Part shown: positions 1-64,000 of the stretch, piece by piece
How positions within the stretch are numbered: position 1 is the first letter of the stretch
Layout of the letters: each line of letters opens with the position of its first letter
Source: an uncultured Clostridia bacterium
GTDB taxonomy: Bacteria > Bacillota > Clostridia > TANB77 > CAG-508
NCBI GenBank assembly: GCA_934101145.1
Contig: CAKOPZ010000001.1
Location: forward strand, 5,279-69,278
Direction of reading: 5' to 3'
DNA: 64,000 bases
Notes under the pieces: model-generated
What the model was told of the DNA's origin: nothing
The model's database searches: none
The model's input: the letters and a program-made list of their open reading frames with translations, nothing else
Program-made: the position numbers and the translations under genes

Positions 1-1
1 T

Positions 2-271
2 TATGCAGGTTGGAATATTGAAAAATATACTCCGACAGAGATTACTATATATAAAGAATTTTCAGGAATTTGTAATGAGCATTATATCGTAAAGAAAAAT
101 GGTGATGTTTTAGGGATTTATATAGAAAATGATGATGGAGTAGAAGAATGGTTAGAGGACACACAAATTGAGGTTCAATATTTACCAGAAGAAGATGCCA
201 AAGATTTTGAAGTTGGTGTAAAAGTAGTAGGTAAAACTAATTTAAATTTATTTTTGGAAGATTATGAATAA
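2..271 (+). CDS. 3' end of a hypothetical protein gene (5' end outside the window)
   Basis: Frame 2 is open from the window edge to TAA 269-271 (...GVKVVGKTNLNLFLEDYE*). A hairpin terminator follows. Family not recognised; only a vague resemblance to BofC-type sporulation domains. Confidence 0.45.
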   Translation, partial: YAGWNIEKYTPTEITIYKEFSGICNEHYIVKKNGDVLGIYIENDDGVEEWLEDTQIEVQYLPEEDAKDFEVGVKVVGKTNLNLFLEDYE

Positions 272-277
272 GAAAAA

Positions 278-312
278 GAAGCTAGATTAATTGTTAAAAT
301 TAAACTAGCTTC
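278..312. terminator. Hairpin between convergent genes (bidirectional terminator candidate)
   Basis: GAAGCTAG (278-285) pairs with CTAGCTTC (305-312). An inner TTAATT/AATTAA pairing extends the stem, and a T-rich tract follows. Confidence 0.55.
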
Positions 313-318
313 TCTTTT

Positions 319-921
319 CTAAACTTGTTTTGAATTATCTATTTTTAAATTTTCTTTTTTCAAATATCCTTGTTGATAGAATGTTCTAAAATACATTATA
401 AGTGAAAATACTGTTGCAACAAGCGCCAAATAATATAAATAAATATCAAAGTGAGGTAGAGGGCTAAGACTGTATTCTGGATGCGAAGCTAAACCACTAT
501 TCCAGTAAGTTACTATAAATGAACATACAATTGCAATATAAAATATTACAGTTGCCATTTTTCCAAACCATCTACTTGAAACAACAAGCTCTTTTCCATA
601 AAGAAATGAAGCTCCTGCTATCATTGCAAATTCCTTTACAAATACAACTATTAGCATCCATAGTGGAATTATTCCTTTAAATGTTAGAGCTGCAAGTATT
701 GAAATTTGTGTAGCTTTATCTGCAAGTGGGTCAATTAACTTTCCAAAGTTTGTAATACAATTAAATTTTCTTGCAATAATTCCATCAAGTACATCTGTCA
801 AGCCTGATATAGTAAGAACTATAAATGCTGGTATATATTGCTCAGTAAATATAAAAAATAAAATAAATGGTATTAAAAAAAATCGTATAATTGTTAAAAT
901 ATTTGGTACATGCTTTATCAT
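319..921 (-). CDS. pgsA: CDP-diacylglycerol--glycerol-3-phosphate 3-phosphatidyltransferase
   Basis: 200-aa multi-TM protein with the CDP-alcohol phosphatidyltransferase signature D-G-x2-A-R-x8-G-x3-D-x3-D (DVLDGIIARKFNCITNFGKLIDPLADK). Confidence 0.9.
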   Translation of the reverse strand: MIKHVPNILTIIRFFLIPFILFFIFTEQYIPAFIVLTISGLTDVLDGIIARKFNCITNFGKLIDPLADKATQISILAALTFKGIIPLWMLIVVFVKEFAMIAGASFLYGKELVVSSRWFGKMATVIFYIAIVCSFIVTYWNSGLASHPEYSLSPLPHFDIYLYYLALVATVFSLIMYFRTFYQQGYLKKENLKIDNSKQV

Positions 922-935
922 ATTTTTTCCTCTTT

Positions 936-3269
936 CTAATCTGTTATTTCAAAATTTAGACAATTTCCATCTGAATTAACGCATACTTTTTTTCCAGATG
1001 TTAATTCAGATCTTAATATCATATCTGAAAGTTCATCTTCAAGATATCTTTGAATTGCTCTTCTTAAAGGTCTTGCACCATATTTGATGTCAGTTCCCTT
1101 ATTAAGTATGTATTTTTTAGCTTCATCAGATATTGCGATAGAAATATTTTTATCTTCTAATGATTTTCGTGTATCATCCAACATTAAATCAATAATTTTA
1201 ATTAATTGAGACTCTGTTAATTGATTAAATACGACAATTTCATCAACTCTATTTAAAAATTCTGGTCTAAATGTTTCTTTTAATGCATCCATCATTTTTG
1301 ATTGATTTGCAGGAGTAATTCCAAATCCGATAGAATTTGTATTTAAGTTAGAACCTGCATTTGATGTCATAATAATTATTGTATTTTCAAAACTTACAGT
1401 ATTTCCCTGACTATCAGTTAGACGTCCATCATCTAAAACTTGTAGTAAGATATTAAATACATCTGGATGAGCTTTCTCTATTTCGTCAAGTAAAACTATA
1501 GAATAAGGGTTTCTTTTAACCTTTTCTGTTAGTTGGCCAGCATCATCATATCCTACATATCCTGGAGGTGAACCAATCAATTTTGATGTTGAGTGGCTTT
1601 CCATATATTCTGACATATCAATTCTTATAATTGAATTTTCATTTCCAAACATCTCATAAGCTAGGCTTTTAGCAAGTTCTGTTTTACCAACACCTGTAGG
1701 CCCTACAAAAATAAATGAAGGTGGTCTTTTTGTGCTTTTTAGTCCTGCTCTATTTCTTTTTATAGCTCTTGAAACTGCCTCTACTGCTTCATCTTGTCCA
1801 ACAACTCTTTGATGTAAATTGTTTTCTAAGTTTAATAGTTTTTGAGTTTCTGCTTCTGTAATTTTTTTAACAGGTATTTTTGTCCAGTTTTCAATAACTT
1901 CTGCAATATCTTGAACAGTCAAATTCTTTAATTTTACTTTTTTAGATAAATCATTTATTTGCTCTGTTAAGGCACATTCTTTAGTTTTAAGCTCTGCAGC
2001 TTTTTGGTAATCTTCTGTAGAATCAGCTTGAGCTGCTTCTTCTTTTTCCTCTAGAACTTTTGCAAGGTCATTTTTTAGAACTTCTAATTGATATAGTTCT
2101 TTATTATTCAAATTGATTCTTGAACATGCTTCATCTAAAATATCAATTGCTTTATCAGGTAAAAATCTATCATGAATATATTTTTCAGACATAATTACAG
2201 TTTGCTTAATTACATCATTTGAAATTTTAACTTTGTGAAATTCTTCATAATATTTTTTTATACCTTCAAGAATGTCAATTGAATCAGATATAGAAGGCTC
2301 AACAACCATAATAGGTTGAAATCTACGCTCTAAAGCGCTATCTTTTTCAATATATTTTCGATATTCTTTTAAAGTAGTTGTTCCAATTAATTGAATTTCT
2401 CCATTTGAAAGAGAAGGTTTTAGAATATTTGCAGCATTCATAGAATGTTCAGCATCACCTGCTCCAATAATATTGTGAATTTCATCAATAACTAAAATAA
2501 TATTTCCAAGTGATTTACATTCATCAATAATTGCTTTCATTCTTGATTCAAATTGACCTCTAAACTGTGTTCCAGCAATTATGGCAGTCATATCAAGTAA
2601 ATATACTTCTTTATTTAAAAGTTTTGCAGGAACTTTTCCCTCTGCGATCTTAATTGCCAAGCCTTGTGCAATTGCTGTTTTACCAACACCTGGTTCACCG
2701 ATAAGACAAGGATTATTTTTAGAACGTCTATTTAAAATTTGAATCATTCTTTGAATTTCTTTATCTCTTCCGATAATTGCATCAAGCTGATTATTTTTTG
2801 CTTTTTGTGTTAAATTGGTGCCATATGTTTCTAGAGTTTTTCTTTTCTTAGATTTTTTATCAACTTTAACTTTTTTCTTTTCTCTACTATTTGAATTATC
2901 ATTTTCATTGTTTGATGCTCCAAACATATTAGAAAAAATTGATCCAAGAGGAATAGCACCAAATTGCATTCCGGACATTTCAGGATTATCGTCATCTGAG
3001 TCATTATCTTCGATATTCATTAAATTTTCTTGTAAATCCTTAAGATCGCCATTTTCAGACATATCATTAAACATGGCTTCAAATTGTTCTGTCATATTTG
3101 ATAAATCTTCTTCAGAGATATTAGCTTGTTTCATTAAATTATCAAGAGGATTAATTCCTCTTTTTTTTGCACAATCATAGCACAATCCTTCAATAGAAGT
3201 TTTACCATTATCATCTTGTTTATTAATAAAAACAACAGCATTGTTCTTATTACATTGTGAACATATCAT
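936..3269 (-). CDS. clpE: ATP-dependent Clp protease ATP-binding subunit, ClpE-like (ClpA/B/C family)
   Basis: 777 aa. N-terminal CxxC...CxxC zinc ribbon (CSQC...CYDC) as in ClpE. Two AAA+ modules with Walker A motifs GEPGVGKT and GPTGVGKT. RBS AAAGGAGA upstream. Confidence 0.88.
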   Translation of the reverse strand: MICSQCNKNNAVVFINKQDDNGKTSIEGLCYDCAKKRGINPLDNLMKQANISEEDLSNMTEQFEAMFNDMSENGDLKDLQENLMNIEDNDSDDDNPEMSGMQFGAIPLGSIFSNMFGASNNENDNSNSREKKKVKVDKKSKKRKTLETYGTNLTQKAKNNQLDAIIGRDKEIQRMIQILNRRSKNNPCLIGEPGVGKTAIAQGLAIKIAEGKVPAKLLNKEVYLLDMTAIIAGTQFRGQFESRMKAIIDECKSLGNIILVIDEIHNIIGAGDAEHSMNAANILKPSLSNGEIQLIGTTTLKEYRKYIEKDSALERRFQPIMVVEPSISDSIDILEGIKKYYEEFHKVKISNDVIKQTVIMSEKYIHDRFLPDKAIDILDEACSRINLNNKELYQLEVLKNDLAKVLEEKEEAAQADSTEDYQKAAELKTKECALTEQINDLSKKVKLKNLTVQDIAEVIENWTKIPVKKITEAETQKLLNLENNLHQRVVGQDEAVEAVSRAIKRNRAGLKSTKRPPSFIFVGPTGVGKTELAKSLAYEMFGNENSIIRIDMSEYMESHSTSKLIGSPPGYVGYDDAGQLTEKVKRNPYSIVLLDEIEKAHPDVFNILLQVLDDGRLTDSQGNTVSFENTIIIMTSNAGSNLNTNSIGFGITPANQSKMMDALKETFRPEFLNRVDEIVVFNQLTESQLIKIIDLMLDDTRKSLEDKNISIAISDEAKKYILNKGTDIKYGARPLRRAIQRYLEDELSDMILRSELTSGKKVCVNSDGNCLNFEITD

Positions 3270-3309
3270 ATATATAAATGTCTCCTTTATTTATAAAATT
3301 ACAATATAT

Positions 3310-3338
3310 ATCATACCTCAAAAACAGGGCTTAGTCAA
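3310..3338 (-). promoter_or_regulatory. Sigma-A-type promoter candidate for clpE-like gene
   Basis: On the minus strand: TTGACT (3338-3333), 17-nt spacer, TATGAT (3315-3310), about 40 nt upstream of the start codon. Confidence 0.4.
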
Positions 3339-3400
3339 TAAAAACAAAGTAAAGTTAATAGAATAATAAGAAACTACTATCAGTAAAATGTGATAGTAGT

Positions 3401-3655
3401 TCATCTAATAGAAAGTAATTCTTTGGAAGTCTGAAATTTCTTTTTTGGATATGGGATGGGTTCGTCAGTTCTGTATAAAAGGTAATCGATGCTTGTATGA
3501 TAATAATCAGCAAGTGATGACAATATCTCTAATGGGATACTTCTTTTATTTATTTCGTAATATGAATAGGCAACTTGTGATATATTAAGCATTTTGCTTA
3601 ATTGTTTTTGAGTAAGATCGTGATCTTCTCTTAGACTTTTTAGACGAGTTTCCAT
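3401..3655 (-). CDS. XRE-family helix-turn-helix transcriptional regulator
   Basis: 84 aa. N-terminal HTH_3 pattern (LKSLREDHDLTQKQLSKMLNISQVAYSYYEINKRSIPLEILSSLADYY). Divergent from the pilin-like locus. Confidence 0.85.
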   Translation of the reverse strand: METRLKSLREDHDLTQKQLSKMLNISQVAYSYYEINKRSIPLEILSSLADYYHTSIDYLLYRTDEPIPYPKKKFQTSKELLSIR

Positions 3656-3795
3656 ATAAAATTCCTTTCAAGTATAATAATTTTCTAAAATTGGTAAATA
3701 CTAATAAAAATTATAGAATAAAACAATATGTTATATTGCAATTTAAAACAAATTGTTGTACAATATTTCCAATATCAAAAGAAAGGAGTGTTTAA

Positions 3796-5028
3796 ATGAA
3801 CAAATTAAATGGAGAGGAAAGAAGGTTAAAGCTGAAAAACAACACAGAGACAGGAATTACGCTAATTGCATTAGTCGTAACTATTGTGGTTTTAATAATA
3901 CTTGCAACAGTAAGCATCAATGCAGTGCTAGGACAAAATGGAATAATAGGGAAGGCAAAGCAGGCGAAGGAGTCATATGAAAAAAGTGTAAAAGCAGAAG
4001 ATACAGCAATGCAGGAATTACTAAATGAAATGGCACAATATAATGCAGGAAGTTCATCTGACGATGGAAAAGTTACATTACCAGATGGATGGGATGGAGA
4101 CAAAGTAAATCCAGTAAAAAGTGAAGATAACGTAGTTGTGCCAGTGCCAAAAGGATATACAGCTTCAACAGTTGAAGGGGAAAAGAGTGTATCAACAGGA
4201 TTTGTAATAAAAGAAGGAAACGATGGAAGCAAAACAGAAGGAATAAATGAATTTGTGTGGGTGCCTGTAAGTAATATATCAGATATATATGATGAGGCAA
4301 ATAATGCGGGACAATTATGGGAGTTTAGTGGAACAACATCTACAAAAATCACACCTTCAAGTAGTCGCGAGCCTAATATAGTAGTAGGTTTTAGGGGGAG
4401 TCTCGATGCAGACAACACTAATCTACAACAAGCAGGCTTATCAAGTACAGCAACAGCAAGTGATTTTAAGACACAATTACAAAATGAATTTAATGAGATG
4501 ATAAATAGTGTAAAAACATATGGAGGATTTTATATAGGAAGATTTGAAACAGGAAATCTCAGTCAAACAAAGGCAGTAGTGCAAAAGAATAATACAGATA
4601 TAGAAAGTCAAACATGGTATACACAATATAAACTATGTAAAACAATAAAAACAAATGATAATGTAACAACAAGTATGATATGGGGATGTCAATGGGATGC
4701 AACATTAAGATGGATGCAAACAAATACAAATTCAGAAGTGGCAAATTTTCCAACAAATTCAACTGGAAAGGGAAATTATAAAGATATAAATGGAAATGTA
4801 TTAATACCAACAGGATCAAACAGTAGCTATGCAGTAAATAACATATATGATATGGCAGGAAATGTATATGATTGGACAATTGAGGCAGGCAGTGCGAATT
4901 TTCGTGTTCTACGCGGAGGTGATTGCGGCGGTACAGGTTCGGATTACCCAGCTAGCTATCGTAGGAACGGCGATCCGACCGATATGGGTTTCTCCTCTGC
5001 TTGTAGGTCCACACTTTATATAAAGTAA
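3796..5028 (+). CDS. Pilin-like leader/TM anchor fused to an FGE-sulfatase (SUMF1, C-type-lectin-fold) domain protein
   Basis: 410 aa; RBS AAAGGAG. N-terminus ...ETGITLIALVVTIVVLIILATVSINAVLGQNGII resembles a prepilin-type cleavage/methylation segment, with Ala in place of the usual Glu at +5. C-terminal motifs GFYIGRFE, WGCQWDA, NIYDMAGNVYDWT and RVLRGG are typical of the FGE-sulfatase domain. Confidence 0.8.
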   Translation: MNKLNGEERRLKLKNNTETGITLIALVVTIVVLIILATVSINAVLGQNGIIGKAKQAKESYEKSVKAEDTAMQELLNEMAQYNAGSSSDDGKVTLPDGWDGDKVNPVKSEDNVVVPVPKGYTASTVEGEKSVSTGFVIKEGNDGSKTEGINEFVWVPVSNISDIYDEANNAGQLWEFSGTTSTKITPSSSREPNIVVGFRGSLDADNTNLQQAGLSSTATASDFKTQLQNEFNEMINSVKTYGGFYIGRFETGNLSQTKAVVQKNNTDIESQTWYTQYKLCKTIKTNDNVTTSMIWGCQWDATLRWMQTNTNSEVANFPTNSTGKGNYKDINGNVLIPTGSNSSYAVNNIYDMAGNVYDWTIEAGSANFRVLRGGDCGGTGSDYPASYRRNGDPTDMGFSSACRSTLYIK

Positions 5029-5421
5029 CCTGGGGCTAATCTGACGTAGGGACATAAAATTGGAAAAAATTACAAATGGAAAATAGTGTTTATGGACCTT
5101 GTCAAGTCTGGTTGTTTATGAGATAATAAAAATGTAGTTTTTTTCCAACATAAAAATGTAGGAAAACCTACATTTTTCTTTTTGCTTAAAAAGGTAAAAA
5201 ATGGTAAAATATAAGTGTTCAAAACAAATTTTACGAAAGAAGGTGTTTTTATGTATTATAATACGTAAAAAGAAATTACAACAGAAAATTTAGAGGACAG
5301 TTATTAACAAAAAGTAATAAAAGTATTGCAATTTGTGAGTAGCAAATGATAAAATGAAGAAGTGAAAAATAAACAAAAGGAGCACACAAAAGAAATGAAA
5401 TATGAAACCGTTGGGGCTGTA

Positions 5422-5443
5422 AGAGAGAGAGAGAGAGAGAGAG
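5422..5443. repeat. (AG)11 dinucleotide microsatellite
   Basis: 22 nt of uninterrupted AG repeats in the intergenic region between the two pilin-like genes. It lies inside a 19-codon mini-ORF (5395-5454) that has an AAAGGAG RBS. Confidence 0.95.
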
Positions 5444-5781
5444 CCACAGTTTAGCAAAATAAATATAGAAGAAAATAGAGGCAAAAAGCCTCTATTTGTG
5501 ATAGAGAAAAAGACAGAGAACAAACAGATTGTATTAAACAAGAAGACTGAAAAGTTTTTAAGGTTAATGCAGTTATAGAATAGTTTGTTATCTGTCTTTT
5601 TTGTGTGGTTGTTAGAATTGAACATATATAATTTGTGTGCTTAATTAAATGAGGTGATGTGCAGAAATAATGAATTATTTTGATTTTGTATGAAATTGAA
5701 GAGTTAGAAAATAGTTAAGATAAAATAAAAAATTATATTCGATGTAAAAATGAAATATAAATAAAAGGAGGAATTTATATA

Positions 5782-7051
5782 ATGAAAGATAAAAAAGAGA
5801 CAGGTATTACGCTTATTGCTTTAGTTGTAACAATAGTAGTTTTGATAATACTTGCAACAGTAAGTATAAATGCAGTACTAGGACAAAATGGAATCATAAA
5901 AAAAGCAAAACAGGCAAAAGAGATGTATCAGGAAGCAAAAACAAATGAAGAAATTGAATTAAATAGTTTATTTTCCGAAATGGAAAAATTTTTTGATGAA
6001 AATAAGGATTCTGTAGAAGGAACATTATTAGTACTTGAAGAAAATGAAGATAGCATAAAAGTAAAAATGACAAGAGATGGGGCAGAGAAATATCAATTTA
6101 GTTTGGATGGCACTAATTGGAGTCCTGAACAAGGTGAAGATGAATATACATTTAAGAATCTTGCCAAAACGATGGTTAATAATGAGAATTATCAAGAGAT
6201 AACTGGAACAGAATATAAAGTATATTCAAAAGTAATAGATAGTGATGGAGAGGAGTTTGTATATGGTCCTATATATGCAAAAACTTCAGTGATTGTAGAG
6301 GGAGATTCAAAATATTTGGAATACGAAGAAGAAAATGGAGAAATAACTATTACAGGAATATTATACAATCAGGATTATCAATTAAATAGTTTAGAAGATA
6401 TGGAGAACATGTTAGCATCTCCAGAAAAAATACTAATTCCATCATATATAGATGGAAAACCAGTTACAAGAATATCAGAAGAATTAATAAAAGAGATGAC
6501 GACTACATTAAAAGAAAAAGATGAAAATGTACATGTGTGGGCAAAAAATAATGAGCGGTTGGGGCTACATGGCTAATCAATTAGTAGTAAAAGAAACGGG
6601 TGATTATAGTCCATTAAAAATTTTTAAAAATGCCCAAGAAACTATTGATTTTTATTTATTGTATGAAAATGCATATAGAGTAATAAAGAAAGTAACAAGT
6701 GATCACGAGCTCGGAGAACCACAGGGGAACTTTAAAATAAGGTCTTATGAGTTAGTGATACCTCCTAGTGTAAAAGAATATGTGGATAATACTAAGATAA
6801 GTAGCGTAAAAACAAAAAATATTGTATATTCAAATAATAGTAATGAAAGAAATATAGTAATGACTAATCTCATTATTGGTAAGACAAGATTAAAATTAGA
6901 AAATTTTTTGGATTTTAATAATATAGATAAAAGTGATTATTCAAAGTTAACTTTTTTAGGAAAAAAGAATTTGAATGAAATACAAAACAACAGTAGCTTA
7001 AACATGGCATTAGAACAAGCAACTAATTCGGAAATTGAATTTATAAATTAA
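5782..7051 (+). CDS. Pilin-like leader/TM anchor protein with a different C-terminal module; needs a +1 frameshift at CGG 6556-6558 (a conventional annotation would call it split or a pseudogene)
   Basis: The two ORFs 5782-6576 (frame 1) and 6521-7051 (frame 2) overlap. Joined length is about 422 aa, versus 410 aa for the paralog. The N-terminal ~55 aa are near-identical to the 3796 gene. RBS AAGGAGG. The only in-frame CGG lies in the overlap. Confidence 0.6.
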
Positions 7052-7085
7052 ATAAATGGATAAATATTTTTATAATCAAATGAGA

Positions 7086-7112
7086 TGCAGACCTACACTT
7101 TATATAAAATAA
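7086..7112 (+). other. Orphan 3' gene remnant (last 8 codons plus stop of an FGE-type pilin-like gene)
   Basis: tgc aga cct aca ctt tat ata aaa taa (CRPTLYIK*) matches the end of the 3796-5028 gene, tgt agg tcc aca ctt tat ata aag taa (CRSTLYIK*). It lies 35 nt after the stop of the 5782-7051 gene. Confidence 0.5.
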
Positions 7113-7118
7113 CATATT

Positions 7119-7167
7119 CCTACGAAGATAAAATATCAAAAATATTTCACCTTCGTAGGTTTTTTTT
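7119..7167 (+). terminator. Intrinsic terminator candidate
   Basis: CCTACGAAG (7119-7127) pairs with CTTCGTAGG (7151-7159), followed by a run of 8 T. The loop is long (23 nt). Confidence 0.55.
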
Positions 7168-7237
7168 ATTTACAAAAAGTGTGGCAAATGATACAATATG
7201 AGTATTAAAAACAATTTTTTTAGAAATGAGGAATAAC

Positions 7238-8068
7238 ATGAAAACACCAAAAGTATTGTATATATTAATTGCGGTTTTTTGTACATTTGCAATAATTGCA
7301 GGAGTGTATGCACAATTTATAGAAGGAAAATCTTCTAGTCGTACAAATGAGGTTGGAAATCAAACAGAAACAGTAAAAGATAGGGAAGCCATAAAGGCAG
7401 AATTTAATGAGCTATTTACAAATACTTTAAATTTAAATGGTTATGATACAACTGCAATAGTTAGATTTAAAGCAGATAAAGAAATTGTTTATCCAATGGA
7501 AAAAACTGAAAATACAGATGCATATGAGATAGATATACATCTTCCTGTAATGAATATTAAGAGTGATGTAGCTAGTTCATTTAATAAGGTAACACAAGCC
7601 GTTTTTGCAAACAAAGCAAATGAAATTCTAAAACAGAAAGAGGCTACTACTTCAAAAACTCTATATTCTGTTGATTATGTTGCATATATAAATGGAGAGG
7701 TACTTTCTGTTGCTATTAAATCAACATTAAAAGAGGGAGATAATGCACAAAGAGTGATGATTCAAACATATAATTATAACTTAGTAACAGGTGCAGAGGT
7801 TAAATTAAGTGATATTGTAACGCAAAAAGCATATAACAAAGATGAAGTAAATAGTAAAATACAGCAAGTTGTAACAGAGGCAGATGCTGAATCTAAGGCT
7901 ATTGCAAGTGCAGGGTATAATGAAGTATATTCGAGAAATTTAGATGATAGTATGTACTTAGTAGATAATAGCTCAATATTTTTACTAGGACCTGATTCAA
8001 AACTATACATAATTTATGCATATGGAAATCAAAACTTTACTTCAGAAATGGATATTGTAGTATTTTAA
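7238..8068 (+). CDS. Membrane-anchored hypothetical protein (DUF4163/DUF3298, RsiV/PdaC-like pattern)
   Basis: N-terminal TM segment (VLYILIAVFCTFAIIAGVYA), then a soluble domain. The family assignment is from general resemblance only. Start chosen at the ATG with GAGGA 5 nt upstream; an alternative ATG is at 7226. Confidence 0.55.
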   Translation: MKTPKVLYILIAVFCTFAIIAGVYAQFIEGKSSSRTNEVGNQTETVKDREAIKAEFNELFTNTLNLNGYDTTAIVRFKADKEIVYPMEKTENTDAYEIDIHLPVMNIKSDVASSFNKVTQAVFANKANEILKQKEATTSKTLYSVDYVAYINGEVLSVAIKSTLKEGDNAQRVMIQTYNYNLVTGAEVKLSDIVTQKAYNKDEVNSKIQQVVTEADAESKAIASAGYNEVYSRNLDDSMYLVDNSSIFLLGPDSKLYIIYAYGNQNFTSEMDIVVF

Positions 8069-8085
8069 GTAAAAGGGGCTAGAAA

Positions 8086-27629: not shown

Positions 27630-28856
27630 TTGGCAATCGGAGATATAATTGTGGGAATAGACATTGGCACTTCGAAGGTAAGTTTAGTAATAGGAGAAGT
27701 CAATAATTTCAATCAAATAGAAATAATTTGCACAAAATGTTGTAGTTGCAGAGGTATAAAAAAAGCAAAGATTATTGACGAAGACGAAATAGGTGGATCA
27801 ATATCAAAACTTATAAAAGAAGCAGAGACAGAAAACGAATTAACTATTAATTCTGCTTATTTAACTATACCAGGTAAATATGTTACTATCGTACAAAACA
27901 GCATTTTAAAAGAAGCCAAGGATAAGTATGCAGGAATATCAACAAAAGATGTGTATTCTGCATTATCTCAGGTAAAAGATATAGATATTCCAGATGGAAA
28001 ACAAATAATTGATATAGTTACAGATGAATTTATATTAGATAATGGAAAAGCAGTACAAGATCCAGTAGGAAGCTTAAGCTCAAGTTTTACGGTAAAGGCA
28101 CAAGTTGTTTTAGCTGATAAGGATTACATGAAACAATTATCAAATATATTTAGGAAAATAGACATTGATATAGATGGTCTTGTTCCTGTAACTCTTGCTG
28201 AAAGAAGCCTTGTACTTGATGGAAATGAGCTTAATGATAATGTGATGCTTTTAGATATAGGAGCTGGAAATACAGATATAGGTGTATTTGAAGGCTTATC
28301 ATTTGCATATACAAATACAATTCCACTAGGAGGAGATAATATCACAAATGATATTGCATTAGTACTTAACATTTCTGAAGAAGAGGCAGACAAATTAAAA
28401 AGACAATATGGTTTAGCTCTAAAATCTTTGATTGATAATGATAATGAAATTTTATTATCTACATGCAAAGATGAAAATAGAAAAATAATAAAAAGTTCTG
28501 AATTAATAGAGATTATTGAAGCAAGAATTGAAGAGATTTTTTCTTTAGTTAATAGAGATATAACTGCACAGGGTGTAAAACCAAGAATAAATAATGTTAT
28601 TCTTACAGGTCAAGGAATAACAAACATTAATAAAAGTGATGTTGCAGGAAAGATTATTTTAAATATACCTGTAAAAATATCAACAGGAAGAGCAATAAGC
28701 ACTGTTAGACCAGAATATAGAACAGCATATGCACTTGTGAGATATATTGCATCAAGACCTTTTGCAAAAACAGTTTCAAGCAATATAGATTCTACTGCAA
28801 AGGAAAGTTTTTTCCAAACAATATTAGAAAGAATTAAAGAATTTTTTTATTCTTAA
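27630..28856 (+). CDS. ftsA: Cell division protein FtsA
   Basis: 408 aa, actin-like ATPase (VGIDIGTSKV..., DIGAGNTDIGVF). TTG start 9 nt after GGAGGA. Located immediately upstream of ftsZ. Confidence 0.9.
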   Translation: MAIGDIIVGIDIGTSKVSLVIGEVNNFNQIEIICTKCCSCRGIKKAKIIDEDEIGGSISKLIKEAETENELTINSAYLTIPGKYVTIVQNSILKEAKDKYAGISTKDVYSALSQVKDIDIPDGKQIIDIVTDEFILDNGKAVQDPVGSLSSSFTVKAQVVLADKDYMKQLSNIFRKIDIDIDGLVPVTLAERSLVLDGNELNDNVMLLDIGAGNTDIGVFEGLSFAYTNTIPLGGDNITNDIALVLNISEEEADKLKRQYGLALKSLIDNDNEILLSTCKDENRKIIKSSELIEIIEARIEEIFSLVNRDITAQGVKPRINNVILTGQGITNINKSDVAGKIILNIPVKISTGRAISTVRPEYRTAYALVRYIASRPFAKTVSSNIDSTAKESFFQTILERIKEFFYS

Positions 28857-28911
28857 TAGATAAAACAGATGATAGTAAAATATAGTAATTTAGATTAGAG
28901 GAGGAAATAGT

Positions 28912-30033
28912 ATGTTAATGGATAGCACAGACGAGAATACAATGCTAGATGGAACAGCTACAATTAAAGTAATAGGAGTAGGTGGAGCAGGAAACAACGC
29001 AGTAAATAGAATGGTTGATTCTGGTATAAAAGGTGTAGAATTTATTGCTGTAAATACAGATAGACAAGCATTAGTACTTTCAAAAGCAGCATCAAAAATT
29101 CAAATTGGTGAAAAAATAACAAGAGGTTTAGGAGCAGGAGCTAACCCAGATATAGGTGCACAAGCTGCAGAAGAAAGCAAATCAGAAATTGCAGAAGCTT
29201 TACGCGGAGCAGATATGGTATTTGTTACAGCCGGAATGGGTGGAGGAACAGGTACAGGTGCTGCACCAATTATAGCTGCCACTGCAAAAGAGATGGGAAT
29301 TTTAACCATAGGTGTTGTTACAAAACCATTTACATTTGAAGGCAAAAAAAGATTATCACAAGCTGAACGTGGCGTAGAGAGCTTAAAAGGTAAAGTTGAT
29401 ACTTTAGTAGTTATTCCAAATGACAAACTATTACAAGTAATTGATAGAAAAACATCAATTGTAGAGGCATTTAAAATGGCTGATGATGTTTTAAGACAAG
29501 GTGTTCAAGGTATATCTGACCTTATTGCTATACCAGGACTTGTAAACTTAGACTTTGCAGATGTTAAAACAATTATGTTAAATACAGGTATGGCTCATAT
29601 GGGTATTGGTAGAGCATCTGGAGAAAATAGAGCAGAAGATGCAGCAAAACAAGCTGTACAAAGTCCATTACTTGAAACTTCAATCGAAGGTGCAAGAGGT
29701 GTTATTATTAACATTACAGGTGGAAATAACCTTGGATTACATGAAGTTAATACAGCAGCTGAATTAATTCAACGTAGTGTTGATCCAGAAGCAAATATTA
29801 TATTTGGTGCAGTAATTGATGAAAGTCTTGATGAAGACATAGTTATAACAGTTATTGCAACTGGATTTGAGAAGGAACCAGGAGTAATGTCAAATATTCC
29901 AGTAGGAGAAATTATTGACAAAGCATGGGACAAAAAATTAAATTCAATTCCAACACCAGTAGATAATTCAAACTCTGCTGATAACTTAGATATACCATCT
30001 TTTTTAAGAAAAAACAAAGGTATGAATAAATAG
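28912..30033 (+). CDS. ftsZ: Cell division protein FtsZ
   Basis: 373 aa with the tubulin signature [10 protein letters not shown] and [25 protein letters not shown]. Confidence 0.97.
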
Positions 30034-30055
30034 AATCTAAATAAGTAAAATAATA

Positions 30056-30093
30056 AAAGAAATAATCTTATTTTGTAGATTATTTCTTTTTTT
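30056..30093 (+). terminator. Intrinsic terminator after ftsZ
   Basis: AAAGAAATAATCT (30056-30068) pairs with AGATTATTTCTTT (30077-30089), followed by a T-run. Confidence 0.75.
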
Positions 30094-30170
30094 CGTGCCT
30101 AAGATATGACAACATTTTAAATTTAGATGTTGTACAATATGATATGTAAAAATCATGAAGGATGATTTAT

Positions 30171-31094
30171 ATGACTGTTTATTTAGATATTATATTACTT
30201 GAAAATTTATGTATGAATTTTATCATTTTGTATGCAACTGGATTTATTATTAAAAGTAAAATACGATATATAAATTTAACTTTATCATCATTAATTGGAG
30301 CTATATATGCGATATTTGTTTATATGCAAATTTTTGAAATATACTCGAATATGATTACAAAAGTAATTCTTTCTGTGGCTATGGTGTATATTGCTTTTTT
30401 ACCTAAAAATGTAAAGGGACTTTTAAAATATTTGCTTATTTTTTATATGGTTTCATTTGTATTTGGAGGTTGTGCATTTGCACTTTTATATTTTTTAAAA
30501 CCAGAAAATATATTTATGGAAAATGGTGTATATATTGGAACATACCCAATTAAGGTCGCTCTTTTGGGAGCTATTATAGGTTTTATTGTGGTACATATTG
30601 CATTTAATATAGTGAAAAGTAGAGTTAGTAAAAAGGCAATTTTATATGATGTAGAAATTACAATAGATACAAAAAAAGTAATAATAAAGGCAATGCTAGA
30701 TACTGGAAATGGACTTAGAGATCCAATTACAGGAAGTCCAGTAGCTGTTGTTGAAAAAGAAAAATTATTTGGATTATTGCCAGATAATATTTTGAATAAT
30801 ACAGAAAAAATAATAGGAGGTGATTGGGAAAATATAGATAATGACATTAATTATAGGTCAAGATTTTGTTTAATACCATTTAGTTCTATTGGAAAGCAAA
30901 ATGGTATGCTACTTGGATTTAAAGTTGATGAAATTAGGGTTATAAGTGATATTGAAGAAACTATAAACAAAAAAGCTATAATATGTCTATATAATCAAAA
31001 GCTAAGCAAGACAGATGCATATTCAGCACTAATAGGACTTGATATGCTAGAGGGGAGTATGGAAAATGAATTTGTTACAAATATTGAAAAATAG
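30171..31094 (+). CDS. spoIIGA: Sporulation sigma-E factor-processing peptidase SpoIIGA
   Basis: About 307 aa. N-terminal multi-TM ([17 protein letters not shown]...) and a C-terminal aspartic protease region ([17 protein letters not shown]). Immediately upstream of sigE. An alternative ATG is at 30162. Confidence 0.88.
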
Positions 31095-31803
31095 CATAAA
31101 TACAATTTATGTAAAATACATAGGCAATGATGAAGTGACAGATTTGCCAATTTATTATATAGGTGGAAGTCAAACTCTGCCACCACCACTATCTCCAGAA
31201 GAAGAAAGCAAAATGATAGAAAAGCTTTCTAATGAAGATGATGCAGAGGGAGTAAGACAGTTGCTTGTAGAAAGAAATTTAAGACTTGTTGTATATATTT
31301 CAAAAAAATTTGAAAATACAGGTGTGGGACTTGAAGATTTGATTTCAATAGGAACAATAGGGTTGATGAAAGCAATAAATACATTTAATGCTGACAAGAA
31401 AATAAAACTTGCAACATATGCTTCAAGATGTATAGAAAACGAAATATTGATGTATTTACGAAGAAGTAATAAACTCAAAGGAGAAGTTTCTATTGATGAA
31501 CCTTTAAATCAAGACGGAGACGGAAATGAGCTCTTACTGTCAGATATACTTGGAACAGACTCTGATGTAACATCAAGGAGAATTGAAGATGAAGTTGATA
31601 AAAGTTTGCTCCGTGATTCAATACAAAAGCTGAGTAACAGGGAAAGAAATATCATGGAACTAAGATTTGGGTTTATAAGTGGAAAAGAAAAAACACAAAA
31701 GGAAGTAGCTGATATGCTTGGAATTTCACAAAGTTATATATCACGTTTAGAAAAAAAGATTATAAATAAAATGAAAAAAGATATTTTAAGTAAGACTGGC
31801 TAG
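31066..31803 (+). CDS. sigE: RNA polymerase sporulation sigma factor SigE (pro-sigma-E)
   Basis: 245 aa. Pro-sequence then [18 protein letters not shown], as in pro-sigma-E. Sigma-70 regions 2 and 4. Overlaps the spoIIGA end by 29 nt. Confidence 0.93.
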
Positions 31804-31816
31804 ATGTATATATTAA

Positions 31817-31845
31817 GTATAAAAAGACCAAATTTGGAAATAATG
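31817..31845 (+). promoter_or_regulatory. Forespore-type (sigma-F/sigma-G) promoter candidate upstream of sigG
   Basis: GTATA (31817-31821), 14 nt, GGAAATAATG (31836-31845). This resembles the sigma-F/G consensus GTATA-N15-GGnnAnAnTw. Confidence 0.4.
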
Positions 31846-31882
31846 TTAAAAACAATTATTTCTAAAGGAGGTTTTTTATTTG

Positions 31883-32653
31883 ATGAATAAGGTAGAAATA
31901 TGTGGAGTAAATACTGCAAAATTACCTGTGTTATCAAATGAGGAAAAAGATGAATTATTAGAAAAAATAAAAAATGGAAATGAAGAGGCAAGAGAAAAAT
32001 TTATAAATGGAAATTTAAGATTGGTTTTGAGTATTATAAAAAGATTTTACACAAGAGGTGAAAATGCAGATGACTTGTTTCAAGTGGGATGTGTAGGTTT
32101 AATAAAGGCAATGGATAATTTTGATACAAGCCAAAATTGCCAGTTTTCGACATATGCGGTGCCGATGATAGTTGGGGAGGTGAAAAGATATTTAAGAGAT
32201 AATAATGCTATAAGAGTCAGTCGTTCTGTAAAAGATTTAGCATACAGGGTTTTAGCAGAAAAAGAAAAATTTTTAAAAGAACATGATAGAGAAGCAACAA
32301 TTGATGAACTTTCAATGATAATAGAAGTTCCACGAGAAGATATAGTTATGAGTTTGGATGCAATACAAGCGCCAATATCACTTCAAGAACCAGCTGGAAA
32401 TAGTGATTCTGATAGTATTTATATACAGGATCAAATAAGTGATAAGAAAAATACGGATGAATATTGGGCAGAAACTATTACTGTAGCAGAGGCAATGAAG
32501 AAACTTACAGATAAAGAAAAGTTGGTTCTTGGTAAAAGATTTTTTGAGGGGAGAACCCAAATAGAAGTTGCTTCAGAGATAGGTATATCGCAAGCACAAG
32601 TATCGAGACTTGAAAAAAGTGCAATTGACCATATTAAAAGAATATATAGATAA
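31883..32653 (+). CDS. sigG: RNA polymerase sporulation sigma factor SigG
   Basis: N-terminus MNKVEICGVNTAKLPVLSNEE...FINGNLRLVLSII is near-canonical SigG. RBS AAAGGAGG. The ORF track begins at TTG 31880. Confidence 0.93.
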   Translation: MNKVEICGVNTAKLPVLSNEEKDELLEKIKNGNEEAREKFINGNLRLVLSIIKRFYTRGENADDLFQVGCVGLIKAMDNFDTSQNCQFSTYAVPMIVGEVKRYLRDNNAIRVSRSVKDLAYRVLAEKEKFLKEHDREATIDELSMIIEVPREDIVMSLDAIQAPISLQEPAGNSDSDSIYIQDQISDKKNTDEYWAETITVAEAMKKLTDKEKLVLGKRFFEGRTQIEVASEIGISQAQVSRLEKSAIDHIKRIYR

Positions 32654-32660
32654 ATATAAA

Positions 32661-32689
32661 AAACAGTATTGAAAAATTCAATACTGTTT
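32661..32689. terminator. Bidirectional terminator between sigG and the convergent DUF2207 gene
   Basis: AAACAGTATTGA (32661-32672) pairs perfectly with TCAATACTGTTT (32678-32689). Confidence 0.75.
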
Positions 32690-32694
32690 AAGTT

Positions 32695-34332
32695 TTAACG
32701 AAAGCCACCTCCGCCTCCGCCACCACCGAAGGAACCGCCGCCTCCGCCTGATGATGATGAAGAATTACTAGCAGAATTAGCAGAAGAAATGCTATGCGTA
32801 CACCAAGTGTTTACAAACAAAAAATTGTCATATGATGAATAGCATGATTCTTCTATTATTTCTGGATATAATTCTTTAAATTGTTTTGCAACTTGTTTTG
32901 CAATTCCAAACATTTGAGCATATATCAAATATTCCTCAAATAAATGAACTTCAATAGCTTCTCTTTCAGGTATTAGTGTATAATCTAGTAAATATCTTTT
33001 TAGTTCAGCAATATGCTTTATTTCTTCTGTTAAGTTTGGTTGGAAGGTATAAATGTTTTTGTTTATACCAAATATTTTTTTCTGATTTAATATCAATTCT
33101 TCAGATGTTATAAGTTTATTTTGTTCTCTTGAAATAATTGTGTCAAACCAAATTAGAATTTTTTCATGATGCTTTCTGCACCATTTTTCAAATTCTTTAC
33201 TTTCAAGTATACCATCTTGGCTTGCTTGATATAGCATGTTGAATAGTTCAAGTTCTTTATTATCTGTAATTTTTGAATTATCAGCATTAGATAAAACAAT
33301 AGCAGATTTTTTATTTATTTCTTTTATTATAACAATACCATCTTTAATCCATTTTAAAATAATTGAACCTAAGATATCTGTTTTATTTTTCAAAAGACCA
33401 CCTTGGTAAGCAAGATAATATGCTTTGTAAAGGTTATTACATGGGATATCTCTAAAATATTCTTTGGTATTTTTTAAATCTTTTTTTGTAACACCAAAAT
33501 TGTATTTTGATTGTCCGATAAATATAATTCCAAAAATAACAACAAAGAAAATTGTTAAAAAGATTGCTGATATTATTTCAGATAAATCAGTTTCATTTTT
33601 TTGGTTCTTCTGTGCTCCTTCTTCAGCCATATTAAAGTAATAATTAAAGTCATGATTTAATTTATTTGTTGCATTAAAAGTTCCTTTTGGAAATTTTGCA
33701 AGTATTGTCATGTAATCACTTGATGGAAGTGTTCCATCAGAATCCATTTCTATATATCCATTATGTACATAGGCAGTTCCTTTGTTACCATATCCCCATA
33801 CATTTACAGTATTTGTCATATTAAAGGTAGTATGAATTTTAATATAGACACTACCAATGGCATTTGAAAAATCATATGGAATAAGAGTCCAGTAAATCAT
33901 TTGATTTCCATCTGAAAGTTCAGACACAAAATTTGTAATATCATATTTTACAGTATAGGTATGAGAACCATATTTACTAATGCCCCAGCATAATTCCACA
34001 CCATTTGATATTTTGTTTATACCACATTTGTAAGCTTTAGATGAAAGTGAACCAGATGTATTCCAAGATGAAAGAGTATCATAGGTTTGAGTTTCATCAG
34101 ATACAACTAGATTTTGAATTTTGCTATTTCCTAAATTATAATATGGATGATATACTTCTGTTCCTTCTGATGCTGAGCATTTCCAAGTTTCTGTTACATG
34201 AGCTGTAGCAGAATTATCTACATATATATCCATAGAAATTTTACTAATTGAATTTGCTTTAACATTACTAAAAAGAGCAAGTACTGCAAGAAATAGTAGT
34301 GTTAGAAAAAATGTTTTAAGTGTTTTTTTCAT
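32695..34332 (-). CDS. DUF2207-type membrane protein with C-terminal poly-Gly tail (paralog 1)
   Basis: 545 aa. Signal peptide, extracellular N-domain, TM region, cytoplasmic part, and the tail SSSSGGGGGSFGGGGGGGGFR typical of DUF2207 proteins. Confidence 0.75.
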   Translation of the reverse strand: MKKTLKTFFLTLLFLAVLALFSNVKANSISKISMDIYVDNSATAHVTETWKCSASEGTEVYHPYYNLGNSKIQNLVVSDETQTYDTLSSWNTSGSLSSKAYKCGINKISNGVELCWGISKYGSHTYTVKYDITNFVSELSDGNQMIYWTLIPYDFSNAIGSVYIKIHTTFNMTNTVNVWGYGNKGTAYVHNGYIEMDSDGTLPSSDYMTILAKFPKGTFNATNKLNHDFNYYFNMAEEGAQKNQKNETDLSEIISAIFLTIFFVVIFGIIFIGQSKYNFGVTKKDLKNTKEYFRDIPCNNLYKAYYLAYQGGLLKNKTDILGSIILKWIKDGIVIIKEINKKSAIVLSNADNSKITDNKELELFNMLYQASQDGILESKEFEKWCRKHHEKILIWFDTIISREQNKLITSEELILNQKKIFGINKNIYTFQPNLTEEIKHIAELKRYLLDYTLIPEREAIEVHLFEEYLIYAQMFGIAKQVAKQFKELYPEIIEESCYSSYDNFLFVNTWCTHSISSANSASNSSSSSGGGGGSFGGGGGGGGFR

Positions 34333-34366
34333 AATAATCCTCCTTTTAAATTTTCAAAAGTATATT

Positions 34367-36091
34367 TTAACGAAAGCCACCACCGCCTCCGCCACCACCG
34401 AAGGAACCTCCACCTCCTCCGGATGATGAATAGCCACCACCATCTACTGCGCTAGAAAAAGAATTTAAGATATTATTAATTGATGATGAAGTGTTTACAG
34501 ATGAAATAATACTTGTACTCAATGTATGTATTAATAAAAAGTCATCATATGTTAAATAACATGAGGTTTCTACTATATCTGGATATAATTTTTTAAATTG
34601 TTTTGCAACTTTTTTGGCAATACCAAACATTTGAGCATATATTAAATAGTTTTCAAACAAGTGAACTTCTATTGGCTCTCTTTCTTTTATTAAGGTATAA
34701 TCTATTAAATATCTTCTTAATCCAGCTAAATTCCTAAGTTCTTGTGTTAAACTAGGCTGAAAGAAATACTTTTTTTTATTTATAAATAACACTTTTTTAG
34801 TTTTTACAGTAATTTCTCCATAATTTATAAGTTTAGTTTCCCATGATGATATGATGTCATCAAACCAATTTAGAATAAGTTTATAGTTCTTTTTACACCA
34901 CTTTTTGAATTTTTTACTGTCATTTTTTTCATATTTCAAGGCATAAGAAAGTTCATGTAACAAACTGTATTCGTTATCATCAGAAATATCTTCAAAAGCT
35001 GTATCTGATAAAGTTATAGAAGGATTGCGAGTTGTAGTATCAATTGTTAATATACCTTCTTTAATCCATTTTAAAATAACTGCTCCGAAAATATCATTTT
35101 TGTTTTTTAAAATACCACTATGATAAGCTAAAAAATATGCTTTACAAAGGTTATCACAAGGGATATCTCTAAAGTATTCAGCATTTTTTAATTCTCTTTT
35201 TTTAGTACCTAGATTATATTTAGGTATTAGTGGAGAGTGCTTTTTGAAAAATGCAATAATTATATTACCCAATATTGGAATAAGTAAAGGTAGTAAAGCT
35301 ATGGGTATAATAAGGAATATAAAAAACATAAACATAATTTTTTCGTCAGAAGTAGTTTGTGAGTTTTTCTTTGCTCCTTGTTTAGACATATTAAAGTAAT
35401 AATTAAAGTCATGATTTAATTTATTTGTTGCATTAAAAGTTCCTTTTGGGAATTTTGCAAGTATTGTCATATAATTACTTGATGGAAGTTTTCCGTTTGA
35501 ATTCATTTGGATACAACCATCTGATACATAGGCAGTTCCTTTATTACCATATCCCCATACATTTACAGTGTTTGTCATATTAAAGGTAGTATGAATTTTA
35601 ATATATACATTTCCAATAGTATTTGAGAAATCATATGGAATAAGAGTCCAATAAATCATTTGATTTCCATCTGAAAGCTCAGATACAAAATTTGTAATAT
35701 CATATTTTACTATATATGTATGAGAGCCATATTTGCTAATGCCCCAGCATAATTCCACGCCATTTGATATTTTATTAATACCACATTTATAGGCTTTAGA
35801 TGAAAGTGAACCAGATGTATTCCAATATGAAAGGGTATCATAGGTTTGAGTTTCATCATATACAACAAGATTTTGAATTTTGCTATTTCCTAAGTTGTAA
35901 TATGGATGATATACTTCTGTTCCTTCTGAGGCAGAGCATTTCCATATTTCTGTTATATGAGCTGTACCAGAGTTATCTAGATATATATCCATAAGAATTT
36001 TACTAATTGAATTTGCTTTAACATTACTAAAAAGGGCTAGTGCTACAAAAAATAGTAATGTTAAAAGAAATGTCTTGAGAGTTTTTTTCAT
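34367..36091 (-). CDS. DUF2207-type membrane protein with C-terminal poly-Gly tail (paralog 2)
   Basis: 574 aa. The first ~240 aa are about 90% identical to paralog 1 and the remainder is much more diverged. The tail GGGGGSFGGGGGGGGFR is the same. Confidence 0.75.
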   Translation of the reverse strand: MKKTLKTFLLTLLFFVALALFSNVKANSISKILMDIYLDNSGTAHITEIWKCSASEGTEVYHPYYNLGNSKIQNLVVYDETQTYDTLSYWNTSGSLSSKAYKCGINKISNGVELCWGISKYGSHTYIVKYDITNFVSELSDGNQMIYWTLIPYDFSNTIGNVYIKIHTTFNMTNTVNVWGYGNKGTAYVSDGCIQMNSNGKLPSSNYMTILAKFPKGTFNATNKLNHDFNYYFNMSKQGAKKNSQTTSDEKIMFMFFIFLIIPIALLPLLIPILGNIIIAFFKKHSPLIPKYNLGTKKRELKNAEYFRDIPCDNLCKAYFLAYHSGILKNKNDIFGAVILKWIKEGILTIDTTTRNPSITLSDTAFEDISDDNEYSLLHELSYALKYEKNDSKKFKKWCKKNYKLILNWFDDIISSWETKLINYGEITVKTKKVLFINKKKYFFQPSLTQELRNLAGLRRYLIDYTLIKEREPIEVHLFENYLIYAQMFGIAKKVAKQFKKLYPDIVETSCYLTYDDFLLIHTLSTSIISSVNTSSSINNILNSFSSAVDGGGYSSSGGGGGSFGGGGGGGGFR

Positions 36092-36460
36092 AAGATCCTC
36101 CTTTTAAATTTTCAAATAAATTATCTCATATATATATAAATTTATCAATTGAAAATTAAAATAAAAAAGTCGAAAAATGATGAAAATGCGTGATGGATAG
36201 TAAAATTAGTACTTTGTCAACAAAAGAAAAACAGAGAAAATAGAAGAAAAAAAGAGATAAAGTAAGTAAACTATTTGGTAATTTGATATCTAAAACCTGA
36301 AAAACTGCATAAAATATATATGAAAGGGTAATAAAAGTATATGTAATTTGAAATTATATAAGATATGTAGTATAATAAACTTTGTCACGCATCAAAAGGA
36401 GAGTGAATTTATATTTTAAACAGCAAAATAAAATACTACACAAAAGAAACATTTAGACTT

Positions 36461-37501
36461 ATGAACATAGTAGCGATTGCACTGTTTATAATAATGGCAG
36501 TTATATTAATAAAATTTAAATTGGTATGTGAAGTAACTGCAGATGGAGAAAGATTAGGATATATTACAGATAAAGAAAATTTCGAACAATCTGTTAACGA
36601 TATTATCAATAAAAAGGAAGATAACAAATTATATACAACAATAGAAAATATGCCAGAATATCGTATCGTTTTTGTTGATAAAGATGAAGAAACAAACGAT
36701 GAAAAAGTTTTAGCAAAAGTGGAAGAAAGTTCAGAAACAACTTATAAATTATATGCGGTGACAATAGATGGAAAAGAAAAAACAACTGTTAAGAACTTAG
36801 AAGAAGCTGAAAATTTGGTTGCAGAATTGAAAAAAGAATATCAAGGAAAAACAAGTAAGGAAATTGCAATAGTTGATGTAATTACAACAGATAGTAACAA
36901 AGATGTATCTACAATACAAGTTGCAAAAGCAGATATTACAGAAGAATTAGACAAAACAGTAAAAACCGTATCAACAACTGCAAAAGCAACTACTACAACT
37001 AAAAAGGTTACATCAAGAGGAAGTTCATCTACAAGTAAGAAGACATCTTCAAGTACAACTAAAAAAACAACAACAAGTAGGAGTTCAACTACTAAGAAAA
37101 CATCTTCGACATCATTAAATGGTGTAAAATTAACTGTAAAACCTGTTTCAGGAATTATTACATCAAGATTTGGTTCAAGAGAGAGTATAAGAAGTAGTGG
37201 ACATAAGGGACTTGATATTGCAGCTAAAAAAGGAACAAAAATAAAAGCTGCAGCTGGTGGAACAGTAATATTTGCAGGATATAGTGGAGCATATGGGTAT
37301 GTAGTAAAGATTTCACATGGTAGTGGAATAAAAACATATTATGCACATTGTAGCAAATTATATGTTAAAACTGGTGATACAGTATCAGCAGGAGATGTTA
37401 TTGCTGCAGTTGGATCGACTGGACGTTCTACAGGTAGCCATTTACATTTTGAAGTTGTAAAAAATGGTACATCTGTAAACCCACAAAACTATTTATATTA
37501 G
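36461..37501 (+). CDS. Membrane-anchored M23 (LytM-domain) metallopeptidase with Ser/Thr-rich linker
   Basis: 346 aa. N-terminal TM, a TTTKK/SSST low-complexity linker, and C-terminal HKGLDIAA...GSTGRSTGSHLHFEV. The start is uncertain: there is no SD before ATG 36461, and a strong SD lies at 36394-36402. Confidence 0.8.
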   Translation: MNIVAIALFIIMAVILIKFKLVCEVTADGERLGYITDKENFEQSVNDIINKKEDNKLYTTIENMPEYRIVFVDKDEETNDEKVLAKVEESSETTYKLYAVTIDGKEKTTVKNLEEAENLVAELKKEYQGKTSKEIAIVDVITTDSNKDVSTIQVAKADITEELDKTVKTVSTTAKATTTTKKVTSRGSSSTSKKTSSSTTKKTTTSRSSTTKKTSSTSLNGVKLTVKPVSGIITSRFGSRESIRSSGHKGLDIAAKKGTKIKAAAGGTVIFAGYSGAYGYVVKISHGSGIKTYYAHCSKLYVKTGDTVSAGDVIAAVGSTGRSTGSHLHFEVVKNGTSVNPQNYLY

Positions 37502-37718
37502 AATTTAAAAGCTAGAGTAAAATAATACTCTGGCTTTTATTAGAATAATATAGTTAGTATTAATAAGAAAAGTGAAAATTCATATTAATTAATGACTTTG
37601 TTCCACAACATACAGGAACGTTTCATCAAAAATAAAGTTTTGATTGACATTGATAAATATAAGTTATAAAATAGTAAAATAATAATATATTGTATGAAAC
37701 AATTATTGGAGGAAGAAA

Positions 37719-38741
37719 ATGAAAATTTTATTAGATGCAATGGGTGGAGATAATGCACCAGATGCAACCATAAAGGGAGCTGTAAAAGCTATAAATCAAG
37801 TTGAGGCAGAGGTAGTTTTAATAGGACAAGAAGATGTAATAAAAGCTAAAATTAAAGAATTTTATGGAAAAGATGATATTAAAGAAATATCACCAAGACT
37901 AAGTATACATAATGCTACAGAAACGATTGAAATGGAGGATATACCAACACAGGCAATTAAACATAAAAAAGATTCTTCAATGGTTGTAGGATTTAATATG
38001 TTAAAAGCAGATGAAGGAGATGTATTTATTTCAGCAGGAAATTCAGGAGCATTACTTACAGGAGCAACATTGCTTGTAGGAAGAATTAAGGGAATAGACA
38101 GACCAGCTTTAGCAGGAATATTGCCTTCATACAAAAGCAGATTATTGCTTATGGATTGTGGATCAAATACAAATTGCAAGCCTTTAAATTTATTACAATT
38201 TGCACAAATGGCAACTATATATATTAGAAATACATTTGGAATACAAAATCCAACAGTTGGTCTTCTTAATATTGGAACAGAAGAAACAAAAGGAAATGAA
38301 CTTACAAAAGAATCATATAAGCTTTTAAAAGAGAAATCAGAAGAACTTGGAATTAATTTTGTGGGCAATGTTGAGGGAAGAGATGCTTTTTCTGGTAAAC
38401 TTGATATTCTTGTTACAGATGGATTTACTGGAAATGTGTTTTTGAAAGCTGTTGAAGGACTTGGTAAGTTTGTAAAAAGAACATTAACGGAAAGTATCAA
38501 GAAAAATATTTTATCAGTAATTGGTGCAATACCAACACTTCCAGCTATTAATCGTTTTAAAAAGACAGTTGATTATAAAGAATATGGTGGTGCTCTATTT
38601 TTAGGAGTAAAAAAACCTGTTGTTAAAGCTCATGGAAGTAGTGATGAAGAATTGTTTGAATTTACAATTAAACAAGCAGAGCAATTTGTAAAAAATAGGG
38701 CAGTTGACAAAATGATAGAAGAATTTACTAAAATATATTGA
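37719..38741 (+). CDS. plsX: Phosphate acyltransferase PlsX
   Basis: 340 aa (MKILLDAMGGDNAP..., VTDGFTGNV). RBS GGAGGA. Upstream of acpP. Confidence 0.93.
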   Translation: MKILLDAMGGDNAPDATIKGAVKAINQVEAEVVLIGQEDVIKAKIKEFYGKDDIKEISPRLSIHNATETIEMEDIPTQAIKHKKDSSMVVGFNMLKADEGDVFISAGNSGALLTGATLLVGRIKGIDRPALAGILPSYKSRLLLMDCGSNTNCKPLNLLQFAQMATIYIRNTFGIQNPTVGLLNIGTEETKGNELTKESYKLLKEKSEELGINFVGNVEGRDAFSGKLDILVTDGFTGNVFLKAVEGLGKFVKRTLTESIKKNILSVIGAIPTLPAINRFKKTVDYKEYGGALFLGVKKPVVKAHGSSDEELFEFTIKQAEQFVKNRAVDKMIEEFTKIY

Positions 38742-38810
38742 CAATTACATCAATATGTATTATTGTAAGGAAGAAATAGTTATATGAAGTTTAAGGAGGT
38801 GTACGTATAG

Positions 38811-39053
38811 ATGAGTTCAGAAGAAGTTTTTGAAAAAGTAAAGGGAATAATTGTAGAGCAATTAGGAGTTGCTGAAACATCAGTTAATATGGAAGCATCT
38901 TTTATAGATGATTTAGGAGCAGATTCACTTGATATTGTTGAATTGATTATGGCCTTAGAGGAGTCTTTTGATATGGAGATTCCAGATGCTGATGCTGAAA
39001 AGGTAGTTACAGTTGGAGATGTAGTTGACTACATAAAAGATCATATTGCATAG
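38811..39053 (+). CDS. acpP: Acyl carrier protein
   Basis: 80 aa with the phosphopantetheine attachment motif [11 protein letters not shown]. Confidence 0.95.
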
Positions 39054-39066
39054 CAAATAAAATGGG

Positions 39067-39095
39067 GAGATTTAAGATAAATCTCTTCTTTTTGC
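39067..39095 (+). terminator. Intrinsic terminator after acpP
   Basis: GAGATTT (39067-39073) pairs with AAATCTC (39079-39085), followed by a T-rich tract. Confidence 0.55.
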
Positions 39096-39172
39096 TTTTT
39101 TTTTCATTTTGTTGTATAATGGAAAAGGCGACTGTAAAATTATGCCAAATATTATGAAAGGAAAGATAATTT

Positions 39173-39853
39173 ATGTTTGACGAGTTAGAGAAAAATATTG
39201 GATATACATTTAAAGATAAAGCATTACTAAAAAATGCGCTTACACATACATCATATGCATATGAGAATAGAGTAAGTAGTAATGAAAAATTGGAATTTTT
39301 GGGTGATAGCATTTTGGAATTTATATCAAGCAAATATATATATGCTAATTATCCAAAATTAAAAGAAGGAGAAATGACTAAAGTTAGAGCAGAAGTAGTG
39401 TGTGAAGATAGCCTACATGAAGTTGCTAAAAAGCATAATTTTAGTGATTTCTTGTATATTGGAAAAAGCGAATCTGCGTCACATGGAAACCAAAAGCCAG
39501 CTATAATGGCAGATAGTGTTGAAGCAGTAATTGCAGCAATCTATTTTGATGGTGGACTTGCTGAGGCAGAAAAATTTATTGTAAATAATCTTAAAGATGC
39601 AATAGAGAAATCTACTAAAAATGTTGGAATGAAAGATCACAAGACAGTACTTCAAGAAAGACTACAACAAAATGGAGATGTAAATATAAAATACACAGTT
39701 ATTGGAACAAGTGGACCAGACCATGATAAAACATTTTTGGTAAAAGTAGAATGTGATGGAAAAATGCTTGCAACAGGCAGTGGCAAGGCAAAGAAAGCTG
39801 CTGAAATGAATGCTGCCGAAAAGGCACTTGAATATCTAGACAAAAACAAATAA
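39173..39853 (+). CDS. rnc: Ribonuclease III
   Basis: 226 aa. RNase III signature ERLEFLGDS-like (EKLEFLGDSILEF) and a C-terminal dsRBD. Confidence 0.95.
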   Translation: MFDELEKNIGYTFKDKALLKNALTHTSYAYENRVSSNEKLEFLGDSILEFISSKYIYANYPKLKEGEMTKVRAEVVCEDSLHEVAKKHNFSDFLYIGKSESASHGNQKPAIMADSVEAVIAAIYFDGGLAEAEKFIVNNLKDAIEKSTKNVGMKDHKTVLQERLQQNGDVNIKYTVIGTSGPDHDKTFLVKVECDGKMLATGSGKAKKAAEMNAAEKALEYLDKNK

Positions 39854-39865
39854 AAGGAGAACTGT

Positions 39866-40906
39866 ATGAAAAAGGAATATATTATACCTATTTTTGTTCC
39901 TCATCTTGGATGTCCATATCATTGCACTTTTTGCAATCAGAGAAAAATAAGCGGACAAACTAAAATGGTATCACCAAAGGATGTTGAGAATACAATAGAA
40001 TATTACTTGGGAAATTTCAAAGATGATAATAAATATGTTGAAGTTGCTTTTTTTGGTGGAAGCTTTACAGCAATTGATAAAAAAATACAAGAAAATTTAT
40101 TAAAAGCAGTTCAACCATATATAGAGGAGAAAAAAGTAAACAGTATACGACTATCTACAAGGCCAGATGCAATTGATAAAGATATTTTAAAAATGCTAAA
40201 AAAATATCATGTTAAAACTATTGAACTTGGAGTTCAATCAATGAATAATTATATTTTAAATAGATGCGGAAGAGGTCACACAATGCAAGATGTGAAAAAA
40301 GCATCTAAATTGATTAGATTTTATGGATTTACACTTGGACACCAAATGATGGTAGGGCTTCCAGAAAGCACAATGCAGGATGAAATAAATACTGCTAAAG
40401 AACTTATCAAGTTAAAGCCGAAAATTGTAAGGGTATATCCGGTTTTGGTAATTAAGGAAACAGAGCTTGAAGAGGAATATAAAAAAGGAGAATATACACC
40501 ACTTACAGTTACTCAAGCAGTAGAAAGATGTAAGGCGATAGTTGATTTATTTAATAGAAAGAAAATAAAAGTAATTCGCATAGGACTTCAAAATACAGAG
40601 GAAATATCAGATCCATCAAGAGAAGAGAGTCAAGTTGTTGCAGGTCCATTTCATCCGGCATTTAGGCAGCTTGTTGAAGCAAGTATGTGGTATGATGCAA
40701 TTGTAAATGAAATAAAAAAAATAAATACAAAAGTAATGGCAGTTAAGATCATTGCAAATCCTGAAAATGTAAATTTGGTTATTGGGCATAAAAAGGAAAA
40801 TATATTAAAACTAAAAGAAATTTATGAAGTTGATGTTACAGTTGAGTCGTCAGAAGAAATAAAACCAGGTAAATTCAATCTTGAGATTTTAAAGAGTTAT
40901 GAGTAA
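39866..40906 (+). CDS. Radical SAM protein (ELP3/HemN-like family)
   Basis: 346 aa with the CxxxCxxC cluster motif (CPYHCTFC) near the N-terminus. Confidence 0.8.
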   Translation: MKKEYIIPIFVPHLGCPYHCTFCNQRKISGQTKMVSPKDVENTIEYYLGNFKDDNKYVEVAFFGGSFTAIDKKIQENLLKAVQPYIEEKKVNSIRLSTRPDAIDKDILKMLKKYHVKTIELGVQSMNNYILNRCGRGHTMQDVKKASKLIRFYGFTLGHQMMVGLPESTMQDEINTAKELIKLKPKIVRVYPVLVIKETELEEEYKKGEYTPLTVTQAVERCKAIVDLFNRKKIKVIRIGLQNTEEISDPSREESQVVAGPFHPAFRQLVEASMWYDAIVNEIKKINTKVMAVKIIANPENVNLVIGHKKENILKLKEIYEVDVTVESSEEIKPGKFNLEILKSYE

Positions 40907-40920
40907 AAAGCAAATTGCAT

Positions 40921-40963
40921 AAATCACCTATTATTGGAAATAATTCTAATAATAGGTGATTTT
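40921..40963 (+). terminator. 15-bp perfect hairpin (terminator of the radical SAM gene) that contains the SD of the next gene
   Basis: AAATCACCTATTATT (40921-40935) pairs with AATAATAGGTGATTT (40949-40963), then TTTTC-ATG. The AGGTGA SD (40954-40959) lies in the 3' arm. Confidence 0.7.
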
Positions 40964-40965
40964 TC

Positions 40966-41811
40966 ATGAAAAATAAAAAAGTGTTTATATATTTAAAAGA
41001 ATATATGATGATTGTGGTTGGTTGCATACTTATGGCAATTGGTACATCCTTGTTTTTACTTCCAAACCAGCTTTCATCAGGAGGATTTGCTGGTATTGCA
41101 ACAATTATATATTATTTATTTAAATTTCCACTTGGAGCAGTTATGCTTGTTTTAAATATACCATTATTTATAATTGCTTTTGTTCGAGTTGGAAAAGAGA
41201 CTACAATAAAAGGAATATTTGGAACAGTAATGTTATCAACTTTTATTGATATAGTTGATAAATATAAGCCACTTACAGAAGATAGAATACTTGCATGTGT
41301 ATATGGTGGAATATTTATGGGAATTGGAACTGCAGTTGTTTTGAAAGCAAATGCTTCAACAGGTGGAACTGATATGCTTTCATATATTATACGTTCGTTT
41401 TTTCCACATTTTAGGTCAGCAAATTTGATTGTTGTAATTGATATAATAATTGTTTTACTAAATGTACTTGCTTTTAGAGAGGTTGAAATAGGATTGTATT
41501 CGGCTATTGCAATTTATATTATGGGAAAAATGATTGATATAATTTTTGAGGGTGTGTATTTTACAAAAAGTATGTTTATTGTGTCAAATAAATATAAAGA
41601 AATTGCAGATGAAATTGGAAAAAAGCTATGTAGAGGAAGTACAGCAATTTATGCAAAAGGAATGTATTCAAAGGAAAAGAAAATGATGCTATGGTGCGTA
41701 GGTTCTAGGACAGAAACAGCTAAAATAAAGGAAATTGCAAAAGAAATTGATCCAAGTGCTTTTATTGTTATTTCAAATGCACGTGAAGCATGGGGAAAAG
41801 GGTTTAGATAA
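40966..41811 (+). CDS. YitT-family membrane protein (DUF2179 C-terminal domain)
   Basis: 281 aa. Multi-TM N-terminal part and a C-terminal soluble domain ending ...AFIVISNAREAWGKGF, typical of YitT/DUF2179 proteins. Confidence 0.75.
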   Translation: MKNKKVFIYLKEYMMIVVGCILMAIGTSLFLLPNQLSSGGFAGIATIIYYLFKFPLGAVMLVLNIPLFIIAFVRVGKETTIKGIFGTVMLSTFIDIVDKYKPLTEDRILACVYGGIFMGIGTAVVLKANASTGGTDMLSYIIRSFFPHFRSANLIVVIDIIIVLLNVLAFREVEIGLYSAIAIYIMGKMIDIIFEGVYFTKSMFIVSNKYKEIADEIGKKLCRGSTAIYAKGMYSKEKKMMLWCVGSRTETAKIKEIAKEIDPSAFIVISNAREAWGKGFR

Positions 41812-41885
41812 ATGTGTATTGAGAGTATATATATTGGAATATAGAGGAAACTAACGAGATAATTCATATAAAATAAAAAAATGTG

Positions 41886-41914
41886 TTGAAATTGTTATTT
41901 GGATATGTTATTAT
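41886..41914 (+). promoter_or_regulatory. Sigma-A-type promoter candidate for the ToxI-like repeat/toxN operon
   Basis: TTGAAA (41886-41891), 17 nt, TATTAT (41909-41914). AT-rich context, so a chance match is possible. Confidence 0.35.
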
Positions 41915-41978
41915 ATATATATTAGTAATAGATTTATATAATATGAATATAATATTATTACTATATTAAGAAAAAGCT

Positions 41979-42086
41979 TAGAATACCCTTGCTAAAGTAG
42001 GGACTTAAAAAAGTAGGAATACCCTTGCCAAAGTAGGGACTTAAAAAAGTAGGAATATCCTTGCCAAAGTAGGAACTTAAAATAGT
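41979..42086 (+). ncRNA. ToxI-like type III antitoxin RNA: three tandem 36-nt repeats
   Basis: Units at 41979-42014, 42015-42050 and 42051-42086 (consensus AGGAATACCCTTGCCAAAGTAGGGACTTAAAAAAGT; 3 mismatches in each outer unit). They are contiguous with no spacers, and lie directly upstream of a terminator and a ToxN/AbiQ-family gene. Confidence 0.8.
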
Positions 42087-42089
42087 AGT

Positions 42090-42117
42090 GTGACTGTTTT
42101 ATAGCAGTCACATTTTT
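42090..42117 (+). terminator. Intrinsic terminator between the RNA repeats and the toxin gene
   Basis: GTGACTG (42090-42096) pairs with CAGTCAC (42105-42111), then ATTTTT. This is the position characteristic of type III TA loci, where it sets the antitoxin:toxin ratio. Confidence 0.7.
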
Positions 42118-42131
42118 AATATGGAGGAAAT

Positions 42132-42608
42132 ATGAAGAATTTAAAGATCTATTATATAGATGAAAAATATATTAATTATTTACGAAAATATGATAAAAAT
42201 GTTGCATATAATAAGGATACAACAAGACCATATATAGGAATAGTATATACATATAATCATTTTAATTATTTTGCTCCATTATCATCTCCAAAATTAAAAC
42301 ATAAGAAAATAAATGAAAAAGCTATTGATATATTTAAAATAAAAGGTGGAGAGCTAGGTGTTATAAATATAAATAATATGATACCAACACCGATAGAGGA
42401 ATTAACAGAGGCATTACCAATTATAAAAGATATAAAATATAAAAAAATGTTAGAAGAGCAACTTACATATATAAATAATCATAAACAGGAATTATTAAAA
42501 AAAATAATACTATTTCAGAATATGTATAGAAAAGGTCATCTAAATAATAGAATTTTAGAGAGATGTTGTGACTTTAAATTATTAGAGGAACTTTGCAAAA
42601 AATATTAA
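42132..42608 (+). CDS. toxN: Type III toxin-antitoxin system ToxN/AbiQ-family endoribonuclease toxin
   Basis: 158 aa with RBS GGAGG. Family hallmarks: N-terminal YYIDEKYINYLRKYDKNV, RPYIGIV, YFAPLSSPKLKH, NMIP, YKKMLEEQLTYI, and C-terminal CDFKLLEE. Confidence 0.85.
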   Translation: MKNLKIYYIDEKYINYLRKYDKNVAYNKDTTRPYIGIVYTYNHFNYFAPLSSPKLKHKKINEKAIDIFKIKGGELGVININNMIPTPIEELTEALPIIKDIKYKKMLEEQLTYINNHKQELLKKIILFQNMYRKGHLNNRILERCCDFKLLEELCKKY

Positions 42609-42620
42609 AATAATATTTTA

Positions 42621-42648
42621 AGAGACAGTTTTTAAGCTGTCTTTTTTT
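42621..42648 (+). terminator. Terminator candidate after toxN
   Basis: AGACAG (42623-42628) pairs with CTGTCT (42637-42642), followed by a T-run. Confidence 0.5.
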
Positions 42649-42895
42649 AATATACTAGGAAATAAAAAATTTCCTAGCATATTAAAATGCTACAATCGCT
42701 ATTGCCTTTGATTTAGTTGGAAACTCAAATCGGCGAGAACAAAAGGCAACTTACGTGGATTTGTTCATAAAATTACAAACAAATATCAATCTGTTCGCTA
42801 GACAAAAAGGTTAAATAAGTTTATACTATTAGTTATAGGAAATGAGGATAAAAAATCATAAATTTTAAACATTGTAAGATATATAAGAGGAAAAT

Positions 42896-43762
42896 ATGGA
42901 AGAACAAAGATATGTAATAACTGATGTAGATTCATTTGAGTTAAGAGACATTTTTGAGTGTGGTCAATGTTTTAGATGGAATGCCAAAGATGATGGAAGC
43001 TACACGGGTGTGATAAAAAATGGTGTAATAAATGTAAAGAAAATAAATAATGATGTTATTTTTGAAGGTATTTGCAATGGAAATATAGCAGATATTTGCA
43101 GAGATTATTTCGACTTAAATCGTGACTATAATAAAATAAAAACAATACTTTCAAATGTTGATGATTACTTAAAAGAAAGTATAGAATATGGAGCTGGAAT
43201 ACGTATACTTAATCAAGATTTATGGGAGATGATTATCTCTTTTATAATATCTGCAAACAATAATATTCCAAGAATAAAAGGAATAATTGAAAGAATGTCA
43301 CAAAAATATGGTAATAAAATTGTATGGAAGGAAAAAGATTATTATACTTTTCCTACAATTGAACAATTGAGTAGTGCTAGTAAAGATGATTTAAGGGCTT
43401 TAGGTATGGGATTTAGAGATACATACATATTTAATACAACAAATAAAATTGCATCAGGTGATATTAATTTAGAAGAATTGCATAACGAAAAAGATACATC
43501 AAAAGTAAGAGAAAAATTGCTTACACTTTCTGGTGTAGGACCAAAAGTTGCTGATTGTATATTACTTTTTTCTACTTTAAAAAGGTTTGATGTTTTTCCA
43601 ATTGATGTTTGGGTTAGACGTGTTATGAATGATTTATATATAAAAAATGAAGATGAAACAAAAGTAAGTAAAAAAGAAATTGAAAAACTTGCTAAAGAAA
43701 AATATGGCGATTTAGAGGGAATCGCTCAACAATATTTATTTTATTGGAGAAGAGAACAATGA
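42896..43762 (+). CDS. ogg: 8-oxoguanine DNA glycosylase/AP lyase (OGG1-type, HhH-GPD)
   Basis: 288 aa. OGG N-domain (FECGQCFRW), HhH-GPD motif LSGVGPKVADCILLF, and PIDVWVRRV. Confidence 0.85.
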   Translation: MEEQRYVITDVDSFELRDIFECGQCFRWNAKDDGSYTGVIKNGVINVKKINNDVIFEGICNGNIADICRDYFDLNRDYNKIKTILSNVDDYLKESIEYGAGIRILNQDLWEMIISFIISANNNIPRIKGIIERMSQKYGNKIVWKEKDYYTFPTIEQLSSASKDDLRALGMGFRDTYIFNTTNKIASGDINLEELHNEKDTSKVREKLLTLSGVGPKVADCILLFSTLKRFDVFPIDVWVRRVMNDLYIKNEDETKVSKKEIEKLAKEKYGDLEGIAQQYLFYWRREQ

Positions 43763-46700
43763 GTCTGCAAATTATTTATGGAAGATCTGGAACAGGTAAA
43801 AGTGAATATATTTTCAAACAAATAGCCAAGAAAATTGAGGAAGACACAAAACGAAAGATTTATATTGTAACTCCTGAACAATTTTCATTTACTGCAGAAA
43901 AAAAACTTTTAAGTTCTATATCTGGTAGTGCGGTAATAAATGCCGAGGTATTGACATTTGGACGTATGGCTCATCGTGTAATTCAAGAGAAAAAAAGAGC
44001 AAGTGCAAAAATGCTTTCTTCTTGCGGAAAGTCAATGCTTGTTTATGATATTTTGGCTGATAAAAAGAAGGAGTTTTCTTTTATAGGTAAATCTTCTGAA
44101 AATGTTGAGCTTATATGTACTCAAATTACTGAGTTTAAAAAGCATGGGATAACGGTTGATATTTTAAAAAATACTATAGAAGGTATAGATGATGAATATT
44201 TAAAAATAAAACTTAATGATATGCTTAAGGTTTATGAAAAGTATAACGAAGAGATAGAAGATAAATATATGGACGAAAATGACAATTTATCTATACTTAT
44301 TAGTGAACTTGAAGATGCTGACGAATATAAAAATTGTGATTTTTATATTGATGAATTTGTTGGATTTACAAAACAGGAATATGATATTATTAGATTGCTT
44401 TTGAGAAATAATAATATTTATATTACATCATGTATGGATTTACTTGAGGAAAGTAATATGCCTGACACAGATGTATTTTATTCTAATAAAAAAACTATGC
44501 AAAGAATTTTAGATATTGCAAATGAGGAATCAGTTGATATTTTAAAACCTGTTTTTTTAGATAAAAAATACAGATTTAAAAATGAGGAATTGAGTCATTT
44601 AGAAGAAAATATTTATGGTATGCCATATAAAATTTATGATAAAAAGATAGAAAATATTGAATTATTTTTGGCTAACAACCAGTATTCTGAAATAGAGTAT
44701 GTGTGTGAAGAAATTGTAAAACTTGTAAGAGATAAGGGATATAAATATAATGAGATTTCTATTATTACAAAAAGCCTAGATTCATATTCGAATTTGTGCA
44801 AGGCAATTTTTGGCAAGTATAATATACCTGCATTTATTGATGAAAAACAGGATTTGAGCCAAAATGTGCTTGTTAGGTATATGCTTGCAGTACTTAATAT
44901 TTATGCAAAAAATTGGAGTTTTGAATCAGTTTTTGAATACATTAAAACTGGATTTTTGGATATTGATCCAATGGATATTCATATTTTAGAAAATTATGCT
45001 TTAAAATGGGGAATAAAAGGAAATAAGTGGTATCTTGGTGAATGGAATTTTTATGATGAATCTGATGAGGAAAAAGAGAAAATTTTGCATATTAGAGAGC
45101 TTTTAATTGTACCTCTTACCGATTTAAAAAGAAAACTTGCAGGTCAAAAAGATGTTAAAGATATTACAAAATGTTTATATAATTTTTTAATAGAGCAGGG
45201 AATTGATAAGAAACTTGAAAATAAGATTGCTAAGCTTCAAAAAATTAATGAAACACAAAAAGCACAAGAATACGAAACAAGTTGGAAAGTTATAATGAAT
45301 GTGCTTGATGAGATTGTAAATATGCTTGGAGATAAAAAGGTTTCATTTGAAAAGTATGCAGATATTTTAAAAATGGGACTTGGAGCAAGTGGACTTGGAA
45401 AAATCCCTATAACCCAAGACCAGGTTATTGTTGGAGATGTTGATAGATCTAGAAGCCACAAGGTAAAGGCTGTATTTATTATAGGCTTAAATGATGGCGC
45501 ATTTCCTGGCAATTTTAAGGACGAAGGATTTTTTAATGATAATGATAGAGAAAAGCTAAAACAAAAAGGTGCTGAACTTGCAAAAGGTTCTCTTGAACTT
45601 TTATATGATGATAATTTTAATATTTATAAAGCTTTTTCAACTTCAGAAGAAAAATTGTATTTATCATATGCATCTTCTGAACTTGAGGGAAAGCAATTAA
45701 GACCTTCAATATTTATAAATAGAATTAAAAAGATTTTTCCTAAATTGATAGAGAAAAGTGATGTTGTAAATAAAGATGTTGAAAAAGATATTATAAATGA
45801 GGCAAAGGCATTTGAGGATTTACTTGATACACTTCGAAAATGGAAAGATGAAAATGATATAAATGAAGATGAAGCAAAAAAATGTGCTATTTTGTATCAA
45901 TATTTTTCAAATAGTGATAAGTGGAAAGATAGGCTAAAGTTTAGCATGCAAGCTATGAATTATACAAATGTGCCTGAAGATATTTCTAAAGAAGAAATAC
46001 AAAAATTATATGGAAATACTTTAAGGACAAGTATATCAAGACTTGAACAATATAAATCATGTCCATTTTCATATTATCTAAAATATGGCTTAAAGTTATC
46101 TGATAAAAGTGAGTTTAAGATTGAGGCAGTTGATACAGGTACATTTATGCATGATGTAATTGATAGTTTTTTTGAAAAAGTAGAAGAGAGTAATTTGAAT
46201 ATAAAATTGCTTGATGATGATAAAATTCAAAAAATTGTTGATGAGATAATTGATGAAAAATTACAGTTAAAGCAAAATTACATTTTTACAAGTATTCCTA
46301 AATATAGGGTTCTTGCAGGTCGTCTAAAAAAAGTTATAAAACAGTCTATGAAATATATTGTTGATAGCTTGAAATTTAGCAAATTTGATGTTTTAGGACA
46401 TGAGATGGAGTTCAAATCTCAAAAAGAATATCCGCCAATAGAAATTAAACTTGAAAATGGAAAAACAGTTGAAATTACTGGAAAAATTGATAGAATAGAT
46501 ATTGCAAAAACAGCAGATGGCAATTATATTAGAATTATTGATTACAAATCTTCTGTAAAAGATATTAATTTAAATGAGGTAAAAGCAGGTTTGCAATTAC
46601 AGCTACTTACATATATGGACGCTGTTTGTGAGATAGAAGATGTACTTCCGGCAGGTGTACTTTATTTTAATTTGATTGATCCGACAATTAAGGCAAATTC

Positions 46701-47139
46701 ACATCTTTCTCAAGAGGAGATAGAGTTTGAATTAAGAAAACAATTTAAAATGAAAGGATTAATACTTGCAGACATTGATGTGGCACAAATGATGGATACA
46801 AATCTTGAAAAAGGTAGTTCAAATGTAATTCCAGCATATATTGATAAAGACGGAAATTTGAGCCAAAAATCAAGTAGTGTTACAAGAAAGCAATTTGAAG
46901 ATTTACAAAAATATACTAAAAATATGCTTAGCAAAATAAGTGAGGAGATTTTGTCTGGAAAAATAGATGTAAAGCCATATTATAAAGTGAAAGGTGGAAA
47001 AACACCTTGTGAATATTGCAGTTATAAATCTATTTGTCAATTTAATAATGGTATTTGCAAAAATTCTTATTATTATATTGGAAATATTAATAAAGATGCA
47101 ATTTTAGAGCAAATTGCAAAGCAAGAGGCTACAGATTAA
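43759..47139 (+). CDS. addB: ATP-dependent helicase/deoxyribonuclease subunit B (AddB/RexB)
   Basis: About 1126 aa. N-terminal Walker A GRSGTGKS. C-terminal RecB-type nuclease with Fe-S cysteines (CPFSYY...CEYCSYKSIC). The ATG overlaps the ogg stop (ATGA). The ORF track starts at TTG 43744. Confidence 0.88.
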   Translation: MSLQIIYGRSGTGKSEYIFKQIAKKIEEDTKRKIYIVTPEQFSFTAEKKLLSSISGSAVINAEVLTFGRMAHRVIQEKKRASAKMLSSCGKSMLVYDILADKKKEFSFIGKSSENVELICTQITEFKKHGITVDILKNTIEGIDDEYLKIKLNDMLKVYEKYNEEIEDKYMDENDNLSILISELEDADEYKNCDFYIDEFVGFTKQEYDIIRLLLRNNNIYITSCMDLLEESNMPDTDVFYSNKKTMQRILDIANEESVDILKPVFLDKKYRFKNEELSHLEENIYGMPYKIYDKKIENIELFLANNQYSEIEYVCEEIVKLVRDKGYKYNEISIITKSLDSYSNLCKAIFGKYNIPAFIDEKQDLSQNVLVRYMLAVLNIYAKNWSFESVFEYIKTGFLDIDPMDIHILENYALKWGIKGNKWYLGEWNFYDESDEEKEKILHIRELLIVPLTDLKRKLAGQKDVKDITKCLYNFLIEQGIDKKLENKIAKLQKINETQKAQEYETSWKVIMNVLDEIVNMLGDKKVSFEKYADILKMGLGASGLGKIPITQDQVIVGDVDRSRSHKVKAVFIIGLNDGAFPGNFKDEGFFNDNDREKLKQKGAELAKGSLELLYDDNFNIYKAFSTSEEKLYLSYASSELEGKQLRPSIFINRIKKIFPKLIEKSDVVNKDVEKDIINEAKAFEDLLDTLRKWKDENDINEDEAKKCAILYQYFSNSDKWKDRLKFSMQAMNYTNVPEDISKEEIQKLYGNTLRTSISRLEQYKSCPFSYYLKYGLKLSDKSEFKIEAVDTGTFMHDVIDSFFEKVEESNLNIKLLDDDKIQKIVDEIIDEKLQLKQNYIFTSIPKYRVLAGRLKKVIKQSMKYIVDSLKFSKFDVLGHEMEFKSQKEYPPIEIKLENGKTVEITGKIDRIDIAKTADGNYIRIIDYKSSVKDINLNEVKAGLQLQLLTYMDAVCEIEDVLPAGVLYFNLIDPTIKANSHLSQEEIEFELRKQFKMKGLILADIDVAQMMDTNLEKGSSNVIPAYIDKDGNLSQKSSSVTRKQFEDLQKYTKNMLSKISEEILSGKIDVKPYYKVKGGKTPCEYCSYKSICQFNNGICKNSYYYIGNINKDAILEQIAKQEATD

Positions 47140-47177
47140 GGTATTTTTAGTAAAGTAACACAAAGAAGGAGGAAATG

Positions 47178-47966
47178 ATGAGAGATTTTACAAATGATGT
47201 TGTTATACATAAAATAAAAAATAATATTCATTATTTGCAATTTAGAAAATTGCTTGAATATCCGGAATTAGAGCATTGTTATACAATGAGATTAAATGAA
47301 ATTGATTTTAGAATTTATGAAAATGATAGCATTTTAAATGCGACTTATGATAAAATATGTGATAGTACAGATTTTATTAGAGAAACAATTGTAAAACCTC
47401 ATCAAACTCACACTGATATTGTTGAAAAAGTGGAAAATTCAAAGCAAAATTTTAGTGAAGTTGATGGACTTACTACTGATAAAAGAAATATTACACTTTG
47501 TACCACATCAGCAGATTGTACGAGTTTACTTTTTTATGATCCAGTAAAAAAGGTAATTGCAGATGTTCATTCTGGTTGGAGAGGTACGCAAAAGAAAATA
47601 GCTAAAATTGCTACCAAAAAAATGAATAAAGAGTATAATTGCAATCCAGAAGATTTAATATGTGCTATTTGCCCACACATTAGAGTCTGCCATTTTGAGG
47701 TATCAGAAGATGTAAAGGATTTATTTTATGATACTTTTTCATATATGAAGGATATTGATAGTATGATAAAACAAAGTAGTACCAATGGTAAATATTTTGT
47801 TGATACTACAAAGATTAATATACAGATGCTAAGAGATGCAGGAGTTAAACCAGAAAATATATTAGATAGTGGAATTTGCACTGTATGTAACAAAGATTAT
47901 TTTCATTCATATAGAGCAGATAAGGAATTATCTGGCAGAAATGGTGCGATGATTATGCTTAAATAA
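47178..47966 (+). CDS. YfiH/PgeF-family protein (DUF152, laccase-domain, peptidoglycan editing factor-like)
   Basis: Motifs HQTHT, TADCTSLLF and HSGWRGT. An alternative ATG is at 47175. Confidence 0.8.
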   Translation: MRDFTNDVVIHKIKNNIHYLQFRKLLEYPELEHCYTMRLNEIDFRIYENDSILNATYDKICDSTDFIRETIVKPHQTHTDIVEKVENSKQNFSEVDGLTTDKRNITLCTTSADCTSLLFYDPVKKVIADVHSGWRGTQKKIAKIATKKMNKEYNCNPEDLICAICPHIRVCHFEVSEDVKDLFYDTFSYMKDIDSMIKQSSTNGKYFVDTTKINIQMLRDAGVKPENILDSGICTVCNKDYFHSYRADKELSGRNGAMIMLK

Positions 47967-48003
47967 TAGCTATATAAAGTACTTTAGAAGGGAGCAAAAT
48001 AAT

Positions 48004-48915
48004 ATGTTTGAATTATTAAAAAAGGGAGATACAATAGGTGTAATTGCCCCATCTTCACCTGTAGATAAGGAAGATTTGGAGGTAATTAATCAATCTGTTT
48101 TATTGCTAGAGTCTGCAGGATTTCATATACAATTTGGAAAAAACGTATTTAGTCATACACTTGGATATAGTGCAACTCCAAAGGAAAAAGCACAGGATAT
48201 CAATGATATGTTTGCAGATAAAAATATTAAATTAATTTTCTGCTTAAGTGGAGGATTTAATTCAAATTCAACATTTGAATATTTAGATTATGATGTAATA
48301 AAGAACAATCCAAAACCAATTTGTGGATTTAGTGATAGCACATCACTTACAAATGTAATATATGCTAAAACAGGTGTAATAACATTTAATGGTGCTACAT
48401 TTAAAGCATTAACATCATGGCAAACAGAATATGCATATAAAGAAGTTATAAAAAGATTTGTAAAAGGTGATTTAAGCCTAGGGCAAGAAGATGATGAATA
48501 TATTGCTATAAAAGATGGAATCGCAGAGGGAAAATTGGTTGGAGGCAATTTAAGCCTTACAACTCAAATGTGTGCGGGTAATTATTCAATAGATTTTAAT
48601 GATAAAATTTTATTTATAGAAGAGTTTTGTTTAGAAACACCACCAGAGCTTGTTTCAAATTATTTATATCATATGAAACAGAATGGAGTATTTGATAAAA
48701 TAAAAGGTATATGGGTAGGAAATTATGATGGAAGTGTTGCACTTGAAAAAATACTTTTAGATGTGCTTGAAGATAAATACAATTTTCCAATCATAAAATC
48801 AAATAATTTTGGACACACAGAAAGAAAAACAGTTATACCTGTTGGTGCGAAAGCAAAAATTGATACAACAAAAGATACAAAAATTGAGATATTAGAAAAT
48901 TTATATATAGGATAA
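48004..48915 (+). CDS. LD-carboxypeptidase (peptidase S66, LdcA-like)
   Basis: 303 aa. [12 protein letters not shown], catalytic Ser context GFSDSTSL, and GHTE near the C-terminus. Confidence 0.85.
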
Positions 48916-48933
48916 AAGAGGTTATAAATAGAG

Positions 48934-49494
48934 ATGTACAATAATTGGGAAGAACTAGAGGGTAGCATAACAAATTGTAAGAAATGTAAATTGTGCAATA
49001 ATAGAACAAACATTGTATTTGGAGTTGGAAATAAAAATGCTGATATTATGTTTATAGGGGAAGGACCTGGTGCGGACGAGGATAGACAAGGTATCCCATT
49101 TGTAGGACGTGCAGGAAAGCTTATGGATAAAGCTTTTGAAGGACTTGGAATTGATAGAAGCAGTGTGTATATTGCAAATATTGTAAAATGTAGACCACCA
49201 CAAAATAGGGTTCCAGAAAGTGATGAAGCAGAGGCTTGTTTGAATTATTTAAGAAATCAAGTAATACTTGTAAAGCCAAAAATTATAGTATTACTTGGAA
49301 GTACAGCTCTTAAAAATATTCTTGGAAAAGATTTTGGTATTACATCAGCAAGAGGAAAATGGGTAGAAAGAAAAGGCATAATGTATATGCCAACTTGGCA
49401 TCCAGCAGCGCTTTTAAGAGATGAAACCAAAAAGATAGAATTTTGGAAAGATTTAAAACAGGTTATAGAAAAATTTAATGAAATTGAGGCTTAG
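48934..49494 (+). CDS. Uracil-DNA glycosylase, family 4
   Basis: 186 aa. N-terminal Cys cluster (CKKCKLC), motif GEGPGADED, and a HP motif near the C-terminus (WHPAALLR). Confidence 0.88.
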
Positions 49495-49498
49495 ATAT

Positions 49499-50761
49499 AT
49501 GATAGATAAAAAGATAGAAGAGTATTCAAATTATTGTTTAAATTGCAAGGTAAAGCCTTGTAGCCAAAAAGGATGTCCACTTTCAAATGATATCCCAGCA
49601 TTTATAAAATGTGTAAAAGATGAGGATTTGAAACAAGCATATATGATTTTAACAAAAACAACAATGCTTGGAAGTGTGTGCGGAAGAATTTGTCCTCATG
49701 AAAAGCAATGTCAAGGTAGCTGTGTTAGAGGTATCAAATCAGAGCCTGTACATATTGGAGAAATTGAAGCATATGTGTTTGATAACGGACTAAAAAATGA
49801 ATATTACAAAGAAATTGAAAAAAGTAATACACTAAAAAATAAAAAAATTGCCGTTATAGGAAGTGGCCCAGCAAGCCTTAATGCATCAGCGTTTTTGGCA
49901 ATGGCGGGAGCAGATGTAACAATATATGAAAAACAAAATGAACTTGGTGGAATATTATCACACGGAATACCCGAATTTAGACTTGATAGAGATATTTTAA
50001 ATTCTACAATAAATCAAATACTAAGTTTAGGTATAAAAATTAAAACAGGAATAACACTTGGAAAAGATATAAATTTAGAAGAGTTAAAGAAAAATTATGA
50101 TGCTGTATTTTTGGGAATAGGGGCAAATGTACCTGCTAAAATGAATATACCAGGCGAAGAATTAGAAGGAGTTTTTGGTGGTAATACTTTATTAGAAAAT
50201 GGAAATCACCCTGATTATACAAATAAAATTGTTGCAGTTAGTGGTGGCGGAAATGTTGCAATGGACTGTGCAAGAACAATAAAAAGAATGGGTGCAAAAA
50301 AAGTTTATGTAATATATAGAAGAGCAGAAGAACAAATGCCAGCAGAGAAAAAGGAAATTGCAGATGCAAAAAATGAGGGAATAGAGTTTTTATTCCAAAA
50401 TAATATTGTGAAAATTATTGGTGATGAAAAAGTAGAAAGAGTTGAATGTATAAAAACAGAGCTTGTGCAAAAAGAAGGAGAAACAAGACTTTCACCTGTA
50501 AATATTGAAGGAAGTAATTATGAACTTGATGTTGACTATGTTGTGATGGCAGTTGGATCAAAACCAGATAAAAATATTCTTTCAAAATTAAATCTTGAGC
50601 TTAATGAATGGGGATATATAAAAGTAGATGAAAATTATAAAACATCTGATGATAAAGTATATGCTGGGGGAGATTTAATAGGACAAAAAGCAACTGTAGC
50701 ATGGGCTGCAAAAGCTGGAAGAGACGCAGCAAAGGCAATGGAAAGGGAGCTGAAAAAATAG
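49499..50761 (+). CDS. Glutamate synthase small-subunit-like (GltD/PreT/NfnB family) Fe-S FAD/NAD(P) oxidoreductase
   Basis: About 420 aa. N-terminal Cys clusters and two Rossmann GxGxxG/A motifs (GSGPASL, SGGGNVAMD). ATG 49499 follows a GAGG SD. Confidence 0.8.
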   Translation: MIDKKIEEYSNYCLNCKVKPCSQKGCPLSNDIPAFIKCVKDEDLKQAYMILTKTTMLGSVCGRICPHEKQCQGSCVRGIKSEPVHIGEIEAYVFDNGLKNEYYKEIEKSNTLKNKKIAVIGSGPASLNASAFLAMAGADVTIYEKQNELGGILSHGIPEFRLDRDILNSTINQILSLGIKIKTGITLGKDINLEELKKNYDAVFLGIGANVPAKMNIPGEELEGVFGGNTLLENGNHPDYTNKIVAVSGGGNVAMDCARTIKRMGAKKVYVIYRRAEEQMPAEKKEIADAKNEGIEFLFQNNIVKIIGDEKVERVECIKTELVQKEGETRLSPVNIEGSNYELDVDYVVMAVGSKPDKNILSKLNLELNEWGYIKVDENYKTSDDKVYAGGDLIGQKATVAWAAKAGRDAAKAMERELKK

Positions 50762-50764
50762 TAT

Positions 50765-50794
50765 TTGACAAAACTATTAATTATATTGTATAAT
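50765..50794 (+). promoter_or_regulatory. Consensus-like sigma-A promoter directly after the gltD-like stop
   Basis: TTGACA (50765-50770), 18 nt, TATAAT (50789-50794), with TG immediately upstream of the -10. Confidence 0.35.
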
Positions 50795-50800
50795 ATAAAA

Positions 50801-50893
50801 AGAAAATGAGAACCGCAGATAATGCGGTTACCACTTATAGAGTAATAACAACACATTCCATTGGGTAAAAAGTAGAATGTGTTGTTATTTTTA
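50801..50893 (+). ncRNA. Candidate small RNA (~95 nt, two hairpins) convergent with a small hydrophobic ORF
   Basis: Bounded by the promoter above and the 15-bp terminator stem. Internal hairpin AACCGCA/TGCGGTT (50811-50829). Could instead simply be the gltD-like 3' UTR. Confidence 0.3.
50844..50893 (+). terminator. Strong intrinsic terminator (15-bp perfect stem)
   Basis: AATAACAACACATTC (50844-50858) pairs with GAATGTGTTGTTATT (50875-50889), followed by a T-run. Confidence 0.75.
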
Positions 50894-51004
50894 TTCCTTA
50901 TTTATAATTGTATTAACATATTGTATGTATATAATTGACAATAAGGTTATATTTATGAATAGTGATGCCATTAAGGCTATTATTAAATATAATATAAAAT
51001 TCAT
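50891..51004 (-). CDS. Small hydrophobic peptide (37 aa), type I toxin-like
   Basis: Not in the ORF track (below 60 aa). GAGGTG SD lies 5 nt upstream of the ATG at 51004. Translation: MNFILYLIIALMASLFINITLLSIIYIQYVNTIINKE, one TM helix plus a short polar tail. Confidence 0.45.
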   Translation of the reverse strand: MNFILYLIIALMASLFINITLLSIIYIQYVNTIINKE

Positions 51005-51130
51005 AAACACCACCTCACTTTCTGATAGCAATAACTATCTAAGATGAAGTGGCAACACATATCTACTATCTCATTTTCTATGTTAATAACTATATAATAA
51101 TTTGTAACAAAAATCAAGCAAACAAATAAA

Positions 51131-51155
51131 AAAAACCGGTGTTAACCGGTTTTTT
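51131..51155. terminator. Hairpin terminator of the HExxH protein gene
   Basis: AAAAACCGG (51131-51139) pairs with CCGGTTTTT (51146-51154). A/T runs lie on both sides. Confidence 0.65.
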
Positions 51156-52227
51156 ATTGTAATTCTATTCTAGCTCCAAGAAGAGCTTTTATTTTCCTAA
51201 AGAATATAGAAACTGTAGATTGACTTGATACAACAAGTTGTGTATTATTCATAATATTTTCATATTTATTATCTAAATCTACCATTTTATTAATATAGAA
51301 ATCATTGAAATTAGAGTAATTTTCTGTTATTCCAATGTAATTTTTATAATTATATAATCTAAAACGATATGAATCTATATCTGCAGTTGTAGCAATTCGT
51401 GAAAATTGTGTGTTAAAGTATGAAGTATAGATTAAATCTTGTGTATTAAAATAAATTTCCTTAATCTTTGCTTTTAACTTTGATATTTTTCTAGCAACTT
51501 TTTGAGCTTTCATACCTTCACAATTATCTTGAACAAGTTTATTGTTTAGTTTTATAATTTTTTCTTCATAGTTCATTATCTTATCTAAATTATCCTCGAC
51601 CTTTATTAAAGCTATATCACCACAAAGATCACTAAATTTATCTTTAAATAAACTTGTGCCATAAAATGTACTATCAAAAAGATATTCTTCACCTGTTACG
51701 TATGCCATTTGTGCAACTAAATTACACAAAAGTGGGTAGTAAGAGGGGCTATTTGTTGGAAGTGAGATTTCATAGTATTTAACGATTTCTTGTCTATGAT
51801 CTAATGCTTTAGAAGCCATAAATTGAACAGCTCCTTCATTAAGGGCAAGTCCTTGGATTCTTAAATCTCCAAAATCACAAAGTCCAAGTTTTACAAGATT
51901 ACCTTTTTTATCTTTTATTTCTTGCAAATAATGTATAAATTCATGTACAGCGAATTTTTCTAATTCATTTACTGGAATTCCAGATTTGAAATAGATAGAT
52001 GAATTTTTATAAAAATAATTTGCTTCTGCAAACCCATCTGGCATTTCTGCAATATACATTGGTATTCTGGATAGTGCAATAAAAAGATTATGAAAAATAA
52101 AGTTTTGCTCTGGAAAAGTGCTACATATTTTTTCTGCAACATCGTGAGCTAGAGTATTTACACTTAATGTATCTAAAGCTCGTATTACTTTAATTCCATC
52201 CTTTTTTAAATCTGATTCGATACTCAT
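51154..52227 (-). CDS. Hypothetical protein with HExxH zinc-metallopeptidase motif
   Basis: 357 aa. HEFIH (within FAVHEFIHYLQE), followed about 35 aa later by NEGAVQF, a possible third ligand Glu. The C-terminal half is a coiled coil. RBS GGAGAA. Confidence 0.55.
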   Translation of the reverse strand: MSIESDLKKDGIKVIRALDTLSVNTLAHDVAEKICSTFPEQNFIFHNLFIALSRIPMYIAEMPDGFAEANYFYKNSSIYFKSGIPVNELEKFAVHEFIHYLQEIKDKKGNLVKLGLCDFGDLRIQGLALNEGAVQFMASKALDHRQEIVKYYEISLPTNSPSYYPLLCNLVAQMAYVTGEEYLFDSTFYGTSLFKDKFSDLCGDIALIKVEDNLDKIMNYEEKIIKLNNKLVQDNCEGMKAQKVARKISKLKAKIKEIYFNTQDLIYTSYFNTQFSRIATTADIDSYRFRLYNYKNYIGITENYSNFNDFYINKMVDLDNKYENIMNNTQLVVSSQSTVSIFFRKIKALLGARIELQ

Positions 52228-52335
52228 ATATTGTTTCTCCTTAGTAATTCATATATCAACATTATACAACATTTTTGTAATGTTTTGTGTTACAAAAATA
52301 TTACAGTTATATTACAAATATGTGACAAAACAGTT

Positions 52336-54759
52336 CTAACGAACTACAATATTATATATTTTGTTTTTAACATAAATTTCTTTTACAACAGTTTTATCTT
52401 CCAATTGCTTTTGAACAGATTCATTTAAGTGAACTTTTTCTTTAACAGAGCTTTCATCTTCGTCAAGTGAAATTAAAATTGTTGCTTTTACTTTACCATT
52501 TACTTGAACAGGAATTTGTATTTCATCATCTATTGTTTTGTTATCATCAAATGTAGGCCATGGAGTGTTTGCAATTGTTGTATCAGATAGTTTTGAAAAT
52601 AATTCTTCTGTCATATGTGGTGCAAATGGATTTAATAATTGAAGTAATGTCTTAAATTCTGCTTTATTAATTTGTTTTTCTTTGTAAAATTCATTTACCA
52701 TTGTCATAAATGTACTTACAGCTGTATTAAATTTCATTTCTTCTATATCTTCTGAAACTTTTTTGATTGCTTTATGCATCATTTTTTCAAATTTTGGAGA
52801 ATATGTATCTCCATCTACAAGCATATCTTGCATGTTCCATACACGGTCTAAGAATTTACCACATCCACGGATGCTATCCATTGACCATGGTGCTGTTTGA
52901 TCAAATGGACCCATAAACATTTCATAAACACGGAATGTATCTGCTCCAAATTCAGCAACTATATCATCAGGGTTTATAACATTTCCTTTAGATTTAGACA
53001 TTTTTTCACCATTTGTTCCTAGTATCATACCATGTGATGTACGTTTATGATATGGTTCTTTCGTTGGAACAACTCCGATATCATATAGGAATTTATGCCA
53101 AAATCTTGAGTATAATAGATGAAGTGTTGTGTGTTCCATTCCACCATTATACCAATCTACAGGTGACCAATATTTTAATGCTTCTTTTGAAGCTAAAGCA
53201 TTATCATTATGTGGGTCCATATATCTTAAATAATACCAAGATGAACCAGCCCATTGAGGCATTGTATCTGTTTCTCTTTTAGCATTTCCACCACAGCAAG
53301 GACAAGTTGTATTAATCCAGCTATCTAATTTAGAAAGTGGAGATTCACCATTTTCACTTGGCTCATAGTCTTGAATTTCTGGTAGAACAAGAGGTAAATC
53401 TTCTTCTTTTAGTGGAACCCAACCACATTTGTCACAATGTACCATAGGGATTGGCTCGCCCCAATAACGTTGTCTTGAGAATACCCAATCACGTAATTTA
53501 TAATTTACTTTCTTTTCTCCAATTCCTTTTTCTTCTAGAAATTCGATTATTTTCTTTTTAGCATCTGCAACAGATAAGCCGTTTAAGAAATCAGAATTTA
53601 TAAGTACTCCATCTGCAACATCTGTAAATGCTTCTTTTGAAAGGTCACAACTAATTGTATCATCTTTTGGAGCAACTACTTGTACCATTGGAATATTAAA
53701 TTTTGTCGCAAATTCATAATCTCTTGTATCATGTGCAGGAACAGCCATAATAGCTCCTGTTCCATATGTTATTAATACATAATCTGAAACCCAAATTGGA
53801 ATTTCTTTTCCATTTACAGGATTAATTGCTTTTAGACCTTTTATTTCAACACCTGATTTTTCTTTGTTTAATTCTGAACGTTCAAAATCAGATTTTAAAG
53901 CAGCTTTATTTTTGTAATCTTTTACCTCATCCATATTTGTGATTTTGTCAGAATATTTTTCTATAAATGGATGCTCTGGAGCAACAACCATATAAGTTGC
54001 ACCAAATAGAGTGTCTGGTCTTGTTGTGTAAACTGTTAAACTATCATCTGTATTTGATAATTTAAACTTAACTTCAGCACCTTCACTTCTACCAATCCAG
54101 TTTCTTTGTTGAGCCTTGATTTTATCAAGGTAATCAACATCATCTAAATCATCAATTAATCTTTGAGCATAATCTGTTATTTTTAACATCCATTGGCTTT
54201 TCTCTTTTTGAACAACTGGACTTCCGCATCTTTCACAAACGCCATTTACAACTTCTTCATTTGCAAGACCAACCTTGCATCCTGTACAGAAGTTAATTGG
54301 CATTGTAGCTTTGTAAGCAAGTCCATGTTTATATAATTGGATAAAAATCCACTGTGTCCATTTGTAGTAATTTGGATCTGTTGTATTTATTTCTCTTGAC
54401 CAATCAAAAGAAAATCCCAAAGATTTTAATTGCTCTTTAAAATGTGCAATATTTTTTTCTGTGGTAATTCTAGGGTGAATGTGATTTTTTATTGCATAAT
54501 TTTCTGCAGGAAGACCAAATGCATCAAAACCAATAGGGTATAAAACATTATATCCTTGCATTCTTCTTTTTCTTGCAATTATGTCAAGAGCTGTGTAGCT
54601 TCTAGGGTGTCCAACATGCAAACCTTGACCAGATGGATAAGGAAATTCTATTAATCCATACCATTTCTTTTTTGTATAATCATCTTGAGCATTAAAAGTA
54701 CCTTCTGTGTACCATTTATTTTGCCATTTTTTCTCTACTGTTTTAAAATCATAAGCCAT
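52336..54759 (-). CDS. leuS: Leucine--tRNA ligase
   Basis: 807 aa. HIGH motif ([10 protein letters not shown]), KMSKS motif, and the CP1 editing domain. Confidence 0.97.
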
Positions 54760-54892
54760 AATAACTCAATCCTTTCGTCTAAACATTAATACACAGTATT
54801 ATATAACATTTTTTCGCATAATTGAAGGGAAAAATTAAAAAAAGTACCAAAAAGATTGTCAAAAACAGCAAGAAATTTGCGATGGGTTTTTC

Positions 54893-54920
54893 TTGACAAT
54901 TATAATTTGTATTATATAAT
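54893..54920 (+). promoter_or_regulatory. Sigma-A promoter candidate for adhE
   Basis: TTGACA (54893-54898), 16 nt, TATAAT (54915-54920), about 40 nt upstream of the adhE ATG. Confidence 0.5.
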
Positions 54921-54960
54921 TGATGTAAATAAAATTTGACAAAGGAGAAATAAGGTAAAT

Positions 54961-57573
54961 ATGGCAAAAGAAATAAGTGAAGAAGAACTAAATAGAATTC
55001 AAAACATGGTTGATGAACTTATGATAAAGGCTAAAAAGGCTTCAGAAGAATATATGAAGCTTGATCAAGAGCAGGTTAATAATATTGTTAAAGCTATGTC
55101 TATGGCAGGGCTTGAACATCATATGGAACTTGCTAAAATGGCTGTAGAGGAAACTGGAAGAGGAATATACGAAGATAAGATAACTAAGAATATGTTTGCA
55201 ACAGAGTATGTTTATCATAGTATTAAATATGATAAAACAGTTGGTATAATTAACAAAAATGAGGAAGAGGGATATGAAGAAATTGCAGAGCCAGTTGGTA
55301 TAATTGCTGGTGTAACTCCTGTTACAAATCCAACTTCAACAACAATGTTTAAATCAATTATTGCTGCAAAAACTAGAAATGTTATAGTATTTGGATTCCA
55401 TCCATCTGCTCAAAAATGTAGTGTACAAGCTGCAACATATTTAAGAGATGCGGCCGTTAAAGCGGGAGCTCCGAAAGATTGTATCTTATGGATAGAAGAG
55501 CCTTCTATTGAAGCTACAAGAGCTCTTATGAATCATCCTGCAGTTAATTTGATACTTGCAACTGGTGGAACTGGAATGGTTAAATCTGCGTATTCATGTG
55601 GTAAACCTGCACTTGGTGTAGGTCCTGGCAATGTTCCATGCTATATAGATAAAACTGCAAAATTAAAAACATCAGTTAATGATTTAGTTATGTCTAAATC
55701 TTTTGATAATGGTATGATTTGTGCTTCAGAGCAATCTGTTATTGTTGATAAAGATATAAAGGACCAATTCGAATGGTTAATGAGAGAGGCTGGTTGCTAT
55801 TTTCTATCTGAAGATGAAACAAACAGACTTCGTTCAAAAATGTTTATAGAAGAAAAAGGTGGAGCATTAAATTCAAGCATTGTTGGTAAAAGTCCATATG
55901 ATATTGCAAAGCTTGCAGAAATAGATGTTCCAAAAGACACAAAAGTGCTTGTTTTAAAAGAAAATGGAGTTGGTATTGAATATCCATTTTCAAAGGAGAA
56001 ATTAAGCCCTGTTTTAGCATATTATGTTGTAGAAAATAGTGATGAGGGAATTGAACTTGCAGAAAAACTTATCGAGTTTGGTGGACTTGGACATTCTGCA
56101 GTTATTCATTCGGAAGATGATGAAACAATTCAAAAATTTTCTCAAAAAGTTAAAGTTGGAAGAATTATTGTAAATTCTCCTTCAACTCATGGCGCAATAG
56201 GTGACATATATAATACAAATATGCCATCACTTACACTTGGTTGTGGTACATTTGGTGGAAATTCAACAACAGCAAATGTGTCAAGTGTAAATTTAATAAA
56301 TATAAAAAGAGTTGCGAAAAGGAGAGTAAATATGCAATGGTTTAAAGTTCCAGAAAAAATATATTTTGAAGCAGGTTCAATTGGTTACCTAGAAAAAATG
56401 CCAGAGATAACAAGAGCTTTTATTGTAACAGATGAATCCATGGTTAAACTTGGATATATAGATAAAATATTATATCATCTAAGAAAAAGACATGATTATG
56501 TACATTCTGAAATTTTCTCAGAGGTGGAGTCAGATCCATCATTTGAAACAATTGAAAAAGGTTTAAAGATGATGAATGAATTTAAGCCAGATGTAATAAT
56601 TGCAGTAGGTGGAGGAAGTCCAATTGATGCTGCAAAAGGTATGTGGCTATTTTATGAACATCCAGATGCTGATGTTGAAGGCCTAAAACTTAAATTTATG
56701 GATATTAGAAAACGTACATACAAATTTCCTAAATTGGGTACAAAGGCAAAAATGGTTGCAATTCCTACAACTTCAGGAACAGGTTCAGAAGTAACATCAT
56801 TTGCTGTTCTTACTGATAAAAAGCTTAATAAGAAATATCCTCTAGCTGATTATGAATTAACACCAGATGTTGCAATTGTTGATCCAGATTTAGTTATGAG
56901 TTTACCTAAGAGAATTACAGCAGATACTGGAATGGATGTTTTAACACATGCAATTGAAAGTTATGTTTCAAATATGGCTTCTGATTATACAGATGGACTT
57001 GCAGAAAAAGCCTTGGAACTTGTGTTTAAAAATATAAGAGAAGCATATAATCATGGAGACAACAAAACGGCAAGAGAGCATATGCATAATGCAAGTACAA
57101 TAGCTGGAATGGCTTTTACAAATGCATTTTTAGGAATTAATCATTCTTTAGCACATAAAATTGGTGCAGAATTTCATTTAGCACATGGTAGAATAAATGC
57201 AATTTTACTACCATATGTAATAAGATATAATAGTCAAATGCCTACAAAATTTGTATCTTTCCCTAAATATGAATATTTTATAGCTGATAAAAAATATGCA
57301 GATTTAGCAAGAAAAATGAATTTCCCTGCATTTACAAATGAAGAGGGAGTATGGTCATTAATTCACGAAATTCAAAAATTAAATGAGGATTTAGGAATAG
57401 AAAAATCATTTAAAGAAGCAGGTGTTGATGAACAAGAATTCTTAAGCAAAGTTGATATACTTGCAGATAGAGCATTTGAAGATCAATGTACAACTGCAAA
57501 TCCTAGGGTACCACTTGTATCTGAGCTGAAACAAATATTAATTGATAGCTACTATGGAAACGAAATCAATTAA
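54961..57573 (+). CDS. adhE: Bifunctional acetaldehyde-CoA/alcohol dehydrogenase
   Basis: 870 aa. N-terminal aldehyde dehydrogenase domain and C-terminal iron-containing ADH domain ([10 protein letters not shown], His-rich metal site). Confidence 0.96.
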
Positions 57574-57660
57574 CATAACTTGACAAATGCTGGGAAAAAC
57601 TGTATAATATCTGTATAGTGGTTTTATACCATAAGATATACTCTGGAAAGGAAGATTTTA

Positions 57661-58197
57661 ATGACATTACGGGCAAGACTCGAAGAATTGAAGAAAATGG
57701 GATGGACAATTGATGATCTCATTGAATTAACGAGCGAGCTGGAAGAATTAGTAGGTGGATTAGAATACGATAATGACAAAAAAACAATGGAATTCAAGCA
57801 GGACTTTATTAAGGACATCAAGAAACACAATGTTGATATGGAAACCTACGAAGAGGTTAGCAAAATGTTGATTTCGCTGGGGATTACTCCAAACTTAAAG
57901 GGGTACCATTATACGATTGAAGCAGTACTGATGGGAATCAAAGACAAAAAAGTATTTACAATGATTACGACTGGCCTGTATGATGGTGTTGCCAAAAAAT
58001 ATAATACAACGTGGCAGTGTGTTGAAAGATGCATTAGACATGTTGTGGAAAAGAGTTGGCAAATGACATCGGATGAGAATAGGGCTGCTATCTTGGGAGT
58101 CCTTTCAGAGTCTTATCCTACATGTGCGGAATTTATTGGATTAATTTGTGAGAGAGTTGCATGCAATCTTGCTAATAAAGGTACAATAAAGATTTAA
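57661..58197 (+). CDS. Orphan Spo0A C-terminal (DNA-binding) domain protein lacking a receiver domain
   Basis: 178 aa. Residues ~70-170 (LGITPNLKGYHYTIEAVLMGI...LYDGVAKKYNTTWQCVERCIRHVVEKSW...PTCAEFIGLI) follow the Spo0A_C pattern (IKGYxYL..AI...LY..IA.KY.TT...VERAIRHAIE..W...PTN.EFIA). Visibly GC-richer with atypical codons (CTG, GAG, CTC, ACG, CGG). Confidence 0.7.
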   Translation: MTLRARLEELKKMGWTIDDLIELTSELEELVGGLEYDNDKKTMEFKQDFIKDIKKHNVDMETYEEVSKMLISLGITPNLKGYHYTIEAVLMGIKDKKVFTMITTGLYDGVAKKYNTTWQCVERCIRHVVEKSWQMTSDENRAAILGVLSESYPTCAEFIGLICERVACNLANKGTIKI

Positions 58198-58211
58198 GAA
58201 AATCTTCAAAA

Positions 58212-58239
58212 AAAGGATCCACAAATGTGGGTCCTTTTT
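58212..58239. terminator. Bidirectional terminator between the Spo0A_C-like gene and aspS
   Basis: An 11-bp stem, AAAGGATCCAC with GTGGGTCCTTT (one G-U pair), 4-nt loop, and T/A runs on both sides. Confidence 0.7.
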
Positions 58240-58244
58240 CATGG

Positions 58245-64000: not shown

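What the first reader, a model, noticed from the sequence alone, without database searches (positions are those of the whole stretch)
4881..5028. GC-rich, NNC-codon-biased 3' tail of the FGE/C-type-lectin-fold gene looks like a DGR variable region, but no TR or RT is in the window
Over 4881-5010 I count about 55% G+C against roughly 30% for the rest of the gene and window. The codons here are atypical for this genome and strikingly often NNC (cgc, tgc, ggc x2, tac, agc, aac, acc, ttc, tcc x2). The encoded sequence RVLRGGDCGGTGSDYPASYRRNGDPTDMGFSSACRS follows the RGG(SW)...SAxR...P...GFR scaffold. In diversity-generating retroelement target proteins with FGE-sulfatase/CLec folds, that scaffold carries the variable residues at the extreme C-terminus. 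Adenine-specific mutagenesis of an AAC-rich template repeat would produce exactly such an A-depleted, NNC-enriched patch. I found no template repeat or reverse transcriptase in these 64 kb, so any DGR would have to act in trans or be lost.
Basis: partly seen in the sequence, partly recalled or inferred. Interest (0 to 1): 0.65.

Follow-up and report, generated by a model that had tools for sequence, protein, structure and literature searches.

The report
Remote DGR variable region, currently static
The GC-rich tail of this gene is the hypervariable tip of a surface protein, of the kind that bacteria rewrite with a diversity-generating retroelement (DGR). The retroelement is not nearby and this copy looks frozen, so it is a real but fairly ordinary example of a known system.

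Summary
Bases 4881-5010 are 55% G+C and 18% A, against 30% G+C for the window and 43% A for the rest of the gene. This is the most G+C-rich stretch in the 64 kb.

The gene (3796-5028) is one of a large family from uncultured gut Clostridia. Its members have a pilin-like N-terminal helix and an FGE-sulfatase/C-type-lectin C-terminus. Among relatives 64-94% identical, almost all variation falls on about 20 scattered codons in the last 45. 98% of the residues there belong to the set that adenine mutagenesis of AAY codons can produce.

More distant homologues (28-35% identical, same architecture) sit directly beside MutS-like / bAvd / reverse transcriptase / template repeat (TR) / RT-14 RNA cassettes. 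In one of these, the variable region (VR) differs from the TR at 22/42 adenines but only 3/64 other bases. Family variation falls on columns where that template has A (42/46 against 23/85, p=3e-13).

No TR, RT, Avd or RT-14 RNA lies within -10 to +59 kb. I did not find the cognate template.

This VR is identical in at least 15 assemblies from several cohorts, so it is probably not being rewritten now. The gene is also a chimera of two paralogous target genes, with the crossover at 4267-4295.

The parts
3796..5028 (+). DGR target gene (410 aa): pilin-like N-terminal helix, middle domain, FGE-sulfatase/C-type-lectin-like C-terminus ending in the variable region
   Evidence: ORF. There are 5871 homologues, and the top 120 are 64-100% identical. 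The protein is 33% identical over its full length (E=6e-47) to a target gene that sits beside a DGR cassette.
3853..3930 (+). Hydrophobic N-terminal segment GITLIALVVTIVVLIILATVSINAVL, resembling a type IV pilin / pseudopilin class III signal but with Ala instead of Glu at +5
   Evidence: Weak hits below threshold to GspG/PilA models recur at the N-terminus of four family members. N_methyl scores 19.8 bits against a cut-off of 21.2 in the L026 target. MshA and geopilin hits have E of about 0.9.
4267..4295 (+). Crossover zone of a recombination between two paralogous target genes. Upstream matches locus A and downstream matches locus B.
   Evidence: The last A-specific base is 4266 and the first B-specific base is 4296 (alignment A7). 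Both parental loci come from one sample.
4711..5025 (+). FGE-sulfatase / C-type-lectin-like domain (WGCQWDA..RW, NIYDMAGNVYDWT, RVLRGG)
   Evidence: PF03781 scores above threshold in P0007 (28.6 bits) and P0022 (31.4 bits) over the equivalent residues. A family profile hits SUMF2 (1y4j) at E=0.0067.
4867..5001 (+). Variable region (VR): the diversified stretch, 52% G+C and 20% A
   Evidence: 20 hypervariable codons of about 3 bits each. 98.2% of residues there are in the AAY repertoire. Variable columns coincide with adenines of a related template repeat.
5002..5028 (+). Invariant 3' end TGTAGGTCCACACTTTATATAAAGTAA. It sits where the IMH-like end of TR/VR homology would lie.
   Evidence: Invariant in all family VRs. 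In the L019 control, TR/VR homology ends at the equivalent point. The function is inferred.
5029..5045 (+). Motif CCTGGGGCTAATCTGAC just after the stop codon, a diverged copy of the CTGrryGCT..TA motif found after every related VR
   Evidence: Comparison of flanks. The more distal conserved element CGAATCGWAAGATACG is absent from the window.
5152..5177 (+). Terminator-like hairpin followed by a T run, downstream of the target gene
3401..3655 (-). Divergent HTH_3 (XRE-type) regulator gene upstream. An HTH gene holds the same position in the cassette-bearing loci.
   Evidence: Pfam E=3.6e-14. Same arrangement in L012 and L019. No sequence similarity was detected to the one cassette HTH tested, that of L012.
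5782..6576 (+). Neighbouring gene with the same pilin-like N-terminus but an unrelated C-terminus and no VR

Best explanation
Bases 4867-5001 are the variable region of a DGR target gene. The protein is a probable surface or pilus-associated ligand-binding protein with a C-type-lectin/FGE fold.

Proposed mechanism. An A-rich template repeat with roughly 20 AAY codons is transcribed. A DGR reverse transcriptase, working with bAvd and a MutS-like accessory protein, copies it with misincorporation opposite adenines. The cDNA then replaces the VR. This leaves an invariant G/C/T scaffold with randomised former-A positions. That is why the patch is A-poor, G+C-rich and rich in NNY codons.

Status of this copy. 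It is a remote target: no cassette lies within -10 to +59 kb. Its VR is fixed across strains, so it is most likely a standing product of past retrohoming and is not being rewritten now. The gene is also a recombinant of two paralogous targets, and the VR came from paralogue B.

Shown: the composition, family hypervariability at AAY-type positions, homologues adjacent to cassettes, absence of a cassette here, VR invariance, and the chimeric structure.

Inferred: the retrohoming history of this particular VR, the existence of a cognate template, and present inactivity.
For: 1. Composition is extreme for the window. It matches a verified control: in L019 the TR is 42% G+C and 36% A, and its VR is 49% G+C and 19% A, in a locus that is 22% G+C.

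2. There are 59 distinct 60-aa tails among the top 120 homologues. Twenty positions carry about 3 bits of entropy while their neighbours are invariant. At 18 of these positions, 1043 of 1062 residues are in the 15-residue AAY set, against a 78.6% background (p=4e-82).

3. DNA alignment of VRs from six loci shows an invariant G/C/T scaffold.

4. A peptide built by placing Asn at the variable positions retrieved 15 short ORFs. Each of the three I looked up lies just after a reverse transcriptase gene. In two of them (L012, L013-15) the full HTH / target / MutS_I / bAvd / RVT_1 / TR cassette is visible; the third sits on a 731-bp fragment (L017). RT-14 RNA follows the TR in L012 and L013. RT homologues then led to two further complete cassettes, L019 (also with RT-14 RNA) and L026.

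5. The L019 cassette is a bona fide DGR. Its VR and TR are 82.8% identical over 134 nt, with mismatches at 22/42 A sites and 3/64 non-A sites.

6. Using that TR as a yardstick, family VR columns vary at 42/46 TR-A columns and 23/85 others (Fisher p=3e-13). The template inferred from VRs alone is 86% identical over 100 nt to the real L019 TR.

7. Targets adjacent to cassettes share the whole architecture with the window protein.

8. No cassette is present here.

9. The VR is static. The same protein occurs on 12 Hadza contigs. L001 and L002 differ at 83 sites in 21 kb, none of them in the gene. VR plus flank is 100% identical in L037 and L038, which come from other cohorts, while the gene body differs by 4-11%.
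Against: - I did not find the cognate template (scaffold ...CCAGCTAGCAATCGT...GGTTGTAGGTCCACAC). It is absent from GTDB representative genomes, JGI metagenomes, IMG/VR, phage and plasmid collections, and among called ORFs.
- Every TR I recovered belongs to a related but non-cognate DGR. Against the L019 TR, the window VR mismatches at 18/64 non-A sites.
- The window VR carries several substitutions at scaffold positions that cannot come from adenine mutagenesis: AGG at 4960-4962, ATG at 4981-4983, TTC at 4987-4989 and GCT at 4999-5001. Either its template differed or it has drifted.
- The ENA assemblies that hold this genome could not be searched at the DNA level, so a cassette elsewhere in the genome is not excluded.
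- Three other family members also lack a cassette within 10 kb. No family member with this exact scaffold has yet been seen beside an RT.
Confidence: 0.85

Rival explanations
1. The VR is an active remote target. A cognate MutS-like / Avd / RT / TR cassette sits elsewhere in this genome, possibly on a conjugative element as in L019, and rewrites this VR in trans. The identical consensus sequences would then reflect selection or low activity.
For: Remote targets more than 100 kb from the RT are documented for cellular DGRs (PMC5758913). Family members are typically far from any cassette yet are highly diversified. The invariant 3' end and the motif just after the stop codon are retained. L007 and L018 differ by a single base in 1819 nt, and that base is in the VR.
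Against: The VR is identical in 12 Hadza contigs and in assemblies from two other cohorts, while flanking DNA and the gene body have diverged. The distal conserved downstream element is missing here. Non-adenine substitutions sit at scaffold positions. No cassette was found in any searchable collection.
Confidence: 0.22
2. The hypervariability has nothing to do with a retroelement. It comes from diversifying selection plus gene conversion among many paralogous adhesin genes.
For: Gene conversion and recombination among paralogues is clearly frequent. The window gene is an A/B chimera, and L037 carries a different gene body between identical flanks. The same VR occurs in proteins with different bodies, for example P0005, P0026, P0049 and P0062.
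Against: Recombination cannot explain three findings: variation confined to columns homologous to template adenines (p=3e-13); a residue repertoire restricted to AAY derivatives (p=4e-82); and homologues with the same architecture that are physically linked to RT, Avd and a TR differing only at adenines.
Confidence: 0.04
3. The G+C-rich patch is a compositional artefact. It would reflect either a foreign import or codon and structural constraint of the FGE motif, with no hypermutation involved.
For: The 3' half of the gene was indeed imported by recombination from another locus. The FGE motifs (RGG, PAS) are G+C-rich codons.
Against: The donor is a paralogue from the same genome type, not foreign DNA. 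The body of the imported segment has ordinary composition, and only the VR is G+C-rich. The patch is not conserved among homologues; it is the most variable part of the protein.
Confidence: 0.02

Closest known systems
DGRs with a MutS-like (MSL) accessory gene, 'Architecture D' of Wu et al. 2018 (PMC5758913), which includes the Legionella pneumophila DGR
   Same: The related cassettes found here have a MutS_I-domain protein, then bAvd, RT and TR, all on one strand downstream of the target. The targets have an FGE-sulfatase/C-type-lectin VR at the extreme C-terminus.
   Different: The window holds only a target gene and no cassette. The hosts are uncultured low-G+C gut Clostridia. The targets have a pilin-like N-terminus, not a lipoprotein signal.
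Treponema denticola DGR (TvpA) with up to seven non-adjacent targets
   Same: Multiple paralogous FGE/C-type-lectin targets are scattered round the chromosome, far from the RT.
   Different: Treponema uses an HRDC accessory gene and lipoprotein targets. For the window's subfamily the cassette has not been located at all.
Bordetella phage BPP-1 Mtd / Brt / Avd, the DGR paradigm
   Same: Adenine-specific TR-to-VR information transfer, AAY codons, a C-type-lectin fold that displays the variable residues, and an invariant 3' end of the VR. This rests on established knowledge; the pattern was reproduced in the L019 control.
   Different: BPP-1 has a phage tail-fibre target in a cis cassette. Here the gene is cellular and remote, and no IMH or hairpin was demonstrated.
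Bacteroides DGRs that diversify type V pilus tip adhesins (PMC11601372)
   Same: Gut bacteria in which a DGR diversifies a putative pilus-associated adhesin. Some of those DGRs are on mobile elements.
   Different: That is a different pilus system (type V, Bacteroidota) with different protein families. The type IV pilin-like nature of the proteins here is only weakly supported.
Rfam RF02921 RT-14 RNA
   Same: It lies immediately 3' of the TR in the related cassettes, at 90-100 bits against a gathering score of 48. That makes it a usable marker for this DGR clade.
   Different: It is absent from the window.

Membership tests
Diversity-generating retroelement (target gene / VR) | VR at the 3' end of an ORF, within a C-type-lectin/FGE-sulfatase (or Ig) fold | tested here: met
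   The VR occupies the last 45 codons or so. PF03781 scores above threshold in homologues 82% and 75% identical, over the same residues. A family profile hits SUMF2 at E=0.0067. The window sequence itself is below threshold.
Diversity-generating retroelement (target gene / VR) | A cognate TR that differs from the VR essentially only at TR adenines | tested here: inconclusive
   There is no TR in the window or within 10 kb upstream. The cognate TR was not found in any collection. Proxy tests are positive. With a homologous TR (L019), variable columns are 42/46 at A and 23/85 at non-A, p=3e-13. The inferred TR is 86% identical to the real TR.
Diversity-generating retroelement (target gene / VR) | A DGR-type reverse transcriptase (with Avd or another accessory gene) in the same genome | tested here: not met
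   This was tested for the window and 10 kb upstream only, and nothing was found. The rest of the genome could not be searched. Homologues with the same architecture are adjacent to MutS_I / bAvd / RVT_1.
Diversity-generating retroelement (target gene / VR) | Hypervariability among close homologues, confined to scattered codons with the AAY-derived residue repertoire | tested here: met
   (98.2% in the repertoire against 78.6% background, p=4e-82)
Diversity-generating retroelement (target gene / VR) | IMH and a downstream hairpin that mark the VR as a retrohoming recipient | tested here: inconclusive
   The invariant 3' end and the proximal motif are retained. A distal conserved element present in other family members is absent. 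The function of these elements is not known for this clade.
Diversity-generating retroelement (target gene / VR) | Ongoing diversification (variants within a population or between strains) | tested here: not met
   At consensus level, the VR is identical in 12 Hadza contigs and in L037 and L038, despite divergence elsewhere. Read-level data were not available.
Type IV pilin / pseudopilin (class III signal peptide) | N-terminal G|(F/M/I)TLIE motif with a hydrophobic helix; match to the N_methyl / TIGR02532-type model | tested here: inconclusive
   The sequence is ETG|ITLIALVV..., with Ala instead of Glu at +5. Only hits below threshold were obtained: GspG E=0.06 for the window protein, and N_methyl at 19.8 bits (cut-off 21.2) in the L026 target. 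No pilus assembly genes were seen in the window.

The most novel reading that the evidence does not exclude
The MutS-like / Avd / RT / TR cassettes of this clade are carried on conjugative elements, as L019 is with its VirB4, TraG and TrwB genes. They would act in trans on chromosomal families of pilin-like adhesin genes. A strain would then diversify its surface adhesins only while it hosts the element. Strains such as this one, which lack it, would keep frozen VRs and reshuffle them only by recombination between paralogues, which also rearranges the chromosome.
Probability: 0.12. Interest if true: 0.65.

Novelty: new member of a known kind. Interest (0 to 1): 0.4.

Why it matters
The result confirms that composition alone (an A-poor, NNY-rich, G+C-rich 3' tail on an FGE-like gene) can flag a DGR target even when the retroelement is absent from the sequence in hand.

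It also documents a large, almost wholly uncultured gut Clostridia family of DGR-diversified proteins with pilin-like N-termini. The associated cassettes are of the MutS-like type and end in RT-14 RNA.

Two further points are useful for interpreting gut metagenomes. VRs can stay frozen across human cohorts. Paralogous target genes also act as recombination substrates that rearrange the chromosome.

None of this changes the known DGR mechanism.

Tried and rejected
Searches for the template or cassette:
- A near-copy of the VR in the window and in 10-kb flanks of four family loci: none.
- Exact-pattern scans for the scaffold or a TR-specific version. GTDB genomes gave only one other VR. JGI metagenomes gave nothing, then one further VR. 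IMG/VR gave nothing in four scans.
- blastn and tblastn against phage and plasmid collections: no match.
- RT-homologue look-ups (P0204, P0213) found complete DGRs, but with non-cognate TRs.
- An HMM of TR-encoded peptides against 1.84 billion representatives found many TR-like ORFs, but none with the GCRSTLY family scaffold.

Other attempts:
- Linking proteins to one MAG through accession numbers failed because the collection holds none.
- The AlphaFold model from the shallow family alignment was unusable (pLDDT 36), so I made no fold search.
- A consensus fold of the conserved region downstream of VRs gave only a terminator-like stem.

Ideas dropped:
- I first read the different VR at the syntenic locus L036 as evidence of diversification at this locus. 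I rejected that once L038 showed that the window's VR came from paralogue B by recombination.
- I also considered that the downstream genes form a mobile island. I rejected this because they are core division and sporulation genes.

Full report
**Observation**

Bases 4881-5010 are 55.4% G+C and 17.7% A. The rest of the gene is 43% A and the window as a whole is 29.8% G+C. The 120-nt window starting at 4881 has the highest G+C of any in the 64 kb. A 138-nt window over the variable region lies 4.6 SD above the mean, and only 0.04% of windows reach it.

Twelve of 43 codons end in C, against 5.9% in the rest of the gene. NNT codons are commoner still in the VR (48%), and NNA falls from 52% to 13%. 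The only other G+C-rich patch (32684-32823) is a Gly-rich tail of a DUF2207 gene on the other strand.

**The gene and its family**

ORF 3796-5028 encodes 410 aa. It begins with a hydrophobic, pilin-like N-terminus (ETG|ITLIALVVTIVVL...). Its C-terminus carries FGE-sulfatase motifs: WGCQWDA..RW, NIYDMAGNVYDWT and RVLRGG.

Pfam does not score the window protein itself. It does score PF03781 above threshold in homologues that are 82% and 75% identical. A family profile hits human SUMF2 at E=0.0067.

The protein database holds 5871 homologues. The best 120 are 64-100% identical and almost all come from ENA gut metagenomes. The only match among GTDB species representatives is a Hadza MAG labelled 'uncultured Clostridia bacterium'. 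The window also carries ftsA, ftsZ, spoIIGA, sigE, sigG and spo0A-like genes, so the host is a spore-forming Clostridia member.

**Signature of a DGR variable region**

In an alignment of 26 homologues the proteins are nearly invariant until the last 50 residues or so. From there, conserved and hypervariable positions alternate.

Among 59 distinct 60-residue tails, 20 positions carry about 3 bits of entropy and their neighbours carry almost none. At 18 of these positions, 1043 of 1062 residues belong to the 15-residue set reachable from an AAY codon by changing only its adenines. The background in the same proteins is 78.6% (p=4e-82).

At the DNA level the VRs share an invariant G/C/T scaffold, and the variable bases lie between scaffold positions.

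**Finding real cassettes**

I built a peptide by writing Asn at every hypervariable position and searched the protein collection with it. It returned 15 short ORFs (45-93 aa) that read ...NTNNRVNRGGNYNN.GSNNPASNRNNNNP.N.N.N.GFR.TL....

I looked up three of these ORFs, and each lies just after a reverse transcriptase gene. Two of them, L012 and L013-15, show a full cassette: a divergent HTH gene, a target gene, a MutS_I-domain protein, bAvd, RVT_1, then the template repeat. The third is a 731-bp fragment, L017. RT homologues then led to two more complete cassettes, L019 and L026. Rfam RT-14 RNA follows the TR in L012, L013 and L019.

The targets next to these cassettes have the same architecture as the window protein, pilin-like N-terminus included. 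They are 28-35% identical to it (E=6e-47 for L019).

L019 is a clean positive control:
- Its VR and TR are 82.8% identical over 134 nt.
- Mismatches fall at 22/42 TR adenines and only 3/64 other bases.
- Its TR is 42% G+C and 36% A, and its VR is 49% G+C and 19% A, in a locus that is 22% G+C. This is the same compositional step seen in the window.

This architecture corresponds to the MutS-like 'Architecture D' described by Wu et al. (PMC5758913).

**Tying the window's subfamily to that mechanism**

None of the recovered TRs is the cognate template of the window's subfamily. Against the L019 TR, the window VR mismatches at 25/42 A sites but also at 18/64 non-A sites. The TRs are homologous to the expected template, however, and so serve as an independent yardstick.

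Across six family VRs, 42 of 46 columns aligned to a TR adenine vary, against 23 of 85 other columns (odds ratio 28, p=3e-13). The template I inferred from VRs alone is 86% identical over 100 nt to the real L019 TR. Aligned with 15 TR-encoded peptides, the window tail shows its variable residues where the templates have Asn.

**No cassette here**

- blastn with short words finds no near-copy of the VR in the window.
- tblastn with the MutS-like, Avd and RT proteins of two cassettes finds nothing at E<=1.
- No RT-like YxDD open frame exists in any frame.
- Pfam scans and the precomputed labels of the identical contig show only housekeeping genes among the plausible ORFs of 150 aa or more.
- Rfam finds no RT-14 RNA.
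- The 10 kb upstream of the window are housekeeping genes (EF-Tu, NlpC/P60, ComEC, Sua5).
- Three other family members at different chromosomal loci also lack a cassette within 10 kb.

Remote targets therefore seem to be the rule in this family. This is known for cellular DGRs such as that of Treponema.

**The cognate template was not found**

I scanned GTDB representatives, JGI metagenomes, IMG/VR, phages and plasmids. I also searched 1.84 billion protein representatives with an HMM of TR peptides. No template with this subfamily's scaffold appeared. This is the main gap in the argument.

**Is this VR being rewritten now? Probably not.**

- The exact protein occurs on 12 Hadza contigs.
- Two of those contigs differ from each other at 83 sites in 21 kb, with none in the gene.
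- In L037 (another cohort) the gene body differs from the window's by 4-11%, yet the VR, the stop codon and the next 94 nt compared are 100% identical.
- In L038 (a third cohort) the same VR sits at a different locus.
- The window VR carries changes at scaffold positions that adenine mutagenesis cannot make: AGG, ATG, TTC and GCT, where the family has NNC, AGY, AGN and GGT.
- A conserved element about 90 nt downstream of other family VRs is missing here.

Each point is only suggestive. Read-level data could overturn this conclusion.

**The gene is a chimera**

Sample ERZ27287288 holds two parental loci:
- Locus A: EF-Tu ... ClpC, HTH, target with VR_A, then PGI and Wzy (L036).
- Locus B: RecJ, RelA, HisRS, SpoIIP, target with VR_B, then a 264-aa pilin-like gene, topoisomerase III, alr and a helicase (L038).

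The window equals locus A, at 99.93%, up to base 4266. From base 4296 onward it equals locus B. Homologous recombination between two paralogous target genes therefore made this gene and rearranged the chromosome.

The 'different VR at the same locus' in L036 thus reflects paralogue exchange, not local retrohoming. This recombination moves VRs about. It does not explain how they became diverse.

**Comparison and verdict**

This is a DGR variable region in a remote target gene. It is a new member of a known kind. Its relatives are MutS-like-type DGRs, as in Legionella, with scattered targets, as in Treponema.

The pilin-like N-terminus is an uncommon feature for DGR targets. One survey mentions a 'G-type pilin' domain only as scarcely represented (PMC11661182). 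It is supported here only by hits below threshold.

One of the related cassettes lies among conjugation genes. That leaves room for a more interesting scenario of mobile, trans-acting diversifiers, but I have no evidence tying it to this genome.

Noticed in passing
window 41981-42608: Three 36-nt tandem repeats (94% match) lie directly upstream of a ToxN toxin gene (PF13958, E=4e-40). This is a type III (ToxIN-like) toxin-antitoxin / abortive-infection module.
   Followed up: partly
window 11750-16903 and 17932-23061: Two adjacent ORFs of about 1710 aa, DEAD/ResIII/SNF2-like. Each ends in 5-7 tandem repeats of about 75 aa (222-228 nt) with the motif YEEVIEWLE.HEGKLP...EYAGVPIEEIPEEYREKIA.LREL. 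Most SNPs between the window and the Hadza contigs fall in the first of these.
   Followed up: no
window 4267-4295; L036, L038: The target gene is a recombinant of two paralogous loci that coexist in sample ERZ27287288. Paralogous DGR targets therefore act as substrates for chromosomal rearrangement. L037 additionally carries a different gene body between identical flanks, which points to a gene-conversion tract.
   Followed up: yes
L003 11243-11440, L019 8901-9100, L012 3498-3700, L026 4992-5190: A conserved region of about 190 nt lies downstream of VRs, both cassette-adjacent and remote. It has the motif CTGrryGCT..TA after the stop codon, a block (T)AACGAATCGAAGATACG(TT), a long GGAAATTTT...AAAATTCC hairpin, and then a terminator. 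It matches no Rfam family. The window keeps only the first motif.
   Followed up: partly
L019 1-21026 (also L020-L023): This DGR cassette lies among VirB4-like (AAA_10/TraG P-loop), TrwB/TraG-D coupling-protein, DnaB_2, IstB-like and GyrA-like genes, at 22% G+C. It is probably an integrative conjugative element or a plasmid.
   Followed up: no
L029-L035 (P0213 loci): The same RT sequence is indexed in 110 blocks of the collection (86 contigs). Seven of the ten contigs shown start inside the target gene just upstream of the cassette. This suggests assemblies break in the repeated or variable target gene.
   Followed up: no
window 5782-6576 and 5324-5524: A 264-aa gene shares the N-terminal 45 residues or so with the DGR target but has an unrelated C-terminus. 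Its 5' leader is 81% identical to the leader of the locus-B target gene. This points to a family of pilin-like genes with a common leader and N-terminal module.
   Followed up: partly
window 10072-11146: Alanine racemase is split into two ORFs (259 aa N-terminal domain, 89 aa C-terminal domain). It is called the same way in L001, L037 and L038, so it is a conserved frameshift or split gene and not a sequencing error.
   Followed up: no
L007 11215 / L018 1345: Two assemblies from different collections (ENA and the metagenome-contig collection) are identical over 1819 nt except for one base. That base lies in the VR (AGG against AGT, Arg against Ser). A random SNP would land in the VR about 8% of the time.
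   Followed up: partly
P0306, P0322, P0392: These short ORFs combine a TR-type leader (..GI.QK..STNNR..) with partly diversified, VR-like sequence ending in GCRSALYIK. They may be templates that have themselves been altered, or TR/VR recombinants. No context could be fetched.
   Followed up: no

What the first reader, a model, noticed from the sequence alone, without database searches (positions are those of the whole stretch)
41886..42650. Complete type III toxin-antitoxin (ToxIN/AbiQ-like) abortive-infection module with a new 36-nt RNA repeat
Three contiguous 36-nt direct repeats (41979-42086) are followed by a short intrinsic terminator (42090-42117). Then comes a 158-aa ToxN/AbiQ-family protein (RBS GGAGG, ATG 42132) with its own terminator. 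This is the canonical architecture of type III TA systems, in which the toxin endoribonuclease processes the repeat transcript into antitoxic RNA units. ToxI of Pectobacterium also has 36-nt units. The A-rich tract CTTAAAAAAGT in each unit is a plausible cleavage site, since ToxN-type enzymes cut in A-rich motifs. The ~1.1-kb module is inserted between yitT-like and ogg, both core-type genes. Only 3 repeats are present, and the outer two each differ from the central unit at 3 positions.
Basis: partly seen in the sequence, partly recalled or inferred. Interest (0 to 1): 0.6.

Follow-up and report, generated by a model that had tools for sequence, protein, structure and literature searches.

The report
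Ordinary ToxIN RNA-protein toxin-antitoxin cassette
This is a complete, well-preserved copy of a known kind of bacterial toxin-antitoxin and probable anti-phage module (ToxIN/AbiQ family), in which a small folded RNA repeat holds an RNA-cutting toxin in check; it is a clean new example in an uncultured gut Clostridia bacterium, not a new kind of system.

Summary
In order, the locus has a promoter-like site, a leader hairpin and three 36-nt direct repeats. A terminator follows, then a 158-aa ToxN/AbiQ gene with its own terminator. The protein is a full-length ToxN: Pfam PF13958 gives 138 bits against a cut-off of 25, and PADLOC calls it AbiQ. The predicted fold matches four solved ToxN/AbiQ structures at TM 0.80-0.84. 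The S-S-P-K active-site motif is present and dN/dS is 0.05-0.15. The repeat is not a new RNA class. It fits the published ToxI group I pseudoknot template, and compensatory changes support both stems (99.4% of cells paired; 0 of 500 shuffles reach the covariation score). It gives in-register but sub-threshold hits to Rfam ToxI. Thirteen further loci from other gut Clostridia genomes carry the same unit type. Repeat length, copy number and toxin length lie near the published toxIN family means. The nearest relative has an empty yitT-ogg site. The insert is 954 bp, not about 1.1 kb, and it is composite: the ToxIN cassette plus a decayed copy of a roughly 130-nt dispersed element that sits after terminators. 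Verdict: a new member of a known kind, of low interest.

The parts
41808..41812 (+). Left junction pentamer ATAAA, which includes the yitT stop codon. The same pentamer recurs at the right junction.
   Evidence: Alignment with the empty site of G003. G003 has one copy where the window has two.
41886..41914 (+). Sigma-70-type promoter-like site: TTGAAA, 17-nt spacer, TATTAT, with an extended -10 TG.
   Evidence: 10 of 12 matches. Related cassettes have their own near-consensus promoters at the same position.
41923..41963 (+). Leader hairpin between the predicted transcription start and unit 1.
   Evidence: Inverted repeat I12. The fold is -8.4 kcal/mol, z = -2.2. A hairpin at this position is present in all 17 loci folded, with differing sequences.
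41979..42014 (+). ToxI-like unit 1, a conserved variant. The pseudoknot pair is A41980-U41993 where other units have G-C. Stem 2 is CCCU/AGGG (41986-41989 with 41999-42002).
42015..42050 (+). ToxI-like unit 2. Stem 1 is GG 42016-42017 with CC 42028-42029. Stem 2 is CCCU 42022-42025 with AGGG 42035-42038. An A6 run lies at 42043-42048.
   Evidence: Rfam ToxI matches 42011-42044 in register at 20.7 bits.
42051..42086 (+). ToxI-like unit 3. Stem 1 is GG 42052-42053 with CC 42064-42065. Stem 2 is UCCU 42058-42061 with AGGA 42071-42074. The terminal A-run is shortened to AAAA-T (42079-42083).
   Evidence: Rfam ToxI matches 42047-42080 at 21.5 bits.
42087..42119 (+). Intrinsic terminator between the array and the toxin gene: a 12-pair stem plus a T-run.
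   Evidence: A hairpin plus T-run is present at this position in every related cassette, with a different stem sequence in each.
42123..42127 (+). Ribosome-binding site GGAGG.
   Evidence: Sequence.
42132..42608 (+). toxN gene: a 158-aa ToxN/AbiQ-family endoribonuclease toxin with Ser51-Ser52-Pro53-Lys54.
42620..42648 (+). Intrinsic terminator of toxN.
42647..42766 (+). Decayed copy of a ~130-nt dispersed intergenic element. It has a palindrome at 42645-42687 followed by nested stems. It is not part of the TA cassette, but it forms the right end of the insert.
   Evidence: (I5). It is 78% identical to the consensus and has an 11-nt deletion.
42767..42771 (+). Right junction pentamer ATAAA.

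Best explanation
This is a functional ToxIN-family type III toxin-antitoxin cassette. The following is shown from sequence. A promoter drives a transcript that starts with a leader hairpin and carries three 36-nt ToxI-like units. A terminator after the array lies in front of a full-length ToxN/AbiQ gene. Each unit can fold into the H-type pseudoknot of the ToxI template: stem 1 GG/CC and stem 2 [U/C]CCU/AGG[A/G], with loops of 4, 2 and 5 nt. The following is inferred from the characterised systems ToxIN of P. atrosepticum, ToxIN of B. thuringiensis and AbiQ. Most transcripts stop at the internal terminator, so the RNA is made in excess over the toxin. ToxN cuts the precursor inside the A-runs between units. 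Each processed 36-nt pseudoknot binds two ToxN monomers head to tail and blocks their active sites in a closed 3:3 complex. When the supply of the short-lived RNA fails, for example on phage infection or loss of the cassette, free ToxN cuts cellular and phage RNAs at A-rich sites and growth stops (abortive infection and/or addiction). The cassette was acquired horizontally into the yitT-ogg spacer of this lineage.
For: Protein: Pfam ToxN_toxin scores 138 bits (cut-off 25) over profile positions 1-159 of 159, and PADLOC AbiQ scores 130 bits. Solved structures match at 7e-18 (4ato), 4e-17 (2xd0) and 1e-13 (4glk). The AlphaFold model has pLDDT 82.6, and its top four Foldseek hits are ToxN/AbiQ at TM 0.80-0.84, with CptN at 0.61. 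S52, P53 and K54 are invariant in 16 homologues, and Ser51 corresponds to AbiQ Ser51 and ToxN Thr52 (PMC5086642). dN/dS is 0.05-0.15 at dS of about 0.9-1.1. RNA: the ToxI-template pseudoknot has 99.4% of cells paired, 3 of 6 pairs with changes on both sides, and a covariation score of 0.383 against 0.190 in shuffles (0 of 500 reach it). Slid controls give at most 0.146. The competing minimum-free-energy register has no compensatory change and 15 broken cells. More distant arrays have stem 2 sequences that are all different and all complementary. Within the units, the window and its closest relative differ only at 42022 and 42038, the two sides of one stem pair. The array is 90-95% identical between cassettes whose toxN is about 80% identical. 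Rfam ToxI aligns 1-34 of 34 in register with units 2 and 3. Architecture: promoter and two terminators. Unit length, copy number and toxin length (36 nt, 3.0, 158 aa) sit near the toxIN means of 38.1, 2.8 and 168 (PMC3401426 Table 2). The A-run matches the A/AAAA and A/AAA specificities (PMC5086642). Acquisition: the empty site in G003, other contexts in other genomes and a patchy distribution, 12 of 41 relatives.
Against: The Rfam ToxI score of 21.5 bits is far below the gathering score of 50. Stem 1 is only 2 bp long, and its covariation rests mainly on the difference between unit 1 and units 2-3, which is inherited across loci, so independent events are few. Folding one unit alone is not better than shuffles (z = -0.6 to -1.2), as expected for a short pseudoknot that the program cannot model. 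A role in phage defence is inferred from family members only.
Confidence: 0.88

Rival explanations
1. It is the same ToxIN cassette, but its selected role here is stabilisation of itself or its neighbourhood (addiction), and it does not act in abortive infection against phages.
For: ToxIN of B. thuringiensis promotes plasmid retention (PMC4615649 title and abstract). The cassette behaves as a small selfish mobile unit that sits in different contexts in a spacer that holds other TA-like cassettes in relatives. The genome carries at least two ToxN systems.
Against: Characterised ToxIN of P. atrosepticum, AbiQ and TenpIN all abort phage infection (PMC5086642). The two roles do not exclude each other, and nothing in the sequence separates them.
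Confidence: 0.25
2. It is an inactive relic: the toxin no longer cleaves RNA, or the array no longer neutralises it.
For: Some related loci are decayed. L015 and L016 have truncated toxins with the arrays kept, and L024 has a single unit. The A-run after unit 3 is interrupted (AAAAT).
Against: The ORF is full length with invariant motif residues, and selection is strongly purifying. Differences between units preserve the structure. The 1087-nt locus is identical, with 0-1 differences, in five contigs from other samples.
Confidence: 0.05
3. The repeats act at the DNA level, as iterons or operator sites for a regulator, and do not act as an RNA antitoxin.
For: Tandem direct repeats next to a promoter can be protein-binding sites.
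Against: Compensatory base changes preserve RNA pairing, which DNA-binding sites do not require. The array lies downstream of the promoter and upstream of a terminator. It always occurs together with ToxN, and the cassette holds no DNA-binding gene.
Confidence: 0.02

Closest known systems
ToxIN of Bacillus thuringiensis pAW63 (PDB 4ATO; ToxI of 34 nt x 2.9)
   Same: It is the best sequence match among solved structures (7e-18). The Rfam ToxI consensus, which is 34 nt long like this system's unit, aligns in register with the units. It has about 3 units, comes from a Gram-positive host, and cleaves at A/AAAA, which fits the A6 run here. The promoter-array-terminator-toxin order is the same.
   Different: The unit here is 36 nt, not 34. 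The proteins are about 27-30% identical. This cassette is chromosomal, not plasmid-borne. Unit 1 is a conserved sequence variant, and a leader hairpin precedes the array.
AbiQ/antiQ of Lactococcus lactis pSRQ900 (PDB 4GLK; 35 nt x 2.8)
   Same: PADLOC names the toxin AbiQ at 130 bits. The catalytic position is Ser, as with AbiQ Ser51. Copy number and A-rich cleavage (A/AAA) are similar.
   Different: The repeat sequence differs. The match to the solved structure is weaker (1e-13). AbiQ has a proven abortive-infection phenotype, and nothing has been tested here.
ToxIN of Pectobacterium atrosepticum pECA1039 (PDB 2XD0/2XDD; 36 nt x 5.5)
   Same: The unit length of 36 nt is the same. It is the best fold match (TM 0.83). 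The T/S-S-P-K motif and the H-type pseudoknot template are shared.
   Different: This locus has 3 units, not 5.5. The Tyr29-containing insertion of the Pectobacterium ToxN is absent (alignment). That enzyme cleaves at AA/AU, and no such motif lies between the units here.
CptIN of Eubacterium rectale (PDB 4RMO)
   Same: It is also a type III system of gut Clostridia, with the same gene order.
   Different: The fold match is only TM 0.61. CptI units are 40-48 nt long (PMC3401426 Table 2). This locus is not a member.

Membership tests
ToxIN family (type III TA) | The toxin belongs to the ToxN/AbiQ protein family. | tested here: met
   PF13958 scores 138 bits against a cut-off of 25, over the full-length profile. 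PADLOC AbiQ matches. PDB ToxN/AbiQ chains match at 1e-13 to 7e-18.
ToxIN family (type III TA) | ToxN fold: a twisted beta core with a long kinked helix. | tested here: met
   The AF2 model has pLDDT 82.6. Its top four Foldseek hits are 2xd0, 7d8o, 4ato and 4glk at TM 0.80-0.84. This rests on a predicted model only.
ToxIN family (type III TA) | Active-site motif (Thr52/Ser53/Lys55 of ToxN from Pectobacterium; Ser51 of AbiQ). | tested here: met
   Ser51-Ser52-Pro53-Lys54 align to T52-S53-P54-K55. S52, P53 and K54 are invariant in 16 homologues. The residue roles come from PMC5086642.
ToxIN family (type III TA) | A tandem array of direct repeats upstream on the same strand (family range 31-62 nt, 1.9-5.6 copies). 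| tested here: met
   36 nt x 3.0. The ranges are from PMC3401426 Table 2.
ToxIN family (type III TA) | A Rho-independent terminator between the array and the toxin gene. | tested here: met
   42087-42114 plus a T-run. It is conserved in position, with different stems, in all related cassettes.
ToxIN family (type III TA) | The unit fits the ToxI H-type pseudoknot template: two nested 3-4 bp stems and loops of 3-4, 1-2 and <=7 nt (group I). | tested here: met
   The loops are 4, 2 and 5 nt. Pairing is 99.4%, with compensatory changes in both stems. Stem 1 is only 2 bp here. The template is from PMC3401426 section 26.
ToxIN family (type III TA) | A match to Rfam ToxI (RF02519) at the gathering score. 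| tested here: not met
   The scores are 20.7 and 21.5 bits against a gathering score of 50, although the matches are full length and in register. According to the 2012 survey, ToxI sequences vary greatly in length and sequence between toxIN loci (PMC3401426).
ToxIN family (type III TA) | The toxin processes the precursor RNA at an A-rich site into single units. | not testable with these tools
   A6 runs lie between the units (sequence). Cleavage itself was not observed.
ToxIN family (type III TA) | The toxin inhibits growth and the cognate RNA neutralises it. | not testable with these tools
   This needs expression assays.
ToxIN family (type III TA) | The array is transcribed. | not testable with these tools
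Only a promoter-like site is available.
CptIN family | CptN-type toxin and 40-48-nt units. | tested here: not met
   CptN 4rmo matches at TM 0.61, E = 1e-2, below the ToxN hits. The unit is 36 nt.
TenpIN family | TenpN-type toxin and 39-57-nt units. | tested here: not met
   The only Pfam family hit is ToxN_toxin. The unit is 36 nt.

The most novel reading that the evidence does not exclude
In these small-genome gut Clostridia, type III TA cassettes may belong to a pool of recombinase-free units, each running from promoter to terminator. Such units would insert into the short spacers just after housekeeping genes and leave short target duplications. Three observations prompt this: the ATAAA pentamers here, an 18-nt terminator duplication in L043, and a reported 26-nt duplication at the CptIN cassette of this genome. 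In different species the yitT-ogg spacer holds ToxIN, a DUF4160/DUF2442 pair, a cassette encoding a small hydrophobic peptide, or a membrane-protein gene. In addition, the position-specific unit variants (unit 1 with A-U and C-G where units 2-3 have G-C and U-A, conserved across cassettes about 20% diverged) and the conserved leader hairpin could have distinct roles in RNA stability or in the order of complex assembly.
Probability: 0.2. Interest if true: 0.45.

Novelty: new member of a known kind. Interest (0 to 1): 0.2.

Why it matters
It adds a well-documented ToxIN example from an uncultured, small-genome gut Clostridia lineage. The natural covariation supports the ToxI pseudoknot without a crystal structure. 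An exact empty-site comparison shows recent acquisition. It does not change what is known about type III systems. Two side observations may deserve separate attention: the dispersed element that sits after terminators, and the variable yitT-ogg spacer.

Tried and rejected
2) The minimum-free-energy hairpin register CUUGC/GUAGG from single-sequence folding was rejected. It has no compensatory change and 15 broken cells, and it would consume the GCC needed for the pseudoknot that is conserved in all distant arrays. 3) A new RNA class was rejected. The unit aligns in register with Rfam ToxI and fits the published template. 4) I looked for this repeat in the supplementary table of Blower 2012, but no supplement is held. 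5) Plasmid and phage collections gave only ~68% partial toxN matches to already annotated ToxN/AbiQ genes, and no carrier of this cassette. 6) I looked for an intermediate state with ToxIN but without the dispersed element. All contigs with the identical toxin have the same layout. 7) A systematic link between the dispersed element and ToxIN cassettes was rejected, because the element is absent next to all other cassettes. 8) Rfam gave nothing near threshold for the dispersed element. 9) TRF found nothing at the second ToxN array, but the direct-repeat finder did.

Full report
OBSERVATION. Tandem Repeats Finder gives a 36-nt period with 3.0 copies, 94% matches and score 188 at 41981-42088. The direct-repeat finder gives three copies spaced 36 and 36 nt. 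Unit 1 differs from unit 2 at positions 1, 2 and 15, and unit 3 differs at positions 8, 24 and 33, so there are exactly three differences each. A 12-pair hairpin with a T-run follows at 42087-42114, and a second terminator lies at 42620-42645 after the ORF. The scan finds three terminator-like sites where shuffles give 0.3 +/- 0.6. GGAGG lies at 42123-42127, and the ORF 42132-42608 encodes 158 aa. The finding's start coordinate, 41886, is the -35 hexamer of a promoter-like site: TTGAAA, 17-nt spacer, TATTAT, with an extended -10 TG.

THE PROTEIN. The ORF matches Pfam ToxN_toxin (PF13958) at 138 bits against a cut-off of 25, over profile positions 1-159 of 159. It matches PADLOC AbiQ at 130 bits. 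Among solved structures it matches only ToxN of B. thuringiensis (4ato, 7e-18), of P. atrosepticum (2xd0, 4e-17) and of E. coli (7d8o, 1e-16), plus AbiQ (4glk, 1e-13). An AlphaFold model built on 16 homologues has pLDDT 82.6. Its four best Foldseek hits in the PDB are those same four proteins at TM 0.80-0.84. CptN (4rmo) follows at TM 0.61, and then come CcdB/MazF-type toxins at non-significant scores. In the alignment, the motif L-S51-S52-P53-K54 lies over L-T52-S53-P54-K55 of the Pectobacterium enzyme. [quoted passage not shown] S52, P53 and K54 are invariant in 16 homologues of 63-92% identity. Against eight related cassettes, dN/dS is 0.05-0.15 at dS of about 0.9-1.1. The gene is therefore an intact ToxN-subfamily toxin under purifying selection. 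It is neither CptN nor TenpN.

THE RNA. Rfam has no match above threshold. Its ToxI model (RF02519, 34 positions) nevertheless aligns end to end (1-34 of 34) and in register with units 2 and 3, at 20.7 and 21.5 bits against a gathering score of 50. Blower et al. 2012 (PMC3401426, section 26) describe the ToxI template as two nested 3-4-bp stems separated by loops of 3-4 nt, 1-2 nt and a variable loop, which is <=7 nt in group I. Unit 2 reads GG (42016-17), AAUA, CCCU (42022-25), UG, CC (42028-29), AAAGU, AGGG (42035-38), then ACUU and the A6 run. The loops of 4, 2 and 5 nt fit group I. I collected 42 distinct units from the window and 19 related loci. On the 26 distinct units of the window type (alignment A2), this pseudoknot has 99.4% of cells paired. 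Three of its six pairs have changes on both sides: pair 7-20 is G-C in 16 units and A-U in 10, pair 13-29 is U-A in 15 and C-G in 11, and pair 15-27 is C-G in 24 and U-A in 2. The covariation score is 0.383 against 0.190 +/- 0.022 in shuffles, and none of 500 shuffles reaches it. Slid controls give at most 0.146. The rival register preferred by single-sequence folding has no compensatory change and breaks in 15 cells. Cassettes with more distant toxins (41-65% identity) have stem 2 sequences that are all different and all complementary: CCCA/UGGG, CCUA/UAGG, UCCAG/UUGGA, CCUCA/UGAGG, GUCAA/UUGAC, UUCA/UGAA and GCUUA/UAAGC. In each, the loop keeps a free (G)CC opposite a 5' GG. Within the units, the window and its closest relative (L043, toxin 92% identical) differ only at 42022 (C/U) and 42038 (G/A), the two partners of one stem pair. 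The array is 90-95% identical between cassettes whose toxN is about 80% identical, so the RNA is under stronger constraint than the protein. One caveat applies. The contrast between unit 1 and units 2-3 is inherited across loci, so the number of independent events is smaller than the cell counts suggest. The cross-type comparison and the window/L043 pair supply the independent events.

HOW IT MOST LIKELY WORKS. The shown steps are the promoter, the leader hairpin (41923-41963), three pseudoknot-forming units separated by A-runs, the terminator, the RBS, toxN and its terminator. The rest is inferred from ToxIN of P. atrosepticum and of B. thuringiensis and from AbiQ (PMC3401426 introduction; PMC5086642). 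The internal terminator sets an excess of RNA over toxin. ToxN cuts the precursor in the A-rich linker; the published specificities are AA/AU, A/AAAA and A/AAA, and the A6 run here fits the latter two. Each 36-nt pseudoknot bridges two toxin monomers and blocks their active sites in a triangular 3:3 complex. Loss of RNA supply frees the toxin. The last A-run is interrupted (AAAAU at 42079-42083), so unit 3 may stay attached to the terminator hairpin. That would resemble the 2.8-2.9 copies counted for antiQ and for ToxI of B. thuringiensis. Whether the selected role here is abortive infection, addiction or both cannot be told from sequence.

CONTEXT AND ORIGIN. The genome is 1.26 Mb, about 28% G+C and 99.8% complete. 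It belongs to uncultured gut Clostridia and has a second ToxN gene outside the window. The nearest genome, G003, has Ogg 97% and YitT 99% identical to the window's and has no ToxN. Its yitT-ogg spacer is about 120 nt. Alignment puts the insert at 41813-42766 (954 bp), with ATAAA at both junctions and one copy in G003. Most same-genus genomes have short spacers, so insertion is more parsimonious than deletion in G003. Even so, a 5-nt repeat in A+T-rich DNA is weak evidence for a target duplication. Related cassettes lie in other contexts: none of L003-L016 is next to yitT or ogg, and the 92% relative lies between a 571-aa ORF and a U32 peptidase gene. Similarity between cassettes runs only from about the -10 region or leader to the toxN stop (41903/41918 to 42605/42612). 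ToxN homologues occur in 12 of 41 relatives. The locus is identical, with 0-1 differences in 1087 nt, in five metagenome contigs from other samples. The last ~120 nt of the insert (42647-42766) are not cassette DNA. They are a decayed copy (78% identity, 11-nt deletion) of a ~130-nt dispersed element with 18 copies of at least 60 nt in this genome and many in G003, G023 and others. The element is not next to any other ToxIN cassette, so the adjacency is particular to this lineage.

COMPARISON WITH WHAT IS KNOWN. Blower et al. [quoted passage not shown] Their Table 2 gives toxIN family means of 38.1 nt (range 31-62), 2.8 copies (1.9-5.6) and 168 aa. This locus has 36 nt, 3.0 copies and 158 aa. 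That survey already lists many toxIN loci in Clostridia. The nearest annotated DNA matches in the plasmid and phage collections are ToxN/AbiQ genes at about 68% identity over a quarter of the query. All sequence-level membership features are met except the Rfam gathering score. The functional features could not be tested. The locus is therefore a new member of a known kind.

VERDICT. The repeat is a divergent ToxI, not a new RNA. The insert is 954 bp and composite. Confidence that this is a functional ToxIN-type TA cassette is 0.88. Interest is 0.2.

Noticed in passing
window 42647-42766; also G000 C2:96717-96846, C5:31938-32068, C3:54971-55099, C19:13666-13794 and others: A ~130-nt dispersed intergenic element with 18 copies of at least 60 nt in this 1.26-Mb genome and many in same-genus genomes. 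It has three hairpin modules: a 19-bp palindrome TATATACTAGGAAAT...ATTTCCTAGTATATA, a central nested stem, and a 3' GCGAC-CUAAA-GUCGC hairpin. It has no ORF and no terminal inverted repeats. In 12 of 18 copies it lies directly after the terminator T-run of a co-oriented gene. No Rfam family matches it. Some pairs are compensatory.
   Followed up: partly
G000 C1:116540-117250 (outside the window; locus L001): A second ToxN gene (PF13958, 140 bits; about 39-42% identical to the window's toxin). It has its own promoter, leader palindrome and terminator, and an array of three degenerate long units spaced 58 and 53 nt with a 27-nt conserved core. Blower 2012 mentions a few ToxI units of about 60 nt that could not be aligned to the template.
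   Followed up: partly
window 41923-41963 and the equivalent position in L001, L003-L016 and L021-L027: A hairpin lies between the -10 box and the first unit in all 17 cassettes folded. The sequences differ and fall into two length classes. In 14 of 17 the fold is better than at least 95% of shuffles. It may be a 5' stabiliser of the precursor RNA or an operator. I did not come across such a leader hairpin in the passages of the two type III papers read here (PMC3401426, PMC5086642).
   Followed up: partly
yitT-ogg spacers of L035, L036, L040, L041: The same spacer holds other small cassettes in same-genus genomes. L035 has a promoter plus a 40-aa hydrophobic peptide. L036 and L040 have a DUF4160 + DUF2442 gene pair (68 and 59 bits). 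L041 has a 147-aa membrane ORF on the opposite strand. The spacer looks like a hotspot for small accessory modules.
   Followed up: partly
L043 about 2690-2712 and 3497-3520: The ToxIN cassette with the 92%-identical toxin is flanked on both sides by the same hairpin sequence, AGGAGCATAATGCTCCTT, which looks like a duplicated host terminator. An earlier unverified note reports a 26-nt target duplication at a CptIN cassette of this genome.
   Followed up: no
L024, L015, L016, L003: L024 has only one ToxI unit in front of an intact-looking toxin. L015 and L016 keep the array, but the toxin match is truncated to residues 1-61 and 1-28. L003 has a second ToxN homologue about 2 kb upstream of the first.
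   Followed up: no
homologues P0008, P0025, P0034, P0067 (alignment A3, column of Ser51): Four close homologues have Ala at the position equivalent to AbiQ Ser51 and ToxN Thr52, while S52-P53-K54 stay invariant. This is unexpected if that residue is essential for catalysis.
   Followed up: no
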